Positions 1-41,833 of a stretch of DNA of 41,833 bases are shown in pieces. The stretch lies in assembly GCA_043777635.1 (NCBI GenBank), contig JAYWHS010000602.1, positions 1 through 41,833 of the forward strand. The letters are read 5' to 3'. Positions within the stretch are counted from its first letter, which is position 1; every line of letters starts with the position of its first letter. The translations under genes were made by a program, and so were the position numbers. The DNA is from Kofleriaceae bacterium (GTDB lineage Bacteria; Myxococcota_A; Polyangia; Haliangiales; Haliangiaceae). The notes under the pieces are model-generated. The model was not told where the DNA came from, ran no database searches, and saw only the letters and a list, made by a program, of their open reading frames with translations.

Positions 1-41
1 TGGGCCCTCGCCTCATCAGCAAAATCACCAACGATAGCGGC

Positions 42-1586
42 ATGCAACGCTGGCGCGACACGCCGGCCCCACACAGCTCACCGATCCAGCCACCGCTGCC
101 GCATCCGCGCGAAACGGTAACAGCGCAAGCTGATCAAACCTGGGCCGCAGAGGCGTGTGCGTTGCCGGCGCCAATGGCCAGCACAACTACGGCGCAATTC
201 GCGGCGGCGTTTCGCAACGATGCCAAGCTGCCCATCGCCGTAGCCGATCGCGCGATTGCAGCGATTGCAACCATGGACACCGGCGCGGCCCGCATGGGTT
301 GGTTCATTACCCATCGGCCCGACGATATTCGGCTCGCTGCAGCAGCATCGGCGCAACGCTTTGCGCAAGGCCGACCGCTGTCGATTCTCGACGGTGTACC
401 GGTGGTGCTCAAGGATGAACTCGATCAAGCTGGTTATCCAACGACGCTTGGCACCAAGTATCGCACTACTGAAGCTAGCGCCGATGCCACGGTAGTCGCG
501 CGACTCAAAGCTGCCGGTGCGATCATTCTGGGCAAAGCCAACATGAATGAAATTGGCATCAATCCGATCGGCCTCAACCCTCACTACGGCCCAGCCCGTA
601 ATCCCTGGAACCGCGGCCACATCACCGGCGGCAGCTCAAGTGCATCGGCAGCGACGGTGGCAGCCGGGTTATGTCCGATTAGCATTGGCGCCGACGGTGG
701 CGGCTCGATTCGCATTCCCGCTGCGTTGTGTGGCGTGGTTGGCCTCAAAGCCACGTTTGGCCGCATTCCGGAAACCGGCGTATCGCCGTTGTGTTGGAAT
801 GTGGGTCACGTTGGACCCTTGGGCCTCACCGTCGCAGATGTGGCGGCAGCGTATGCAATCATCGCTGGGCCTTGCGCTGGCGATTCCGTGTCGTTGGCAC
901 AACCGCCGCACCATTTGCACGACCTCGGCAATCAAGACATGCGCGGCATACGGCTGGGCATTTGTTGGCCATACTTTGAAGACGCCGACGACGATGTAGT
1001 GAAAAATTGCAAACTCGCGGTGCAAGCATTGGTTGATCGCGGCGCGACGATTGTCGAAATTGCGCCACCTGAACTCAACATCATCAAGTGGAGCCACGCG
1101 GTGATTATTTTGTCGGAGATGGCCACGGCCATGTTGCCCGATGTAGTCGCCGACAGTTCACGGTTTGCGCTCGACTCACGCACCAACTTGGCGATCGGCC
1201 GGCAACTGCTGGCAACCGATTTAGTGCATGCAATGCGACATCGCCAACACATCACCAAAACCATGCTCGATGTGATGCAAACCGTAGACATTATCGTTAC
1301 GCCGACGACTGCGACGACAGCACCCGCGATTCCTGAGTACGCATTGCCCGACGGTGAAAGTAATTTACCGGTCGTGGATTCATTGATGCGGTTTATTCGG
1401 GTTGGCAACATCACAGGATTCCCCGGGCTTGCAGTGCCGTGTGGTATCGACCAAAAAGGTTTACCGACGAGCGTGCATCTCATGGGCCGGCCGTACGAAG
1501 AAGCGCTGTTGTTGCGGGCCGGCCGGGTGGTTGAACATTTGCGCACCACAGCGTTACCGCAACACCACGTCAATTTGCTAGCGTGA
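42..1586 (+). CDS. Amidase-signature (AS) family amidase
   Basis: 514-aa ORF. 'VVLKDELD' (catalytic Lys), the Gly/Ser-rich 'GGSSSASAA' and 'GADGGGSIRIPA' (nucleophile Ser) match the Ser-cisSer-Lys amidase signature (GatA-like). The start is uncertain: the in-frame ATG at 174 (MASTTTAQF...) is equally plausible. Confidence 0.85.
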   Translation: MQRWRDTPAPHSSPIQPPLPHPRETVTAQADQTWAAEACALPAPMASTTTAQFAAAFRNDAKLPIAVADRAIAAIATMDTGAARMGWFITHRPDDIRLAAAASAQRFAQGRPLSILDGVPVVLKDELDQAGYPTTLGTKYRTTEASADATVVARLKAAGAIILGKANMNEIGINPIGLNPHYGPARNPWNRGHITGGSSSASAATVAAGLCPISIGADGGGSIRIPAALCGVVGLKATFGRIPETGVSPLCWNVGHVGPLGLTVADVAAAYAIIAGPCAGDSVSLAQPPHHLHDLGNQDMRGIRLGICWPYFEDADDDVVKNCKLAVQALVDRGATIVEIAPPELNIIKWSHAVIILSEMATAMLPDVVADSSRFALDSRTNLAIGRQLLATDLVHAMRHRQHITKTMLDVMQTVDIIVTPTTATTAPAIPEYALPDGESNLPVVDSLMRFIRVGNITGFPGLAVPCGIDQKGLPTSVHLMGRPYEEALLLRAGRVVEHLRTTALPQHHVNLLA

Positions 1587-1598
1587 TACCTTTACGGC

Positions 1599-2186
1599 AT
1601 GCAAAAACAAAATCGGGTTGGGATTTGGTTGGCCATCGTTTCCATGTTGGCGCTCAGCGTCGTCAGCGCATGTTCGCGCGATCTGACGCCGTCGGCTGAG
1701 GCTGCTGCGCCGGTGAGTGCAACGCAAGTGGCGACTGTCGCGCCAGCGCCAATCGACCCGTCGATCTATCGCGCACTCGCGCCAGCCGGTACCAGCAACG
1801 ATTGCAACGCGGTCGCTGCAAGCGGCTGCGGTAGCGATTCGGATTGTGCAGGCTACGGCAAATGTTCAAGCGGCAAATGCGGCCACTGCGGCAGCGATTC
1901 GGATTGCAAAGGCAATGGCAAATGCTCGGGTGGGATGTGCAATGCGTGTGGCAGCGATTCAGATTGTGCGTCGGGCAAATGTTCGAGTGGTAAATGCGGC
2001 TCGTGCGGCAGCGACTCGGATTGCAAAGGCGGAGGCAAATGCTCGGGTGGCAAATGTGGCGCGTGCGGTAGCGACTCGGATTGTTCGATCGGCAAATGTT
2101 CAAGCGGCAAATGCGGCTCATGCGGCAGCGACTCGGATTGCAAAGGTGGCAAATGTTCGAGTGGCCGCTGCGGCAACGCACGCTAG
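1599..2186 (+). CDS. Secreted lipoprotein made of six tandem 19/20-aa four-cysteine repeats (CGSDSDC-x3/4-KCS-x-GKCG-x)
   Basis: ATG at 1599, 12 nt after the amidase stop. N-terminal signal peptide with lipobox 'VVSAC', then an Ala/Pro/Thr linker, then six repeats. Composition is C/G/S/D/K with no aromatic residues in the repeats. Confidence 0.75.
   Translation: MQKQNRVGIWLAIVSMLALSVVSACSRDLTPSAEAAAPVSATQVATVAPAPIDPSIYRALAPAGTSNDCNAVAASGCGSDSDCAGYGKCSSGKCGHCGSDSDCKGNGKCSGGMCNACGSDSDCASGKCSSGKCGSCGSDSDCKGGGKCSGGKCGACGSDSDCSIGKCSSGKCGSCGSDSDCKGGKCSSGRCGNAR
1827..2177 (+). repeat. Intragenic tandem repeat, 57/60-nt unit x6
   Basis: Hand-aligned units start at 1827, 1887, 1947, 2004, 2064 and 2121. 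Each begins tgcgg(c/t)agcga(t/c)tc(g/a)gattg. Units are near-identical at the nucleotide level. Confidence 0.85.
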
Positions 2187-2208
2187 GTTGAGGAACGATT
2201 GAAGAGCT

Positions 2209-2233
2209 TAGTCCGCAAGTCCGGTAACCGGAC
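2209..2233. repeat. Two AGTCCGNN units ending in a GTCCGG-TAA-CCGGAC hairpin
   Basis: agtccgca (2209-2216), agtccggt (2217-2224), then taa and ccggac. This gives a 6-bp perfect stem (2219-2224 / 2228-2233) 23 nt downstream of the Cys-repeat gene stop. No T-tract follows, so it is not a canonical intrinsic terminator. Confidence 0.6.
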
Positions 2234-2550
2234 GATGTGCGTTGATAGTGTGAACGGATCGATGATCTGGCGATGCTCAGCGAACTTGGTGGTGGCATGA
2301 TGCCAGCGGCGAGGCACCTACCCCCTGCGATGGCAGTGTGACCGTTCATTCGTGACGCTCGCGCCACCCGAGCATGGCGACTTGCGCTCGTCGCGTGGGC
2401 CCGGAATGAACCACTTGGGGTCCTTTGAACCGGGCACTCTCGACACTCCCTCACAGTCACCTGCCATCTTGGTGGTGGCCGGTGCCCGCCGCTTCCGCGC
2501 CTCGCTTTCATGATCTGCAGAACTCAACTCATTGCCGTCGAACCATTGGG

Positions 2551-2614
2551 CCGCCAGTCCGCCAGTCCGTAAGTCCGTCAGTCCGTCAGTCCGCAAGTCC
2601 GCCAGTCCGTAAGT
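2551..2614. repeat. 8-bp tandem array, 8 contiguous units CCGNNAGT (phase-shifted: AGTCCGNN)
   Basis: Counted by hand. Units have NN = CC, CC, TA, TC, TC, CA, CC, TA, with no spacers between them. Confidence 0.9.
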
Positions 2615-2656
2615 CCGGCGACCGCTGTCCGGCGACCGCTGTCCGAAAGCCGGACA
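2615..2656. repeat. Central linker: 2 x 14-bp CCGGCGACCGCTGT plus a related 14-mer containing the hairpin GTCCG-AAAGC-CGGAC
   Basis: ccggcgaccgctgt at 2615-2628 and 2629-2642. ccgaaagccggaca at 2643-2656. The GTCCG/CGGAC stem at 2641-2645 / 2651-2655 marks the approximate dyad axis of the composite. Confidence 0.85.
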
Positions 2657-2768
2657 CTTTCGGACTTTCGGACTTTCGGACTTTCGGACTTTCGGACTTT
2701 CAGACTTTCAGACTTTCAGACTTTCGGACTTTCGGACTTTCGGACTTTCGGACTTTCGGACTTTCGGA
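2657..2768. repeat. 8-bp tandem array, 14 contiguous units CTTTCGGA (5 units, then 3 CTTTCAGA variants, then 6 units)
   Basis: Counted by hand. The reverse complement of the unit (phase-shifted) is AGTCCGAA, the same core as the left array but in opposite orientation. The array ends 4 nt before the hisS stop codon (tca at 2773-2775 on the + strand). Confidence 0.9.
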
Positions 2769-2772
2769 GTCC

Positions 2773-4146
2773 TCAAGCTCCCAATAACGCCTTAACCCTC
2801 GCGACCAATTCAGCGCGCGGCACACTCACTTCATTCTCCGCCGTACCGACCTCAACTTTTAGATTCTTGATCTTCACAAGCCCGTCGGCTTGTTCACGAC
2901 CACCGACGAGGATCGCAAGCGGCACATGGGCCCGGTCGGCATATTTCATCTGCTTACCGAGTTTGTCAGCACCACCATAAACCTCCGTATTAATACCGGC
3001 CGCACGTAACTCAGTCGCTATCGCAGCATATTCGCCAGCCATGCCAGCTTCGACGTTGAGCACCAACACTTGTGCGATGGAAACGTCGTCGGCTTTAATG
3101 ACGCCCATTTCAAGCAATTGCGAAAACAAACGAGTCGCACCGATCGAAATGCCAACGCCAGGCAATTTAGATTTGGTGTAGTGCCCAGCCAAGTTTTCGT
3201 AGCGACCGCCGGAGCAAATGCTGCCGAGCTTGACGTGCTCGTCGAGAAACGTCTCGTACACCGTGCCCGTGTAATAATCGAGGCCGCGCACAATCGACAG
3301 ATTCAAACGCAAGGCTTGTGCTGGCACCCCAAGCGCCAACGTACCTTCGTACACCGTACGCAATTCAGCTAAGCCTTCATCAAACACTGGATTTCGACCT
3401 TCAAATGCGTCGAGCGCAGCCAACGTTGCAAGTGAATCACCGACGTGTGACGTCATCAACGCGATCAACTTTTCAGCAATCTCAGCCGTCAACCCAACGC
3501 CTTCGGCGCAAAGCCGCGCCAACACTTCGGCTCGATCCATTTTGCCGAGCCGGTCAACTTCGTGCAGCACTGCGGCCTGCGCATCAGCGCCAACAATGCC
3601 AAAACCGTCGAGCAAGCCACGCAGCAACTTGCGATTGTTCAGATAAATCGTGAATGCACCGAACCCAAGTTCACGAAAGATGCCGTAGATCACCGCCGGC
3701 AATTCGACATCGTAGGCCAACGGCAATGTGTCTTTGCCGACGACGTCGATGTCACATTGGTAGAACTCGCGGTAGCGGCCCTTCTGGTTGCGCTCACCGC
3801 GATACACGCGCTGTATTTGATAGCGGCGAAACGGAAAGTTCAGTTGATTTTCGCGCTGTGCAACGTATCGCGCCAACGGCACCGTGAGATCAAAGCGTAA
3901 AGCCATCTCAGGCGTGTCACCTTGCTTGAGCGCGCCAGTCGATTGCACGAAGTACACTTGCTTTTCGGTTTCGCCGCCGGACTTGGTTAAGAGCACGTCG
4001 GTCATTTCAAATACCGGCGTCTCCACCGGCAGATAGCCAAAACGTTCGAAGCCACGCCGAACCGTGTCGAGCATGCGCTGAAAAGCGATTTGTTGTTGCG
4101 GTAACAGTTCCATCACGCCTGCCGGCGTGCGCGGTGCAATTGCCAT
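2773..4146 (-). CDS. hisS: Histidine--tRNA ligase (class II HisRS)
   Basis: The N-terminus 'MAIAPRTPAGVMELLPQQQIAFQRML...FGYLPVETPVFE' and motifs such as 'FRRYQIQRVYRGERNQKGRYREFYQCD' and 'GGRYENL' are typical HisRS. The track ORF begins at a TTG (4182), and the ATG at 4146 gives the canonical N-terminal length. The C-terminus is an anticodon-binding domain. Confidence 0.95.
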   Translation of the reverse strand: MAIAPRTPAGVMELLPQQQIAFQRMLDTVRRGFERFGYLPVETPVFEMTDVLLTKSGGETEKQVYFVQSTGALKQGDTPEMALRFDLTVPLARYVAQRENQLNFPFRRYQIQRVYRGERNQKGRYREFYQCDIDVVGKDTLPLAYDVELPAVIYGIFRELGFGAFTIYLNNRKLLRGLLDGFGIVGADAQAAVLHEVDRLGKMDRAEVLARLCAEGVGLTAEIAEKLIALMTSHVGDSLATLAALDAFEGRNPVFDEGLAELRTVYEGTLALGVPAQALRLNLSIVRGLDYYTGTVYETFLDEHVKLGSICSGGRYENLAGHYTKSKLPGVGISIGATRLFSQLLEMGVIKADDVSIAQVLVLNVEAGMAGEYAAIATELRAAGINTEVYGGADKLGKQMKYADRAHVPLAILVGGREQADGLVKIKNLKVEVGTAENEVSVPRAELVARVKALLGA

Positions 4147-4203
4147 GCGGGTTTCTACCACAACCGACCGAGAATTCAGCAACGTGGTCTATACTCCGCC
4201 GCG

Positions 4204-6138
4204 ATGGATTCCAGCGAACGCGTAAATATGCCCGCGTGGCAAGGCCAAGCCGGCCACTACGAGATTTGGTTCGTCGTGGTATTCGACCGCGATCACGATC
4301 GCGCGTCCTGGCTGCGCTACTCCACGTTCGCACCCGATGACGGCAGCGCTGCAACCTCGATGGTCTGGGCCGCAGATTTTGACGCTAGCCGTACGCCGCC
4401 GACGATTTGGGCCAAAGCCCACCATGCCATCAGCGAATACCAAGCCGCCACCGATCACTTTTCGGTCGCGATTGGCGACACCCAGATTCGCCACGGCCAC
4501 TGCTCGGGTAATGTAATCACCAGCCACTCCGATCTCAAGTGGAGCTTCGACTACAAGATGGGCACCGCGCCGGTACGCCGCACCCCAGCCATGCTCGAAC
4601 AAGTGCGGCAGACCACCGAAACCGTACACGCCTGTACCGACGCACCATGCATCGGCTTCATGGAAGTGAACGGCACCCGGCACGAGGTGCGCAACGGCAC
4701 GGCCGTGCAAATGCACTTACATGGCACGCGACGGCTCGACGATCTGTCTTGGATTTGGGCACCAGCGTTGCATCCTGGCCCGGCCACCGTTGAAGTAATT
4801 TCGGCGCGCGCCAAAACTGGTTTCAGTTTGCGACCGTTCACCACGCCGCGCATGACCTCACTATTTTTTCGCCATCAAGATGAAGTGGACGACCTGACCC
4901 AATTCCCCGATGCCATGCGGCCGACGGTCACGCATCCAGGCCCAGGTATCGTTGAGGTTGCGCATACCAGCGTGCGCCGCGCGATTCGCATTCGCAGCTA
5001 CGCCCCGCTTGAAACCTTTGCGGCTTGGGCCTTCCGAAATCCGTCGGGTAAAGATTTGTATGTCGCACAAAGCGATATCGCGTCGTGTACCGTTGAGAGT
5101 TTTGAGCGCCGCCACCCGTTCGCGCCGTGGCACACCAAAGCTATTTTCAGCACACGACATCGTAGTGCGCTCGAACTACATGGCGTCAAACCGATCGATG
5201 GGCTGGGGTACGTTGGTTGGAACGATACCGAACCACCGGCGTTGACCAAACGCTCGCCGCGCGAAACACCGATGGCCCCCACTGGCAGCATGCGCGAGCT
5301 ACCTGCGCCCAATCAAATTGTCGGCGCTGGCACCACGTTTAAAGAAACCGCCACCGACGCTGGCGTGTATATGTTTCACAAAGGTGACGCTGCGTTTTTA
5401 GCACCGCAACCAAGCGTGCGTGAACGCGCTGTATTGATGCCGACCCAAGCCCAGTTGCGTGCCGCACTCACACGCTGTGAACCTGGCCTTGACGCGGTGT
5501 TGGCCGAACGTTATCCATATTTACCGTTATTGCTCGACTATGAAGTCGAGCTGGTCATGATCGTGCTTGAACCCATGACCAGCGACGAGCTGCGCGCCGG
5601 CAAGCCACCCGCCGTAGGTTGGGCCCTGGGCAATGATATGACCTCACGGGCCTGCCAATTCCTCGGCGATGGGCAAATCAATCGAATGGAATTTTGGTCG
5701 ATGTCCAAAAGCTTTCCAGGTTTTTTGCCGGTGAGCCGGCAGATGTGGGTGCCTGCAACACCGGTGGATGCTGTACCAGACGTGCGGCTGCGCACCTGGG
5801 TCAACGGTGATGTGCGGCAAGACACCGAAGCTTCACAGATGGCGGTCACGCCGTGTCAGATTTTGGCGTCGGCAACCGAACTGCTCAAACGCGATTTGGT
5901 CCCAGGTGATTTTGTATTGTGCGGCACCCCTGCAGGGCTTGCACTCAAAGTGCCACAATGGCGGCGTCGCCTCGCTGGTATGAGCAGCGATCGCTTCAGC
6001 AAACTTGACGCCGCGATCAAGATGTACGTCGAAGGTGCTGGCTTTTTGCGGGCCGGCGATGTGGTTGAAATCGACGCTGGCTTCATTGGCAACGATCGCG
6101 TCCGCATTGAAATCAGCAACGATTCGAGCGCTCCTTAA
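4204..6138 (+). CDS. Two-domain protein: uncharacterised ~350-aa N-terminal domain fused to a fumarylacetoacetate hydrolase (FAH) family domain
   Basis: The C-terminal half carries FAH-family motifs 'LLDYEVELVMIV' and 'GDFVLCGTPAGL'. I do not recognise the N-terminal half ('GHYEIWFVVVFD...'). The stop TAA overlaps the next ATG (TAATG at 6136-6140). Confidence 0.75.
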   Translation: MDSSERVNMPAWQGQAGHYEIWFVVVFDRDHDRASWLRYSTFAPDDGSAATSMVWAADFDASRTPPTIWAKAHHAISEYQAATDHFSVAIGDTQIRHGHCSGNVITSHSDLKWSFDYKMGTAPVRRTPAMLEQVRQTTETVHACTDAPCIGFMEVNGTRHEVRNGTAVQMHLHGTRRLDDLSWIWAPALHPGPATVEVISARAKTGFSLRPFTTPRMTSLFFRHQDEVDDLTQFPDAMRPTVTHPGPGIVEVAHTSVRRAIRIRSYAPLETFAAWAFRNPSGKDLYVAQSDIASCTVESFERRHPFAPWHTKAIFSTRHRSALELHGVKPIDGLGYVGWNDTEPPALTKRSPRETPMAPTGSMRELPAPNQIVGAGTTFKETATDAGVYMFHKGDAAFLAPQPSVRERAVLMPTQAQLRAALTRCEPGLDAVLAERYPYLPLLLDYEVELVMIVLEPMTSDELRAGKPPAVGWALGNDMTSRACQFLGDGQINRMEFWSMSKSFPGFLPVSRQMWVPATPVDAVPDVRLRTWVNGDVRQDTEASQMAVTPCQILASATELLKRDLVPGDFVLCGTPAGLALKVPQWRRRLAGMSSDRFSKLDAAIKMYVEGAGFLRAGDVVEIDAGFIGNDRVRIEISNDSSAP

Positions 6139-7115
6139 TGCGCTGGCGACGAGGCTTGCTGGTAGCCGCCGTCGCCACTGTTGTTGTCAGCGCTTGCCAC
6201 GCGCCGGGGGCGACCAACCCTGCAATGCACCCCACCCTGCCCGCACCATCGAATGCCTCGCCGGTAGCGCAGCCGTCACCGTCGCTGCACCCCAGCATGA
6301 CCACCGCGCCATCTGTTGATGCCGTGATCACCGCACCGTTGCTATTTGCGGCATCCCGCGACGGGCGCACCACGTACCTGCTAGGCACCCTGCACCGCGG
6401 AGTCGACGCGCACCAGCTACCGCCATGGGTTTGGCACCATTTCAATACTGCGACAACGCTTGTGATGGAAGCCGATGCGAACGATCCAGCGTTGCAGCGC
6501 GCCATGGTTCGCAGTGACGGCTCGACGCTGCGCGACGAACTTGGTGCCGACACGTGGCACCGCTTGGAGCGCGCGCTCGGTGCAGATGCAGCCTACCAAC
6601 TCAACGATTTGCCCGTGCCCATGGCGACCATGGCGATTGCGCTAACCGGGTTGCCTGAAACCCAAGCAATGGATGCCACGCTCGCCGAGGCAGCCGACGC
6701 ACTGCACAAGCCCATCATGTTTCTTGAACCCATGACGGTACAACTTCGACTAGCGACTACATGGCTGGATGCATCAGCCTTAACGTCCATGCTTGACGAT
6801 TTTGCGTTAGTACCGCAACGCAATCGCGAATTGTTGCAAGCGTATCAGCGCGGCGAACTGGCAGGCCTCACGCAGGTAGTCAGCGACGGTCGTCAGGATT
6901 TTTTGCGGACCGGCCGTCCCGCCCAGCAATATGACGCCATGATGACCGAGCTGCTCAGCCAGCGAAATCACATGTGGGTGCCAGTAGTAGAACAGCTGCA
7001 CCGCACCGGCCAAAGCTTCATTGCCGTCGGAGCGTTGCACCTATCGGGGCCCAACGGACTCATCGCCCTCCTCGGCCGCCGAGGCTTTGTCGTGACCCAG
7101 CTCAAACAGCCGTAA
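6138..7115 (+). CDS. TraB/GumN (Tiki-like) family lipoprotein
   Basis: Signal peptide with lipobox 'VVSAC'. 'LLGTLHRGVD', 'LVMEAD' and C-terminal 'FIAVGALHLSGPNGLIALLGRRGFVV' match the GTxH...E...GAxHLxGxxG pattern of the TraB/PrgY/GumN family. Confidence 0.8.
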   Translation: MRWRRGLLVAAVATVVVSACHAPGATNPAMHPTLPAPSNASPVAQPSPSLHPSMTTAPSVDAVITAPLLFAASRDGRTTYLLGTLHRGVDAHQLPPWVWHHFNTATTLVMEADANDPALQRAMVRSDGSTLRDELGADTWHRLERALGADAAYQLNDLPVPMATMAIALTGLPETQAMDATLAEAADALHKPIMFLEPMTVQLRLATTWLDASALTSMLDDFALVPQRNRELLQAYQRGELAGLTQVVSDGRQDFLRTGRPAQQYDAMMTELLSQRNHMWVPVVEQLHRTGQSFIAVGALHLSGPNGLIALLGRRGFVVTQLKQP

Positions 7116-7147
7116 AGTAGCTATTTCCGAGCCCGCAAAACTGAAGT

Positions 7148-8257
7148 ATGAATGCAAGTGGAGGATCTATGTTGCTACGCTTTTGTCCGCGCACTGCTGT
7201 TTTAGCCCTGAGCTCGTCGATGTTAACCGTCGGGTTGCTCGCGAGTTTGGTTACAGGTTTCGCCACCGGTTGTGGCAGCGATTCGCCTGCCAACGGTGAC
7301 GCCCCCAAAGGCGCCGACGCCGGAACCGATGCCCCTCCTGGTGCCACCTTCAAAATTAACTGGGGCCCACTATCAGTACTACCTGGGCAAGAAGACACTC
7401 GCTGCGTCGATGTTAGCGTCAAAAATGCAGCCGCGATTAAAGTTCACTCGATGCACAACAAGTTGAGCAATGGCTCGCATCACTTGATCGTATATCGCGT
7501 GTCGTCGGTTACCTCAGAATCGTTGACCCCAACACCATGTCAACCATTCGCCGGTACGTTAACCGGCGGCGGCACGACCCCGATCATGATCACCCAAAAG
7601 AAAGACGATTCATTGACGCTGCCCGACGGCGTCGCCTACACATTTGCAGCCAATCAGTTCATTCGGTTGGAGATGCACTACATCAACACCACCGATGCAC
7701 CGATCGACATTACGGCAACGTCGGAATTCGTCACGATGCCAGCTGCCGACGTAAAGAACGAAGCTGATTTTCTATTCATGGGTACGCCTGACATCGAACT
7801 CGCGGCCGGCCAAACCCAAACCATTCGTCGGTTTCTCAAAATGCCAACGTTTTTGGCCAACGCCAACATCTTTGCCATCACCGGTCACACCCACAAGATG
7901 GGCACCGACATGCAAGTGGGCTACTCCAACGGATTCATGATGCCCGTGACGTCCGTGTACAAACCAGCCGCATTCAATTGGGACGAGCCAGACACCACGT
8001 TTGCGACCCCACCGTTCAAGATCCCAGCCAACGGTGGATTTGATTTCCAGTGCAGCTATACCAACACGTCGGGCGGCCCAGTGGGCTTTGGAGAATCGGC
8101 CAACGACGAAATGTGCTTCTTTTGGGCCTACTACTACCCATCGGTTGGCTCGCGGGTATGCGCGGTAACGACTCAAGTCGGCGGGCCCGAAGGCTTCAGC
8201 GTTTGCTGCCCAGATCCATCGAACCAAGCTATCTGCGATCGCCTGTTAAATAATTAA
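7148..8257 (+). CDS. Lipoprotein with PHM/DBH-like copper type II ascorbate-dependent monooxygenase fold
   Basis: Lipobox 'GFATGC'. 'GSHHLIVY' (H111, H112), 'RLEMHYIN' (H177), 'ITGHTHKMG' (H247, H249) and 'NDEMCFFWAYYYP' (M322), numbered from the 7148 start. An alternative start ATG at 7169 is preceded by GGAGGA (7160-7165). Confidence 0.7.
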   Translation: MNASGGSMLLRFCPRTAVLALSSSMLTVGLLASLVTGFATGCGSDSPANGDAPKGADAGTDAPPGATFKINWGPLSVLPGQEDTRCVDVSVKNAAAIKVHSMHNKLSNGSHHLIVYRVSSVTSESLTPTPCQPFAGTLTGGGTTPIMITQKKDDSLTLPDGVAYTFAANQFIRLEMHYINTTDAPIDITATSEFVTMPAADVKNEADFLFMGTPDIELAAGQTQTIRRFLKMPTFLANANIFAITGHTHKMGTDMQVGYSNGFMMPVTSVYKPAAFNWDEPDTTFATPPFKIPANGGFDFQCSYTNTSGGPVGFGESANDEMCFFWAYYYPSVGSRVCAVTTQVGGPEGFSVCCPDPSNQAICDRLLNN

Positions 8258-8272
8258 TCAGCAGCGTTGCAG

Positions 8273-8965
8273 TTAGCCGAGCAAATCATCGATGGCGCCG
8301 ATCACTGGCGGCGGAATTTCATGACCGCCGGAAAATGGCACCCAGGTAACATCAGCGCCAGCATCACTGAGCAGGTCTGAAAGTTCCTCGGCAATAAAAA
8401 AAGGCAACAGCTGATCGCGGCGGCCGTGGCTCATAACAATTGGGCAACCCTTGAGTTTGGGCATGCGCTTTTGCCATGCAGTAGAATTCAACAACGTGCC
8501 ACTCATGAGGATCAAGCCATCGGGTCGCTTGTCGCGATACAGCGCAGCGTCGAGCGCCAACATGGCGCCTTGCGAAAATCCACCGAGGATAACTTTGCTG
8601 GGTTTGTATTGCAGGATTAACGCATCGAGCAGCGCGTTGACTTTGCGTCGCGCATCCGACAGCCCTTCGGGTATCTCACCTCGGCGATCGCGTGGCCGGC
8701 CCGACGCAATATCGCGTTCGAGCGCTTCGAGATCAAGCCGCCACCACGCCCGCGAATCGCCGTAGAGGCCGCCGAGTTCGAGCGGCGCTTCAGGCATCGC
8801 GAAACGGGTTGGCCCTGCGCTGCGCACTTCTTGCGCCATCGCCACCAAATCATTGCCAGGTGCACCAAAACCGTGCAGCAGCACCACCAGGGCAGCTGGA
8901 TCTTGAGCGGGATGGGTCAACCAGACGTTCAGTCCAGCGATCGACTCGGTAGATGACATGTTCAC
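8273..8965 (-). CDS. Phospholipase/carboxylesterase family alpha/beta hydrolase
   Basis: 'VVLLHGFGAPGNDL', nucleophile elbow 'GGFSQGA' and C-terminal 'FSGGHEI' (His) fit an Abhydrolase_2-like protein. The track start is a GTG (8965); an ATG lies at 8959. Confidence 0.85.
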   Translation of the reverse strand: MNMSSTESIAGLNVWLTHPAQDPAALVVLLHGFGAPGNDLVAMAQEVRSAGPTRFAMPEAPLELGGLYGDSRAWWRLDLEALERDIASGRPRDRRGEIPEGLSDARRKVNALLDALILQYKPSKVILGGFSQGAMLALDAALYRDKRPDGLILMSGTLLNSTAWQKRMPKLKGCPIVMSHGRRDQLLPFFIAEELSDLLSDAGADVTWVPFSGGHEIPPPVIGAIDDLLG

Positions 8966-9022
8966 ACAGCATCACGGCACGCCATGCTTGGCAAGTCGCA
9001 GTGAACCAGAGATGATAGCAGC

Positions 9023-9805
9023 ATGGCACCAGCGACCGTGACGGCCTTGGGAATTGTGGCGGCGATGGCGGGGTGTGGCGCGGCGCAAACCAATGCCCTG
9101 CCACCTGCATCCAATGACCACGGCATATTTACGTTGCGGGTAAACAATGAGCCGCACGGCAGCGAGAATTTCACCATTGTAAAACGCGGCAGCCAGATCC
9201 ATGTAGGCTACCAAAGCAAACTCGACTTGGGTGGCGCTAACGGCAGTGAACAAAGCCGTGGCGACATGGTGTACGCCAGCAATTGGCAGCCGCTCACGGG
9301 CACCATCACCGCCCGAAACAATCTCGAATCACGAACGGTAAAGCTCGGCGGGCAGCCGTTAGCGCTATCGACTCAAACGATGCCCGGTGGCATGGTCGGC
9401 ACAATTACGTCGAAGCGGCCACCTGACATCTCGCTGGCCGACGACAGCGTGGTGCAATTCACAGCGTTTTGCGCCATCCAACGTACCGGGTTACTGCAAG
9501 TCTTTCCTGCGGTAAAAGCCGTGGTGACCGAACAAGCGCATCAGCATAATCTGCGGCGGTATGCGATTGATCTTGAAGGCAAAGGCGTGGTTCGCGCGTT
9601 ATGCGTTGGCGCGCAATTGGTAGGCATTGAAGAAACCACCCACAATTTTTCGGCAATGCGCGTCGGGGCTGAAGCGCAAGTCGCGGCAATTCTAGCGCTG
9701 CCGCCAACGACGACTGCGGGAACACCGCCGACCACCCCAACACCGCTGCCGCTTGCACCTCCGCCGACTGGTCAAACTCCACCAGCGACGCCATCCACCC
9801 CATGA
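9023..9805 (+). CDS. Lipoprotein of unknown function with a Pro/Thr-rich C-terminal tail
   Basis: Signal peptide with lipobox 'AAMAGCG'. The tail is 'PPTTTAGTPPTTPTPLPLAPPPTGQTPPATPSTP'. The stop overlaps the next start (ATGA at 9802-9805). Confidence 0.6.
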   Translation: MAPATVTALGIVAAMAGCGAAQTNALPPASNDHGIFTLRVNNEPHGSENFTIVKRGSQIHVGYQSKLDLGGANGSEQSRGDMVYASNWQPLTGTITARNNLESRTVKLGGQPLALSTQTMPGGMVGTITSKRPPDISLADDSVVQFTAFCAIQRTGLLQVFPAVKAVVTEQAHQHNLRRYAIDLEGKGVVRALCVGAQLVGIEETTHNFSAMRVGAEAQVAAILALPPTTTAGTPPTTPTPLPLAPPPTGQTPPATPSTP

Positions 9806-11133
9806 AACAAAGGGCGCCAGGACATGGTCCATCGCGCCGCGATTGGCTGCGCTGGCTTGCGATATCGAGCGCAAGCCTTGGCATCGCTGCGAGCTGCGGT
9901 GACAACGCCACGCAAAACCCTGCGCCCCGCGATATCACCGCCGCTGTGATGGAACCTGCGCCCGATGGTTTTGTCGTCGCGGTCTGGAGTGGACAAACCG
10001 TGATGGCCTTCGTAACCGTCGAAGACGAGCTATCCGGCATCGCCATGGCCAGCCAAATTCATCACATCGCGGCTACCAGCAGTGCGCACGCTTGGTTTAC
10101 GGGGTTGACGCCAGCGACGCGTTACCGCGTGCGCGTGGAGTTTGCCAATGGGCGCGAATTGGGGCCGTATCTGGCGCAGACGCGGCCACCACCTGACCGC
10201 AACACGCCGCTGCGCCTGTTGATTGCGGCTGATATTGATCCATCGCCTGACTATGAATCGCCAATTTTCTCGACGATGACTGACTACGCTGCTGACTTGG
10301 CGATTTCGATCGGCGATTTCCCATACGCCGACAACGGCCCTAACGTCGCAAAGACGGTTGCCGACTATCGCGCCGTGCATGCCGATGCGCGATCGACGCC
10401 AAAGATTGCACGTTGGCTTGCGTCATCAACGCTATGTGCGATCTATGACGATCACGAATTTCGCAACGATTGGGCCCCGCGCTTTGTCGCAGCCGAAGCC
10501 GATCGTTATGCCGCTGCGATGCAGGTCTACGATGAATTTTTTCCACAACCCGGCGCGGCCCCGAATATACGTTACCGGGTCTGGCAGTGGGGCACCCAAG
10601 TCGATGGCTTTATGCTCGATTGTCGACGGTTTCGAGCTGAGCCAAGCGACCCGGCAGGGCCGCAGAAATCGATGCTTGGCGCAATTCAAAAGCAATGGTT
10701 CTTGCAGCGCCTAGCCGCGAGTACCGCGCCGTGCAAACTGATTTTCACCTCGGTGCCCCTCGATTTTGGCAACGGCAACGAACATTGGAATGCGTACGCC
10801 CATGAACGGGAAGAAATATTTGCAGCGATCAGTGCCGCTGATATTCGCGGGGTCGTTTTTGTTAGCGCCGATCAACATTGGTTTGAAGCGCGGCGCTACA
10901 GCAACGGTGCTCGGGAGTTTCAAATCGGCGCGGTAGCCCGTGGCATTGGTGAACCACCGCCGATGCGGGCTGGAATTTTGGGCCGGGCGTTGACGTATAA
11001 TTTTGCCACGCTGGAAATCGCCGACGGGAAGATGCTGGTGCAAGATTTTGATGCTGATGGTACGCAGCTGTACGCGGAGAGGCTTGATGCAGGGAGTTTG
11101 CGAATTATGCAGCGGGGATCGCAGCGGATATAG
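9802..11133 (+). CDS. PhoD-like phosphatase/phosphodiesterase, Tat-exported lipoprotein
   Basis: Twin-arginine signal 'SRRDWLRWLAISSASLGIAASC'. Metallophosphatase motifs 'IGDFPYAD', 'YDDHEFRND' and 'VFVSADQHW' are typical of the PhoD family. Confidence 0.85.
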   Translation: MKQRAPGHGPSRRDWLRWLAISSASLGIAASCGDNATQNPAPRDITAAVMEPAPDGFVVAVWSGQTVMAFVTVEDELSGIAMASQIHHIAATSSAHAWFTGLTPATRYRVRVEFANGRELGPYLAQTRPPPDRNTPLRLLIAADIDPSPDYESPIFSTMTDYAADLAISIGDFPYADNGPNVAKTVADYRAVHADARSTPKIARWLASSTLCAIYDDHEFRNDWAPRFVAAEADRYAAAMQVYDEFFPQPGAAPNIRYRVWQWGTQVDGFMLDCRRFRAEPSDPAGPQKSMLGAIQKQWFLQRLAASTAPCKLIFTSVPLDFGNGNEHWNAYAHEREEIFAAISAADIRGVVFVSADQHWFEARRYSNGAREFQIGAVARGIGEPPPMRAGILGRALTYNFATLEIADGKMLVQDFDADGTQLYAERLDAGSLRIMQRGSQRI

Positions 11134-11162
11134 GCAAGACCGCGCAGCGCGGCGCAGGAGTG

Positions 11163-11206
11163 GGTGAATGGGGGGTGAACGGTCGGTGAACGGTCGGTGA
11201 ACGGTC
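11163..11206. repeat. 11-bp tandem repeat GGTGAACGGTC x3 preceded by one degenerate copy
   Basis: Perfect units at 11174-11184, 11185-11195 and 11196-11206. The degenerate copy ggtgaatgggg is at 11163-11173. The array lies 30 nt downstream of the PhoD-like stop. Confidence 0.85.
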
Positions 11207-11375
11207 GGCTCACAGCAGCTCCGGCGGGAGCGAGTTGGAGCTTGAACGGGTGCACTGCGGCTGGCCGCGCGGCCGCGTAGGTTTGTGCTCGCGCGTCGCC
11301 TGATGCGCCGCCGTCGCGTCGCGGGTATTTGATACCGGAGCCTGGCAGATGGGGTATCGATGGCTAGATGACTAC

Positions 11376-11403
11376 ATGTCCGGTTTCGGACGTATTATTT
11401 TTC
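11376..11403 (+). terminator. Possible intrinsic terminator (short hairpin plus T-rich tail)
   Basis: GTCCG-GTTT-CGGAC (11378-11391), extendable by A:U and G:U pairs, followed by gtATTATTTTTcaATTTTa. The stem is short and lies about 245 nt after the PhoD-like stop, so support is weak. Confidence 0.35.
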
Positions 11404-11460
11404 AATTTTATAGATATTTTTCAGATTTATGTTGACGTAATTTTTATACGAGAAATTGCA
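11392..11460. other. Sharp AT-rich tract in an otherwise GC-rich window
   Basis: 'gtattatttttcaattttatagatatttttcagatttatgttgacgtaatttttatacgagaaattgca' is very AT-rich by eye. It lies upstream of the decayed HNH gene. It contains TTGACG (11432-11437), but I could not pair it with a convincing -10 element. Confidence 0.5.
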
Positions 11461-11615
11461 GTGCCTACGTGTAGCGGGTGAAACGCTCGTGTAAGGCGAC
11501 GAAGTGGGCGATGCGGAACGATGGGCTGGATCGGCGGATTTTTCTCGTTGCAATGTTGGTTCGCGGCGCAGTGAGCCAGCGGTAGCGTCGAAAAAACCGA
11601 TGATAGAGTGATTCT

Positions 11616-12543
11616 ATGGAACAAGGTACAGAGGTGAAGGTAGCCCTCGACGTTGATGTGCTTGGGGACCAAATCGCTGAAATGTCAGCGCATATCGACG
11701 CTGCGATGCATCGGTTGTTAACGGCGATTCGGGAATTCGACATTGCCTCGGGCTGGCATGTGCAAGGCGCGCTGTCGTGTGCACATTGGTTAGCGTGGCG
11801 AGTTGGCTGGGATCTTCGGACGGCCCGGGAACGAGTGCGGGTTGCACGCAAGTTGGCAGAACTGCCGCTGGTCGACGAGGAATTGCGCCGTGGAGCAATG
11901 TCATATTCGCAGGCCCGAGCTATTTCGCGAGTGGCGAAGGCTGAAAACGAAAAGCTCTGGGTTGGGTACGCCAAGCACATGCCGGCGTCGCAGCTGGATC
12001 ACAGGTCGGAGGCTGGAGCAATGGCCGGAGCGATAGCGGCGGCACAAGTCGCCGCGCAGCGCACGGTGACTCGGCGAAGTCTCGATAACGGCATGGTGAA
12101 GTTTGAGGTTGTACTTGCAAGTGATGAAGCGGCGATCGTTTGGGCGGCACTCAATGCTGCGATTGCGCGATCGTACGTGTCGTTTTCCAGGTTGCTCACA
12201 CAGCCGTTACGTCGACGGTCATCACATCGAACACTGGGCCAACGGCGGCAAAACGGCGTTGTCTAACCTTATTTTGTTATGTAGCGCCCACCATACGCTG
12301 CTGCACGAAGGCGGCTGCCGCGTCGAATCCAACGGCACCAATGGCTGGGATTTTTTCGATCATCGCTCCAGGCTCATCGACGCACAGCCAGCCCGCACAA
12401 CGCCGAACAACATTGGTGCACGACATGGCCTCGCTTCGTTACACGATGCTCATGCGGCGCTCGCCATCACGGCCAATACCAACGCATCGAATTGGACTGG
12501 CGAACCGATCAACTATTCGACGTGCATCGACTACTTGGTGTGA
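11616..12543 (+). pseudogene. DUF222/HNH endonuclease gene, frameshifted and apparently internally shortened
   Basis: Frame 1 (11616-12266) encodes a DUF222-type N-terminus ('...AHWLAWRVGWDLRTARERVRVARKLAELPLVDEELRRGAMSYSQARAISR'). The HNH core 'RDRTCRFPGCSHSRYVDGHHIEHWANGGKTALSNLILLCSAHHTLLHEGG' is in a different frame (ORF 12103-12543). The switch must occur near 12140-12180. Confidence 0.7.
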
Positions 12544-12734
12544 GGAGCGCGGTCTGACATACGCCAGCATCAAGTATGCATGCCCTAGAGTACCCAGCAC
12601 AGCGTGACGGCGCGTGCCGGTCGCGTTAACCGACGCAAAGCGCACCGAACGCGCCAACATATCGACGAATCTACGCGCAGGAGGCGAACGGAACGAGTGG
12701 AATAACAAGTATCGGACCTAAACGCCTCGTTGTA

Positions 12735-13136
12735 CTACGGCGTGGACTCCGGTCTCACTCCAACGACCGACGCTTGATCTTTTATCGAAAGCCGCCCCTG
12801 CGTTTTGGTATTTTCAAAAACAACTCGCGCGTTGCCGGTTAAGCTAACGAGCATATCGGTGGCAACCATGCTGCCGCCGCGGACGATGACAACCGCATGT
12901 TCACTGGCGCGAATGCCGATCGACGCCTTCACGTTGCAATCGGTTAGAATAACCTGACAGTTGCCTCCAACATCCAGTGCTGGCCCATCGTCAACGGTAA
13001 ACGTGTACTTATGGTAGCGCTCAGTAACGCCACCGTTGCCCAAGCATTGCGCGGTAGCGTTTACACGATTTTCGCAAGCCAGACCAAAAGTAACGAGCAA
13101 CATACCGGTTAGGCTTTGCCCGAGAAGTACATACAT
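12735..13136 (-). CDS. Small putative lipoprotein, unknown function
   Basis: The internal ATG at 13136 gives 'MYVLLGQSLTGMLLVTFGLAC...' (signal peptide plus lipobox) followed by a beta-rich ~110-aa body. The longer track ORF (to 13319) would overlap the kinase gene start. Local GC looks lower than in neighbouring genes. Confidence 0.45.
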   Translation of the reverse strand: MYVLLGQSLTGMLLVTFGLACENRVNATAQCLGNGGVTERYHKYTFTVDDGPALDVGGNCQVILTDCNVKASIGIRASEHAVVIVRGGSMVATDMLVSLTGNARVVFENTKTQGRLSIKDQASVVGVRPESTP

Positions 13137-13282
13137 TTGACCGTCACTATACAGGCCTACGCACAGGTAGGCGCTGGTATGTACCGATTCGCACGTCTGC
13201 CAATGACAGCCGCATCCGTTGCCGGCCCGCCGTCGCCGCCTTAGCCTCGATTTCTGATACACTGCTGCGGCACGCCCCACGC

Positions 13283-16200
13283 ATGAGTTCCGCTCGATCA
13301 TACCTTCGCGAATTGGCAACCCTCGCGCAATCCGATGACGCTGACGTGCGACGCCACGTTTTTCGCCAAGGCTTGGCCATGCTCGCGGCGATCAGCGAAC
13401 GCGAACCGGCACCGCTCGAAGGTATTTCGGCCGACGATTTACGGATGTCGGTGCGCCGCGCGATCGATGACGGCCTGTTCGATGAACTCACCTGGCTGTC
13501 GCCCAGCGCCGCCGCCGCCGCCATTTATGAACTAGCGCAGGCGTTACCACCCGGTGCCGAGCGCCGCGAACTTGGCCGCCGTGTCCTAACCCGTTTGCGT
13601 TTTGCCGATCACGCAACCTTTGTGCGCTTAGCGATTTCGTTGGCACGTACCGCACCTAAAACACTGAACAGCGACGCTAACTATTTTCGCGCAATTCATG
13701 TTGTTTCGAGTCCAAGTAATCAAAGCATTGGGGTCGCTGAATTAGCCCTCGGCATTCTTGCGCAACCACTACTTACGCGGTTGTGGGTCCAAGAGCCCGC
13801 CATTGGCAGCTTGATCGGCCGCCATGGCAGTGCGCGCATAGTCGCCCACGCCGCGCGTGAAGCGGTAGCGCGTCATCGCGCTGGTGATCTGGGTGGCGTC
13901 GCGCTGTTATCCCGACCCGCAGTCCGAGCCACGATTGCGCAACTGCTGGCCGACCGCGAAGCGCTGGTCTGGCGATGGGCCGCCGTGGCTCGCGGGCTGT
14001 TGGCCCACGTAGATTCAGAATTTGCCGACGATATTGCCCGCGAACTCACCAGCAATAACAACAGTGAACTGCGCCGTGGCACGCTGTCGGCGGTAGCGGC
14101 ATTTGAACTCGGTGGGGCAGCGATGCGCTGGTGGGATTTGGTGGTCACCCAAGCCAAAACCCAACCGGGTATTGCCCGCAGTGCAGTGATGGGAATTGTC
14201 GGATTTGCGACGGTGGCGCCAGCCCAAGCCGATGATTTGATCATGACGTTGCTGAGCCACAGCGACTCGCCGCCGCACGAACTCGACCTATGCGATGCCT
14301 TGGCCGAGCTATGTCGAGATGAATCAATTTCGCTTTTGCCTCGCAGTACCACTGACGCAGCGAAGCGGATGCGCGCCCGGTTGCAACAGGCGATCGCCAG
14401 CGGCAACCCGGCGAGCCGTGGCTTATGCGCTTCACTGCTCATCGATCTCACCAGCGCTGAGCCGGCGGCGCAACACGGTGTCTTGCCAAGCATTGCAACC
14501 GCGCGGCAAGATCTAGCGCGCGGTGATATGGCGGCGGCGCATCGCGCTGCACAAAGCACCATTGAAGAACTTGCCATCGCGATCGAAACCCTCGCGCGCC
14601 CTGCCCTCGACGATTTGAGCGTCGAACACGAAGTCCGGCTGCTGCGCGAACTCGATCGTGAAGTGTTATCGAACGTTACGCTACCAGCCGTGCTCGCGGC
14701 AAGCCACGACGACGTTGCGACCAGTGCAATTTTACGCGGATCATTGCATCAACTCGAAGCGGTGCTGGTGATGCGCGAACTCGAAGGTATTGAACGGCCC
14801 TTTGAATTACGCTTGAGCCAGCTCCGCGCACTGATTCGTTTGCTCGATAGCGCGCCCAACGACGACGATCCATCGAATCGTATCTTGGCAATGCAACAAC
14901 TGTTGCTTCGGGCCCGCGACGAGCACTCATCGCTGCGTCGCGCTGTGTATGTGGCCATGACGCGGGCTGCCGACGCCTTGATTCGCAGTGGTGATATCGA
15001 ATTAGGCGATGTGTTGTTAGTGTGGCCGCAAGAGTTCCCGCCCCACGAGGATTTCGCGATTGTGCGCGAAGCCTCGATGCTTCCGGAACTTGAATCGACG
15101 TTCTCGGCGTATGTGCAGTTGCAACATGTAGCTTGGGCCAAAGCCAACGACCGCCCTGCGTTATTACAAATATGCTCAGCGTTGGCCGCGCTGGCCCAAG
15201 CAATGCCCACCGCAACATCGCCGCGCCTCGACGGTGTACGCTCGGTGATTTCACAATTGGCCGGCAAACTACGGCTGCTATGCAATGCCCGTTGCCGAGC
15301 CGATATCGCCGATGCCACCATAGATGCCTTGTGTGAAATTGCAGCAACGCTGGCGATGCGCATCGGCGGCGCACGGCAACGGCTTGGCCTCGACGCGTTG
15401 GAGCTACCCAACGGTAACCTTGAGCAAGCCTTGCGTGCCATTGGGCACACCTTGACCTTCATCCGTTCAGCTAACACCGACGATGCCACCAACGGCATCA
15501 ACTTGAGCCTCGAACTAGAAGAACAAATCGGCATTACGATTGAGCGCGCCAGCCAAGCGCTGCCACCTGCAATCGGCAAAGCGCTAGAACGCGCGTTATT
15601 ATTTGTTGCGCAATTGCCGCCGGTTGTTGCGCCTTCAACGCAAGACGTTGAACACAATGATACCGATGCCGATTTTGATGGCCATTTCCCACAGTGGATG
15701 CCGTTGTCGCGGCGCCTGGGTGGGTACAGCGTCTTGCGACCGATCGGCAGTGGCGCAGCCGGCTCGGTACTGCTGGCGGTGCGCTCCGATCAAAGCAAGC
15801 GCGCTGATCAGCAACCGGTTGCGGTAAAAGTTCCCGACTACGACGGCGGCGCGGCTCGCAGCATGTCCGAAGCCGAGTTCGAAGCGGTGTTCCGCGAAGA
15901 AGCCAGCGCATTGTTGTCATTGCCCGCGCATCGCCACCTGGCTGGCTTCATCACGTTTGATGCTAGCGCCAAGCCCAAGCCGATCTTGGTGATGGAATAC
16001 GTGCGCGGCCCAAATCTTGAGCATGTCATTGATTCGCGCCGCCTTGGCATGGCCCGGGTTTGCACAATCCTCGACGGTATTTTGCAAGGCCTCGAAATCA
16101 TGCATGCGCACGGCCTGGCTCACTTGGACGTCAAGCCACCCAATGTGGTGTTGCGCGAAGGTCGCGACGAAGCGGTGTTGGTCGACTTTGGCTTGGCTGG

Positions 16201-16585
16201 CCGACGGTTGCGCACCGGTTGCGGTAGCCCGCACTACGCGGCGCGCGAAGTGTGGATCGACGCGGTGCCCGGCCAGCCAGCCTTGTCTCCCTTCGCTGCG
16301 GATGTTTACGCGGTAGCGTGCATTGCCGGTGAAATGATGACGGGCGTTACGTTGGTAAATGGCGACTCCTTGGCGGAAGTTGTCGGGATTCACATGGCGG
16401 GCCACGCGGGCCGAGCGTTGGTGCCAAAACTGCAAAAGGCCAAGTTCGCAGATCTGGCCCAGCTGTTTACCTCGGCGCTCGATCGCGACACCAACAAGCG
16501 GCCGACGGTGCAGCGGTTCCGGCGCGGTTTAGCCGCACTGGCACCAGCATTAATCAGCCGACCGTGGCCTCTCGTCGATTTGTAG
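13283..16585 (+). CDS. Large Ser/Thr protein kinase: ~780-aa helical N-terminal region plus C-terminal Hanks-type kinase domain
   Basis: Gly-loop 'IGSGAAGSV', 'VAVKV' Lys, catalytic loop 'HLDVKPPNVVL' (non-RD), 'DFGLA' and 'GSPHYAAREV'. The N-terminal region is Ala/Leu/Arg-rich with no Walker motif seen. Confidence 0.85.
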   Translation: MSSARSYLRELATLAQSDDADVRRHVFRQGLAMLAAISEREPAPLEGISADDLRMSVRRAIDDGLFDELTWLSPSAAAAAIYELAQALPPGAERRELGRRVLTRLRFADHATFVRLAISLARTAPKTLNSDANYFRAIHVVSSPSNQSIGVAELALGILAQPLLTRLWVQEPAIGSLIGRHGSARIVAHAAREAVARHRAGDLGGVALLSRPAVRATIAQLLADREALVWRWAAVARGLLAHVDSEFADDIARELTSNNNSELRRGTLSAVAAFELGGAAMRWWDLVVTQAKTQPGIARSAVMGIVGFATVAPAQADDLIMTLLSHSDSPPHELDLCDALAELCRDESISLLPRSTTDAAKRMRARLQQAIASGNPASRGLCASLLIDLTSAEPAAQHGVLPSIATARQDLARGDMAAAHRAAQSTIEELAIAIETLARPALDDLSVEHEVRLLRELDREVLSNVTLPAVLAASHDDVATSAILRGSLHQLEAVLVMRELEGIERPFELRLSQLRALIRLLDSAPNDDDPSNRILAMQQLLLRARDEHSSLRRAVYVAMTRAADALIRSGDIELGDVLLVWPQEFPPHEDFAIVREASMLPELESTFSAYVQLQHVAWAKANDRPALLQICSALAALAQAMPTATSPRLDGVRSVISQLAGKLRLLCNARCRADIADATIDALCEIAATLAMRIGGARQRLGLDALELPNGNLEQALRAIGHTLTFIRSANTDDATNGINLSLELEEQIGITIERASQALPPAIGKALERALLFVAQLPPVVAPSTQDVEHNDTDADFDGHFPQWMPLSRRLGGYSVLRPIGSGAAGSVLLAVRSDQSKRADQQPVAVKVPDYDGGAARSMSEAEFEAVFREEASALLSLPAHRHLAGFITFDASAKPKPILVMEYVRGPNLEHVIDSRRLGMARVCTILDGILQGLEIMHAHGLAHLDVKPPNVVLREGRDEAVLVDFGLAGRRLRTGCGSPHYAAREVWIDAVPGQPALSPFAADVYAVACIAGEMMTGVTLVNGDSLAEVVGIHMAGHAGRALVPKLQKAKFADLAQLFTSALDRDTNKRPTVQRFRRGLAALAPALISRPWPLVDL

Positions 16586-16608
16586 GTTTGCGACGACCGA
16601 AACGCCAA

Positions 16609-16631
16609 AACGCCTCGGTCAAAGAGGCGTT
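16609..16631 (-). terminator. Probable intrinsic terminator for the minus-strand lipoprotein gene, between convergent genes
   Basis: 8-bp stem aacgcctc (16609-16616) / gaggcgtt (16624-16631) with a 7-nt loop. On the minus strand it is followed by TTTTGGCGTTT. Confidence 0.45.
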
Positions 16632-16661
16632 GTAGGTGAGCTAACGGTAAAACAATCGTGA

Positions 16662-17054
16662 CTAGTAGCCAGGCGCTGGTGGGCCGGCAGGCGCTGGAGC
16701 TGGCCCTGGTGCAACTGGTGCGCCGTTGCACTGATACTGCACGCGCCATTCAGTGGCGGTGCGGGTGCTTTGGCCGGCTTGTTGGGTAACCGAACCATCA
16801 CGATTTTGGTAGGTGTCCGAACGTGCACCGGTGTCGGTGCCGATTGGTACTTCACCTTCATTAAGAACTTGATAACCACCTGGGCAGTGCGCTTGCATGT
16901 CCTTGGTGGCGGCTTCCATGGCTTTGCCACGGTCGCCATTGAGCGCGATGGTGCCACCGTATTGTGTGCGTTGAACGTAGCGCGCCGAACCGCAGCCTGC
17001 GAGTGCGATGCTTACGAGACCTGCGACTAGACCAAGTTTCCCGAGTTTCTTCAT
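16662..17054 (-). CDS. Small lipoprotein, unknown function, Pro-rich C-terminus
   Basis: 'MKKLGKLGLVAGLVSIALAGCGS' is a clean signal peptide with lipobox. ATG at 17054. The C-terminal tail is 'APVAPGPAPAPAGPPAPGY'. Confidence 0.7.
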   Translation of the reverse strand: MKKLGKLGLVAGLVSIALAGCGSARYVQRTQYGGTIALNGDRGKAMEAATKDMQAHCPGGYQVLNEGEVPIGTDTGARSDTYQNRDGSVTQQAGQSTRTATEWRVQYQCNGAPVAPGPAPAPAGPPAPGY

Positions 17055-17200
17055 ACGTGACTGCCCTTTGTTGGAACTGACGGACGTTATGCTCGAAATT
17101 GTAATACGTCCTTGGCTCGGCGCGCAATGGCTGCACCCATTTGCCGCTTTTTCGGCGGTTAGATGTGACTTCCCTCGCAGACTAGGCTACGCCGCGCGGC

Positions 17201-18232
17201 ATGGACGAACATCGAGTATTTGATCAATCGCCGGAATGGCGGGCCAAGTGCACCGAGATGTTCGGCAACCGCTTGGCCAAGAATTCCAAACACCTGCGCA
17301 AATGGGCCAAACGTGAAGCCTTGGATTGTTACCGAGTCTACGATCAGGACATCCCTGAAGTCCCCATCGTCGTCGATTTTTACGCTGGGGCGATCGTGCT
17401 GGGCGACTACCGCATGCACGATGACGACGGCCAACGGCGCGGCGGTGACGAATGGCTCGACGACATGGCGGTCAAGGCTAGCCAGGTGCTCGGCATCGCC
17501 ATTGATGAAGTTTTTGTCAAAGGCCGACAACGCTTGGCCCACCACGGCGAAGGCCAACAATACCGTCGCTTGGCCGAAGACTCGGCGCACCGAGTCGTCC
17601 ACGAAGCCGGCCATACCTTCATCGTGAATCTGAGTGATTTCGTCGACACCGGACTATTTCTGGATCACCGCATCACCCGCGTGCGCGTCGCCAACGAAAA
17701 ATTCGCACGGCCGGTGCCGCGCATGCTCAACCTATTTTGTTACACCGGCGCGTTTTCAATTCACGCTGCGGCCGCTGGCATGATTACTACCAGCGTCGAT
17801 ATGTCACGCACCTATATGGATTGGGCTGCGGCCAACTTCGAAGAAAATCAAATCAACCTCGGTGCCCATACCCTGGTGCAGAGCGATGTACAAAAATACC
17901 TGGCAGGCGCCCACGCCGCCAATGAACGCTTTGAACTAGCGGTGGTCGATCCCCCGACATTTTCTAACTCCAAACGCATGGATTACACCTGGGATATCCA
18001 GCGCGACCATGGTGGCCTGCTATCCGACGTCGCCGGCTTAATGTCGCCGGGCGGGGTAATTTGGTTTTCCACCAATCGCCGCAAGTTTAACTTGGAGCTC
18101 GACAAAGAGCCGGCCTTCGACGGTGCGACGGTCACCGACGAAAGCAAAGCCACCATCCCTCCTGACTTTCGCGATTCTAAGGTGCATCACGCGTATCGCA
18201 TCGTGATGCCGCTAGCCAAACATTTGCGCTGA
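17201..18232 (+). CDS. Class I SAM-dependent rRNA methyltransferase, homologous to the C-terminal (RlmK, m7G2069) half of E. coli RlmKL
   Basis: Collinear similarity to the YcbY/RlmKL C-terminal half as I recall it: 'FGNRLAKNSKHLRKWAKREALDCYRVYDQDIPE', 'FVDTGLFLDHRITR', 'LNLFCYTGAFS', 'SVDMSRTYMDWA', 'VDPPTFSNSKRM' and 'DIQRDH'. Confidence 0.85.
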   Translation: MDEHRVFDQSPEWRAKCTEMFGNRLAKNSKHLRKWAKREALDCYRVYDQDIPEVPIVVDFYAGAIVLGDYRMHDDDGQRRGGDEWLDDMAVKASQVLGIAIDEVFVKGRQRLAHHGEGQQYRRLAEDSAHRVVHEAGHTFIVNLSDFVDTGLFLDHRITRVRVANEKFARPVPRMLNLFCYTGAFSIHAAAAGMITTSVDMSRTYMDWAAANFEENQINLGAHTLVQSDVQKYLAGAHAANERFELAVVDPPTFSNSKRMDYTWDIQRDHGGLLSDVAGLMSPGGVIWFSTNRRKFNLELDKEPAFDGATVTDESKATIPPDFRDSKVHHAYRIVMPLAKHLR

Positions 18233-18258
18233 CGGCAACAAGCTGGCGCTCGTTGATC

Positions 18259-19086
18259 TTAGGCATTGACCCCAAGCGTCAGCGTTGCAGCCATGCCCGC
18301 AGCTACCGTCCCCGTAACATTCGCGAGTTGGCTGATGCCACCATCATCGCTAAACACATTGTCCGTGGCCAAACTTGTTTGGGCTAAATTCGTCACGCTA
18401 GCGCTGTAACCCGTGGTTGCAAAGACGGTTTCACAAGCAGATTTTGGCAAAGCGAGCTGCGAAGTTTTAATTTTGTTGGTCGCCGTTGTCGCTTTGGCCA
18501 GCGACGCATAGATTTCAAAATGGATGTGGGCCCAACGGCCGGAGTACGCCGCAGGGAATATTGACGTGAACGTTACTTGACCATTCGCATCGGTGACCTG
18601 CACGCCGCGCAAGTAGTTCTCGTTGGTAATACCGTTGCTGTACATCGAATACAGCCCAGCTCGATCGCAGTGCCACAAATACACGGCGTAGCCCACCAAC
18701 GGCGCACAACCATTTTTGGTGCTCACGAGTGTCAATGTAATGGTCAGTGGCACACCCGATGTCACGGTACTTGTCGTTAGACTTGAGCGAATATCGCTGC
18801 GCACGATACCGGAAAGCGTAAGGGCATTTAGGCCGTTGTTGTTGGAACCATCGCCGGGGTACGGACCGGCGGTTTCCTCGGGAATGGTCGAACATGACCC
18901 GCCATCGCCGGTGGTAGTCGTTGCATCAACATCGGTTGCCGTCGACGAGCCACAACCCAACACTGGCAAAACCAAGGCGGTACCACCGACGGCACCGACC
19001 CAACCAAGAAATTTCCGGCGCGACAGTTGGGTTGCGAGCATTTGCAGATCGTGATCAAGCCCCTGATGATGATTGTGCTTTTTCAT
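18259..19086 (-). CDS. Tat-exported intradiol ring-cleavage dioxygenase-like protein
   Basis: Tat signal 'SRRKFLGWVGAVGGTALVLPVLGCG'. 'YLWHCDRAGLYS' and 'GRWAHIHFEI' are typical of the Dioxygenase_C fold. The track ORF starts at a TTG (19095); an ATG lies at 19086 (MKKHNHH...). Confidence 0.75.
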   Translation of the reverse strand: MKKHNHHQGLDHDLQMLATQLSRRKFLGWVGAVGGTALVLPVLGCGSSTATDVDATTTTGDGGSCSTIPEETAGPYPGDGSNNNGLNALTLSGIVRSDIRSSLTTSTVTSGVPLTITLTLVSTKNGCAPLVGYAVYLWHCDRAGLYSMYSNGITNENYLRGVQVTDANGQVTFTSIFPAAYSGRWAHIHFEIYASLAKATTATNKIKTSQLALPKSACETVFATTGYSASVTNLAQTSLATDNVFSDDGGISQLANVTGTVAAGMAATLTLGVNA

Positions 19087-19145
19087 AGAAATCAAAACTA
19101 CCTGGCAACTTTGGCTTTTCTATTACAACCATGTTGCAGTTTGTT

Positions 19146-19811
19146 TCAAGCCACGTCGGCTGCATCACCGACGCCCAAGGCCGCACGCAGACTGCGCAGC
19201 ACTGTTGGCGTTGCAACCACACAGCGCTGGCGTTGTTCATCGATTGCACGCTGCATCGCGACCAGATCGCTAGCCGATGGTGCAAGGCGGGGCCGATCAT
19301 GCAACATCCGCTGCAATCGATGCACGATCGATTCGGTGCGCTGCAGATCGTGCGGCACGCCGAATTCAAGCAACCGCCGGTGCAACTGCGCCATCGCAGC
19401 GACGCCATCGACCGCGTCATCGGCGTCCCAACACAGCACATTGGATTCGGTCGCCAAGGCCGAAATGTACGCCTGAGCATTGCTTGGGTCATTGGCCAAT
19501 TCAGCATCGAGCAACAGTTCAATCCCGATGTGGCCGGTGGCACGCGCTGGGCCACGCGCACAGCCATACGCTGCCAACCGCTCACCGAGTTCGCGCATGA
19601 GCCCCAACACCACGGGCAAACCGTGAAAAGCGGCATCAGTGCGATGATGCAAAGCAATACCCGCTGCCACTGCCGCGTCGGTGGTTGCCGGTTGAGCCAG
19701 CCTGGCCCGGGTCATCGCTGCAAAATCGGGCACCATGGAGCCAAACCCATGGGCTGCCGCACGGTCGGTCGAAAACCATGTCGCGACGGCACAATGGCCA
19801 AAAAAATTCAT
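19146..19811 (-). CDS. Hypothetical protein, possibly ACP phosphodiesterase (AcpH)-like
   Basis: From the ATG at 19811: 'MNFFGHCAV...VPDFAAM...GIALHHRTDAAFHGLP' resembles the AcpH N-terminal pattern (MNFLAH...H.R.D..FH). A mirror ORF on the + strand (19131-19883) has Arg/Cys/His-rich nonsense composition. Confidence 0.5.
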   Translation of the reverse strand: MNFFGHCAVATWFSTDRAAAHGFGSMVPDFAAMTRARLAQPATTDAAVAAGIALHHRTDAAFHGLPVVLGLMRELGERLAAYGCARGPARATGHIGIELLLDAELANDPSNAQAYISALATESNVLCWDADDAVDGVAAMAQLHRRLLEFGVPHDLQRTESIVHRLQRMLHDRPRLAPSASDLVAMQRAIDEQRQRCVVATPTVLRSLRAALGVGDAADVA

Positions 19812-19974
19812 GCCGAGCCCGAGCGTAGTCCTTTTTACGTGTCTGCGGGGCCAGCGCAGTTGGGCGAAAAACAACTATCTTGAACGGCAGCCAACGGCCA
19901 CTGCACGCGAGCCGCATGCGGCGTGCAAGCTTCGGCAGCTTCGAGGCACCAAAAGTACTGGCACCGGCCGACCG

Positions 19975-20436
19975 ATGCAGTACAGTGCGTCGGTGTTTAG
20001 GCCGGCGCAACATCGCTCTCGATTTTGGGCGGCGACGTGCGCGGCGGCGTTGGTCACGCTGGCTGCCGCCGGTTGCAGCGACGATCCGCCGGCATGTATT
20101 GCATTGGCTGCAACCTGCCAACCGTTGTACCCGCCAACTTTCGAAAACGTCTACAACAATACGATCGCCAAAAAATGCGGCGGCGATTCAGCGTCATGTC
20201 ACTCAGTCGAAGGTATGCATGGCGGCCTAGTGCTGGCCGATCGGGCAACCGCATTCACCGCCTTAACCACGGCTGGCAGCCGACGCGCGGTAGCCGGCGA
20301 TGCAGCATGCAGTGGCATGATTGTGCGAATCAACAGCATCGGCCACGACTGGTCGATGCCACCTGAATCACCACTTGGTGCAGCTGAACGCTGCGCCATC
20401 GAACAATGGGTTCAAAACGGAGCCAGTGGACCATGA
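19975..20436 (+). CDS. Lipoprotein with a PSCyt1 (planctomycete cytochrome c)-like domain carrying CX6CH in place of CXXCH
   Basis: From the ATG at 19975: signal peptide with lipobox 'LAAAGC'. 'YNNTIAKKCGGDSASCHS...GGLVL...MPPESPLGAAERCAIEQWVQNGA' follows the PSCyt1 pattern (C..CH...GGL.L...MPP...L...E...WI..GA). The stop overlaps the next start (ATGA at 20433-20436). Confidence 0.6.
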   Translation: MQYSASVFRPAQHRSRFWAATCAAALVTLAAAGCSDDPPACIALAATCQPLYPPTFENVYNNTIAKKCGGDSASCHSVEGMHGGLVLADRATAFTALTTAGSRRAVAGDAACSGMIVRINSIGHDWSMPPESPLGAAERCAIEQWVQNGASGP

Positions 20437-21806
20437 CCCGTAGATGCATTTCGCTGAACTTGGTAGGCCTGGTTGCTGCACTCACACTAGCAAGCGCTTG
20501 CGGCGACAATGAAACTAGCCTGTCGGTTGAAGAACTGATGAAACCTGAAACTTGTTTGCAGTGTCACCCCAAACACTACAAAGAATGGTCGGGGTCCATG
20601 CACGCATACGCAGCCGACGATCCAGTTTTTATCGCCATGAACAAACGCGGCCAACGCGAAACCAATGGCGCGTTAGGCAGTTTCTGCATTAACTGTCACG
20701 CCCCGATGGCGGTGCAATTGGGGTTAACCACCGACGGCAGTAACTTGGCCGAGTTGCCGCAATGGTCCAAAGGCGTGACGTGTTATTTTTGTCACAACGT
20801 AAAAGCCATCACCGACACGCACAACAATCCGATCACCTTGTTCAACGATGATGTCATGCGCGGCGGCATTACCGACCCAGTTAGAAGCCCAGCGCACCGT
20901 ACCGAATACAGTGAACTGGTCGACACCGACAACCAACAATCGTCAGCGATGTGTGGCGCCTGCCACGACATTGTGACACCACGCAATATTCATTTGGAAC
21001 GCACGTTTGCCGAATGGCAAACCACAATCTTTGCGCAACCCGATCCTCGCCAACATTTAACGTGTGGCCAGTGCCACATGATCGCCAACGACGATGTCGT
21101 CGCCAGCGCGCCTGGACTCAAGGTGCCGTTGCGCCAGCAAGGCCGTCGCGAACACACGTTTGCGGGTATCGATACCGCGCTAACGCCATGGCCCGAAATG
21201 GCCGAGCAACGGGCTGCCATCGATCGCGATCTCAAGGGCGTGGTAGCAGCCAAACTATGCGTGGTGCCGACCAACGGTGGCGAAATCACCTTGCGACTCG
21301 ACAACATTGGCGGTGGCCACATGTTCCCAAGTGGCGCAGCTCATGATCGCCGAGCATGGGTTGAACTAGTCGCCTACGACAGCAATAACCAAATCATATT
21401 TCAAAGTGGTGTCGTTCCCAATGACAAAGATCCCGAAGACATCGCGGATCCAAACTTGTTTTTTATGTGGGACAAAACCTTCAAATCCGACAACACGCCG
21501 GCAGATTTTTTCTGGGACGTCGCGCGCTACGAAAGCTTTTTGTTGAAGCCAGCGGTCACGTTAGATTTTAATGACCCGCGCTACGACCATGCCACCACCC
21601 ACTCTTATGTCGTCGGGCCGGCACGCGCGCAGATTGTCAAAGTTACCGCCGTGGTGAAAATCCGCGCGGTGCCGTTGCACCTGATGCGCGAGCTGCGCAG
21701 CGACGGGTTACCTGAGTCAGCCATCACGAATCTGCCAACATTAGAGCTCTCGGGCACCAAACTAACGTGGACGCCCGCGACTGCCACAAATCTCTGTGTT
21801 GACTAA
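20433..21806 (+). CDS. Pentaheme c-type cytochrome lipoprotein
   Basis: From the ATG at 20433: 'MTRRCISLNLVGLVAALTLASAC' (lipobox). There are five CXXCH motifs: CLQCH, CINCH, CYFCH, CGACH and CGQCH. The C-terminal ~200 aa lack heme motifs. Confidence 0.85.
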   Translation: MTRRCISLNLVGLVAALTLASACGDNETSLSVEELMKPETCLQCHPKHYKEWSGSMHAYAADDPVFIAMNKRGQRETNGALGSFCINCHAPMAVQLGLTTDGSNLAELPQWSKGVTCYFCHNVKAITDTHNNPITLFNDDVMRGGITDPVRSPAHRTEYSELVDTDNQQSSAMCGACHDIVTPRNIHLERTFAEWQTTIFAQPDPRQHLTCGQCHMIANDDVVASAPGLKVPLRQQGRREHTFAGIDTALTPWPEMAEQRAAIDRDLKGVVAAKLCVVPTNGGEITLRLDNIGGGHMFPSGAAHDRRAWVELVAYDSNNQIIFQSGVVPNDKDPEDIADPNLFFMWDKTFKSDNTPADFFWDVARYESFLLKPAVTLDFNDPRYDHATTHSYVVGPARAQIVKVTAVVKIRAVPLHLMRELRSDGLPESAITNLPTLELSGTKLTWTPATATNLCVD

Positions 21807-21833
21807 TTTTGTGGTAAGCAACGCTGCAAAATC

Positions 21834-22544
21834 ATGCACGCCACCACTTTACTCACAGCGTTAGCCGGTGGCCTGCTTGGCGTGCGCCATGCCTTTGAAC
21901 CAGACCATCTTGCGGCGGTCGCGACACTTACCGATGGCAGCCCAACCCAAACGCAAAAGTATGCGGGTGGTACACTGGTGAAAAATGCACTACTTGGAGC
22001 CTGGTGGGGCGTTGGCCACACTGCGGCACTGGTAGTGGTGATCGCGGGTTTTTCGATGATCAATGCGACGATGGCACCAGCGATCGAACAGGGCTTTGAG
22101 CTAATCGTCGCAGCGATGTTAATGCTGCTTGGCGGCCGCGCGCTTGTTCGCAGCTATCGCAGCGTAGCACGTGAGCCACTGACACTGCACCACCATGCTC
22201 AAGTGGCGCATAGTCATGCCGGTGGTGCCCACATGCATTTTGGTCGCGACCACATCCGCACACTGCATTGGCGGTCGCTCGCAGTTGGCGCAGTTCATGG
22301 GTTGGCCGGCAGCGGTGCGTTGCTGATCTTGGTCGCAACCCAAATTGACACGATCGCCGGCCGCTTATTCTATGCGCTGATGTTCGGACTTGGCTCGGTG
22401 CTCGGCATGGCCGCGATGACCGCAGCGAGTGGGATGATACTGCATCGGCTGACCGGCGCGGCTCAACGTTGGTTGCATCGTGGCCTTGGCGCATGCTCTA
22501 TCGCGATGGGCGTGTGGTGGGCGGCGCTCACGCTGATGCACTGA
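21834..22544 (+). CDS. NicO/RcnA/UreH-like nickel-cobalt transporter family membrane protein
   Basis: The signature 'GVRHAFEPDHLAAVATL' (H-x4-D-H) lies in the first TM segment. The central His-rich loop is 'TLHHHAQVAHSHAGGAHMHFGRDH'. There are about six hydrophobic segments. Confidence 0.7.
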   Translation: MHATTLLTALAGGLLGVRHAFEPDHLAAVATLTDGSPTQTQKYAGGTLVKNALLGAWWGVGHTAALVVVIAGFSMINATMAPAIEQGFELIVAAMLMLLGGRALVRSYRSVAREPLTLHHHAQVAHSHAGGAHMHFGRDHIRTLHWRSLAVGAVHGLAGSGALLILVATQIDTIAGRLFYALMFGLGSVLGMAAMTAASGMILHRLTGAAQRWLHRGLGACSIAMGVWWAALTLMH

Positions 22545-22550
22545 GCGGTC

Positions 22551-23831
22551 TCAATCGCAGGTATTGCGCAATGTTGGAAACGCGCCGGTCGGGATAACGC
22601 TGCACGGCGGTGCCAACGTACAAACCGGTACTTCCTTATACTTGAGTTGCACGATGTTGATTCTCCGCACCCCTGGCTTATCGGCAACGGCTAACGTAAC
22701 CCCTACTAGCGCCGACGTTTGATTGGCGTCGTGGGTCAAGACCTCGCCGATGTACGTACAACTATTGGCATCGGCATTGGTTTGGAACTTCATGGTCGTC
22801 GCAATGCCGGCAATATAATCGGCATCCTGGCATGGCTGCCCCGTGAGCGCCGCTGGTAGCGTAATTTTAGTACAGCTCTTGGTATCGCCGGGTTTAAACT
22901 GCACCTCACAAACAATGGTTGCCGGCAATTCCGTCAAATCGAATCCCGGTGCCACCGGCCGCATGCATTGCGACGGAACGACACAAATCGCAGCGCCAGC
23001 ATTAGCCGGCTCAGCGGATTCTGGCGCAACACCATCGCATTCACTTTCGCGAGCTGCCGATGGCGACGAATCGTCACAAGCAAATGATGACCCAAGTCGA
23101 CAGTAGTCACCGTCGATATCAGTTTGAGCACAGAACTTGTCGACGCGATCGTCGAAGCGGATGCAATCGCCACCGGTGTCGCGGCCATCACATGATTCAA
23201 CGTCCGACGCGTTGCGATCGAGTACGTCGATATCACAAGTCATATTCATGGGTGACGTATCGTCGCTAGTCTTGATGCCATCACAATCGATGTCATCGGT
23301 GCGCGTCACTGCATCGACGGATCTGTCAGTTTTCACTGCAATACATTGATACTTTTCACGCCCAAAATCAGCCAAGCCCTGGTTGTCAGCGGGGCTAGCG
23401 AGCGCCAACGCGTACTCATTGACTCGCGAATCAGCGACCACAATAGTTTCGCGGTCGAAACTCACTGGTTCGCCTTTGAGATAGCCCACAACGATTACCT
23501 TGTTGCCTTTGGGCGTGGCGCTTGATGGAACAAAGTACACGAAGGAAGAATCGCTGGCGCTGATAGCCACGCTGTCGTTGGCAGCATAGTCACGCAACAG
23601 CACCAACGGCTTGTTCGCAGGTGCGAGTTGCGGAATCGCACGCAACTCATTTGTGCTAGTTGCATTGCCGTTGGCAAAAAAGAATTCGAGATGATCAATC
23701 GACCCTGGTGCAAATGAAACTTGCAAGGCTGCACCGGATTGAGTTTCGCAAGACGCGAGGGCGCTCAACACGCCCAGCGTTGCAATCAAAGACAACTGAC
23801 GTCGCCGTGGGCGCAACTGTATGACCATCAT
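22551..23831 (-). CDS. Cys-rich lipoprotein, unknown function (paralog B)
   Basis: Signal peptide with lipobox 'LSALASC'. The ATG at 23831 overlaps the upstream stop (TAATG); the track ORF begins at a GTG (23840). It shares the architecture of the upstream gene. Confidence 0.7.
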   Translation of the reverse strand: MMVIQLRPRRRQLSLIATLGVLSALASCETQSGAALQVSFAPGSIDHLEFFFANGNATSTNELRAIPQLAPANKPLVLLRDYAANDSVAISASDSSFVYFVPSSATPKGNKVIVVGYLKGEPVSFDRETIVVADSRVNEYALALASPADNQGLADFGREKYQCIAVKTDRSVDAVTRTDDIDCDGIKTSDDTSPMNMTCDIDVLDRNASDVESCDGRDTGGDCIRFDDRVDKFCAQTDIDGDYCRLGSSFACDDSSPSAARESECDGVAPESAEPANAGAAICVVPSQCMRPVAPGFDLTELPATIVCEVQFKPGDTKSCTKITLPAALTGQPCQDADYIAGIATTMKFQTNADANSCTYIGEVLTHDANQTSALVGVTLAVADKPGVRRINIVQLKYKEVPVCTLAPPCSVIPTGAFPTLRNTCD

Positions 23832-25111
23832 TAAAAACACGCGGTAGGTGGGACATCAATCGTACACGTCGCTGTTAAACCTGGATTCCCAGGATCGAGA
23901 CAAATGCCCAGACCGTCTAGTGGCGCTTGCTTCGGCTCGATATCCACAACAAGTCCGACCTTGAGCCCATCGATTTTGCGATGAACGCCTAACAACACTG
24001 TGCCTCGGGTCAGCTCGCCGCCCGCTGGTGCCACCAATTCAAACGTACCTATGCACGCAGCGTTTCCCGGCGCCGGGGCGACCTGCACCGTCCAAACTCC
24101 GATATCGGCATAGCTTGGGTCGACATATCGTTCACCTAACCGCGCTACGCACGCAGGGTTATCCATACCCAGGGAAAATTTCAAACGTTTGGAGGCTTCG
24201 CTGCACGGTACGCCCTGCGCATCGACCGGAATTTTACAGGTAGCGTCGATTTTTTGTAGCACCTTCGCAACAGGCTCCAGCATCGTCGTCGAGTCAGTGT
24301 AACGACCATTGGCGTCAGCGCCATTGCAATGATCGATCGAAAGACATGTGATCTCCGCAATACTACCGATGTCGCAAACGTAGCTTTCAGAATCTGTTTC
24401 CAGCTCGGTGCATGTGGCCCGTTCGATTAAGTTGCACAGCCGACCGCCATTGTTGCTTGGGTATGGCCGCATACAAGCAGCATTCACCACAGCCGACTCG
24501 CTGTTACAATCAGCGTCGACACCGTCGCACACCACATCAGGCTCACTCATCGGATTCTGCGGAATACACCCCGGGCCCGGACACTGCGCGCCAGCATCGA
24601 TCACCAAGCCGGCATTCCACGCCACACAGCCCGGTGCCGTGTCAAATTGATCATCAACAGCACGCAAGCTAATGTCGTAGCGATTCACCCGACCAGCAGT
24701 ACCAGCAACTTTGCTCGCGCCCCAGGCCACCGCAGTGAGACTGCCATCGAGATTTTTGACCGAACCAACGATGAGCACTTGCCGCCACTCCGGCCACAGC
24801 GGCAATTGACCTGCGGGCACCATCAAATCAAATGCCGACGTGACGTTGTACTCGCTAAGCAAATACTGATCATCGCCGCCTTCAATTTCGGCATCGCGCT
24901 CAAACGTTGGGCCACCCGGCGCAAATCCCGGAAACGAACTGCCTGGGTTAACCTGACGCGCGACATAAAGTTGTAGATGATCGATCTTGAGCACCGTGGG
25001 ATCACGAGTCAACTCAATGTGCAACAGCACACCTTCTTGAGCGCTGCAGGCATGAAGCAAACCGGCAACCGCAACGCCTGCAAGACACACTAGATGGGCA
25101 AATCCGCGCAT
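23831..25111 (-). CDS. Cys-rich secreted protein or lipoprotein, unknown function (paralog A)
   Basis: Signal 'MRGFAHLVCLAGVAVAGLLHAC'. ATG at 25111, 21 nt downstream of the PhnD-like stop. The N-terminal domain shares 'IDHLQLYV', 'VLIVGSVKNLDGS' and 'RVNRYDISL' with paralog B ('IDHLEFFF', 'VIVVGYLKGEPVS', 'RVNEYALAL'). Confidence 0.7.
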   Translation of the reverse strand: MRGFAHLVCLAGVAVAGLLHACSAQEGVLLHIELTRDPTVLKIDHLQLYVARQVNPGSSFPGFAPGGPTFERDAEIEGGDDQYLLSEYNVTSAFDLMVPAGQLPLWPEWRQVLIVGSVKNLDGSLTAVAWGASKVAGTAGRVNRYDISLRAVDDQFDTAPGCVAWNAGLVIDAGAQCPGPGCIPQNPMSEPDVVCDGVDADCNSESAVVNAACMRPYPSNNGGRLCNLIERATCTELETDSESYVCDIGSIAEITCLSIDHCNGADANGRYTDSTTMLEPVAKVLQKIDATCKIPVDAQGVPCSEASKRLKFSLGMDNPACVARLGERYVDPSYADIGVWTVQVAPAPGNAACIGTFELVAPAGGELTRGTVLLGVHRKIDGLKVGLVVDIEPKQAPLDGLGICLDPGNPGLTATCTIDVPPTACF

Positions 25112-25132
25112 AGAGAAACGATACAGGAAACT

Positions 25133-26062
25133 TCACTGCACTTGCGAAAACTCTACATGCGAAACGAATTGGGTCACATCGGACCGCGTAGGCTGCGCCC
25201 TCACCCCACGCAGCAATTCGCCGACCAGCAATTTAGCAGCGGGGACAACCATCAAACCACGGCGTGGCGCGACCACGAAGCGCCGGCGTAGCGATGCAAC
25301 TGCGTCAGCATCGGATGTACGCAGCCCGCCTACAATCGAATCACCTTGATAGGTTGTGATCGAGGTCACCAACGCCGCGCGGAGTTTTGCATCGGTTCCA
25401 TAAACCACCAGGACTGCATCAGCGGCCGACGTTAACGACAACAACGCGACCAGCCCAGGCGGCAACTCAATGCCACCCGGGACTACCACCGCATCGGCTT
25501 TGCCAAAACCGACTGCCGCAATTGCTGAAACTGAATCCGGGGCGGTGTCGAGTTTGGCGAAATAATCGCGCGGCAATTCACCACCGAACAACGCCGCGTA
25601 GACAAAATCATTCTCGTGACCACCGATTGCCGGAACCAGCAGCGTCTTGCCTTGCAGCTGAGCCAATGTGGTGCCGGTTTTTCCAACTAATTGCCATGGC
25701 CTGGCCGTGTCGCCGCCACGGACCGCAGCGGCAACTACGGTGTAATTGCCGCCGGCATGCGCGAGATACGCGACATCAACTAAGGCAATCGCCACTTCGG
25801 CTTTTTTTACTGCGGTAGCAAAATCACTGGCCCGCGCATACACCCGCCCAACGCCAGTAACGCCCACCGCTTTGCCAAAATGTTCAGCCAACTTACCTAC
25901 TGCTTGTACGCGCGCTGCGGTGCCAGGATACGGCAGCGATGGCGCATACATGCCAACCGTGAGGCCATCCGCCCGCGCTACAGCAGGCGTCGCCACCGTC
26001 AACATCACTATCGCCATAATCAAAGACCAGACTAGCCTTTGCCGCACTTCCATCGTTGGCAT
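25133..26062 (-). CDS. Periplasmic PhnD-like (phosphonate-binding fold) substrate-binding protein, orphan
   Basis: From the ATG at 26062 (TGATG overlap with the TPR stop) there is a signal peptide. The pattern 'TVGMYAP...KLAEHFGKAVG...YARASDFATAVKKAEVAIALVDVAYL...LAQLQGKTLLVP...AVGFGKADAVVVP' fits the PhnD/type-2 PBP family. No ABC permease or ATPase is in the window. Confidence 0.65.
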   Translation of the reverse strand: MPTMEVRQRLVWSLIMAIVMLTVATPAVARADGLTVGMYAPSLPYPGTAARVQAVGKLAEHFGKAVGVTGVGRVYARASDFATAVKKAEVAIALVDVAYLAHAGGNYTVVAAAVRGGDTARPWQLVGKTGTTLAQLQGKTLLVPAIGGHENDFVYAALFGGELPRDYFAKLDTAPDSVSAIAAVGFGKADAVVVPGGIELPPGLVALLSLTSAADAVLVVYGTDAKLRAALVTSITTYQGDSIVGGLRTSDADAVASLRRRFVVAPRRGLMVVPAAKLLVGELLRGVRAQPTRSDVTQFVSHVEFSQVQ

Positions 26063-28512
26063 CACGGTGTACCTCCTGGGCCTTCGCCACCTACGATATG
26101 TTCTTTGGCTTCGATCCAATCAACCAATGGTGCGAAGCGAACGCCAGCGCGACGCGCACGGCGCCAAGCGTCCAGCGCCTTACGCGCATCGTTACGACGT
26201 TCGTAGATAAGTCCGACACTAACTAACGCGTCAGGCAGCTTGGCCGACAATTTTTCAAGGCTTTCCAGTGCAGCGTCGAGCCGGCCTTCCGCCATGTCGA
26301 TGATCGCTAGGTTTACTACTAGCTCATCGGTTCCGGCCTTGGCCGCCACTCGCCCCGCGAGCGCCAATAGTTTTTTGGCTTGCGCCACATTGCCATTGCG
26401 ATACGCATCTGCCGCCGCCGTCAGCGCGACGACCCGCGTTGCCGTCGCCAACAATACCGCCGATGCTCCACTGGCACGCGCCGCAAGTTTGGTCAACCGG
26501 TCAAGTGCTGGCGCAGCACGCCGTGGCGTCAAGCCATCGAGATACGCTTCCAAAATTGGTGCTGCTTGCACATCGGCGGGCGCTGGAAAGGGGCAAGGCT
26601 TGCCTGCAACCGCATGCAACAACCGTAGCGCTGCGTCTCGATCGCCAGCGACGATATGAGCCAAGGCCAATTCGCATTTACTTGCAATCGAAGCGCCCGG
26701 CGCTGCACCTTCACGTAACATCTCAACAGCTTTGCTGCCGTTGCCGGTTTGAATCGCTGAGATGCCTGCGGCCGTGCGAGCCGCCAATAATGCAGCTTGC
26801 AGCATTGCACGATTGGCTTCGCTGGGCTGATTGCCGCTCGCGACCCGCTCCAACAACGTCACCGCGTTGCTTGGTTCACCGAATTCGATTTCCGCAGCAG
26901 CCGCGTCGACCGCGATGGTCACAGCGAGTTGACCTGTGGCAGTAGCTGCGCTGCGCGCGTAAAAATCACGCGCCACTGCGATGGCGGCCTGATTCGTAGT
27001 AGCCCGCGCGATCAACAACAGATCTACCGCGTCAGGTTTACCAATTGAACTCAACACGTCACTCGCTTCCGCTTCGCGGCCCAGGCCAAGCAAGGCAATA
27101 CCGAGATTGCGCAAAATTATCGGCGACGACGCGAGTTCGCGCGCTCGTTGCAACGTAGCTAGCGCTTGAGCAAATTCCGCCTTTTCAAGCTCGCTAGCGC
27201 CGCGCTCGGTCAATGCAGCCGCCATCACCCGCCGCGTTCGGACAACTGTGCTGTCCACTGCCATCGCCGCTTCTAATGTGGCGATGCCGGCGGTCAGATT
27301 ACCAGTGCGCAAATACGCTAAGCCAAGCACGGTGAGCACCCGACCGTCGTCGGAGATCGTCGCTTGCGCCGAGGACAGGCGAGTCACCGCTAACGCCGCT
27401 TGGCCATTCGTAAGCAGGCTTTCGCCCAGCTCGATCCACCATTCCGGATCATCACTTGCAGTCGCTGTTGGCCCAAGTTTGTCGAGCAATGCGATGGCCG
27501 AGCTTGCTTTACCACTCTTGCGCAACACGGTTGCCGACCGCACGGTCAAGCGCCGTCGGGTGGGTTCGAGTTGCCGTGCGATTTCAAGTTCGGCAAGTGC
27601 CGCAGCAAGCTCACCGCGCACCGCTAACGCTTCGCCCAACAGCGCATGCCCGGCGGCCCCAGCCCGTGGTTGATTGGTCAAATATTCACGCGCGCGGCGC
27701 AAGGCTCCGTCGATATCGCCAATTGCTAACGCGCACTGACCATCAACTAAGCCAATCTCAGGGTACTGCTTGAGCTCTGCGCCTAGCGCCGCCAACATCG
27801 GCCGAGCCCGGCGACAATCGATCGCTGCGGTAGCCCAGGCCACGCCCATCCGAGCACGCAGATCAACGCGGGCTACGCCGACGCTAGCCGTAAACAATTC
27901 AACGGCTTTGCGCGGCTGACGCGCACGCAAAAACGCATCAGCCAAATCGACGCGATGAATTGCATCATCGCCGACCAACGCCACCGGACGCGAGGCTAAA
28001 TAACTTTGATATGCCGTGGTCGCGTCGCGCCAGCGCCCGGTCTGATAATAGGTGTGGCCCAATAACAGTAAGGCGTCGTAGCGCTTGGCGTCGGTCTTGA
28101 CCACCGTTTCCAACAGGGTCACGCCTTCGCTGGTTTGCCCCGCTAACACCAATTGGGTGCCAAGCGCGGCGCGTACATCGATATCATTTGGCGCCAACAC
28201 CGCAGCGTTGCGCATGATGGCGACACCGGCCGCGTATTGTTTTTGAGCGGCATGCACCGCAGCCCGTAAAATATAGGCTTCGATACGCCGAGGGTTGAGC
28301 GCAAGTGATTGGTCAAGCGCACGGGCCGCACGCTCATACGCACGCTCGCGCAAGGCTGCGCGGCCTTCGCGGACTAGCTCGACACTATCATCTTCGGCTT
28401 GTTGCGGTTGGGCCATAACCGACGCTGGCCCCAGCGTGCCAAGCAACGGCAACGCCAAGCTCAGAATCGTAAAGATACCCAATGTTGCGGGTCGCTTGAT
28501 TGTTTGCATCAT
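26062..28512 (-). CDS. Secreted tetratricopeptide (TPR) repeat protein, 816 aa
   Basis: N-terminal signal peptide ('...LGPASVMAQ'). Ala/Leu-rich 34-aa-type repeats run throughout. The start ATG overlaps the receptor stop (ATGA at 28509-28512). Confidence 0.85.
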   Translation of the reverse strand: MMQTIKRPATLGIFTILSLALPLLGTLGPASVMAQPQQAEDDSVELVREGRAALRERAYERAARALDQSLALNPRRIEAYILRAAVHAAQKQYAAGVAIMRNAAVLAPNDIDVRAALGTQLVLAGQTSEGVTLLETVVKTDAKRYDALLLLGHTYYQTGRWRDATTAYQSYLASRPVALVGDDAIHRVDLADAFLRARQPRKAVELFTASVGVARVDLRARMGVAWATAAIDCRRARPMLAALGAELKQYPEIGLVDGQCALAIGDIDGALRRAREYLTNQPRAGAAGHALLGEALAVRGELAAALAELEIARQLEPTRRRLTVRSATVLRKSGKASSAIALLDKLGPTATASDDPEWWIELGESLLTNGQAALAVTRLSSAQATISDDGRVLTVLGLAYLRTGNLTAGIATLEAAMAVDSTVVRTRRVMAAALTERGASELEKAEFAQALATLQRARELASSPIILRNLGIALLGLGREAEASDVLSSIGKPDAVDLLLIARATTNQAAIAVARDFYARSAATATGQLAVTIAVDAAAAEIEFGEPSNAVTLLERVASGNQPSEANRAMLQAALLAARTAAGISAIQTGNGSKAVEMLREGAAPGASIASKCELALAHIVAGDRDAALRLLHAVAGKPCPFPAPADVQAAPILEAYLDGLTPRRAAPALDRLTKLAARASGASAVLLATATRVVALTAAADAYRNGNVAQAKKLLALAGRVAAKAGTDELVVNLAIIDMAEGRLDAALESLEKLSAKLPDALVSVGLIYERRNDARKALDAWRRARRAGVRFAPLVDWIEAKEHIVGGEGPGGTP

Positions 28513-30578
28513 CGGAAACTGAACCCCACACGCAGGTAAACTTCGCGACCTTCACCCGGGACGCGATTGATCGTAATCTCTACGGGTACCGTGCGGTTGT
28601 AGTCTTGCGGTGCTACCACTTGTTGCCGCACACCCAACATGTTGCGGGCCGTCAAGGAAACATCAAAACCGTGCAGGTTCGGAAACATCACGGTGGCATT
28701 CCACAGCGCGTGGGCTTGTGCGGTTACCGCCGGATCTTGAGTCGGACGTTGTCCCAACACGATAACCTCCGACGACACATGGGCCAACTGCCGTAGCAAG
28801 GGCGTCGATACGCCGAGGCTGCTTTGCACCGCCGGTGCATTGGGCACCTTAGCGCCTGCCTTGCTACGCACTCGGCCAACAGAGCCCGAGGCAAAGCCAA
28901 ACCAGCCGCGCGAATTGCGATAGGACGCTTCGGTCTCGACTCCCGTCGAGATATAGCTGCCGACGTTTTGAAATTGATCAACGCCGGCTGCGAAGTCGCG
29001 CTGTTCAACGATGCCTTCCGTGGTCCAGCGATAGCCCGACAATCGCATCGACAGTCCGGATACCGGACGAGCCCATAAAACTGTCTCGGCGCTACGAATG
29101 GTTTCAGCACGGATATTTGGATTGGCTTTATAGTCTTCGCCGTCGTCGAAAAATCCCTCGAACATGCTGGGATTTCGAAAGCCCTCGGCATAAATCAACT
29201 TTGCGCCGTAGCGATCTTTTTTTGATAAGAACAACGCAGCGCGGGGTGACAGCCTATTTTCCAACAACGAGTGACGATCGGCGCGGACCCCGGCGGTGAA
29301 ACCCAACCACGACGTAGGTGTGCCATCGAGTTCGGCATAGGCGGCTTCGATATTGAAATTGACAGGGATGTTGATCGCTGCGCGCCCGAGCGCTGGCTCA
29401 TAGCTGGCACGCGACTTGGTACGATAAAACGTCGATTCAAAACCTGCGGTAACGCCGAACTTACCTTGGTCGGCAATTTCGTACCGCAACCGGGCTTCAG
29501 CGCCTGCGGATTGCGCATCTCCGATTGTAACGAAATTCGACGGTTCGGCCAGCTTGGGCACCTCATCACTAAACCGATACACCGTGAAATACCCTCGCCC
29601 GCTCACCCGCAAACGATCACTAAGCGCGCGGGTATGGCCGCCCTCGGCCATCAACAATGAATTAAACGATGTGTAGCCGCGCGCCGGATCGGTGTCATAC
29701 GGCGCGAAGGGTGATTCCCGACGGAAGCGAAACGCCCGCAACTGACCAAAACTACCGTGATAGGCACCAACCACGGTCGCTGCGATTTGGCTCGATCCGT
29801 CGTTTGAAATATTTTGGCCGATATTCGGCACGTTGAGTGTTTCGCCGGCCCGCAGCGTCCCCGACACCGAAACGCGGAGTTGTTTGTCGACGGTGCCGCG
29901 TGCGAACCCGGTGCCAAACGTGCCGCCGCCGATGGTCCCGAGCCCGACCCGGCCCCAGGCCCGAGGCATTTCAGCGGCGCTGCGCGTTACGATATTCACG
30001 ATGCCGAAAAACGCACTGGTGCCGTACAGCGAAGATACCGGGCCACGAATCACTTCGATGCGTGCAACTTCGTCGAGCGAAACCGGCGCATCGTAGCCGA
30101 CCCCCGACAGCGAACCCCAGCCTTCGTTGACCGAAGCGCCGTCGATGAGCACCAACACGCGGGTGTTGAAATCGCCCAACAACTGAAACCCGCGAATACC
30201 CATGCGCTGCTGCAAACGATCGTCCGAGATAAACACGCCAGCCAAGGCCGCGACCGCTTCGGCGACCGTACGGTAGCCAAACCGACGAATGCGATCAGCC
30301 GTAATGACCGTGACAGCCGAGGCCACATTGCCCAAGGTTTGTTCGCGTTTCGCAGCGCCCACCACCACATCTTCGTCGGAGTCGGTTGCAGCCAACAAGG
30401 ATGCCGCAGTGCTTGGGCCTTCACTAGCTAGTGGCAACGGCGGCAAATCAGCGATGTCGACCGCACCGTTACGCTGCTCCAGCGGCGGCGCTGTAGGTAA
30501 CCGAATAGGCTGCGCTGCGGTTGGTGATGCGCCAAACATCAAGCCTATCACCACGACTGGCCAGCGCTGGTAACTCAC
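28509..30578 (-). CDS. TonB-dependent outer-membrane receptor
   Basis: TonB-box-like 'DEDVVVGAAK', the plug motif 'VTVITADRIRRFGYRTVAEAVAALAGV...GIRGF' and a long beta-barrel region ending 'YLRVGFSFR'. The preferred start is the GTG at 30578, which overlaps the PP2C stop (GTGA). The track ORF extends to 30650 with an Arg-rich, non-signal-like extension. Confidence 0.9.
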   Translation of the reverse strand: MSYQRWPVVVIGLMFGASPTAAQPIRLPTAPPLEQRNGAVDIADLPPLPLASEGPSTAASLLAATDSDEDVVVGAAKREQTLGNVASAVTVITADRIRRFGYRTVAEAVAALAGVFISDDRLQQRMGIRGFQLLGDFNTRVLVLIDGASVNEGWGSLSGVGYDAPVSLDEVARIEVIRGPVSSLYGTSAFFGIVNIVTRSAAEMPRAWGRVGLGTIGGGTFGTGFARGTVDKQLRVSVSGTLRAGETLNVPNIGQNISNDGSSQIAATVVGAYHGSFGQLRAFRFRRESPFAPYDTDPARGYTSFNSLLMAEGGHTRALSDRLRVSGRGYFTVYRFSDEVPKLAEPSNFVTIGDAQSAGAEARLRYEIADQGKFGVTAGFESTFYRTKSRASYEPALGRAAINIPVNFNIEAAYAELDGTPTSWLGFTAGVRADRHSLLENRLSPRAALFLSKKDRYGAKLIYAEGFRNPSMFEGFFDDGEDYKANPNIRAETIRSAETVLWARPVSGLSMRLSGYRWTTEGIVEQRDFAAGVDQFQNVGSYISTGVETEASYRNSRGWFGFASGSVGRVRSKAGAKVPNAPAVQSSLGVSTPLLRQLAHVSSEVIVLGQRPTQDPAVTAQAHALWNATVMFPNLHGFDVSLTARNMLGVRQQVVAPQDYNRTVPVEITINRVPGEGREVYLRVGFSFR

Positions 30579-32290
30579 GCCGCGCCGGCTCCACCGATAG
30601 CACCGCCGGCGGGATAGAGGCCCGCTGCGGCTGGTGGATCGTATTGGCACAACACAAAAGTAATATCGTCGTCGGCGTCGACGCCTTCGGCGTAGGTTTC
30701 AACTGCAGCCAGAACGCGATCGCGCACAGCGACCAACGCTGGTCCATCGGGTACCGCTTGGCCTTTGAGCGCCATACGCAAGCGCCGATCACCGAACAGC
30801 TTGCCGGCTTTGTTGGCACGTTCAACGAGGCCATCCGAGAAACAAACAAAGACGTCGCCCGGTTGCAGCTGTTTTGAGCCACGGCGAATCTCGACTTGAA
30901 TATTGCGATCGCCTAGCGGGTTGCCCGCAGCCGCAATGATCGAGGCGTCTTCAAGCAGCCGATTTTCGCCTAAGCGCACAATGTATGGAAAATTTTGTCC
31001 AGCGTTGGCGTAGTGCAATACCCCATGATTGGAATCAAACAGCGCAGCAAACGCGGTCATCAACACATTGTGATCGCCGACATCGCGGATCGCTGAATCA
31101 ATGGCACGCAGCACTTGATCGGGCGTCAATAAACGTTCATCGATCGACGACAAACCCTCTACTGCCCCGCGTGCGGTGGCCGCGATCATCGCTGAGTGTA
31201 TGCCGTGGCCGGTCGCATCACCCAAGACAAATAACATCCGGCCGTTGGATAGCTTACGGTAGGTCCACCAATCGCCGCCGCAGCTTGACGCTGGCATACA
31301 GTAGCCCGCGACCTTCATATAGCCGTGGGCATCAAGCGCCGTCGAAGGCAGCATGGATTGTTGCACCATGCGCGCCAAGCTCATTTCTTTTTCGAGCGAA
31401 ACTTTTTGCGCTTGTTCGGCCAGCAACGCTTTAAGTTGATCTGACATGAAGTTAAAACTGTTGGCCAAAACTCCCAGCTCATCGCTACGATTGGTCGGTA
31501 CGCGCTGATCCAGATCACCGCTAGCGATGCGCTCGGCTTGTTTGGTCAACGCACGAATCGGTTTGGCTAATTGCACACCTTGAAAAAATGCTAACGCCAC
31601 ACCGCCGAGTAACACCACAATCGCCAGCAACCACACCCGTTGCCGCGACGCTTGAGCGCGCCCTTGAGCTTCGGCAATCGACATCGCGAGTTCCGCTTCA
31701 AGCCCCGCCGTCGACACACCCATGCGCAACGTACCGACGACACGGTCGGCAACTTTGACGTTGGTGCCATAGACCCAATGCGAGCCTTGTGCAGTTTGGG
31801 ATGCCACCAGCGCTCGCACGATGTCCTCACTCGCCGGCTGACCAGCAGGGGCCGTCGCGAGTAATTGTTGATTTACTGCTCCGAGGGTGGCCAGCGTTGG
31901 TGCGCCAGGTGTGCTCTGCACGATGACATTTTCAGCATCAGTGATGAGCAACCATTCGAGCCGGCGATCACCACGTTGCTGATCATCTTGCAACGCATCA
32001 ATCAACAACGGTGCGATGTCCGAATAGGTCGAACTAGCTAACGGTAATGCGACCGCCGTGGCTACGGCTTTCACCATCAAATCGGATTCGCGTTTGATCG
32101 CACGTTCACCGCTGAGCCGTCGCGCATCAGCGTTGGACTGGGCCAACTGGGTCATCGTGCGTTGACCAAAAAATGTAGTCACGGCAAGCGCCACGGCAAC
32201 TACCAACGAGGTCGCAAAGATTAGCTTGGCAGAAATCGGCAAGCCCACGCGTTTTGATCTAGCGGCAGTCACAATCCCCATGATTTTCAT
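30575..32290 (-). CDS. Membrane sensor phosphatase: TM, ~200-aa periplasmic domain, TM, HAMP, then PP2C (SpoIIE-type)
   Basis: HAMP 'KPIRALTKQAERIASGDLDQRVPTNRSDELGVLANSFNFMSDQL'. SpoIIE-type PP2C 'MVQQSMLPS...SSCGGDWW...VLGDATGHGIHSAMIAA...CFSDGLVE'. The track start at 32311 is a TTG; ATGs lie at 32290 and 32281. Confidence 0.85.
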   Translation of the reverse strand: MKIMGIVTAARSKRVGLPISAKLIFATSLVVAVALAVTTFFGQRTMTQLAQSNADARRLSGERAIKRESDLMVKAVATAVALPLASSTYSDIAPLLIDALQDDQQRGDRRLEWLLITDAENVIVQSTPGAPTLATLGAVNQQLLATAPAGQPASEDIVRALVASQTAQGSHWVYGTNVKVADRVVGTLRMGVSTAGLEAELAMSIAEAQGRAQASRQRVWLLAIVVLLGGVALAFFQGVQLAKPIRALTKQAERIASGDLDQRVPTNRSDELGVLANSFNFMSDQLKALLAEQAQKVSLEKEMSLARMVQQSMLPSTALDAHGYMKVAGYCMPASSCGGDWWTYRKLSNGRMLFVLGDATGHGIHSAMIAATARGAVEGLSSIDERLLTPDQVLRAIDSAIRDVGDHNVLMTAFAALFDSNHGVLHYANAGQNFPYIVRLGENRLLEDASIIAAAGNPLGDRNIQVEIRRGSKQLQPGDVFVCFSDGLVERANKAGKLFGDRRLRMALKGQAVPDGPALVAVRDRVLAAVETYAEGVDADDDITFVLCQYDPPAAAGLYPAGGAIGGAGAA

Positions 32291-32338
32291 GCCATTAGCA
32301 AATAACTGCAACTGCGCTCAGCGCTATTGTCAACGCGA

Positions 32339-32950
32339 TCACGGATTGCGTTGAACCGGCCGCGTAGCAATGCCGTTGCGGCCAATGGCGCGCATCTGGT
32401 CGACTGCGGTGGCAAACAAATCTTCGAGGGGAGCAGCGATGGTTTCACCTTCGAGCAGCCGCAGGGCCGCAGCGATAGCTTCAATGGTTGACACCTGACC
32501 TGGCCCTGGTGATTTGCGCATGCGTGGCGCAGCGATCGTGGCTTCGGGCAAGCGCAGCGTCGGCAAGCCACGGAGCACATGCAATTTTTGCCACATGCGG
32601 CGGGCTTGTGACCACGTCGCGTCTAACACGATTAGCTGGGTTGGCATTGGCTCCGGCGCGCTGGTTCGTTCCTCCCCGGTAGGAAACAACAACACCGCAC
32701 CTGCCATCGGTTGGAAATCGAGCGTATGTGAAGCATGCAGGTCGGAGTCACTGACCGGCGCACCGTAATCGAGCACGTCGCAATTGGCCAACGCCAAGCC
32801 AGCGAGTCGGCCGGTGTTTGAAGAGCGAAAGCGTTCGCTGTGGTGGCGCACGATGGTGACCCGCGTGCGATTGCCGATTACCGGCAACACGCTGCAAACG
32901 CATGCCAGCTTGGGCAACGCACAACGTTCGCAGTGATGAGGAAGATACAT
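32339..32950 (-). CDS. DTW-domain protein (tRNA-uridine aminocarboxypropyltransferase family)
   Basis: N-terminal Cys cluster 'CERCALPKLACVC' and 'LIVLDATWSQARRM' (the DTW motif). Confidence 0.8.
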   Translation of the reverse strand: MYLPHHCERCALPKLACVCSVLPVIGNRTRVTIVRHHSERFRSSNTGRLAGLALANCDVLDYGAPVSDSDLHASHTLDFQPMAGAVLLFPTGEERTSAPEPMPTQLIVLDATWSQARRMWQKLHVLRGLPTLRLPEATIAAPRMRKSPGPGQVSTIEAIAAALRLLEGETIAAPLEDLFATAVDQMRAIGRNGIATRPVQRNP

Positions 32951-32992
32951 CGCAATACCCGGGCTTCGGCGACCAGCGCCGACACGCCTATA

Positions 32993-35518
32993 CTATCGAC
33001 AGCAGCGGAAGCCAACGTTCGGAAAGAAGAACGTATCGTCAGCTAAGGTGAAATCGAGCGCACAGGTCGTGCCGTTCACAGTTGCATTAGCGGCACCACC
33101 ACGAATTGGATTGGCACCCGCAGATCGCGGTTGGGTCCATTCACGAATATTCCCCGACATGTCAAAGGCATCATTGTTACCTACGCCATTGGCGAAACAA
33201 GTACCAAGGCTGCCGGTCGCGAGCGCATCATCTTGATTACCGGCAAGCGATGAATTGGTGTCGAGCGGCTGCGCGTTGCAATTGCTATTCGAAGCGGCGT
33301 TTGGCGTGGTGCCGTAGGCCCAGGTGCCACCCTTGCCCAACACCGCCGTCGGTGCGGTGGTTGAGGCTTCGGCGGTAATCATTATCTGATCAACGCGCAA
33401 CCCATCTTCGCGCATGTACACCGTCACGAATCTTTCACCAACGGTGGTTACGTTGATGTTAGGGCCTCTGACCCACACCCATCCGCCGTTGGTAGGCGTG
33501 ACTAAGCGGTTTGAGTTGCCGGTCCCTGCGCTACCGGGCAGCGTCGCGTTGATGCCGACAAACGCGGTGTCTTCGTCACCGGTAACCGAATACATCCGCA
33601 ACCACACGGCATGATTGCCCGTGATCAAGAAGTTAATTTTGTAATTGAGGCGCGGCGATTGGGTTGGTGCATTGGCATCACTGATGACCGCGCCGGTATT
33701 CGGCGTTGCCTTCATGGCGCTAACCCCCGAGTAATCAGCGGTGTAGTCAGGCACCCAGGCCCGTTCGACAAAATTGGAAACTCCAATGTCTTTACTGAAG
33801 TAGTTTTCAGCCTCAATCAAGACGCGATCAGCGAAGGCCGTCCCGGTTGGGCCGTTGAGCGGATAGGTCACGCCATTGACCACGCTACATGCGCGGTGCC
33901 ACTCTGACTCAGTACACAACCGCGCGCCAACGGCTGCACACGCCGCTGCCGCTTGCGGTGCCTTGATATTCACCCACGGCTGCACACCTGGCCGCGCGCA
34001 AGTGGTCGTGGTGATCGAACCACCATCGACGCCCGTCGCATCCGGCTTCGACGCTTCGTACTTCATAATTTGCACATTGCCGACGGTGACCCATTCTTGC
34101 CCCGGCAAGTTGCCGGTGTTGGCACCTTCGTCGACCCGATTATCACAATCATTGTCGAGGCTGTCGCAGGCTTCAGTGCCGGCGGTTTGGCCGGCTACAT
34201 TGATCTGACAAATCGTCGGTGCGTTTTTATCCGCAGGATCACAAACCCGCACCCCGGTTGAACGGCAGATACCAAACAGTGTGTCGCCACATGCCGAGCC
34301 CTTGTCCGCGTCGCCTTCATCGGTGCGACCGTCACAATCGTTGTCGATACCATCACATTCGGTTTCAGGAATGATGTCACCAGCGACGTCGGTCGACACC
34401 GTTGGGCCGTAAACACAATCCCAGCCGGTCATGCCGCCGCACGTTGCAGTGGTGCCAGCGCACGCACCGACACTGCGACAGATTGCTGGCGGCGTCATGT
34501 TGTCGTCGATCATGCCGTTGCAATTGTCGTCGCGACCGTTACAGGCTTCGACCGGACCTTCGAAGGTACACGGACCGTACTCGCAGCCGTTGCCCGGGTT
34601 GTTGTCATTGTTGTAGTAGTTTTGGTTGCAGGCACCGACGCCGCAGGCCATGCCGGCACATGCTGCGGTGGCGTTCGCCGCCATGCAGATGTTGCCGCAC
34701 GCACCGCAATTGCGAGCATCCGTAGCGAGATCAAAACCATTGGTTGCATTGCCATCACAATCTTGATCAAGCGCATCGCAAATTTCAAACGAAGGGCCAA
34801 CATCACCCATACACACCGGTACACCGCCGGTACACATCAGTGTACCGAGCGCACACTCACCAACATTGGTGATGCCACAAGCGCCCAGGTTGGCCAGGCC
34901 TTCATCGCTCATGCCGTCACAGTCGTTGTCTCGGCCATCACAGGTCTCCATAGCGGCACCCGGCGTTCCAGACGAACCAACACACGTCACGGCACCATTG
35001 ACGCAACGATTGGTGCCCGCGACGCATTCACCCGCGTTTGAGCCGCAGGAACCGCCACCGCCCGGATCTCCGTTATCGACCGTGCCGTTGCAGTCGTTGT
35101 CTTTGTTGTCGCAGACTTCGGGCGTGGCCGCGACACCGCTGCACGTGAGCACCCCTGCCACACATTGTTTCGTGCCTGCGGTGCATTCACCGATGGTGCT
35201 GCCGCAGGTGTCGCCCACGCCCGGCAGTGCGCCGTTATCTACAGTGCCATCACAGTCGTTGTCTTTGTTATCACAAACCTCGTTGCCGGTTGGCACGCAA
35301 CTACCGCCGTCGCCGCTGCGGCCGTCACGATTGTTGCCATCGGGATTTACACTGCCGTCAGTGCCGCCATCGTCGGTGATCGCGCAGTTGATACAATAGT
35401 CATTGACGTTGCACGACAGCAAACCACCCAGCACCAAGGCCAAGGCCACCGCCGCAATCAGCGATCCGCGCACGGTGCGCATTACAACGCTCGCTTTGAA
35501 TTGGCTAACCAGGTTCAT
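32993..35518 (-). CDS. Lipoprotein: 7 MopE-like Cys/Asp repeats plus an FGE-sulfatase (C-type-lectin-like) domain split by a CBM-like insert
   Basis: Lipobox 'GGLLSC'. Seven copies of 'E-x-C-D-x-x-D-N-D-C-D-G-x-x-D-E/N-G'. FGE-sulfatase start 'QEWVTVGNVQIMKYEASKPD...LCTESEWHRAC' and end 'GNIREWTQ...IRGG...VGFRCCR'. The insert (aa ~565-716) begins 'LIEAENYFS'. The start overlaps the upstream stop (ATGA at 35515-35518). Confidence 0.8.
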   Translation of the reverse strand: MNLVSQFKASVVMRTVRGSLIAAVALALVLGGLLSCNVNDYCINCAITDDGGTDGSVNPDGNNRDGRSGDGGSCVPTGNEVCDNKDNDCDGTVDNGALPGVGDTCGSTIGECTAGTKQCVAGVLTCSGVAATPEVCDNKDNDCNGTVDNGDPGGGGSCGSNAGECVAGTNRCVNGAVTCVGSSGTPGAAMETCDGRDNDCDGMSDEGLANLGACGITNVGECALGTLMCTGGVPVCMGDVGPSFEICDALDQDCDGNATNGFDLATDARNCGACGNICMAANATAACAGMACGVGACNQNYYNNDNNPGNGCEYGPCTFEGPVEACNGRDDNCNGMIDDNMTPPAICRSVGACAGTTATCGGMTGWDCVYGPTVSTDVAGDIIPETECDGIDNDCDGRTDEGDADKGSACGDTLFGICRSTGVRVCDPADKNAPTICQINVAGQTAGTEACDSLDNDCDNRVDEGANTGNLPGQEWVTVGNVQIMKYEASKPDATGVDGGSITTTTCARPGVQPWVNIKAPQAAAACAAVGARLCTESEWHRACSVVNGVTYPLNGPTGTAFADRVLIEAENYFSKDIGVSNFVERAWVPDYTADYSGVSAMKATPNTGAVISDANAPTQSPRLNYKINFLITGNHAVWLRMYSVTGDEDTAFVGINATLPGSAGTGNSNRLVTPTNGGWVWVRGPNINVTTVGERFVTVYMREDGLRVDQIMITAEASTTAPTAVLGKGGTWAYGTTPNAASNSNCNAQPLDTNSSLAGNQDDALATGSLGTCFANGVGNNDAFDMSGNIREWTQPRSAGANPIRGGAANATVNGTTCALDFTLADDTFFFPNVGFRCCR

Positions 35519-38217
35519 CGTGAGCCTCCTTGGCCGCGCCGAGCCACACGCGGACGGCGTGGCAGCACCACCAACAACAGTGCAAACAACATTGCGACCG
35601 CACCACTGCTATTTCCGCCGGTTGCGCAACCGCCGCCGCCGGTGGTTACGAATTGTTGTTTGGTGCCATCCGGTGGCAAGTTATTCGGATCGTAGCAGCT
35701 ACCGTTGCGACACACTTGTCCGCTTCCCGGACAGGTGATGCCGATACAAGGATCATTGGTACACTCGCCGGTTCGTGGCTCACACAACTGGCCTTGGCCA
35801 CAATTACCGCCGCCGGGACACAACGAAGCATCACAACGACCACTGGTCTCGTTGCAAAAGGTGTCTTGCGGACAACCGTCTGGACACATCGTGGTGACAC
35901 ATTCTCCGCGCGCGCAAAATTTGCCGGTTGGACACTGCACACCAGCACAGCTGCCGACGCATTGGCCCCCGTTACAAAATTCATCGCTTGGACATGACAC
36001 CCCCGCGCAAGCATCATTCACACACACACCAGCGATGCAGTTTTGGGTTGCCGTGCAACGGTCTGGAAACGTGGTGCAGTTGTCAGGGACGCAGGTGCCT
36101 GTGCCCGCATCACAAACCTCAGTACTGCTGCAGTTGAGCTGGGAACACGCTGGCACGCACGCGCCGTCGAGACACAATGTTTTTTCACCGGCTGGCGTTG
36201 GATCACATACTTTGTTGAAACAAAGATCATTGACGCAAAAATTGTTTTGGCAAATTTTGCCGGATGGACAAGGGAACTCACCTGGGCCGCAAGCAAATGC
36301 ACACTGGCAATTGGTACACGACGAACCAGCCGGGCAATTTGGATCTTCGTCGACCTTGTTGTCACAATCATTGTCAGAGCAGTCACACGATTCTTGGCGC
36401 ACCGGTGTGCCGCCCGAACACTGGTAGCGGCCGCCTTGGCACACCAACACGCCGCCACAAATCGTTCCGCCACCATCACATGCGCCCATATCAAGTGCGT
36501 TTTCATCGATATTGCCGTCGCAATCGTCGTCATTGCCATCGCAGGTGTCATCCGCCATGGCCGGTTGCGCATCACACGTCAGCTGACCGTTGACGCACAC
36601 GGTGGTGCCGACTCCGCACGTCGTGCTGCATCGCGCACCGCCGGTGGTCTCATCGGTGAGGCCATCGCAGTCATCGTCGAGCAGATTGCAGGCTTCCACG
36701 CGGGGTTGAATTTCACCCAAACAAGCGCCAAACGTACCGGCGCCGCCTGGTGGACAGGTGCGGATGCCGGGCCGACAAATGCCTTGGTTAGGATTTACAC
36801 CGCCTGGTAACGTCGAGCAGCTTTGCGCAATACCATCGCGCGTACCGTCGCAATCGTTATCGCGGCCATCGCAAGTTTCGACCGTTGGATTGACGCCGGT
36901 GCAGCCGCCCCAGGTGCCAGCGCTGCAAGTTTCGACGCCAATGCGGCAATCGCCAACACCGCTACCACACGGTCGCGTCAAGTCTTCATCGATAGTGCCG
37001 TCGCAATCATCGTCGAGGTTGTTGCAGATTTCAACATCACCACACGAACTGCCGCAGACGCCTTCATCGGTCAAACCGTCGCAATCGTCATCAAGGTTGT
37101 TGCAGCTTTCGCTACCGGCGGTTGCACCTGGGTTGGTAATGTTGCATTGCGTCCCAGTGCCATCGGCACGACAGCCAAACACGCCGGTACCGCGACAGAT
37201 GCCCAACTGACCGTTGTTACAAGCGCCGCCTTTGCTTGGAAAATCTTCGTCGATGCGCGTGTCACAATCGTCATCGAGATTATTGCAAACTTCGGATCGT
37301 ACCGAGTCGGCAATGATCTTGCTAACCGCTAACTGCAATTCCTCCTCGTTGGCTGCGTACGAACCTTCGTTAACACCGGCAACATCAGGTGCGCCGCCCG
37401 AGTGCGCGATATTTTCGATCGCTGCATTTCCAGGGGCAATTCCGAACCCAATGGGCTTGGTAAGCACGCGATAATTTTTGCCACCGACGACGGTTGTTAA
37501 CAGCGAGGTTGCAGCAGTTGGTGCATCGCCACTGCAGGTTTCAGCACCGTCGGTGAGCATGATCGTAATGTACGGACGGCACTGCTGGGTTGGGGTTAAG
37601 AACACATTTTTGGTTGGGTCGCTAAAGATCGGTGAAAATCCAGGCGCAACGCTTGGCCAAATTACCGACCCATCGCCGCGTTGCAGCCCTTGCCAATAGC
37701 GTTTCACGCCCACCAGCGAACCGCCGATTGGCGTACCGTTGCCAGTTTTGTAGACTTCAAGTGCCCCTGCCCCCGACGTGGCACAACTGGTACAAACTCC
37801 GTCGGTAAAATCCGCTGGTGCGCTGTTCGTGCCGTCGACCAAACCGGTCAACAATTCGAACGAGGTGTCGGTAGCCGTGCAAAAATTGGTGGTGAACGTG
37901 CAGTCGCTGGCGCAGTTGCTTGTGTAGGCACCGGATACCGTGTGCCGAAACCGCCCTAACGCCAGCACCATATCGCCGTAGCTATTAGAAATTTTATTGA
38001 TCGCGCATTTTGCGTGGTTGAGTTTGGTATCCGAGGTACCGCAACTTGTGGGTCCGGCATTCGTGGCATCATCCATCGAACCCGAGGTGTCGAGGATAAA
38101 CACCACATACGGTTTAAGCGGATCACCGGCCTGCGCGGGCGATGCGCCTAACAACGGAATTAAACACGTCAACGCAATAACAAAACCCGCAGCTAACCTG
38201 CGGTGCAATTTCCTCAT
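35515..38217 (-). CDS. Surface protein: signal peptide, vWA (MIDAS) domain, 7 MopE-like repeats, CxxGxC-type Cys-rich stalk, MYXO-CTERM-type anchor
   Basis: Signal '...LGASPAQAG'. MIDAS 'VVFILDTSGSMDD'. Seven 'C-N-N-L-D-D-D-C-D-G-x-x-D-E' type repeats. About 250 aa of 'C-P-x-G-x-x-C-x-x-G-x-C-V' repeats. The C-terminus 'GGGGCATGGNSSGAVAMLFALLLVVLPRRPRVARR' gives a Cys motif, a TM helix and an Arg cluster. Confidence 0.85.
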   Translation of the reverse strand: MRKLHRRLAAGFVIALTCLIPLLGASPAQAGDPLKPYVVFILDTSGSMDDATNAGPTSCGTSDTKLNHAKCAINKISNSYGDMVLALGRFRHTVSGAYTSNCASDCTFTTNFCTATDTSFELLTGLVDGTNSAPADFTDGVCTSCATSGAGALEVYKTGNGTPIGGSLVGVKRYWQGLQRGDGSVIWPSVAPGFSPIFSDPTKNVFLTPTQQCRPYITIMLTDGAETCSGDAPTAATSLLTTVVGGKNYRVLTKPIGFGIAPGNAAIENIAHSGGAPDVAGVNEGSYAANEEELQLAVSKIIADSVRSEVCNNLDDDCDTRIDEDFPSKGGACNNGQLGICRGTGVFGCRADGTGTQCNITNPGATAGSESCNNLDDDCDGLTDEGVCGSSCGDVEICNNLDDDCDGTIDEDLTRPCGSGVGDCRIGVETCSAGTWGGCTGVNPTVETCDGRDNDCDGTRDGIAQSCSTLPGGVNPNQGICRPGIRTCPPGGAGTFGACLGEIQPRVEACNLLDDDCDGLTDETTGGARCSTTCGVGTTVCVNGQLTCDAQPAMADDTCDGNDDDCDGNIDENALDMGACDGGGTICGGVLVCQGGRYQCSGGTPVRQESCDCSDNDCDNKVDEDPNCPAGSSCTNCQCAFACGPGEFPCPSGKICQNNFCVNDLCFNKVCDPTPAGEKTLCLDGACVPACSQLNCSSTEVCDAGTGTCVPDNCTTFPDRCTATQNCIAGVCVNDACAGVSCPSDEFCNGGQCVGSCAGVQCPTGKFCARGECVTTMCPDGCPQDTFCNETSGRCDASLCPGGGNCGQGQLCEPRTGECTNDPCIGITCPGSGQVCRNGSCYDPNNLPPDGTKQQFVTTGGGGCATGGNSSGAVAMLFALLLVVLPRRPRVARRGQGGSR

Positions 38218-38223
38218 TCCACC

Positions 38224-38252
38224 ATTCTAGCCATAACTGCAACGGAACGGAA
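38224..38252 (-). promoter_or_regulatory. Candidate sigma70-like promoter (TTCCGT-N17-TAGAAT) immediately upstream of the vWA gene ATG
   Basis: On the minus strand: ttccgt (38252-38247), a 17-nt spacer, then tagaat (38229-38224). The -10 ends 6 nt before the ATG (38217), which would imply a leaderless or near-leaderless mRNA. This is pattern match only. Confidence 0.2.
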
Positions 38253-38326
38253 CGCTCATTGCCGTTGGAAAACTGCGAAGTAGTCGCATCCGAAAAAACC
38301 TGCGCTATCAACCTACATCGGGTGGG

Positions 38327-39934
38327 CTACATCGGCGCCAACAAGGCCCGACCAATTACCTTCAGCGCCAAGATGGGTTTGACCCCTTCAAAGATCGGCA
38401 GCACGCTGGCATCGGCCATGTAGCGGCTAATGGGATATTCCTCGGCGTAGCCCCAACCGCCGTGCAGCAGCTGCCCAAGTGCGCAAATCTCAACGGCGAC
38501 ATCACAAGCAAAAAGCTTGGCCTGCGCGGCCAATGGCGCAGCTTTGCGTTCATCACCATCCATGGCCAACGCCGCCGCGTAGGTGATCGCGCGCGCTGCA
38601 GCCAGCCGCGCCGTCATCATCCCAACGTGGAACTGGGTGAGCCCGTAGTCAGCGATGGGCTTGGCAAATTGTCGTCGAGCCGCCACATATTCGCAGGTTT
38701 TTTCCAAGGCCGCTTGAGCCAAGCCACAGGCCCGCCCACCGGTTTGTAAACGACCAGCTGCAAAACCTGCCATTTGTAAAACAAAGCCTCGGCCCAAGCC
38801 TTCGACCTCGCCAACAACATGGCTCATTGGCACCCACCAGTCTTCAAAGGCCAAACTGAACGAATGCATGCCGCGATAACCTGGCGTGCGATCAGCTTTG
38901 CCGCGCAAGGTGCCGCCTTCGGGCTGCGACGTTTCAAACTCATGACCCAAAAAGCGCGGTTTTTCGACCATCATTAAGGTAAGCCCGCGCGCACCTTTGC
39001 TGACATCGGCGTCGGTCCGCACCAACACCGCAATGACATCAGCTCGACCGGCGAAGGTACACCACGCTTTGGCCCCGGTGATCGACCAACCGGCCACACC
39101 GTTGCGCTCAACCGCCGTGGCGCGACAGGTCAACGAAGCGACATCGGATCCAACATCAGGCTCGGTAACCGAAATGGCAACCATCACTGCGCCCGATGCG
39201 AGCTTTGGCAACCACAACTGCTTTTGTGCGTCGGTGCCACCAGCCAGCAAGGCTTTGGTCAAAATTTCGGGTCGCGTGATCAATGAACCACCGGCGGCTA
39301 ACGAGGCGCGTGATAGCTCCTCAGTGGTTAAGATCATCGCAAGATTCCCCAGCTCATGACCACCGTAGCGTTCAGGGATAGCCAAGCCAAAATAGCCGAG
39401 CGCCGCCATCTCGGTGATGATGCGCTCAGGCACCAGTTCATCGAAGCGATGGATGTGCTCGGCATGAGGCGCAACTTCCCGCTCGGCAAATTGTCGAACG
39501 CTGCTGCGCACCTCGCTGAGCATTTCGTCGAGGGGCCACAAGGTGCGGCCGTTGGTGCCAATGGTGGCGCGGCCCAACGTTTGCACCACATCGGTTCGCA
39601 GGTGTTGTCGAATCGTTTGGCCATGTACCAACGCCAACGCAAAGCCCTCGGGTTGGCCCAGTTCCAACGCAATACCGTCGAGTTTGGCGATCGCACGCTG
39701 TGCTAATTCGGCAATCGCAACACCAGCGGCAGCCACGGTGGTTGGCGCTTGCTTAGCAGCCGCAAGCATCGCTACCGCTGCGCGAGTTTCGGTTGCGGCA
39801 TTGGCTAGCCGCTCAACTACCACCTGATGGTCATCAGCAGTTTCGCCGTACCGAGTCAGTTGACAAGCTAGCGCGATAGCGTGCTTGGTCTGGGTTTCAA
39901 GTTCAGCAACAACCGCACGTAGATCGTCGAGCAT
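38327..39934 (-). CDS. Acyl-CoA dehydrogenase family protein with a ~150-aa N-terminal extension
   Basis: 'FAEREVAPHAEHIHRFDELVPERIITEMAALGYFGLAIPERYGGHELG' and 'ISVTEPDVGSDVASL' are typical ACAD N and middle domains, and 'GGWGYAEEYPISRYMADASV' is the C-terminal domain. Confidence 0.85.
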   Translation of the reverse strand: MLDDLRAVVAELETQTKHAIALACQLTRYGETADDHQVVVERLANAATETRAAVAMLAAAKQAPTTVAAAGVAIAELAQRAIAKLDGIALELGQPEGFALALVHGQTIRQHLRTDVVQTLGRATIGTNGRTLWPLDEMLSEVRSSVRQFAEREVAPHAEHIHRFDELVPERIITEMAALGYFGLAIPERYGGHELGNLAMILTTEELSRASLAAGGSLITRPEILTKALLAGGTDAQKQLWLPKLASGAVMVAISVTEPDVGSDVASLTCRATAVERNGVAGWSITGAKAWCTFAGRADVIAVLVRTDADVSKGARGLTLMMVEKPRFLGHEFETSQPEGGTLRGKADRTPGYRGMHSFSLAFEDWWVPMSHVVGEVEGLGRGFVLQMAGFAAGRLQTGGRACGLAQAALEKTCEYVAARRQFAKPIADYGLTQFHVGMMTARLAAARAITYAAALAMDGDERKAAPLAAQAKLFACDVAVEICALGQLLHGGWGYAEEYPISRYMADASVLPIFEGVKPILALKVIGRALLAPM

Positions 39935-40021
39935 ACGGCGCTAGCATACGCGGGCGGTGCGCAACTGCCCAGCGTCGCTCTTGGGTAAATAGTGGAGCAA
40001 GCAGTTGCAGCCAACGCGCGC

Positions 40022-40507
40022 CTAGTATCGCTTTCGCAGCTCAGCTCGCAGATGCGCCAACAACCCAGCGCAAGCCCGCTGACAAATATCCAGTACCTCT
40101 TCGAAGTCGCTCGCTGTTCCACTGTACGGATCAGGCACCTCGGCATCGACGCCAGCGTTGGGTTCGAAGTTGCGCAACATCACGATGCGGGACCGGCCGT
40201 TCGCGGTAGTAGCCAACCGTTGCAAGCCATCGCGATTAGTACGATCCATCGCGACAATGTAATCAAACGCGGTAAAATCTTCGACGGTAACTTGCCGAGC
40301 ACGATGGGTTAGTTCGATTCCGCGCCGCAGCGCCGCAGCCCGCGTCCGTGGATCGGCCAGCTCACCAGCGTGCCAGCCACCAGTGCCGGCGCTGTCGACG
40401 GTGATGCTTGCGCTAAGGTCGGAATTTTCAAGAAGCGATGCCATGACGCCTTCCGCAGTTGGCGAACGACAAATATTACCCAAACATACAAACAAGAGTC
40501 GCACCAA
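40022..40507 (-). CDS. Low-molecular-weight protein-tyrosine phosphatase
   Basis: P-loop 'VCLGNICRSPTAEG' (C-x5-R-S) and the distal 'VPDPY' Asp loop. The start is non-ATG (TTG at 40507 or GTG at 40504). Confidence 0.9.
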   Translation of the reverse strand: MVRLLFVCLGNICRSPTAEGVMASLLENSDLSASITVDSAGTGGWHAGELADPRTRAAALRRGIELTHRARQVTVEDFTAFDYIVAMDRTNRDGLQRLATTANGRSRIVMLRNFEPNAGVDAEVPDPYSGTASDFEEVLDICQRACAGLLAHLRAELRKRY

Positions 40508-40561
40508 CGCAGCGTATGCTGAAATCTAGCTTTCGGCATCGGCGGAAGTAGCGTAACTTAG

Positions 40562-41740
40562 GTGCTGATGCTTAACGGTAGCCAGCTCGGTATTGGGTTG
40601 CTTGGATGCAGCCTCATGAGTTGCAGTTTCACGGCAAACTCAAGCAATGGAACCAGCGATGCCCGCGATAATCTCGACGGTCAACCCCAAGATGCCGCGC
40701 CTGATTCGCCACTCATTGATGCACCTGCTGTAGCTTTTGTTGTTGACCACCTTGGAGTTGTCGCACCCTCGTTGTTGGTCGGCACAATCGTAATTGGTGT
40801 CCCCACCCAAGTCTCAGACTTGCAGCTGGTATCAGCCACCCAAACAGCAGGCGGCGGCCAAATCAGTGTGCTGTATTTTGACACGCTGATAGTGAACGCC
40901 CGCTTCAACATGGATGGCAACAAACCCGTGCTGTTAGTCGGCAACCGCATCACTATTAATACCAACGGTGGCATTAACGCCGGGGCCAGCGGCACGGTTG
41001 CAACTGCCGGCGGTGGCAATTTTAACGCGCGCGGTGCGGGTGGTGGAGGCAAAGGTGGTAGCGACGGCAGTGCAGATTCCGGCGGCGGTGGTGGTGGCTT
41101 CGGTACTGCCGGCGCGGCGGGTGGCACCGCAGATCAGGATACGGCACCAGCCGGAATTGCCGGCATCGCCAACGGTACTGCGCAGATGCCAACGCTGTTC
41201 GGAGGATCGGCCGGCGGTGATTCGGGCTGCATCAGCAATCCCGCTCGCAGTGGCGCAGGCGGTGGCACGGTGCAACTTACCGCTCGCGTCAGCATCGTAC
41301 TAAACAGTGTGGTAACAGCCCACGGTGGCGGCGGTGCGGCCGGACAACTATGCGCAACCACGACCAGCTATGACGCCGGTGCCGGCGGTGGGTCCGGCGG
41401 TTTGATTTTTATTCAAACCCCCATACTCACGATGAATAACAGCAGTGGCTTGTACGCGAATGGTGGCGGTGGTGGCGCCGCTGCACAAAATGTTTCGCCG
41501 TTTTTGGGCACCGCAGGGCAAAACGGTGTGACCGGGACGACCGCGGCACCCGGCGGTGTGGCAGCCAACGCGCAAACCGTTCGCAATGGAGGCAACGGCG
41601 GCGTGCAAGGCATCGCTCCGAGCAACGGTGGCAACGGTAACAATTCTGGTGGTGGTGGCGGTGCCGTAGGACGCATCGTGATTCACGGCCCGACGCCAAC
41701 TGGCGGCAGCTTTTCGCCAACACCTGTAGTCTACAACTAG
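40562..41740 (+). CDS. Glycine-rich secreted protein or lipoprotein (beta-solenoid / polyglycine-type repeats)
   Basis: GTG start. Signal with 'GLLGCS/LMSCS'. Repeated blocks of G-runs alternate with short hydrophobic strands ('GGGTVQLTARVSIVLNSVVTAHGGGG', 'GGSGGLIFIQTPILTMNNSSGLYANGGGGG', 'GGGGAVGRIVIHGP'). Confidence 0.65.
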   Translation: MLMLNGSQLGIGLLGCSLMSCSFTANSSNGTSDARDNLDGQPQDAAPDSPLIDAPAVAFVVDHLGVVAPSLLVGTIVIGVPTQVSDLQLVSATQTAGGGQISVLYFDTLIVNARFNMDGNKPVLLVGNRITINTNGGINAGASGTVATAGGGNFNARGAGGGGKGGSDGSADSGGGGGGFGTAGAAGGTADQDTAPAGIAGIANGTAQMPTLFGGSAGGDSGCISNPARSGAGGGTVQLTARVSIVLNSVVTAHGGGGAAGQLCATTTSYDAGAGGGSGGLIFIQTPILTMNNSSGLYANGGGGGAAAQNVSPFLGTAGQNGVTGTTAAPGGVAANAQTVRNGGNGGVQGIAPSNGGNGNNSGGGGGAVGRIVIHGPTPTGGSFSPTPVVYN

Positions 41741-41833
41741 GTAGTGTCCCCATAATCGGTTTTAAAAAGTTGGATCATTTCGATCGGTTAGCAAATTGTA
41801 GCTTGGCGGGGATCGCCAAGACCTGCATTATTT

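Follow-up and report, generated by a model that had tools for sequence, protein, structure and literature searches.

The window (the whole 41,833-nt stretch of Kofleriaceae DNA analysed here) carries hisS and, facing it, a gene for a Cys-rich repeat protein. An element of ~560 bp (2210–2768) fills the whole 586-bp gap between them. The features of the locus, from left to right, are:

1599–2186, plus strand: gene for a lipoprotein-like, Cys-rich repeat protein, the convergent neighbour of hisS
2210–2233, plus strand: left end of the element, with two AGTCCG units that lead into a GTCCGG-TAA-CCGGAC hairpin
2253–2545, no strand assigned: non-coding core of ~290 nt, conserved in the copies of a sister metagenome-assembled genome (MAG) and folding into a rod
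2551–2617, plus strand: core-proximal arm, 8 × AGTCCGNN
2613–2645, plus strand: 14-mer block GTCCGGCGACCGCT, period 14, 2.4 copies, 100% matches
2641–2655, no strand assigned: small hairpin GTCCG-AAAGC-CGGAC at the centre, on which the quasi-palindrome pivots
2656–2768, minus strand: hisS-proximal arm of 14 units, reading AGTCCGAA on the minus strand
2773–4146, minus strand: hisS, histidyl-tRNA synthetase of 457 aa with its ATG at 4146, confirmed by Pfam

The original prediction had described a 218-bp double array between convergent genes, ending 4 nt from the hisS stop. Its coordinates and unit counts were confirmed to the base, and a four-base spacer (GTCC, 2769–2772) separates the array from the hisS stop codon (TCA at 2773–2775, TGA on the minus strand). 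The longest hisS ORF reaches 4182 (469 aa); the Cys-repeat protein matched no Pfam family. Tandem Repeats Finder assigns the left arm (2551–2617) period 8 and 8.4 copies; its AGTCCG hexamers start at 2556, 2564 and so on to 2612, and the two variable bases of AGTCCGNN run CC, TA, TC, TC, CA, CC, TA and then GC at the junction. The hisS-proximal arm (period 8, 14.1 copies, 98% matches over 2656–2768) is laid out as 5 × CTTTCGGA, 3 × CTTTCAGA and 6 × CTTTCGGA. Read on the minus strand, it opens with ACTCCGAA and holds three contiguous AGTCTGAA units at its centre, an adjacent trio of variants that looks like a local unit duplication. Both arrays lie 3′ of both stop codons, outside any reading frame or promoter spacer, a position unlike that of a phase-variation (contingency) repeat.

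With up to one mismatch, AGTCCGNNAGTCCG occurs 19 times versus 0.11 expected, and GTCCG-loop-CGGAC hairpins number five in the window versus 0.39 expected and 18 in 106 kb from the two genomes, where hairpins of this type are also found beside other copies of the element. Outside the element, AGTCCG is found at 10 sites in the window, with 14.6 expected for the whole window; without enrichment there, we rejected it as an over-represented genome word of the DNA-uptake or Chi type.

The two arms are 76–86% complementary in all 8-nt registers, in agreement with the predicted pairing in many registers. The minus-strand RNA fold is very stable (−139.7 kcal/mol, z = −9.7), and low energies were also computed for plus-strand RNA (−120.6 kcal/mol, z = −8.0) and for DNA (−69.4 kcal/mol, z = −11.3). 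From these folding models, the array may have a terminator or RNA-stabilising effect. One rival reading goes further and takes the quasi-palindrome as a selected bidirectional terminator or insulator that stabilises the 3′ ends of both convergent genes, since a long imperfect hairpin would stop polymerases arriving from both sides and block 3′ exonucleases. The stability of the folds on both strands favours it, as does an element that fills the entire convergent-gene gap and begins only 4 nt past the hisS stop. Against it, no T-run follows the hairpin on either strand and a terminator scan called no site within the gap (2187–2772); a GC-rich stem lacking a U-tract falls outside the intrinsic terminator class. 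Further evidence on this reading comes from the other copies and the close relatives described below.

The arrays are only part of a larger structure. A mini-copy, AGTCCGCAAGTCCGGTAACCGGAC, which had escaped the original prediction, lies at 2210–2233, 24 nt past the stop of the Cys-repeat gene. Homology of two copies from the sister MAG, L133 and L155, to the window begins at 2210, and the element was accordingly placed at 2210–2768. From left to right it consists of an AGTCCG/hairpin module, the ~290-nt core, the AGTCCGNN microsatellite and a small GTCCGG-loop-CCGGAC hairpin.

The core does not appear to encode a protein. None of the frames stays open throughout the three copies compared, substitutions are spread evenly over codon positions (26/25/22), and a mini-ORF starting MAGDC has no conserved length among the copies; a coding core was rejected on these grounds. 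Folding instead predicts a rod of ~220 nt on either strand, with 65 and 63 consensus pairs. In the core alignment, 96.2% of cells are paired, versus 36–45% when the partner is slid, and two-sided changes occur in 15 cells, a number reached in 0 of 500 shuffles. The compensatory changes concentrate in helix 6, whose states are GUG/CAC, AUG/CAU, GCG/CGC and GCA/UGC, and at least three independent pair changes occur in that one helix. Long invariant blocks persist in the core even though the hisS-downstream spacer of orthologous loci is unalignable between congeners, which indicates that the core is under some constraint.

These features raise the alternative that the core is itself the functional unit, namely a family of structured non-coding RNAs or a non-autonomous mobile element recognised by a dedicated enzyme, for instance a RAYT/TnpA-like protein. 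On this view, the arrays would either contribute to that function or be scars left by the core's activity, for instance 8-bp target duplications that have accumulated. The invariant blocks and the compensatory changes favour such a unit. Several results from the window point the other way. Rfam 15 gave no match at gathering score across the whole window, and at E values up to 10 only chance matches (E ≥ 2.7) appeared over 2150–2800, so a known RNA family was rejected. A promoter scan of 1500–4500 found no promoter-like site. The transcribed strand is undecided, as the consensus energies (−56 kcal/mol for plus versus −72 kcal/mol for minus) go together with wobble-only pairs peculiar to each strand.

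Nine further copies of the core, 77–91% identical, are present in the sister Kofleriaceae MAG JAGPDK01. Its hisS shares 94% protein and 86% DNA identity with that of the window, and gene order is conserved. These other copies all come from this one fragmented relative, several of whose contigs end inside arrays. In the genome collection, an invariant core 18-mer recovered the nine JAGPDK01 contigs and otherwise chance matches; in the metagenome collection it gave 29 matches, none with the core. An nhmmer search with the core over ~2.5 Mb of collected loci returned only the known copies, and the plasmid and phage collections gave no match. Within the sister genome the copies are likewise 77–91% identical to one another, which argues against a recent burst. 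The lack of near-identical copies, and hence of recent mobility, also weighs against an active mobile element.

In every copy whose 3′ flank lies inside the contig, a AGTCCGNN array follows the core in the same orientation, giving a shared layout of core, CCATTGG-like junction and (AGTCCGNN)n. Because the array follows every such copy, there could be a functional link between array and core. The sister-MAG copies carry 1 to 14 units, and their two variable bases are CA, AA or CC. At three sister-MAG loci (L083, L153 and the core-less contig L127), the array continues into a small hairpin and an opposed second arm. The left flank is the AGTCCG/hairpin module in the window, L133 and L155, and an expanded (CAACG)n array in L083 and L148. 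A functional core is favoured by the constant orientation of core to array and by the finding that, in the window, L133 and L155, the core is flanked on either side by AGTCCG units and GTCCGG hairpins. Two observations do not fit it: arrays also occur without a core (L127 3548–3577 and the junction in L359, an assembly described below), and neither terminal inverted repeats nor target duplications could be defined.

A search for other AGTCCG arrays, suggested together with the original prediction, found the unit at 12 or more loci of the sister MAG, with unrelated and often convergent neighbours. The element is dispersed beside unrelated genes: hisS, a RimO/MiaB-like gene, TatC, a DUF58 protein and a 23S-rRNA-IVP gene, together with an SMC-like ORF of 1,391 aa that was named from its sequence rather than by Pfam. 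The arrays, originally taken as a feature of hisS, are thus the tail of a multi-copy non-coding element. Five copies have both flanks resolved. Four of them (the window, L133, L146 and L147) lie between convergent genes and the fifth, L083, between tandem genes. In the window and L133 the array begins 1–4 nt from a stop codon, and small GTCCGG hairpins are found 14–30 nt past several stops. Both the predominance of convergent flanks and the recurrence of small hairpins behind stops would suit a terminator.

A Pfam scan covered ten window ORFs (42–11980) and ten ORFs flanking copies, the ORFs beside L142 and L148 lying outside it. The nearest scanned neighbours in the window are an amidase, hisS and a FAA-hydrolase-domain protein, and some scanned neighbours have no Pfam family. 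None of the 20 ORFs encodes a transposase, RAYT, ribbon-helix-helix protein or ParA, and none of those flanking copies a reverse transcriptase. The absence of transposase, RAYT and reverse transcriptase beside the copies counts further against the functional-core reading. Weighing both sides, we regard a structured RNA family or a non-autonomous mobile element as distinctly improbable.

We compared the array between close relatives. The 457-aa HisS is found unchanged in two other assemblies, L358 and L359 (the 469-aa form had no match). L358 is 99.9% identical to window 1–7146 (7.1 kb) and contains the complete element, with 15 units in the hisS-proximal arm versus 14 in the window, a one-unit difference that might stem from an error in short-read assembly. 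From window 7146 down to 2688, L359 is 99.96% identical; its hisS-proximal arm has 10 units and then a diverged hairpin, GTATCCGGTTCTCGGAC, past which lies unrelated DNA with a different convergent gene. Either the array mediated a rearrangement at this junction or the assembly is chimeric across the repeat; in both cases the junction shows a second (AGTCCGAA)n-plus-hairpin locus in the window's species. At the hisS-downstream site of the sister species (L001/L204, hisS 86% nt identity), a hairpin (GTCCGGAAACCGGAC) is followed by at least 17 × CGGACTGG; the TCCGAAAG arm is missing and the contig ends inside the array. In the congener L360 (hisS 87% nt identity), the same two genes are separated by 275 nt that contain neither the array nor the core; this spacer is unrelated in sequence and yields no clean empty-site junction. 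Downstream of hisS in more distant relatives the element is absent. In one of them hisS is followed by a different tandem repeat, of 16 nt, and in another by an IS4-like remnant.

The number of units and the two variable bases therefore differ between copies, between species and between assemblies with identical HisS. Among the three hypotheses originally proposed, a slipped-strand hypervariable locus is the one that these data support: 14, 15 and 10 units with identical HisS, 17 or more units of a different variant in the sister species, and 1 to 14 units in paralogous copies. The array is variable in L358 and L359 and the structure is absent from the congener L360, which disfavours a role that depends on the exact array; such a role fails the comparison with close relatives proposed at the outset. 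For the terminator reading, the same data are adverse. Near-identical strains differ in arm length, the sister species lacks one arm, and L360 has the same two genes but none of the structure. Moreover, most paralogous copies carry a single array, which is incapable of forming a long hairpin. We consider it unlikely that the quasi-palindrome was selected as a bidirectional terminator or insulator.

An assembly artefact, which the original prediction had named as a possible refutation, is barely credible. Tandem repeats break short-read assemblies, and the sister-MAG contigs that end inside arrays illustrate this. Yet the independent assembly L358 reproduces the full structure at 99.9% identity with one unit different, the proximal arm recurs in a third sample, L359, and the arm of 112–120 nt is shorter than the k of 141 suggested by the L358 contig name (k141_797701).

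Another of the original proposals read the contiguous 8-bp units as a cooperative array for a ribbon-helix-helix-type protein. Known arrays of this kind (omega heptads, ParG/parH and the 8-bp metboxes of MetJ) are found at promoters or next to par genes, with a set number of sites. Like them, the array here has contiguous 7–8-bp sub-sites in direct and inverted orientation, and its unit, an invariant hexamer plus two free bases, would be suitable as a short recognition site. Unlike them, the arrays here are located between convergent genes, at the 3′ ends, with unit numbers that range from 1 to at least 17 and are unstable even among near-identical strains, and they have no partner gene among the scanned neighbours. 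The original statement that the window encodes no such partner or ParA holds for the ten scanned window ORFs (42–11980), and extends to the ten ORFs scanned beside other copies. The two variable bases also differ freely between copies, and AGTCCG is not enriched elsewhere in the window. Together, these observations lend the proposal no support and make it highly improbable.

Octamer arrays with the same unit are also present in other phyla. (AGTCCGAA)n with n ≥ 3.75 units was found at 60 loci of the genome collection, mostly in Bacteroidota (mainly Mucilaginibacter, Pedobacter and Chitinophagaceae), and AGTCCGNN arrays at more than 113 loci in many phyla, including Actinomycetes, Planctomycetota and Cyanobacteria; some arrays from other phyla share the opposed-arm layout. 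In the viral collection, the AGTCCG core gave 12 loci versus 14, 10 and 26 for three composition-matched shuffled cores, a comparison that is indicative rather than exact, as the scans were made in the genome collection. The Bacteroidota loci contain ~90 other arrays in 442 kb, with units of 5–12 nt, mostly 7–8-mers. Since shuffled cores are equally common and 7–8-nt arrays abundant, the unit common to several phyla is probably a coincidence and not the mark of one family. A universal AGTCCG motif was rejected, the core being no commoner than its shuffled controls. Octamer arrays of any given core are common across bacteria, and a unit shared between phyla is accordingly no evidence of relatedness.

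Among known systems, dispersed simple sequence repeats (SSRs) with long units bear a clear likeness to the arrays. Xanthomonas GGGAATC, Nostoc GGGGA(C/T)T and the STRR heptamers of Calothrix belong to this kind and have no known function; the dispersed 7-nt repeats of Xanthomonas and Nostoc are mostly intergenic, lie on average 28 nt from the upstream ORF and vary in length between close relatives (PMC4692102). The arrays here likewise have a head-to-tail, genome-specific unit in the 7–9-nt range, are scattered over many loci, mostly intergenic and near the end of the upstream ORF, and vary in length and sequence between close relatives. They differ in that the unit, of 8 nt, is tied to a ~290-nt hairpin core and small GTCCGG hairpins, and in that the arrays can form two opposed arms. 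No quadruplex is expected, as the 8-nt unit is not G-rich.

Repetitive extragenic palindromes (REP/BIME and REPIN; PMC3116915, PMC2817692) resemble the element as short, GC-rich extragenic hairpins, often past stops and between convergent genes, that build mosaics of alternating orientation and keep their hairpins by compensatory changes. REPs number in the hundreds, whereas about ten copies were seen here in fragmentary genomes, and REPs have neither 8-nt microsatellites nor a 220-nt rod. The GTAG/CGTC tag of REPs is inconsistent in the element: CGTC overlaps the stem at window 2219, L001 and L144 and is absent from the stem at window 2641, L083, L123 and L155. Miniature inverted-repeat transposable elements (MITEs; PMC3184786) are similarly small, non-coding, multi-copy, structured and intergenic. 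The present element differs from them in that no target duplication or parent insertion sequence could be shown and in its old copies (77–91% identity). The arms that pair lie within the core (A2 columns 98–317), and the outer ends carry direct AGTCCG units in place of terminal inverted repeats. BOX of Streptococcus pneumoniae has the structure boxA-(boxB)n-boxC, and ERIC/IRU elements are imperfect palindromes. In common with these, the element joins a conserved module to a variable-number repeat module and forms a long imperfect palindrome in transcribed intergenic DNA. It has no sequence relation to them, and its repeat module has a unit of 8 nt, not 45 nt, and sits at the end of the element.

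Taken together, we consider it fairly likely that the double array represents the expanded tail of an intergenic repeat that is non-coding, multi-copy and specific to this lineage. The 8-nt unit would correspond to one hairpin arm plus loop (GTCCG + AAA), and arrays may grow and shrink by replication slippage and by unequal or ectopic recombination, although slippage itself was not observed. In the window copy, both arms of the small hairpin would have expanded to give the quasi-palindrome, which could pair in many registers. The location of the element in promoter-free gaps, mostly between convergent genes, might account for its persistence and tolerance. Read-through from hisS or the Cys-repeat gene would place a long imperfect hairpin in the RNA, and this could hinder RNA polymerase or 3′ exonucleases as a by-product independent of the exact array. 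Judged by the aligned copies, the core is not drifting freely and the constraint on it is real; the expanded-tail reading leaves the source of that constraint unexplained. One answer would be that the core is a selection-maintained functional unit of an undescribed kind, a structured RNA or a single-stranded DNA substrate of an undescribed enzyme that recognises GTCCGG hairpins, and that the activity of this unit and not passive slippage gave rise to the arrays. We think this quite unlikely; if it were true, and arrays arose for example as 8-bp target duplications or templated additions, each array would be a readable record of that activity.

The literature yielded general work on REPs, MITEs and SSRs, with no description of the element or its exact repeat strings. 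From its sequence, the element is best explained as an undescribed Kofleriaceae repeat family whose general kind is known. What is new is that a 220-nt hairpin core under constraint is combined with an array of octamers whose expansion can involve both arms of a small hairpin. What had appeared to be a special hisS signal thus becomes one instance of an intergenic repeat family in Kofleriaceae (myxobacteria), a family in which a long, conserved hairpin is joined to an 8-nt microsatellite that is unstable. Arrays of this type interrupt short-read assemblies and, to judge by the L359 junction, may give rise to rearrangements or chimeric joins, with consequences for MAG quality; they would also suit strain typing as markers. 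In its constrained core, the family offers a candidate new non-coding RNA or mobile-element substrate.

Both ends of the element can carry tandem expansions. Two core copies of a sister Kofleriaceae MAG, JAGPDK01 (L083, 6900-6970; L148, 548-600), carry (CAACG)n pentamer arrays grown from the core's left end, AACGCAACG; therefore microsatellites can be seeded at both element ends. The neighboring gene is itself repetitive at the DNA level, with periods of 57-60 and 117 nt, and its 195-aa product was assigned to no Pfam family:

1599-2186, + strand: Cys-rich, lipoprotein-like repeat protein gene (195 aa, CGSDSDC...GKC repeats)

A further gap between convergent genes in the window (11134-11464) also bears a tandem array, together with an AT-rich stretch; related copies of this array were sought among the comparison loci and none was found. 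Its features are:

11163-11208: (GGTGAACGGTC) x 4.2 array, 30 nt past the stop codon of a PhoD-like gene
11378-11391: further hairpin, GTCCGGTTTCGGAC

Arrays of the element's octamer recur in Bacteroidota, both after stop codons and within reading frames. In the former setting (L087, L099, L130, L136, L091, L101, L104, L116, L118 and other Bacteroidota loci), sense-oriented (AGTCCGAA)n arrays begin 3-12 nt past the stop codon and are preceded by a G-run. Many are accompanied by an opposed, degenerate partner array located 55-100 nt downstream, or else by a terminator hairpin of the ordinary kind. Across orthologous loci the array is kept while its unit number ranges from 4 to 15, and these Bacteroidota loci contain numerous other 7-8-nt arrays as well. 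All six reading frames of the unit are free of stop codons, and arrays lying within ORFs mostly run in the sense direction, encoding SPKVRKSE. A Mucilaginibacter locus (L085, 1213-1350; orthologue L097) contains two opposed AGTCCGAA arrays of four units each, separated by a 78-nt spacer (138 nt in total), in frame within an ORF that continues uninterrupted over 937 aa and is termed valS-like from its translation rather than from a family search. This arrangement is reminiscent of the in-frame palindromic elements of Rickettsia. Similar arrangements are present in unrelated phyla: in Planctomycetota (L215, L205, L211, L218), (AGTCCGGA)n and (TCCGGACT)n arrays stand opposed ~100 nt apart, and in Microcoleus (L206, L227, L235, L239, L242), a hairpin, CAGGGGTTGAAACCCCTG, comes after AGTCCGNN arrays.

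The hisS 3' flank was compared across assemblies. L359 (ENA ERZ28573637, 4375-4500, aligned with window 2688-2772) is 99.96% identical through hisS, departs from the window within the (AGTCCGAA)n array, and continues into a diverged hairpin and then unrelated genes, reflecting either a rearrangement mediated by the array or a chimera joined within the repeat. In a more distant Kofleriaceae relative, whose hisS is 73% identical, another tandem repeat, (GCGGAGGGTGTCCCGA) x 6, abuts the hisS stop codon (L002, 5372-5490), and L361 carries the remnant of an IS4-like transposase at this same post-hisS position. The hisS 3' flank seems to be a site that gathers insertions in this family.
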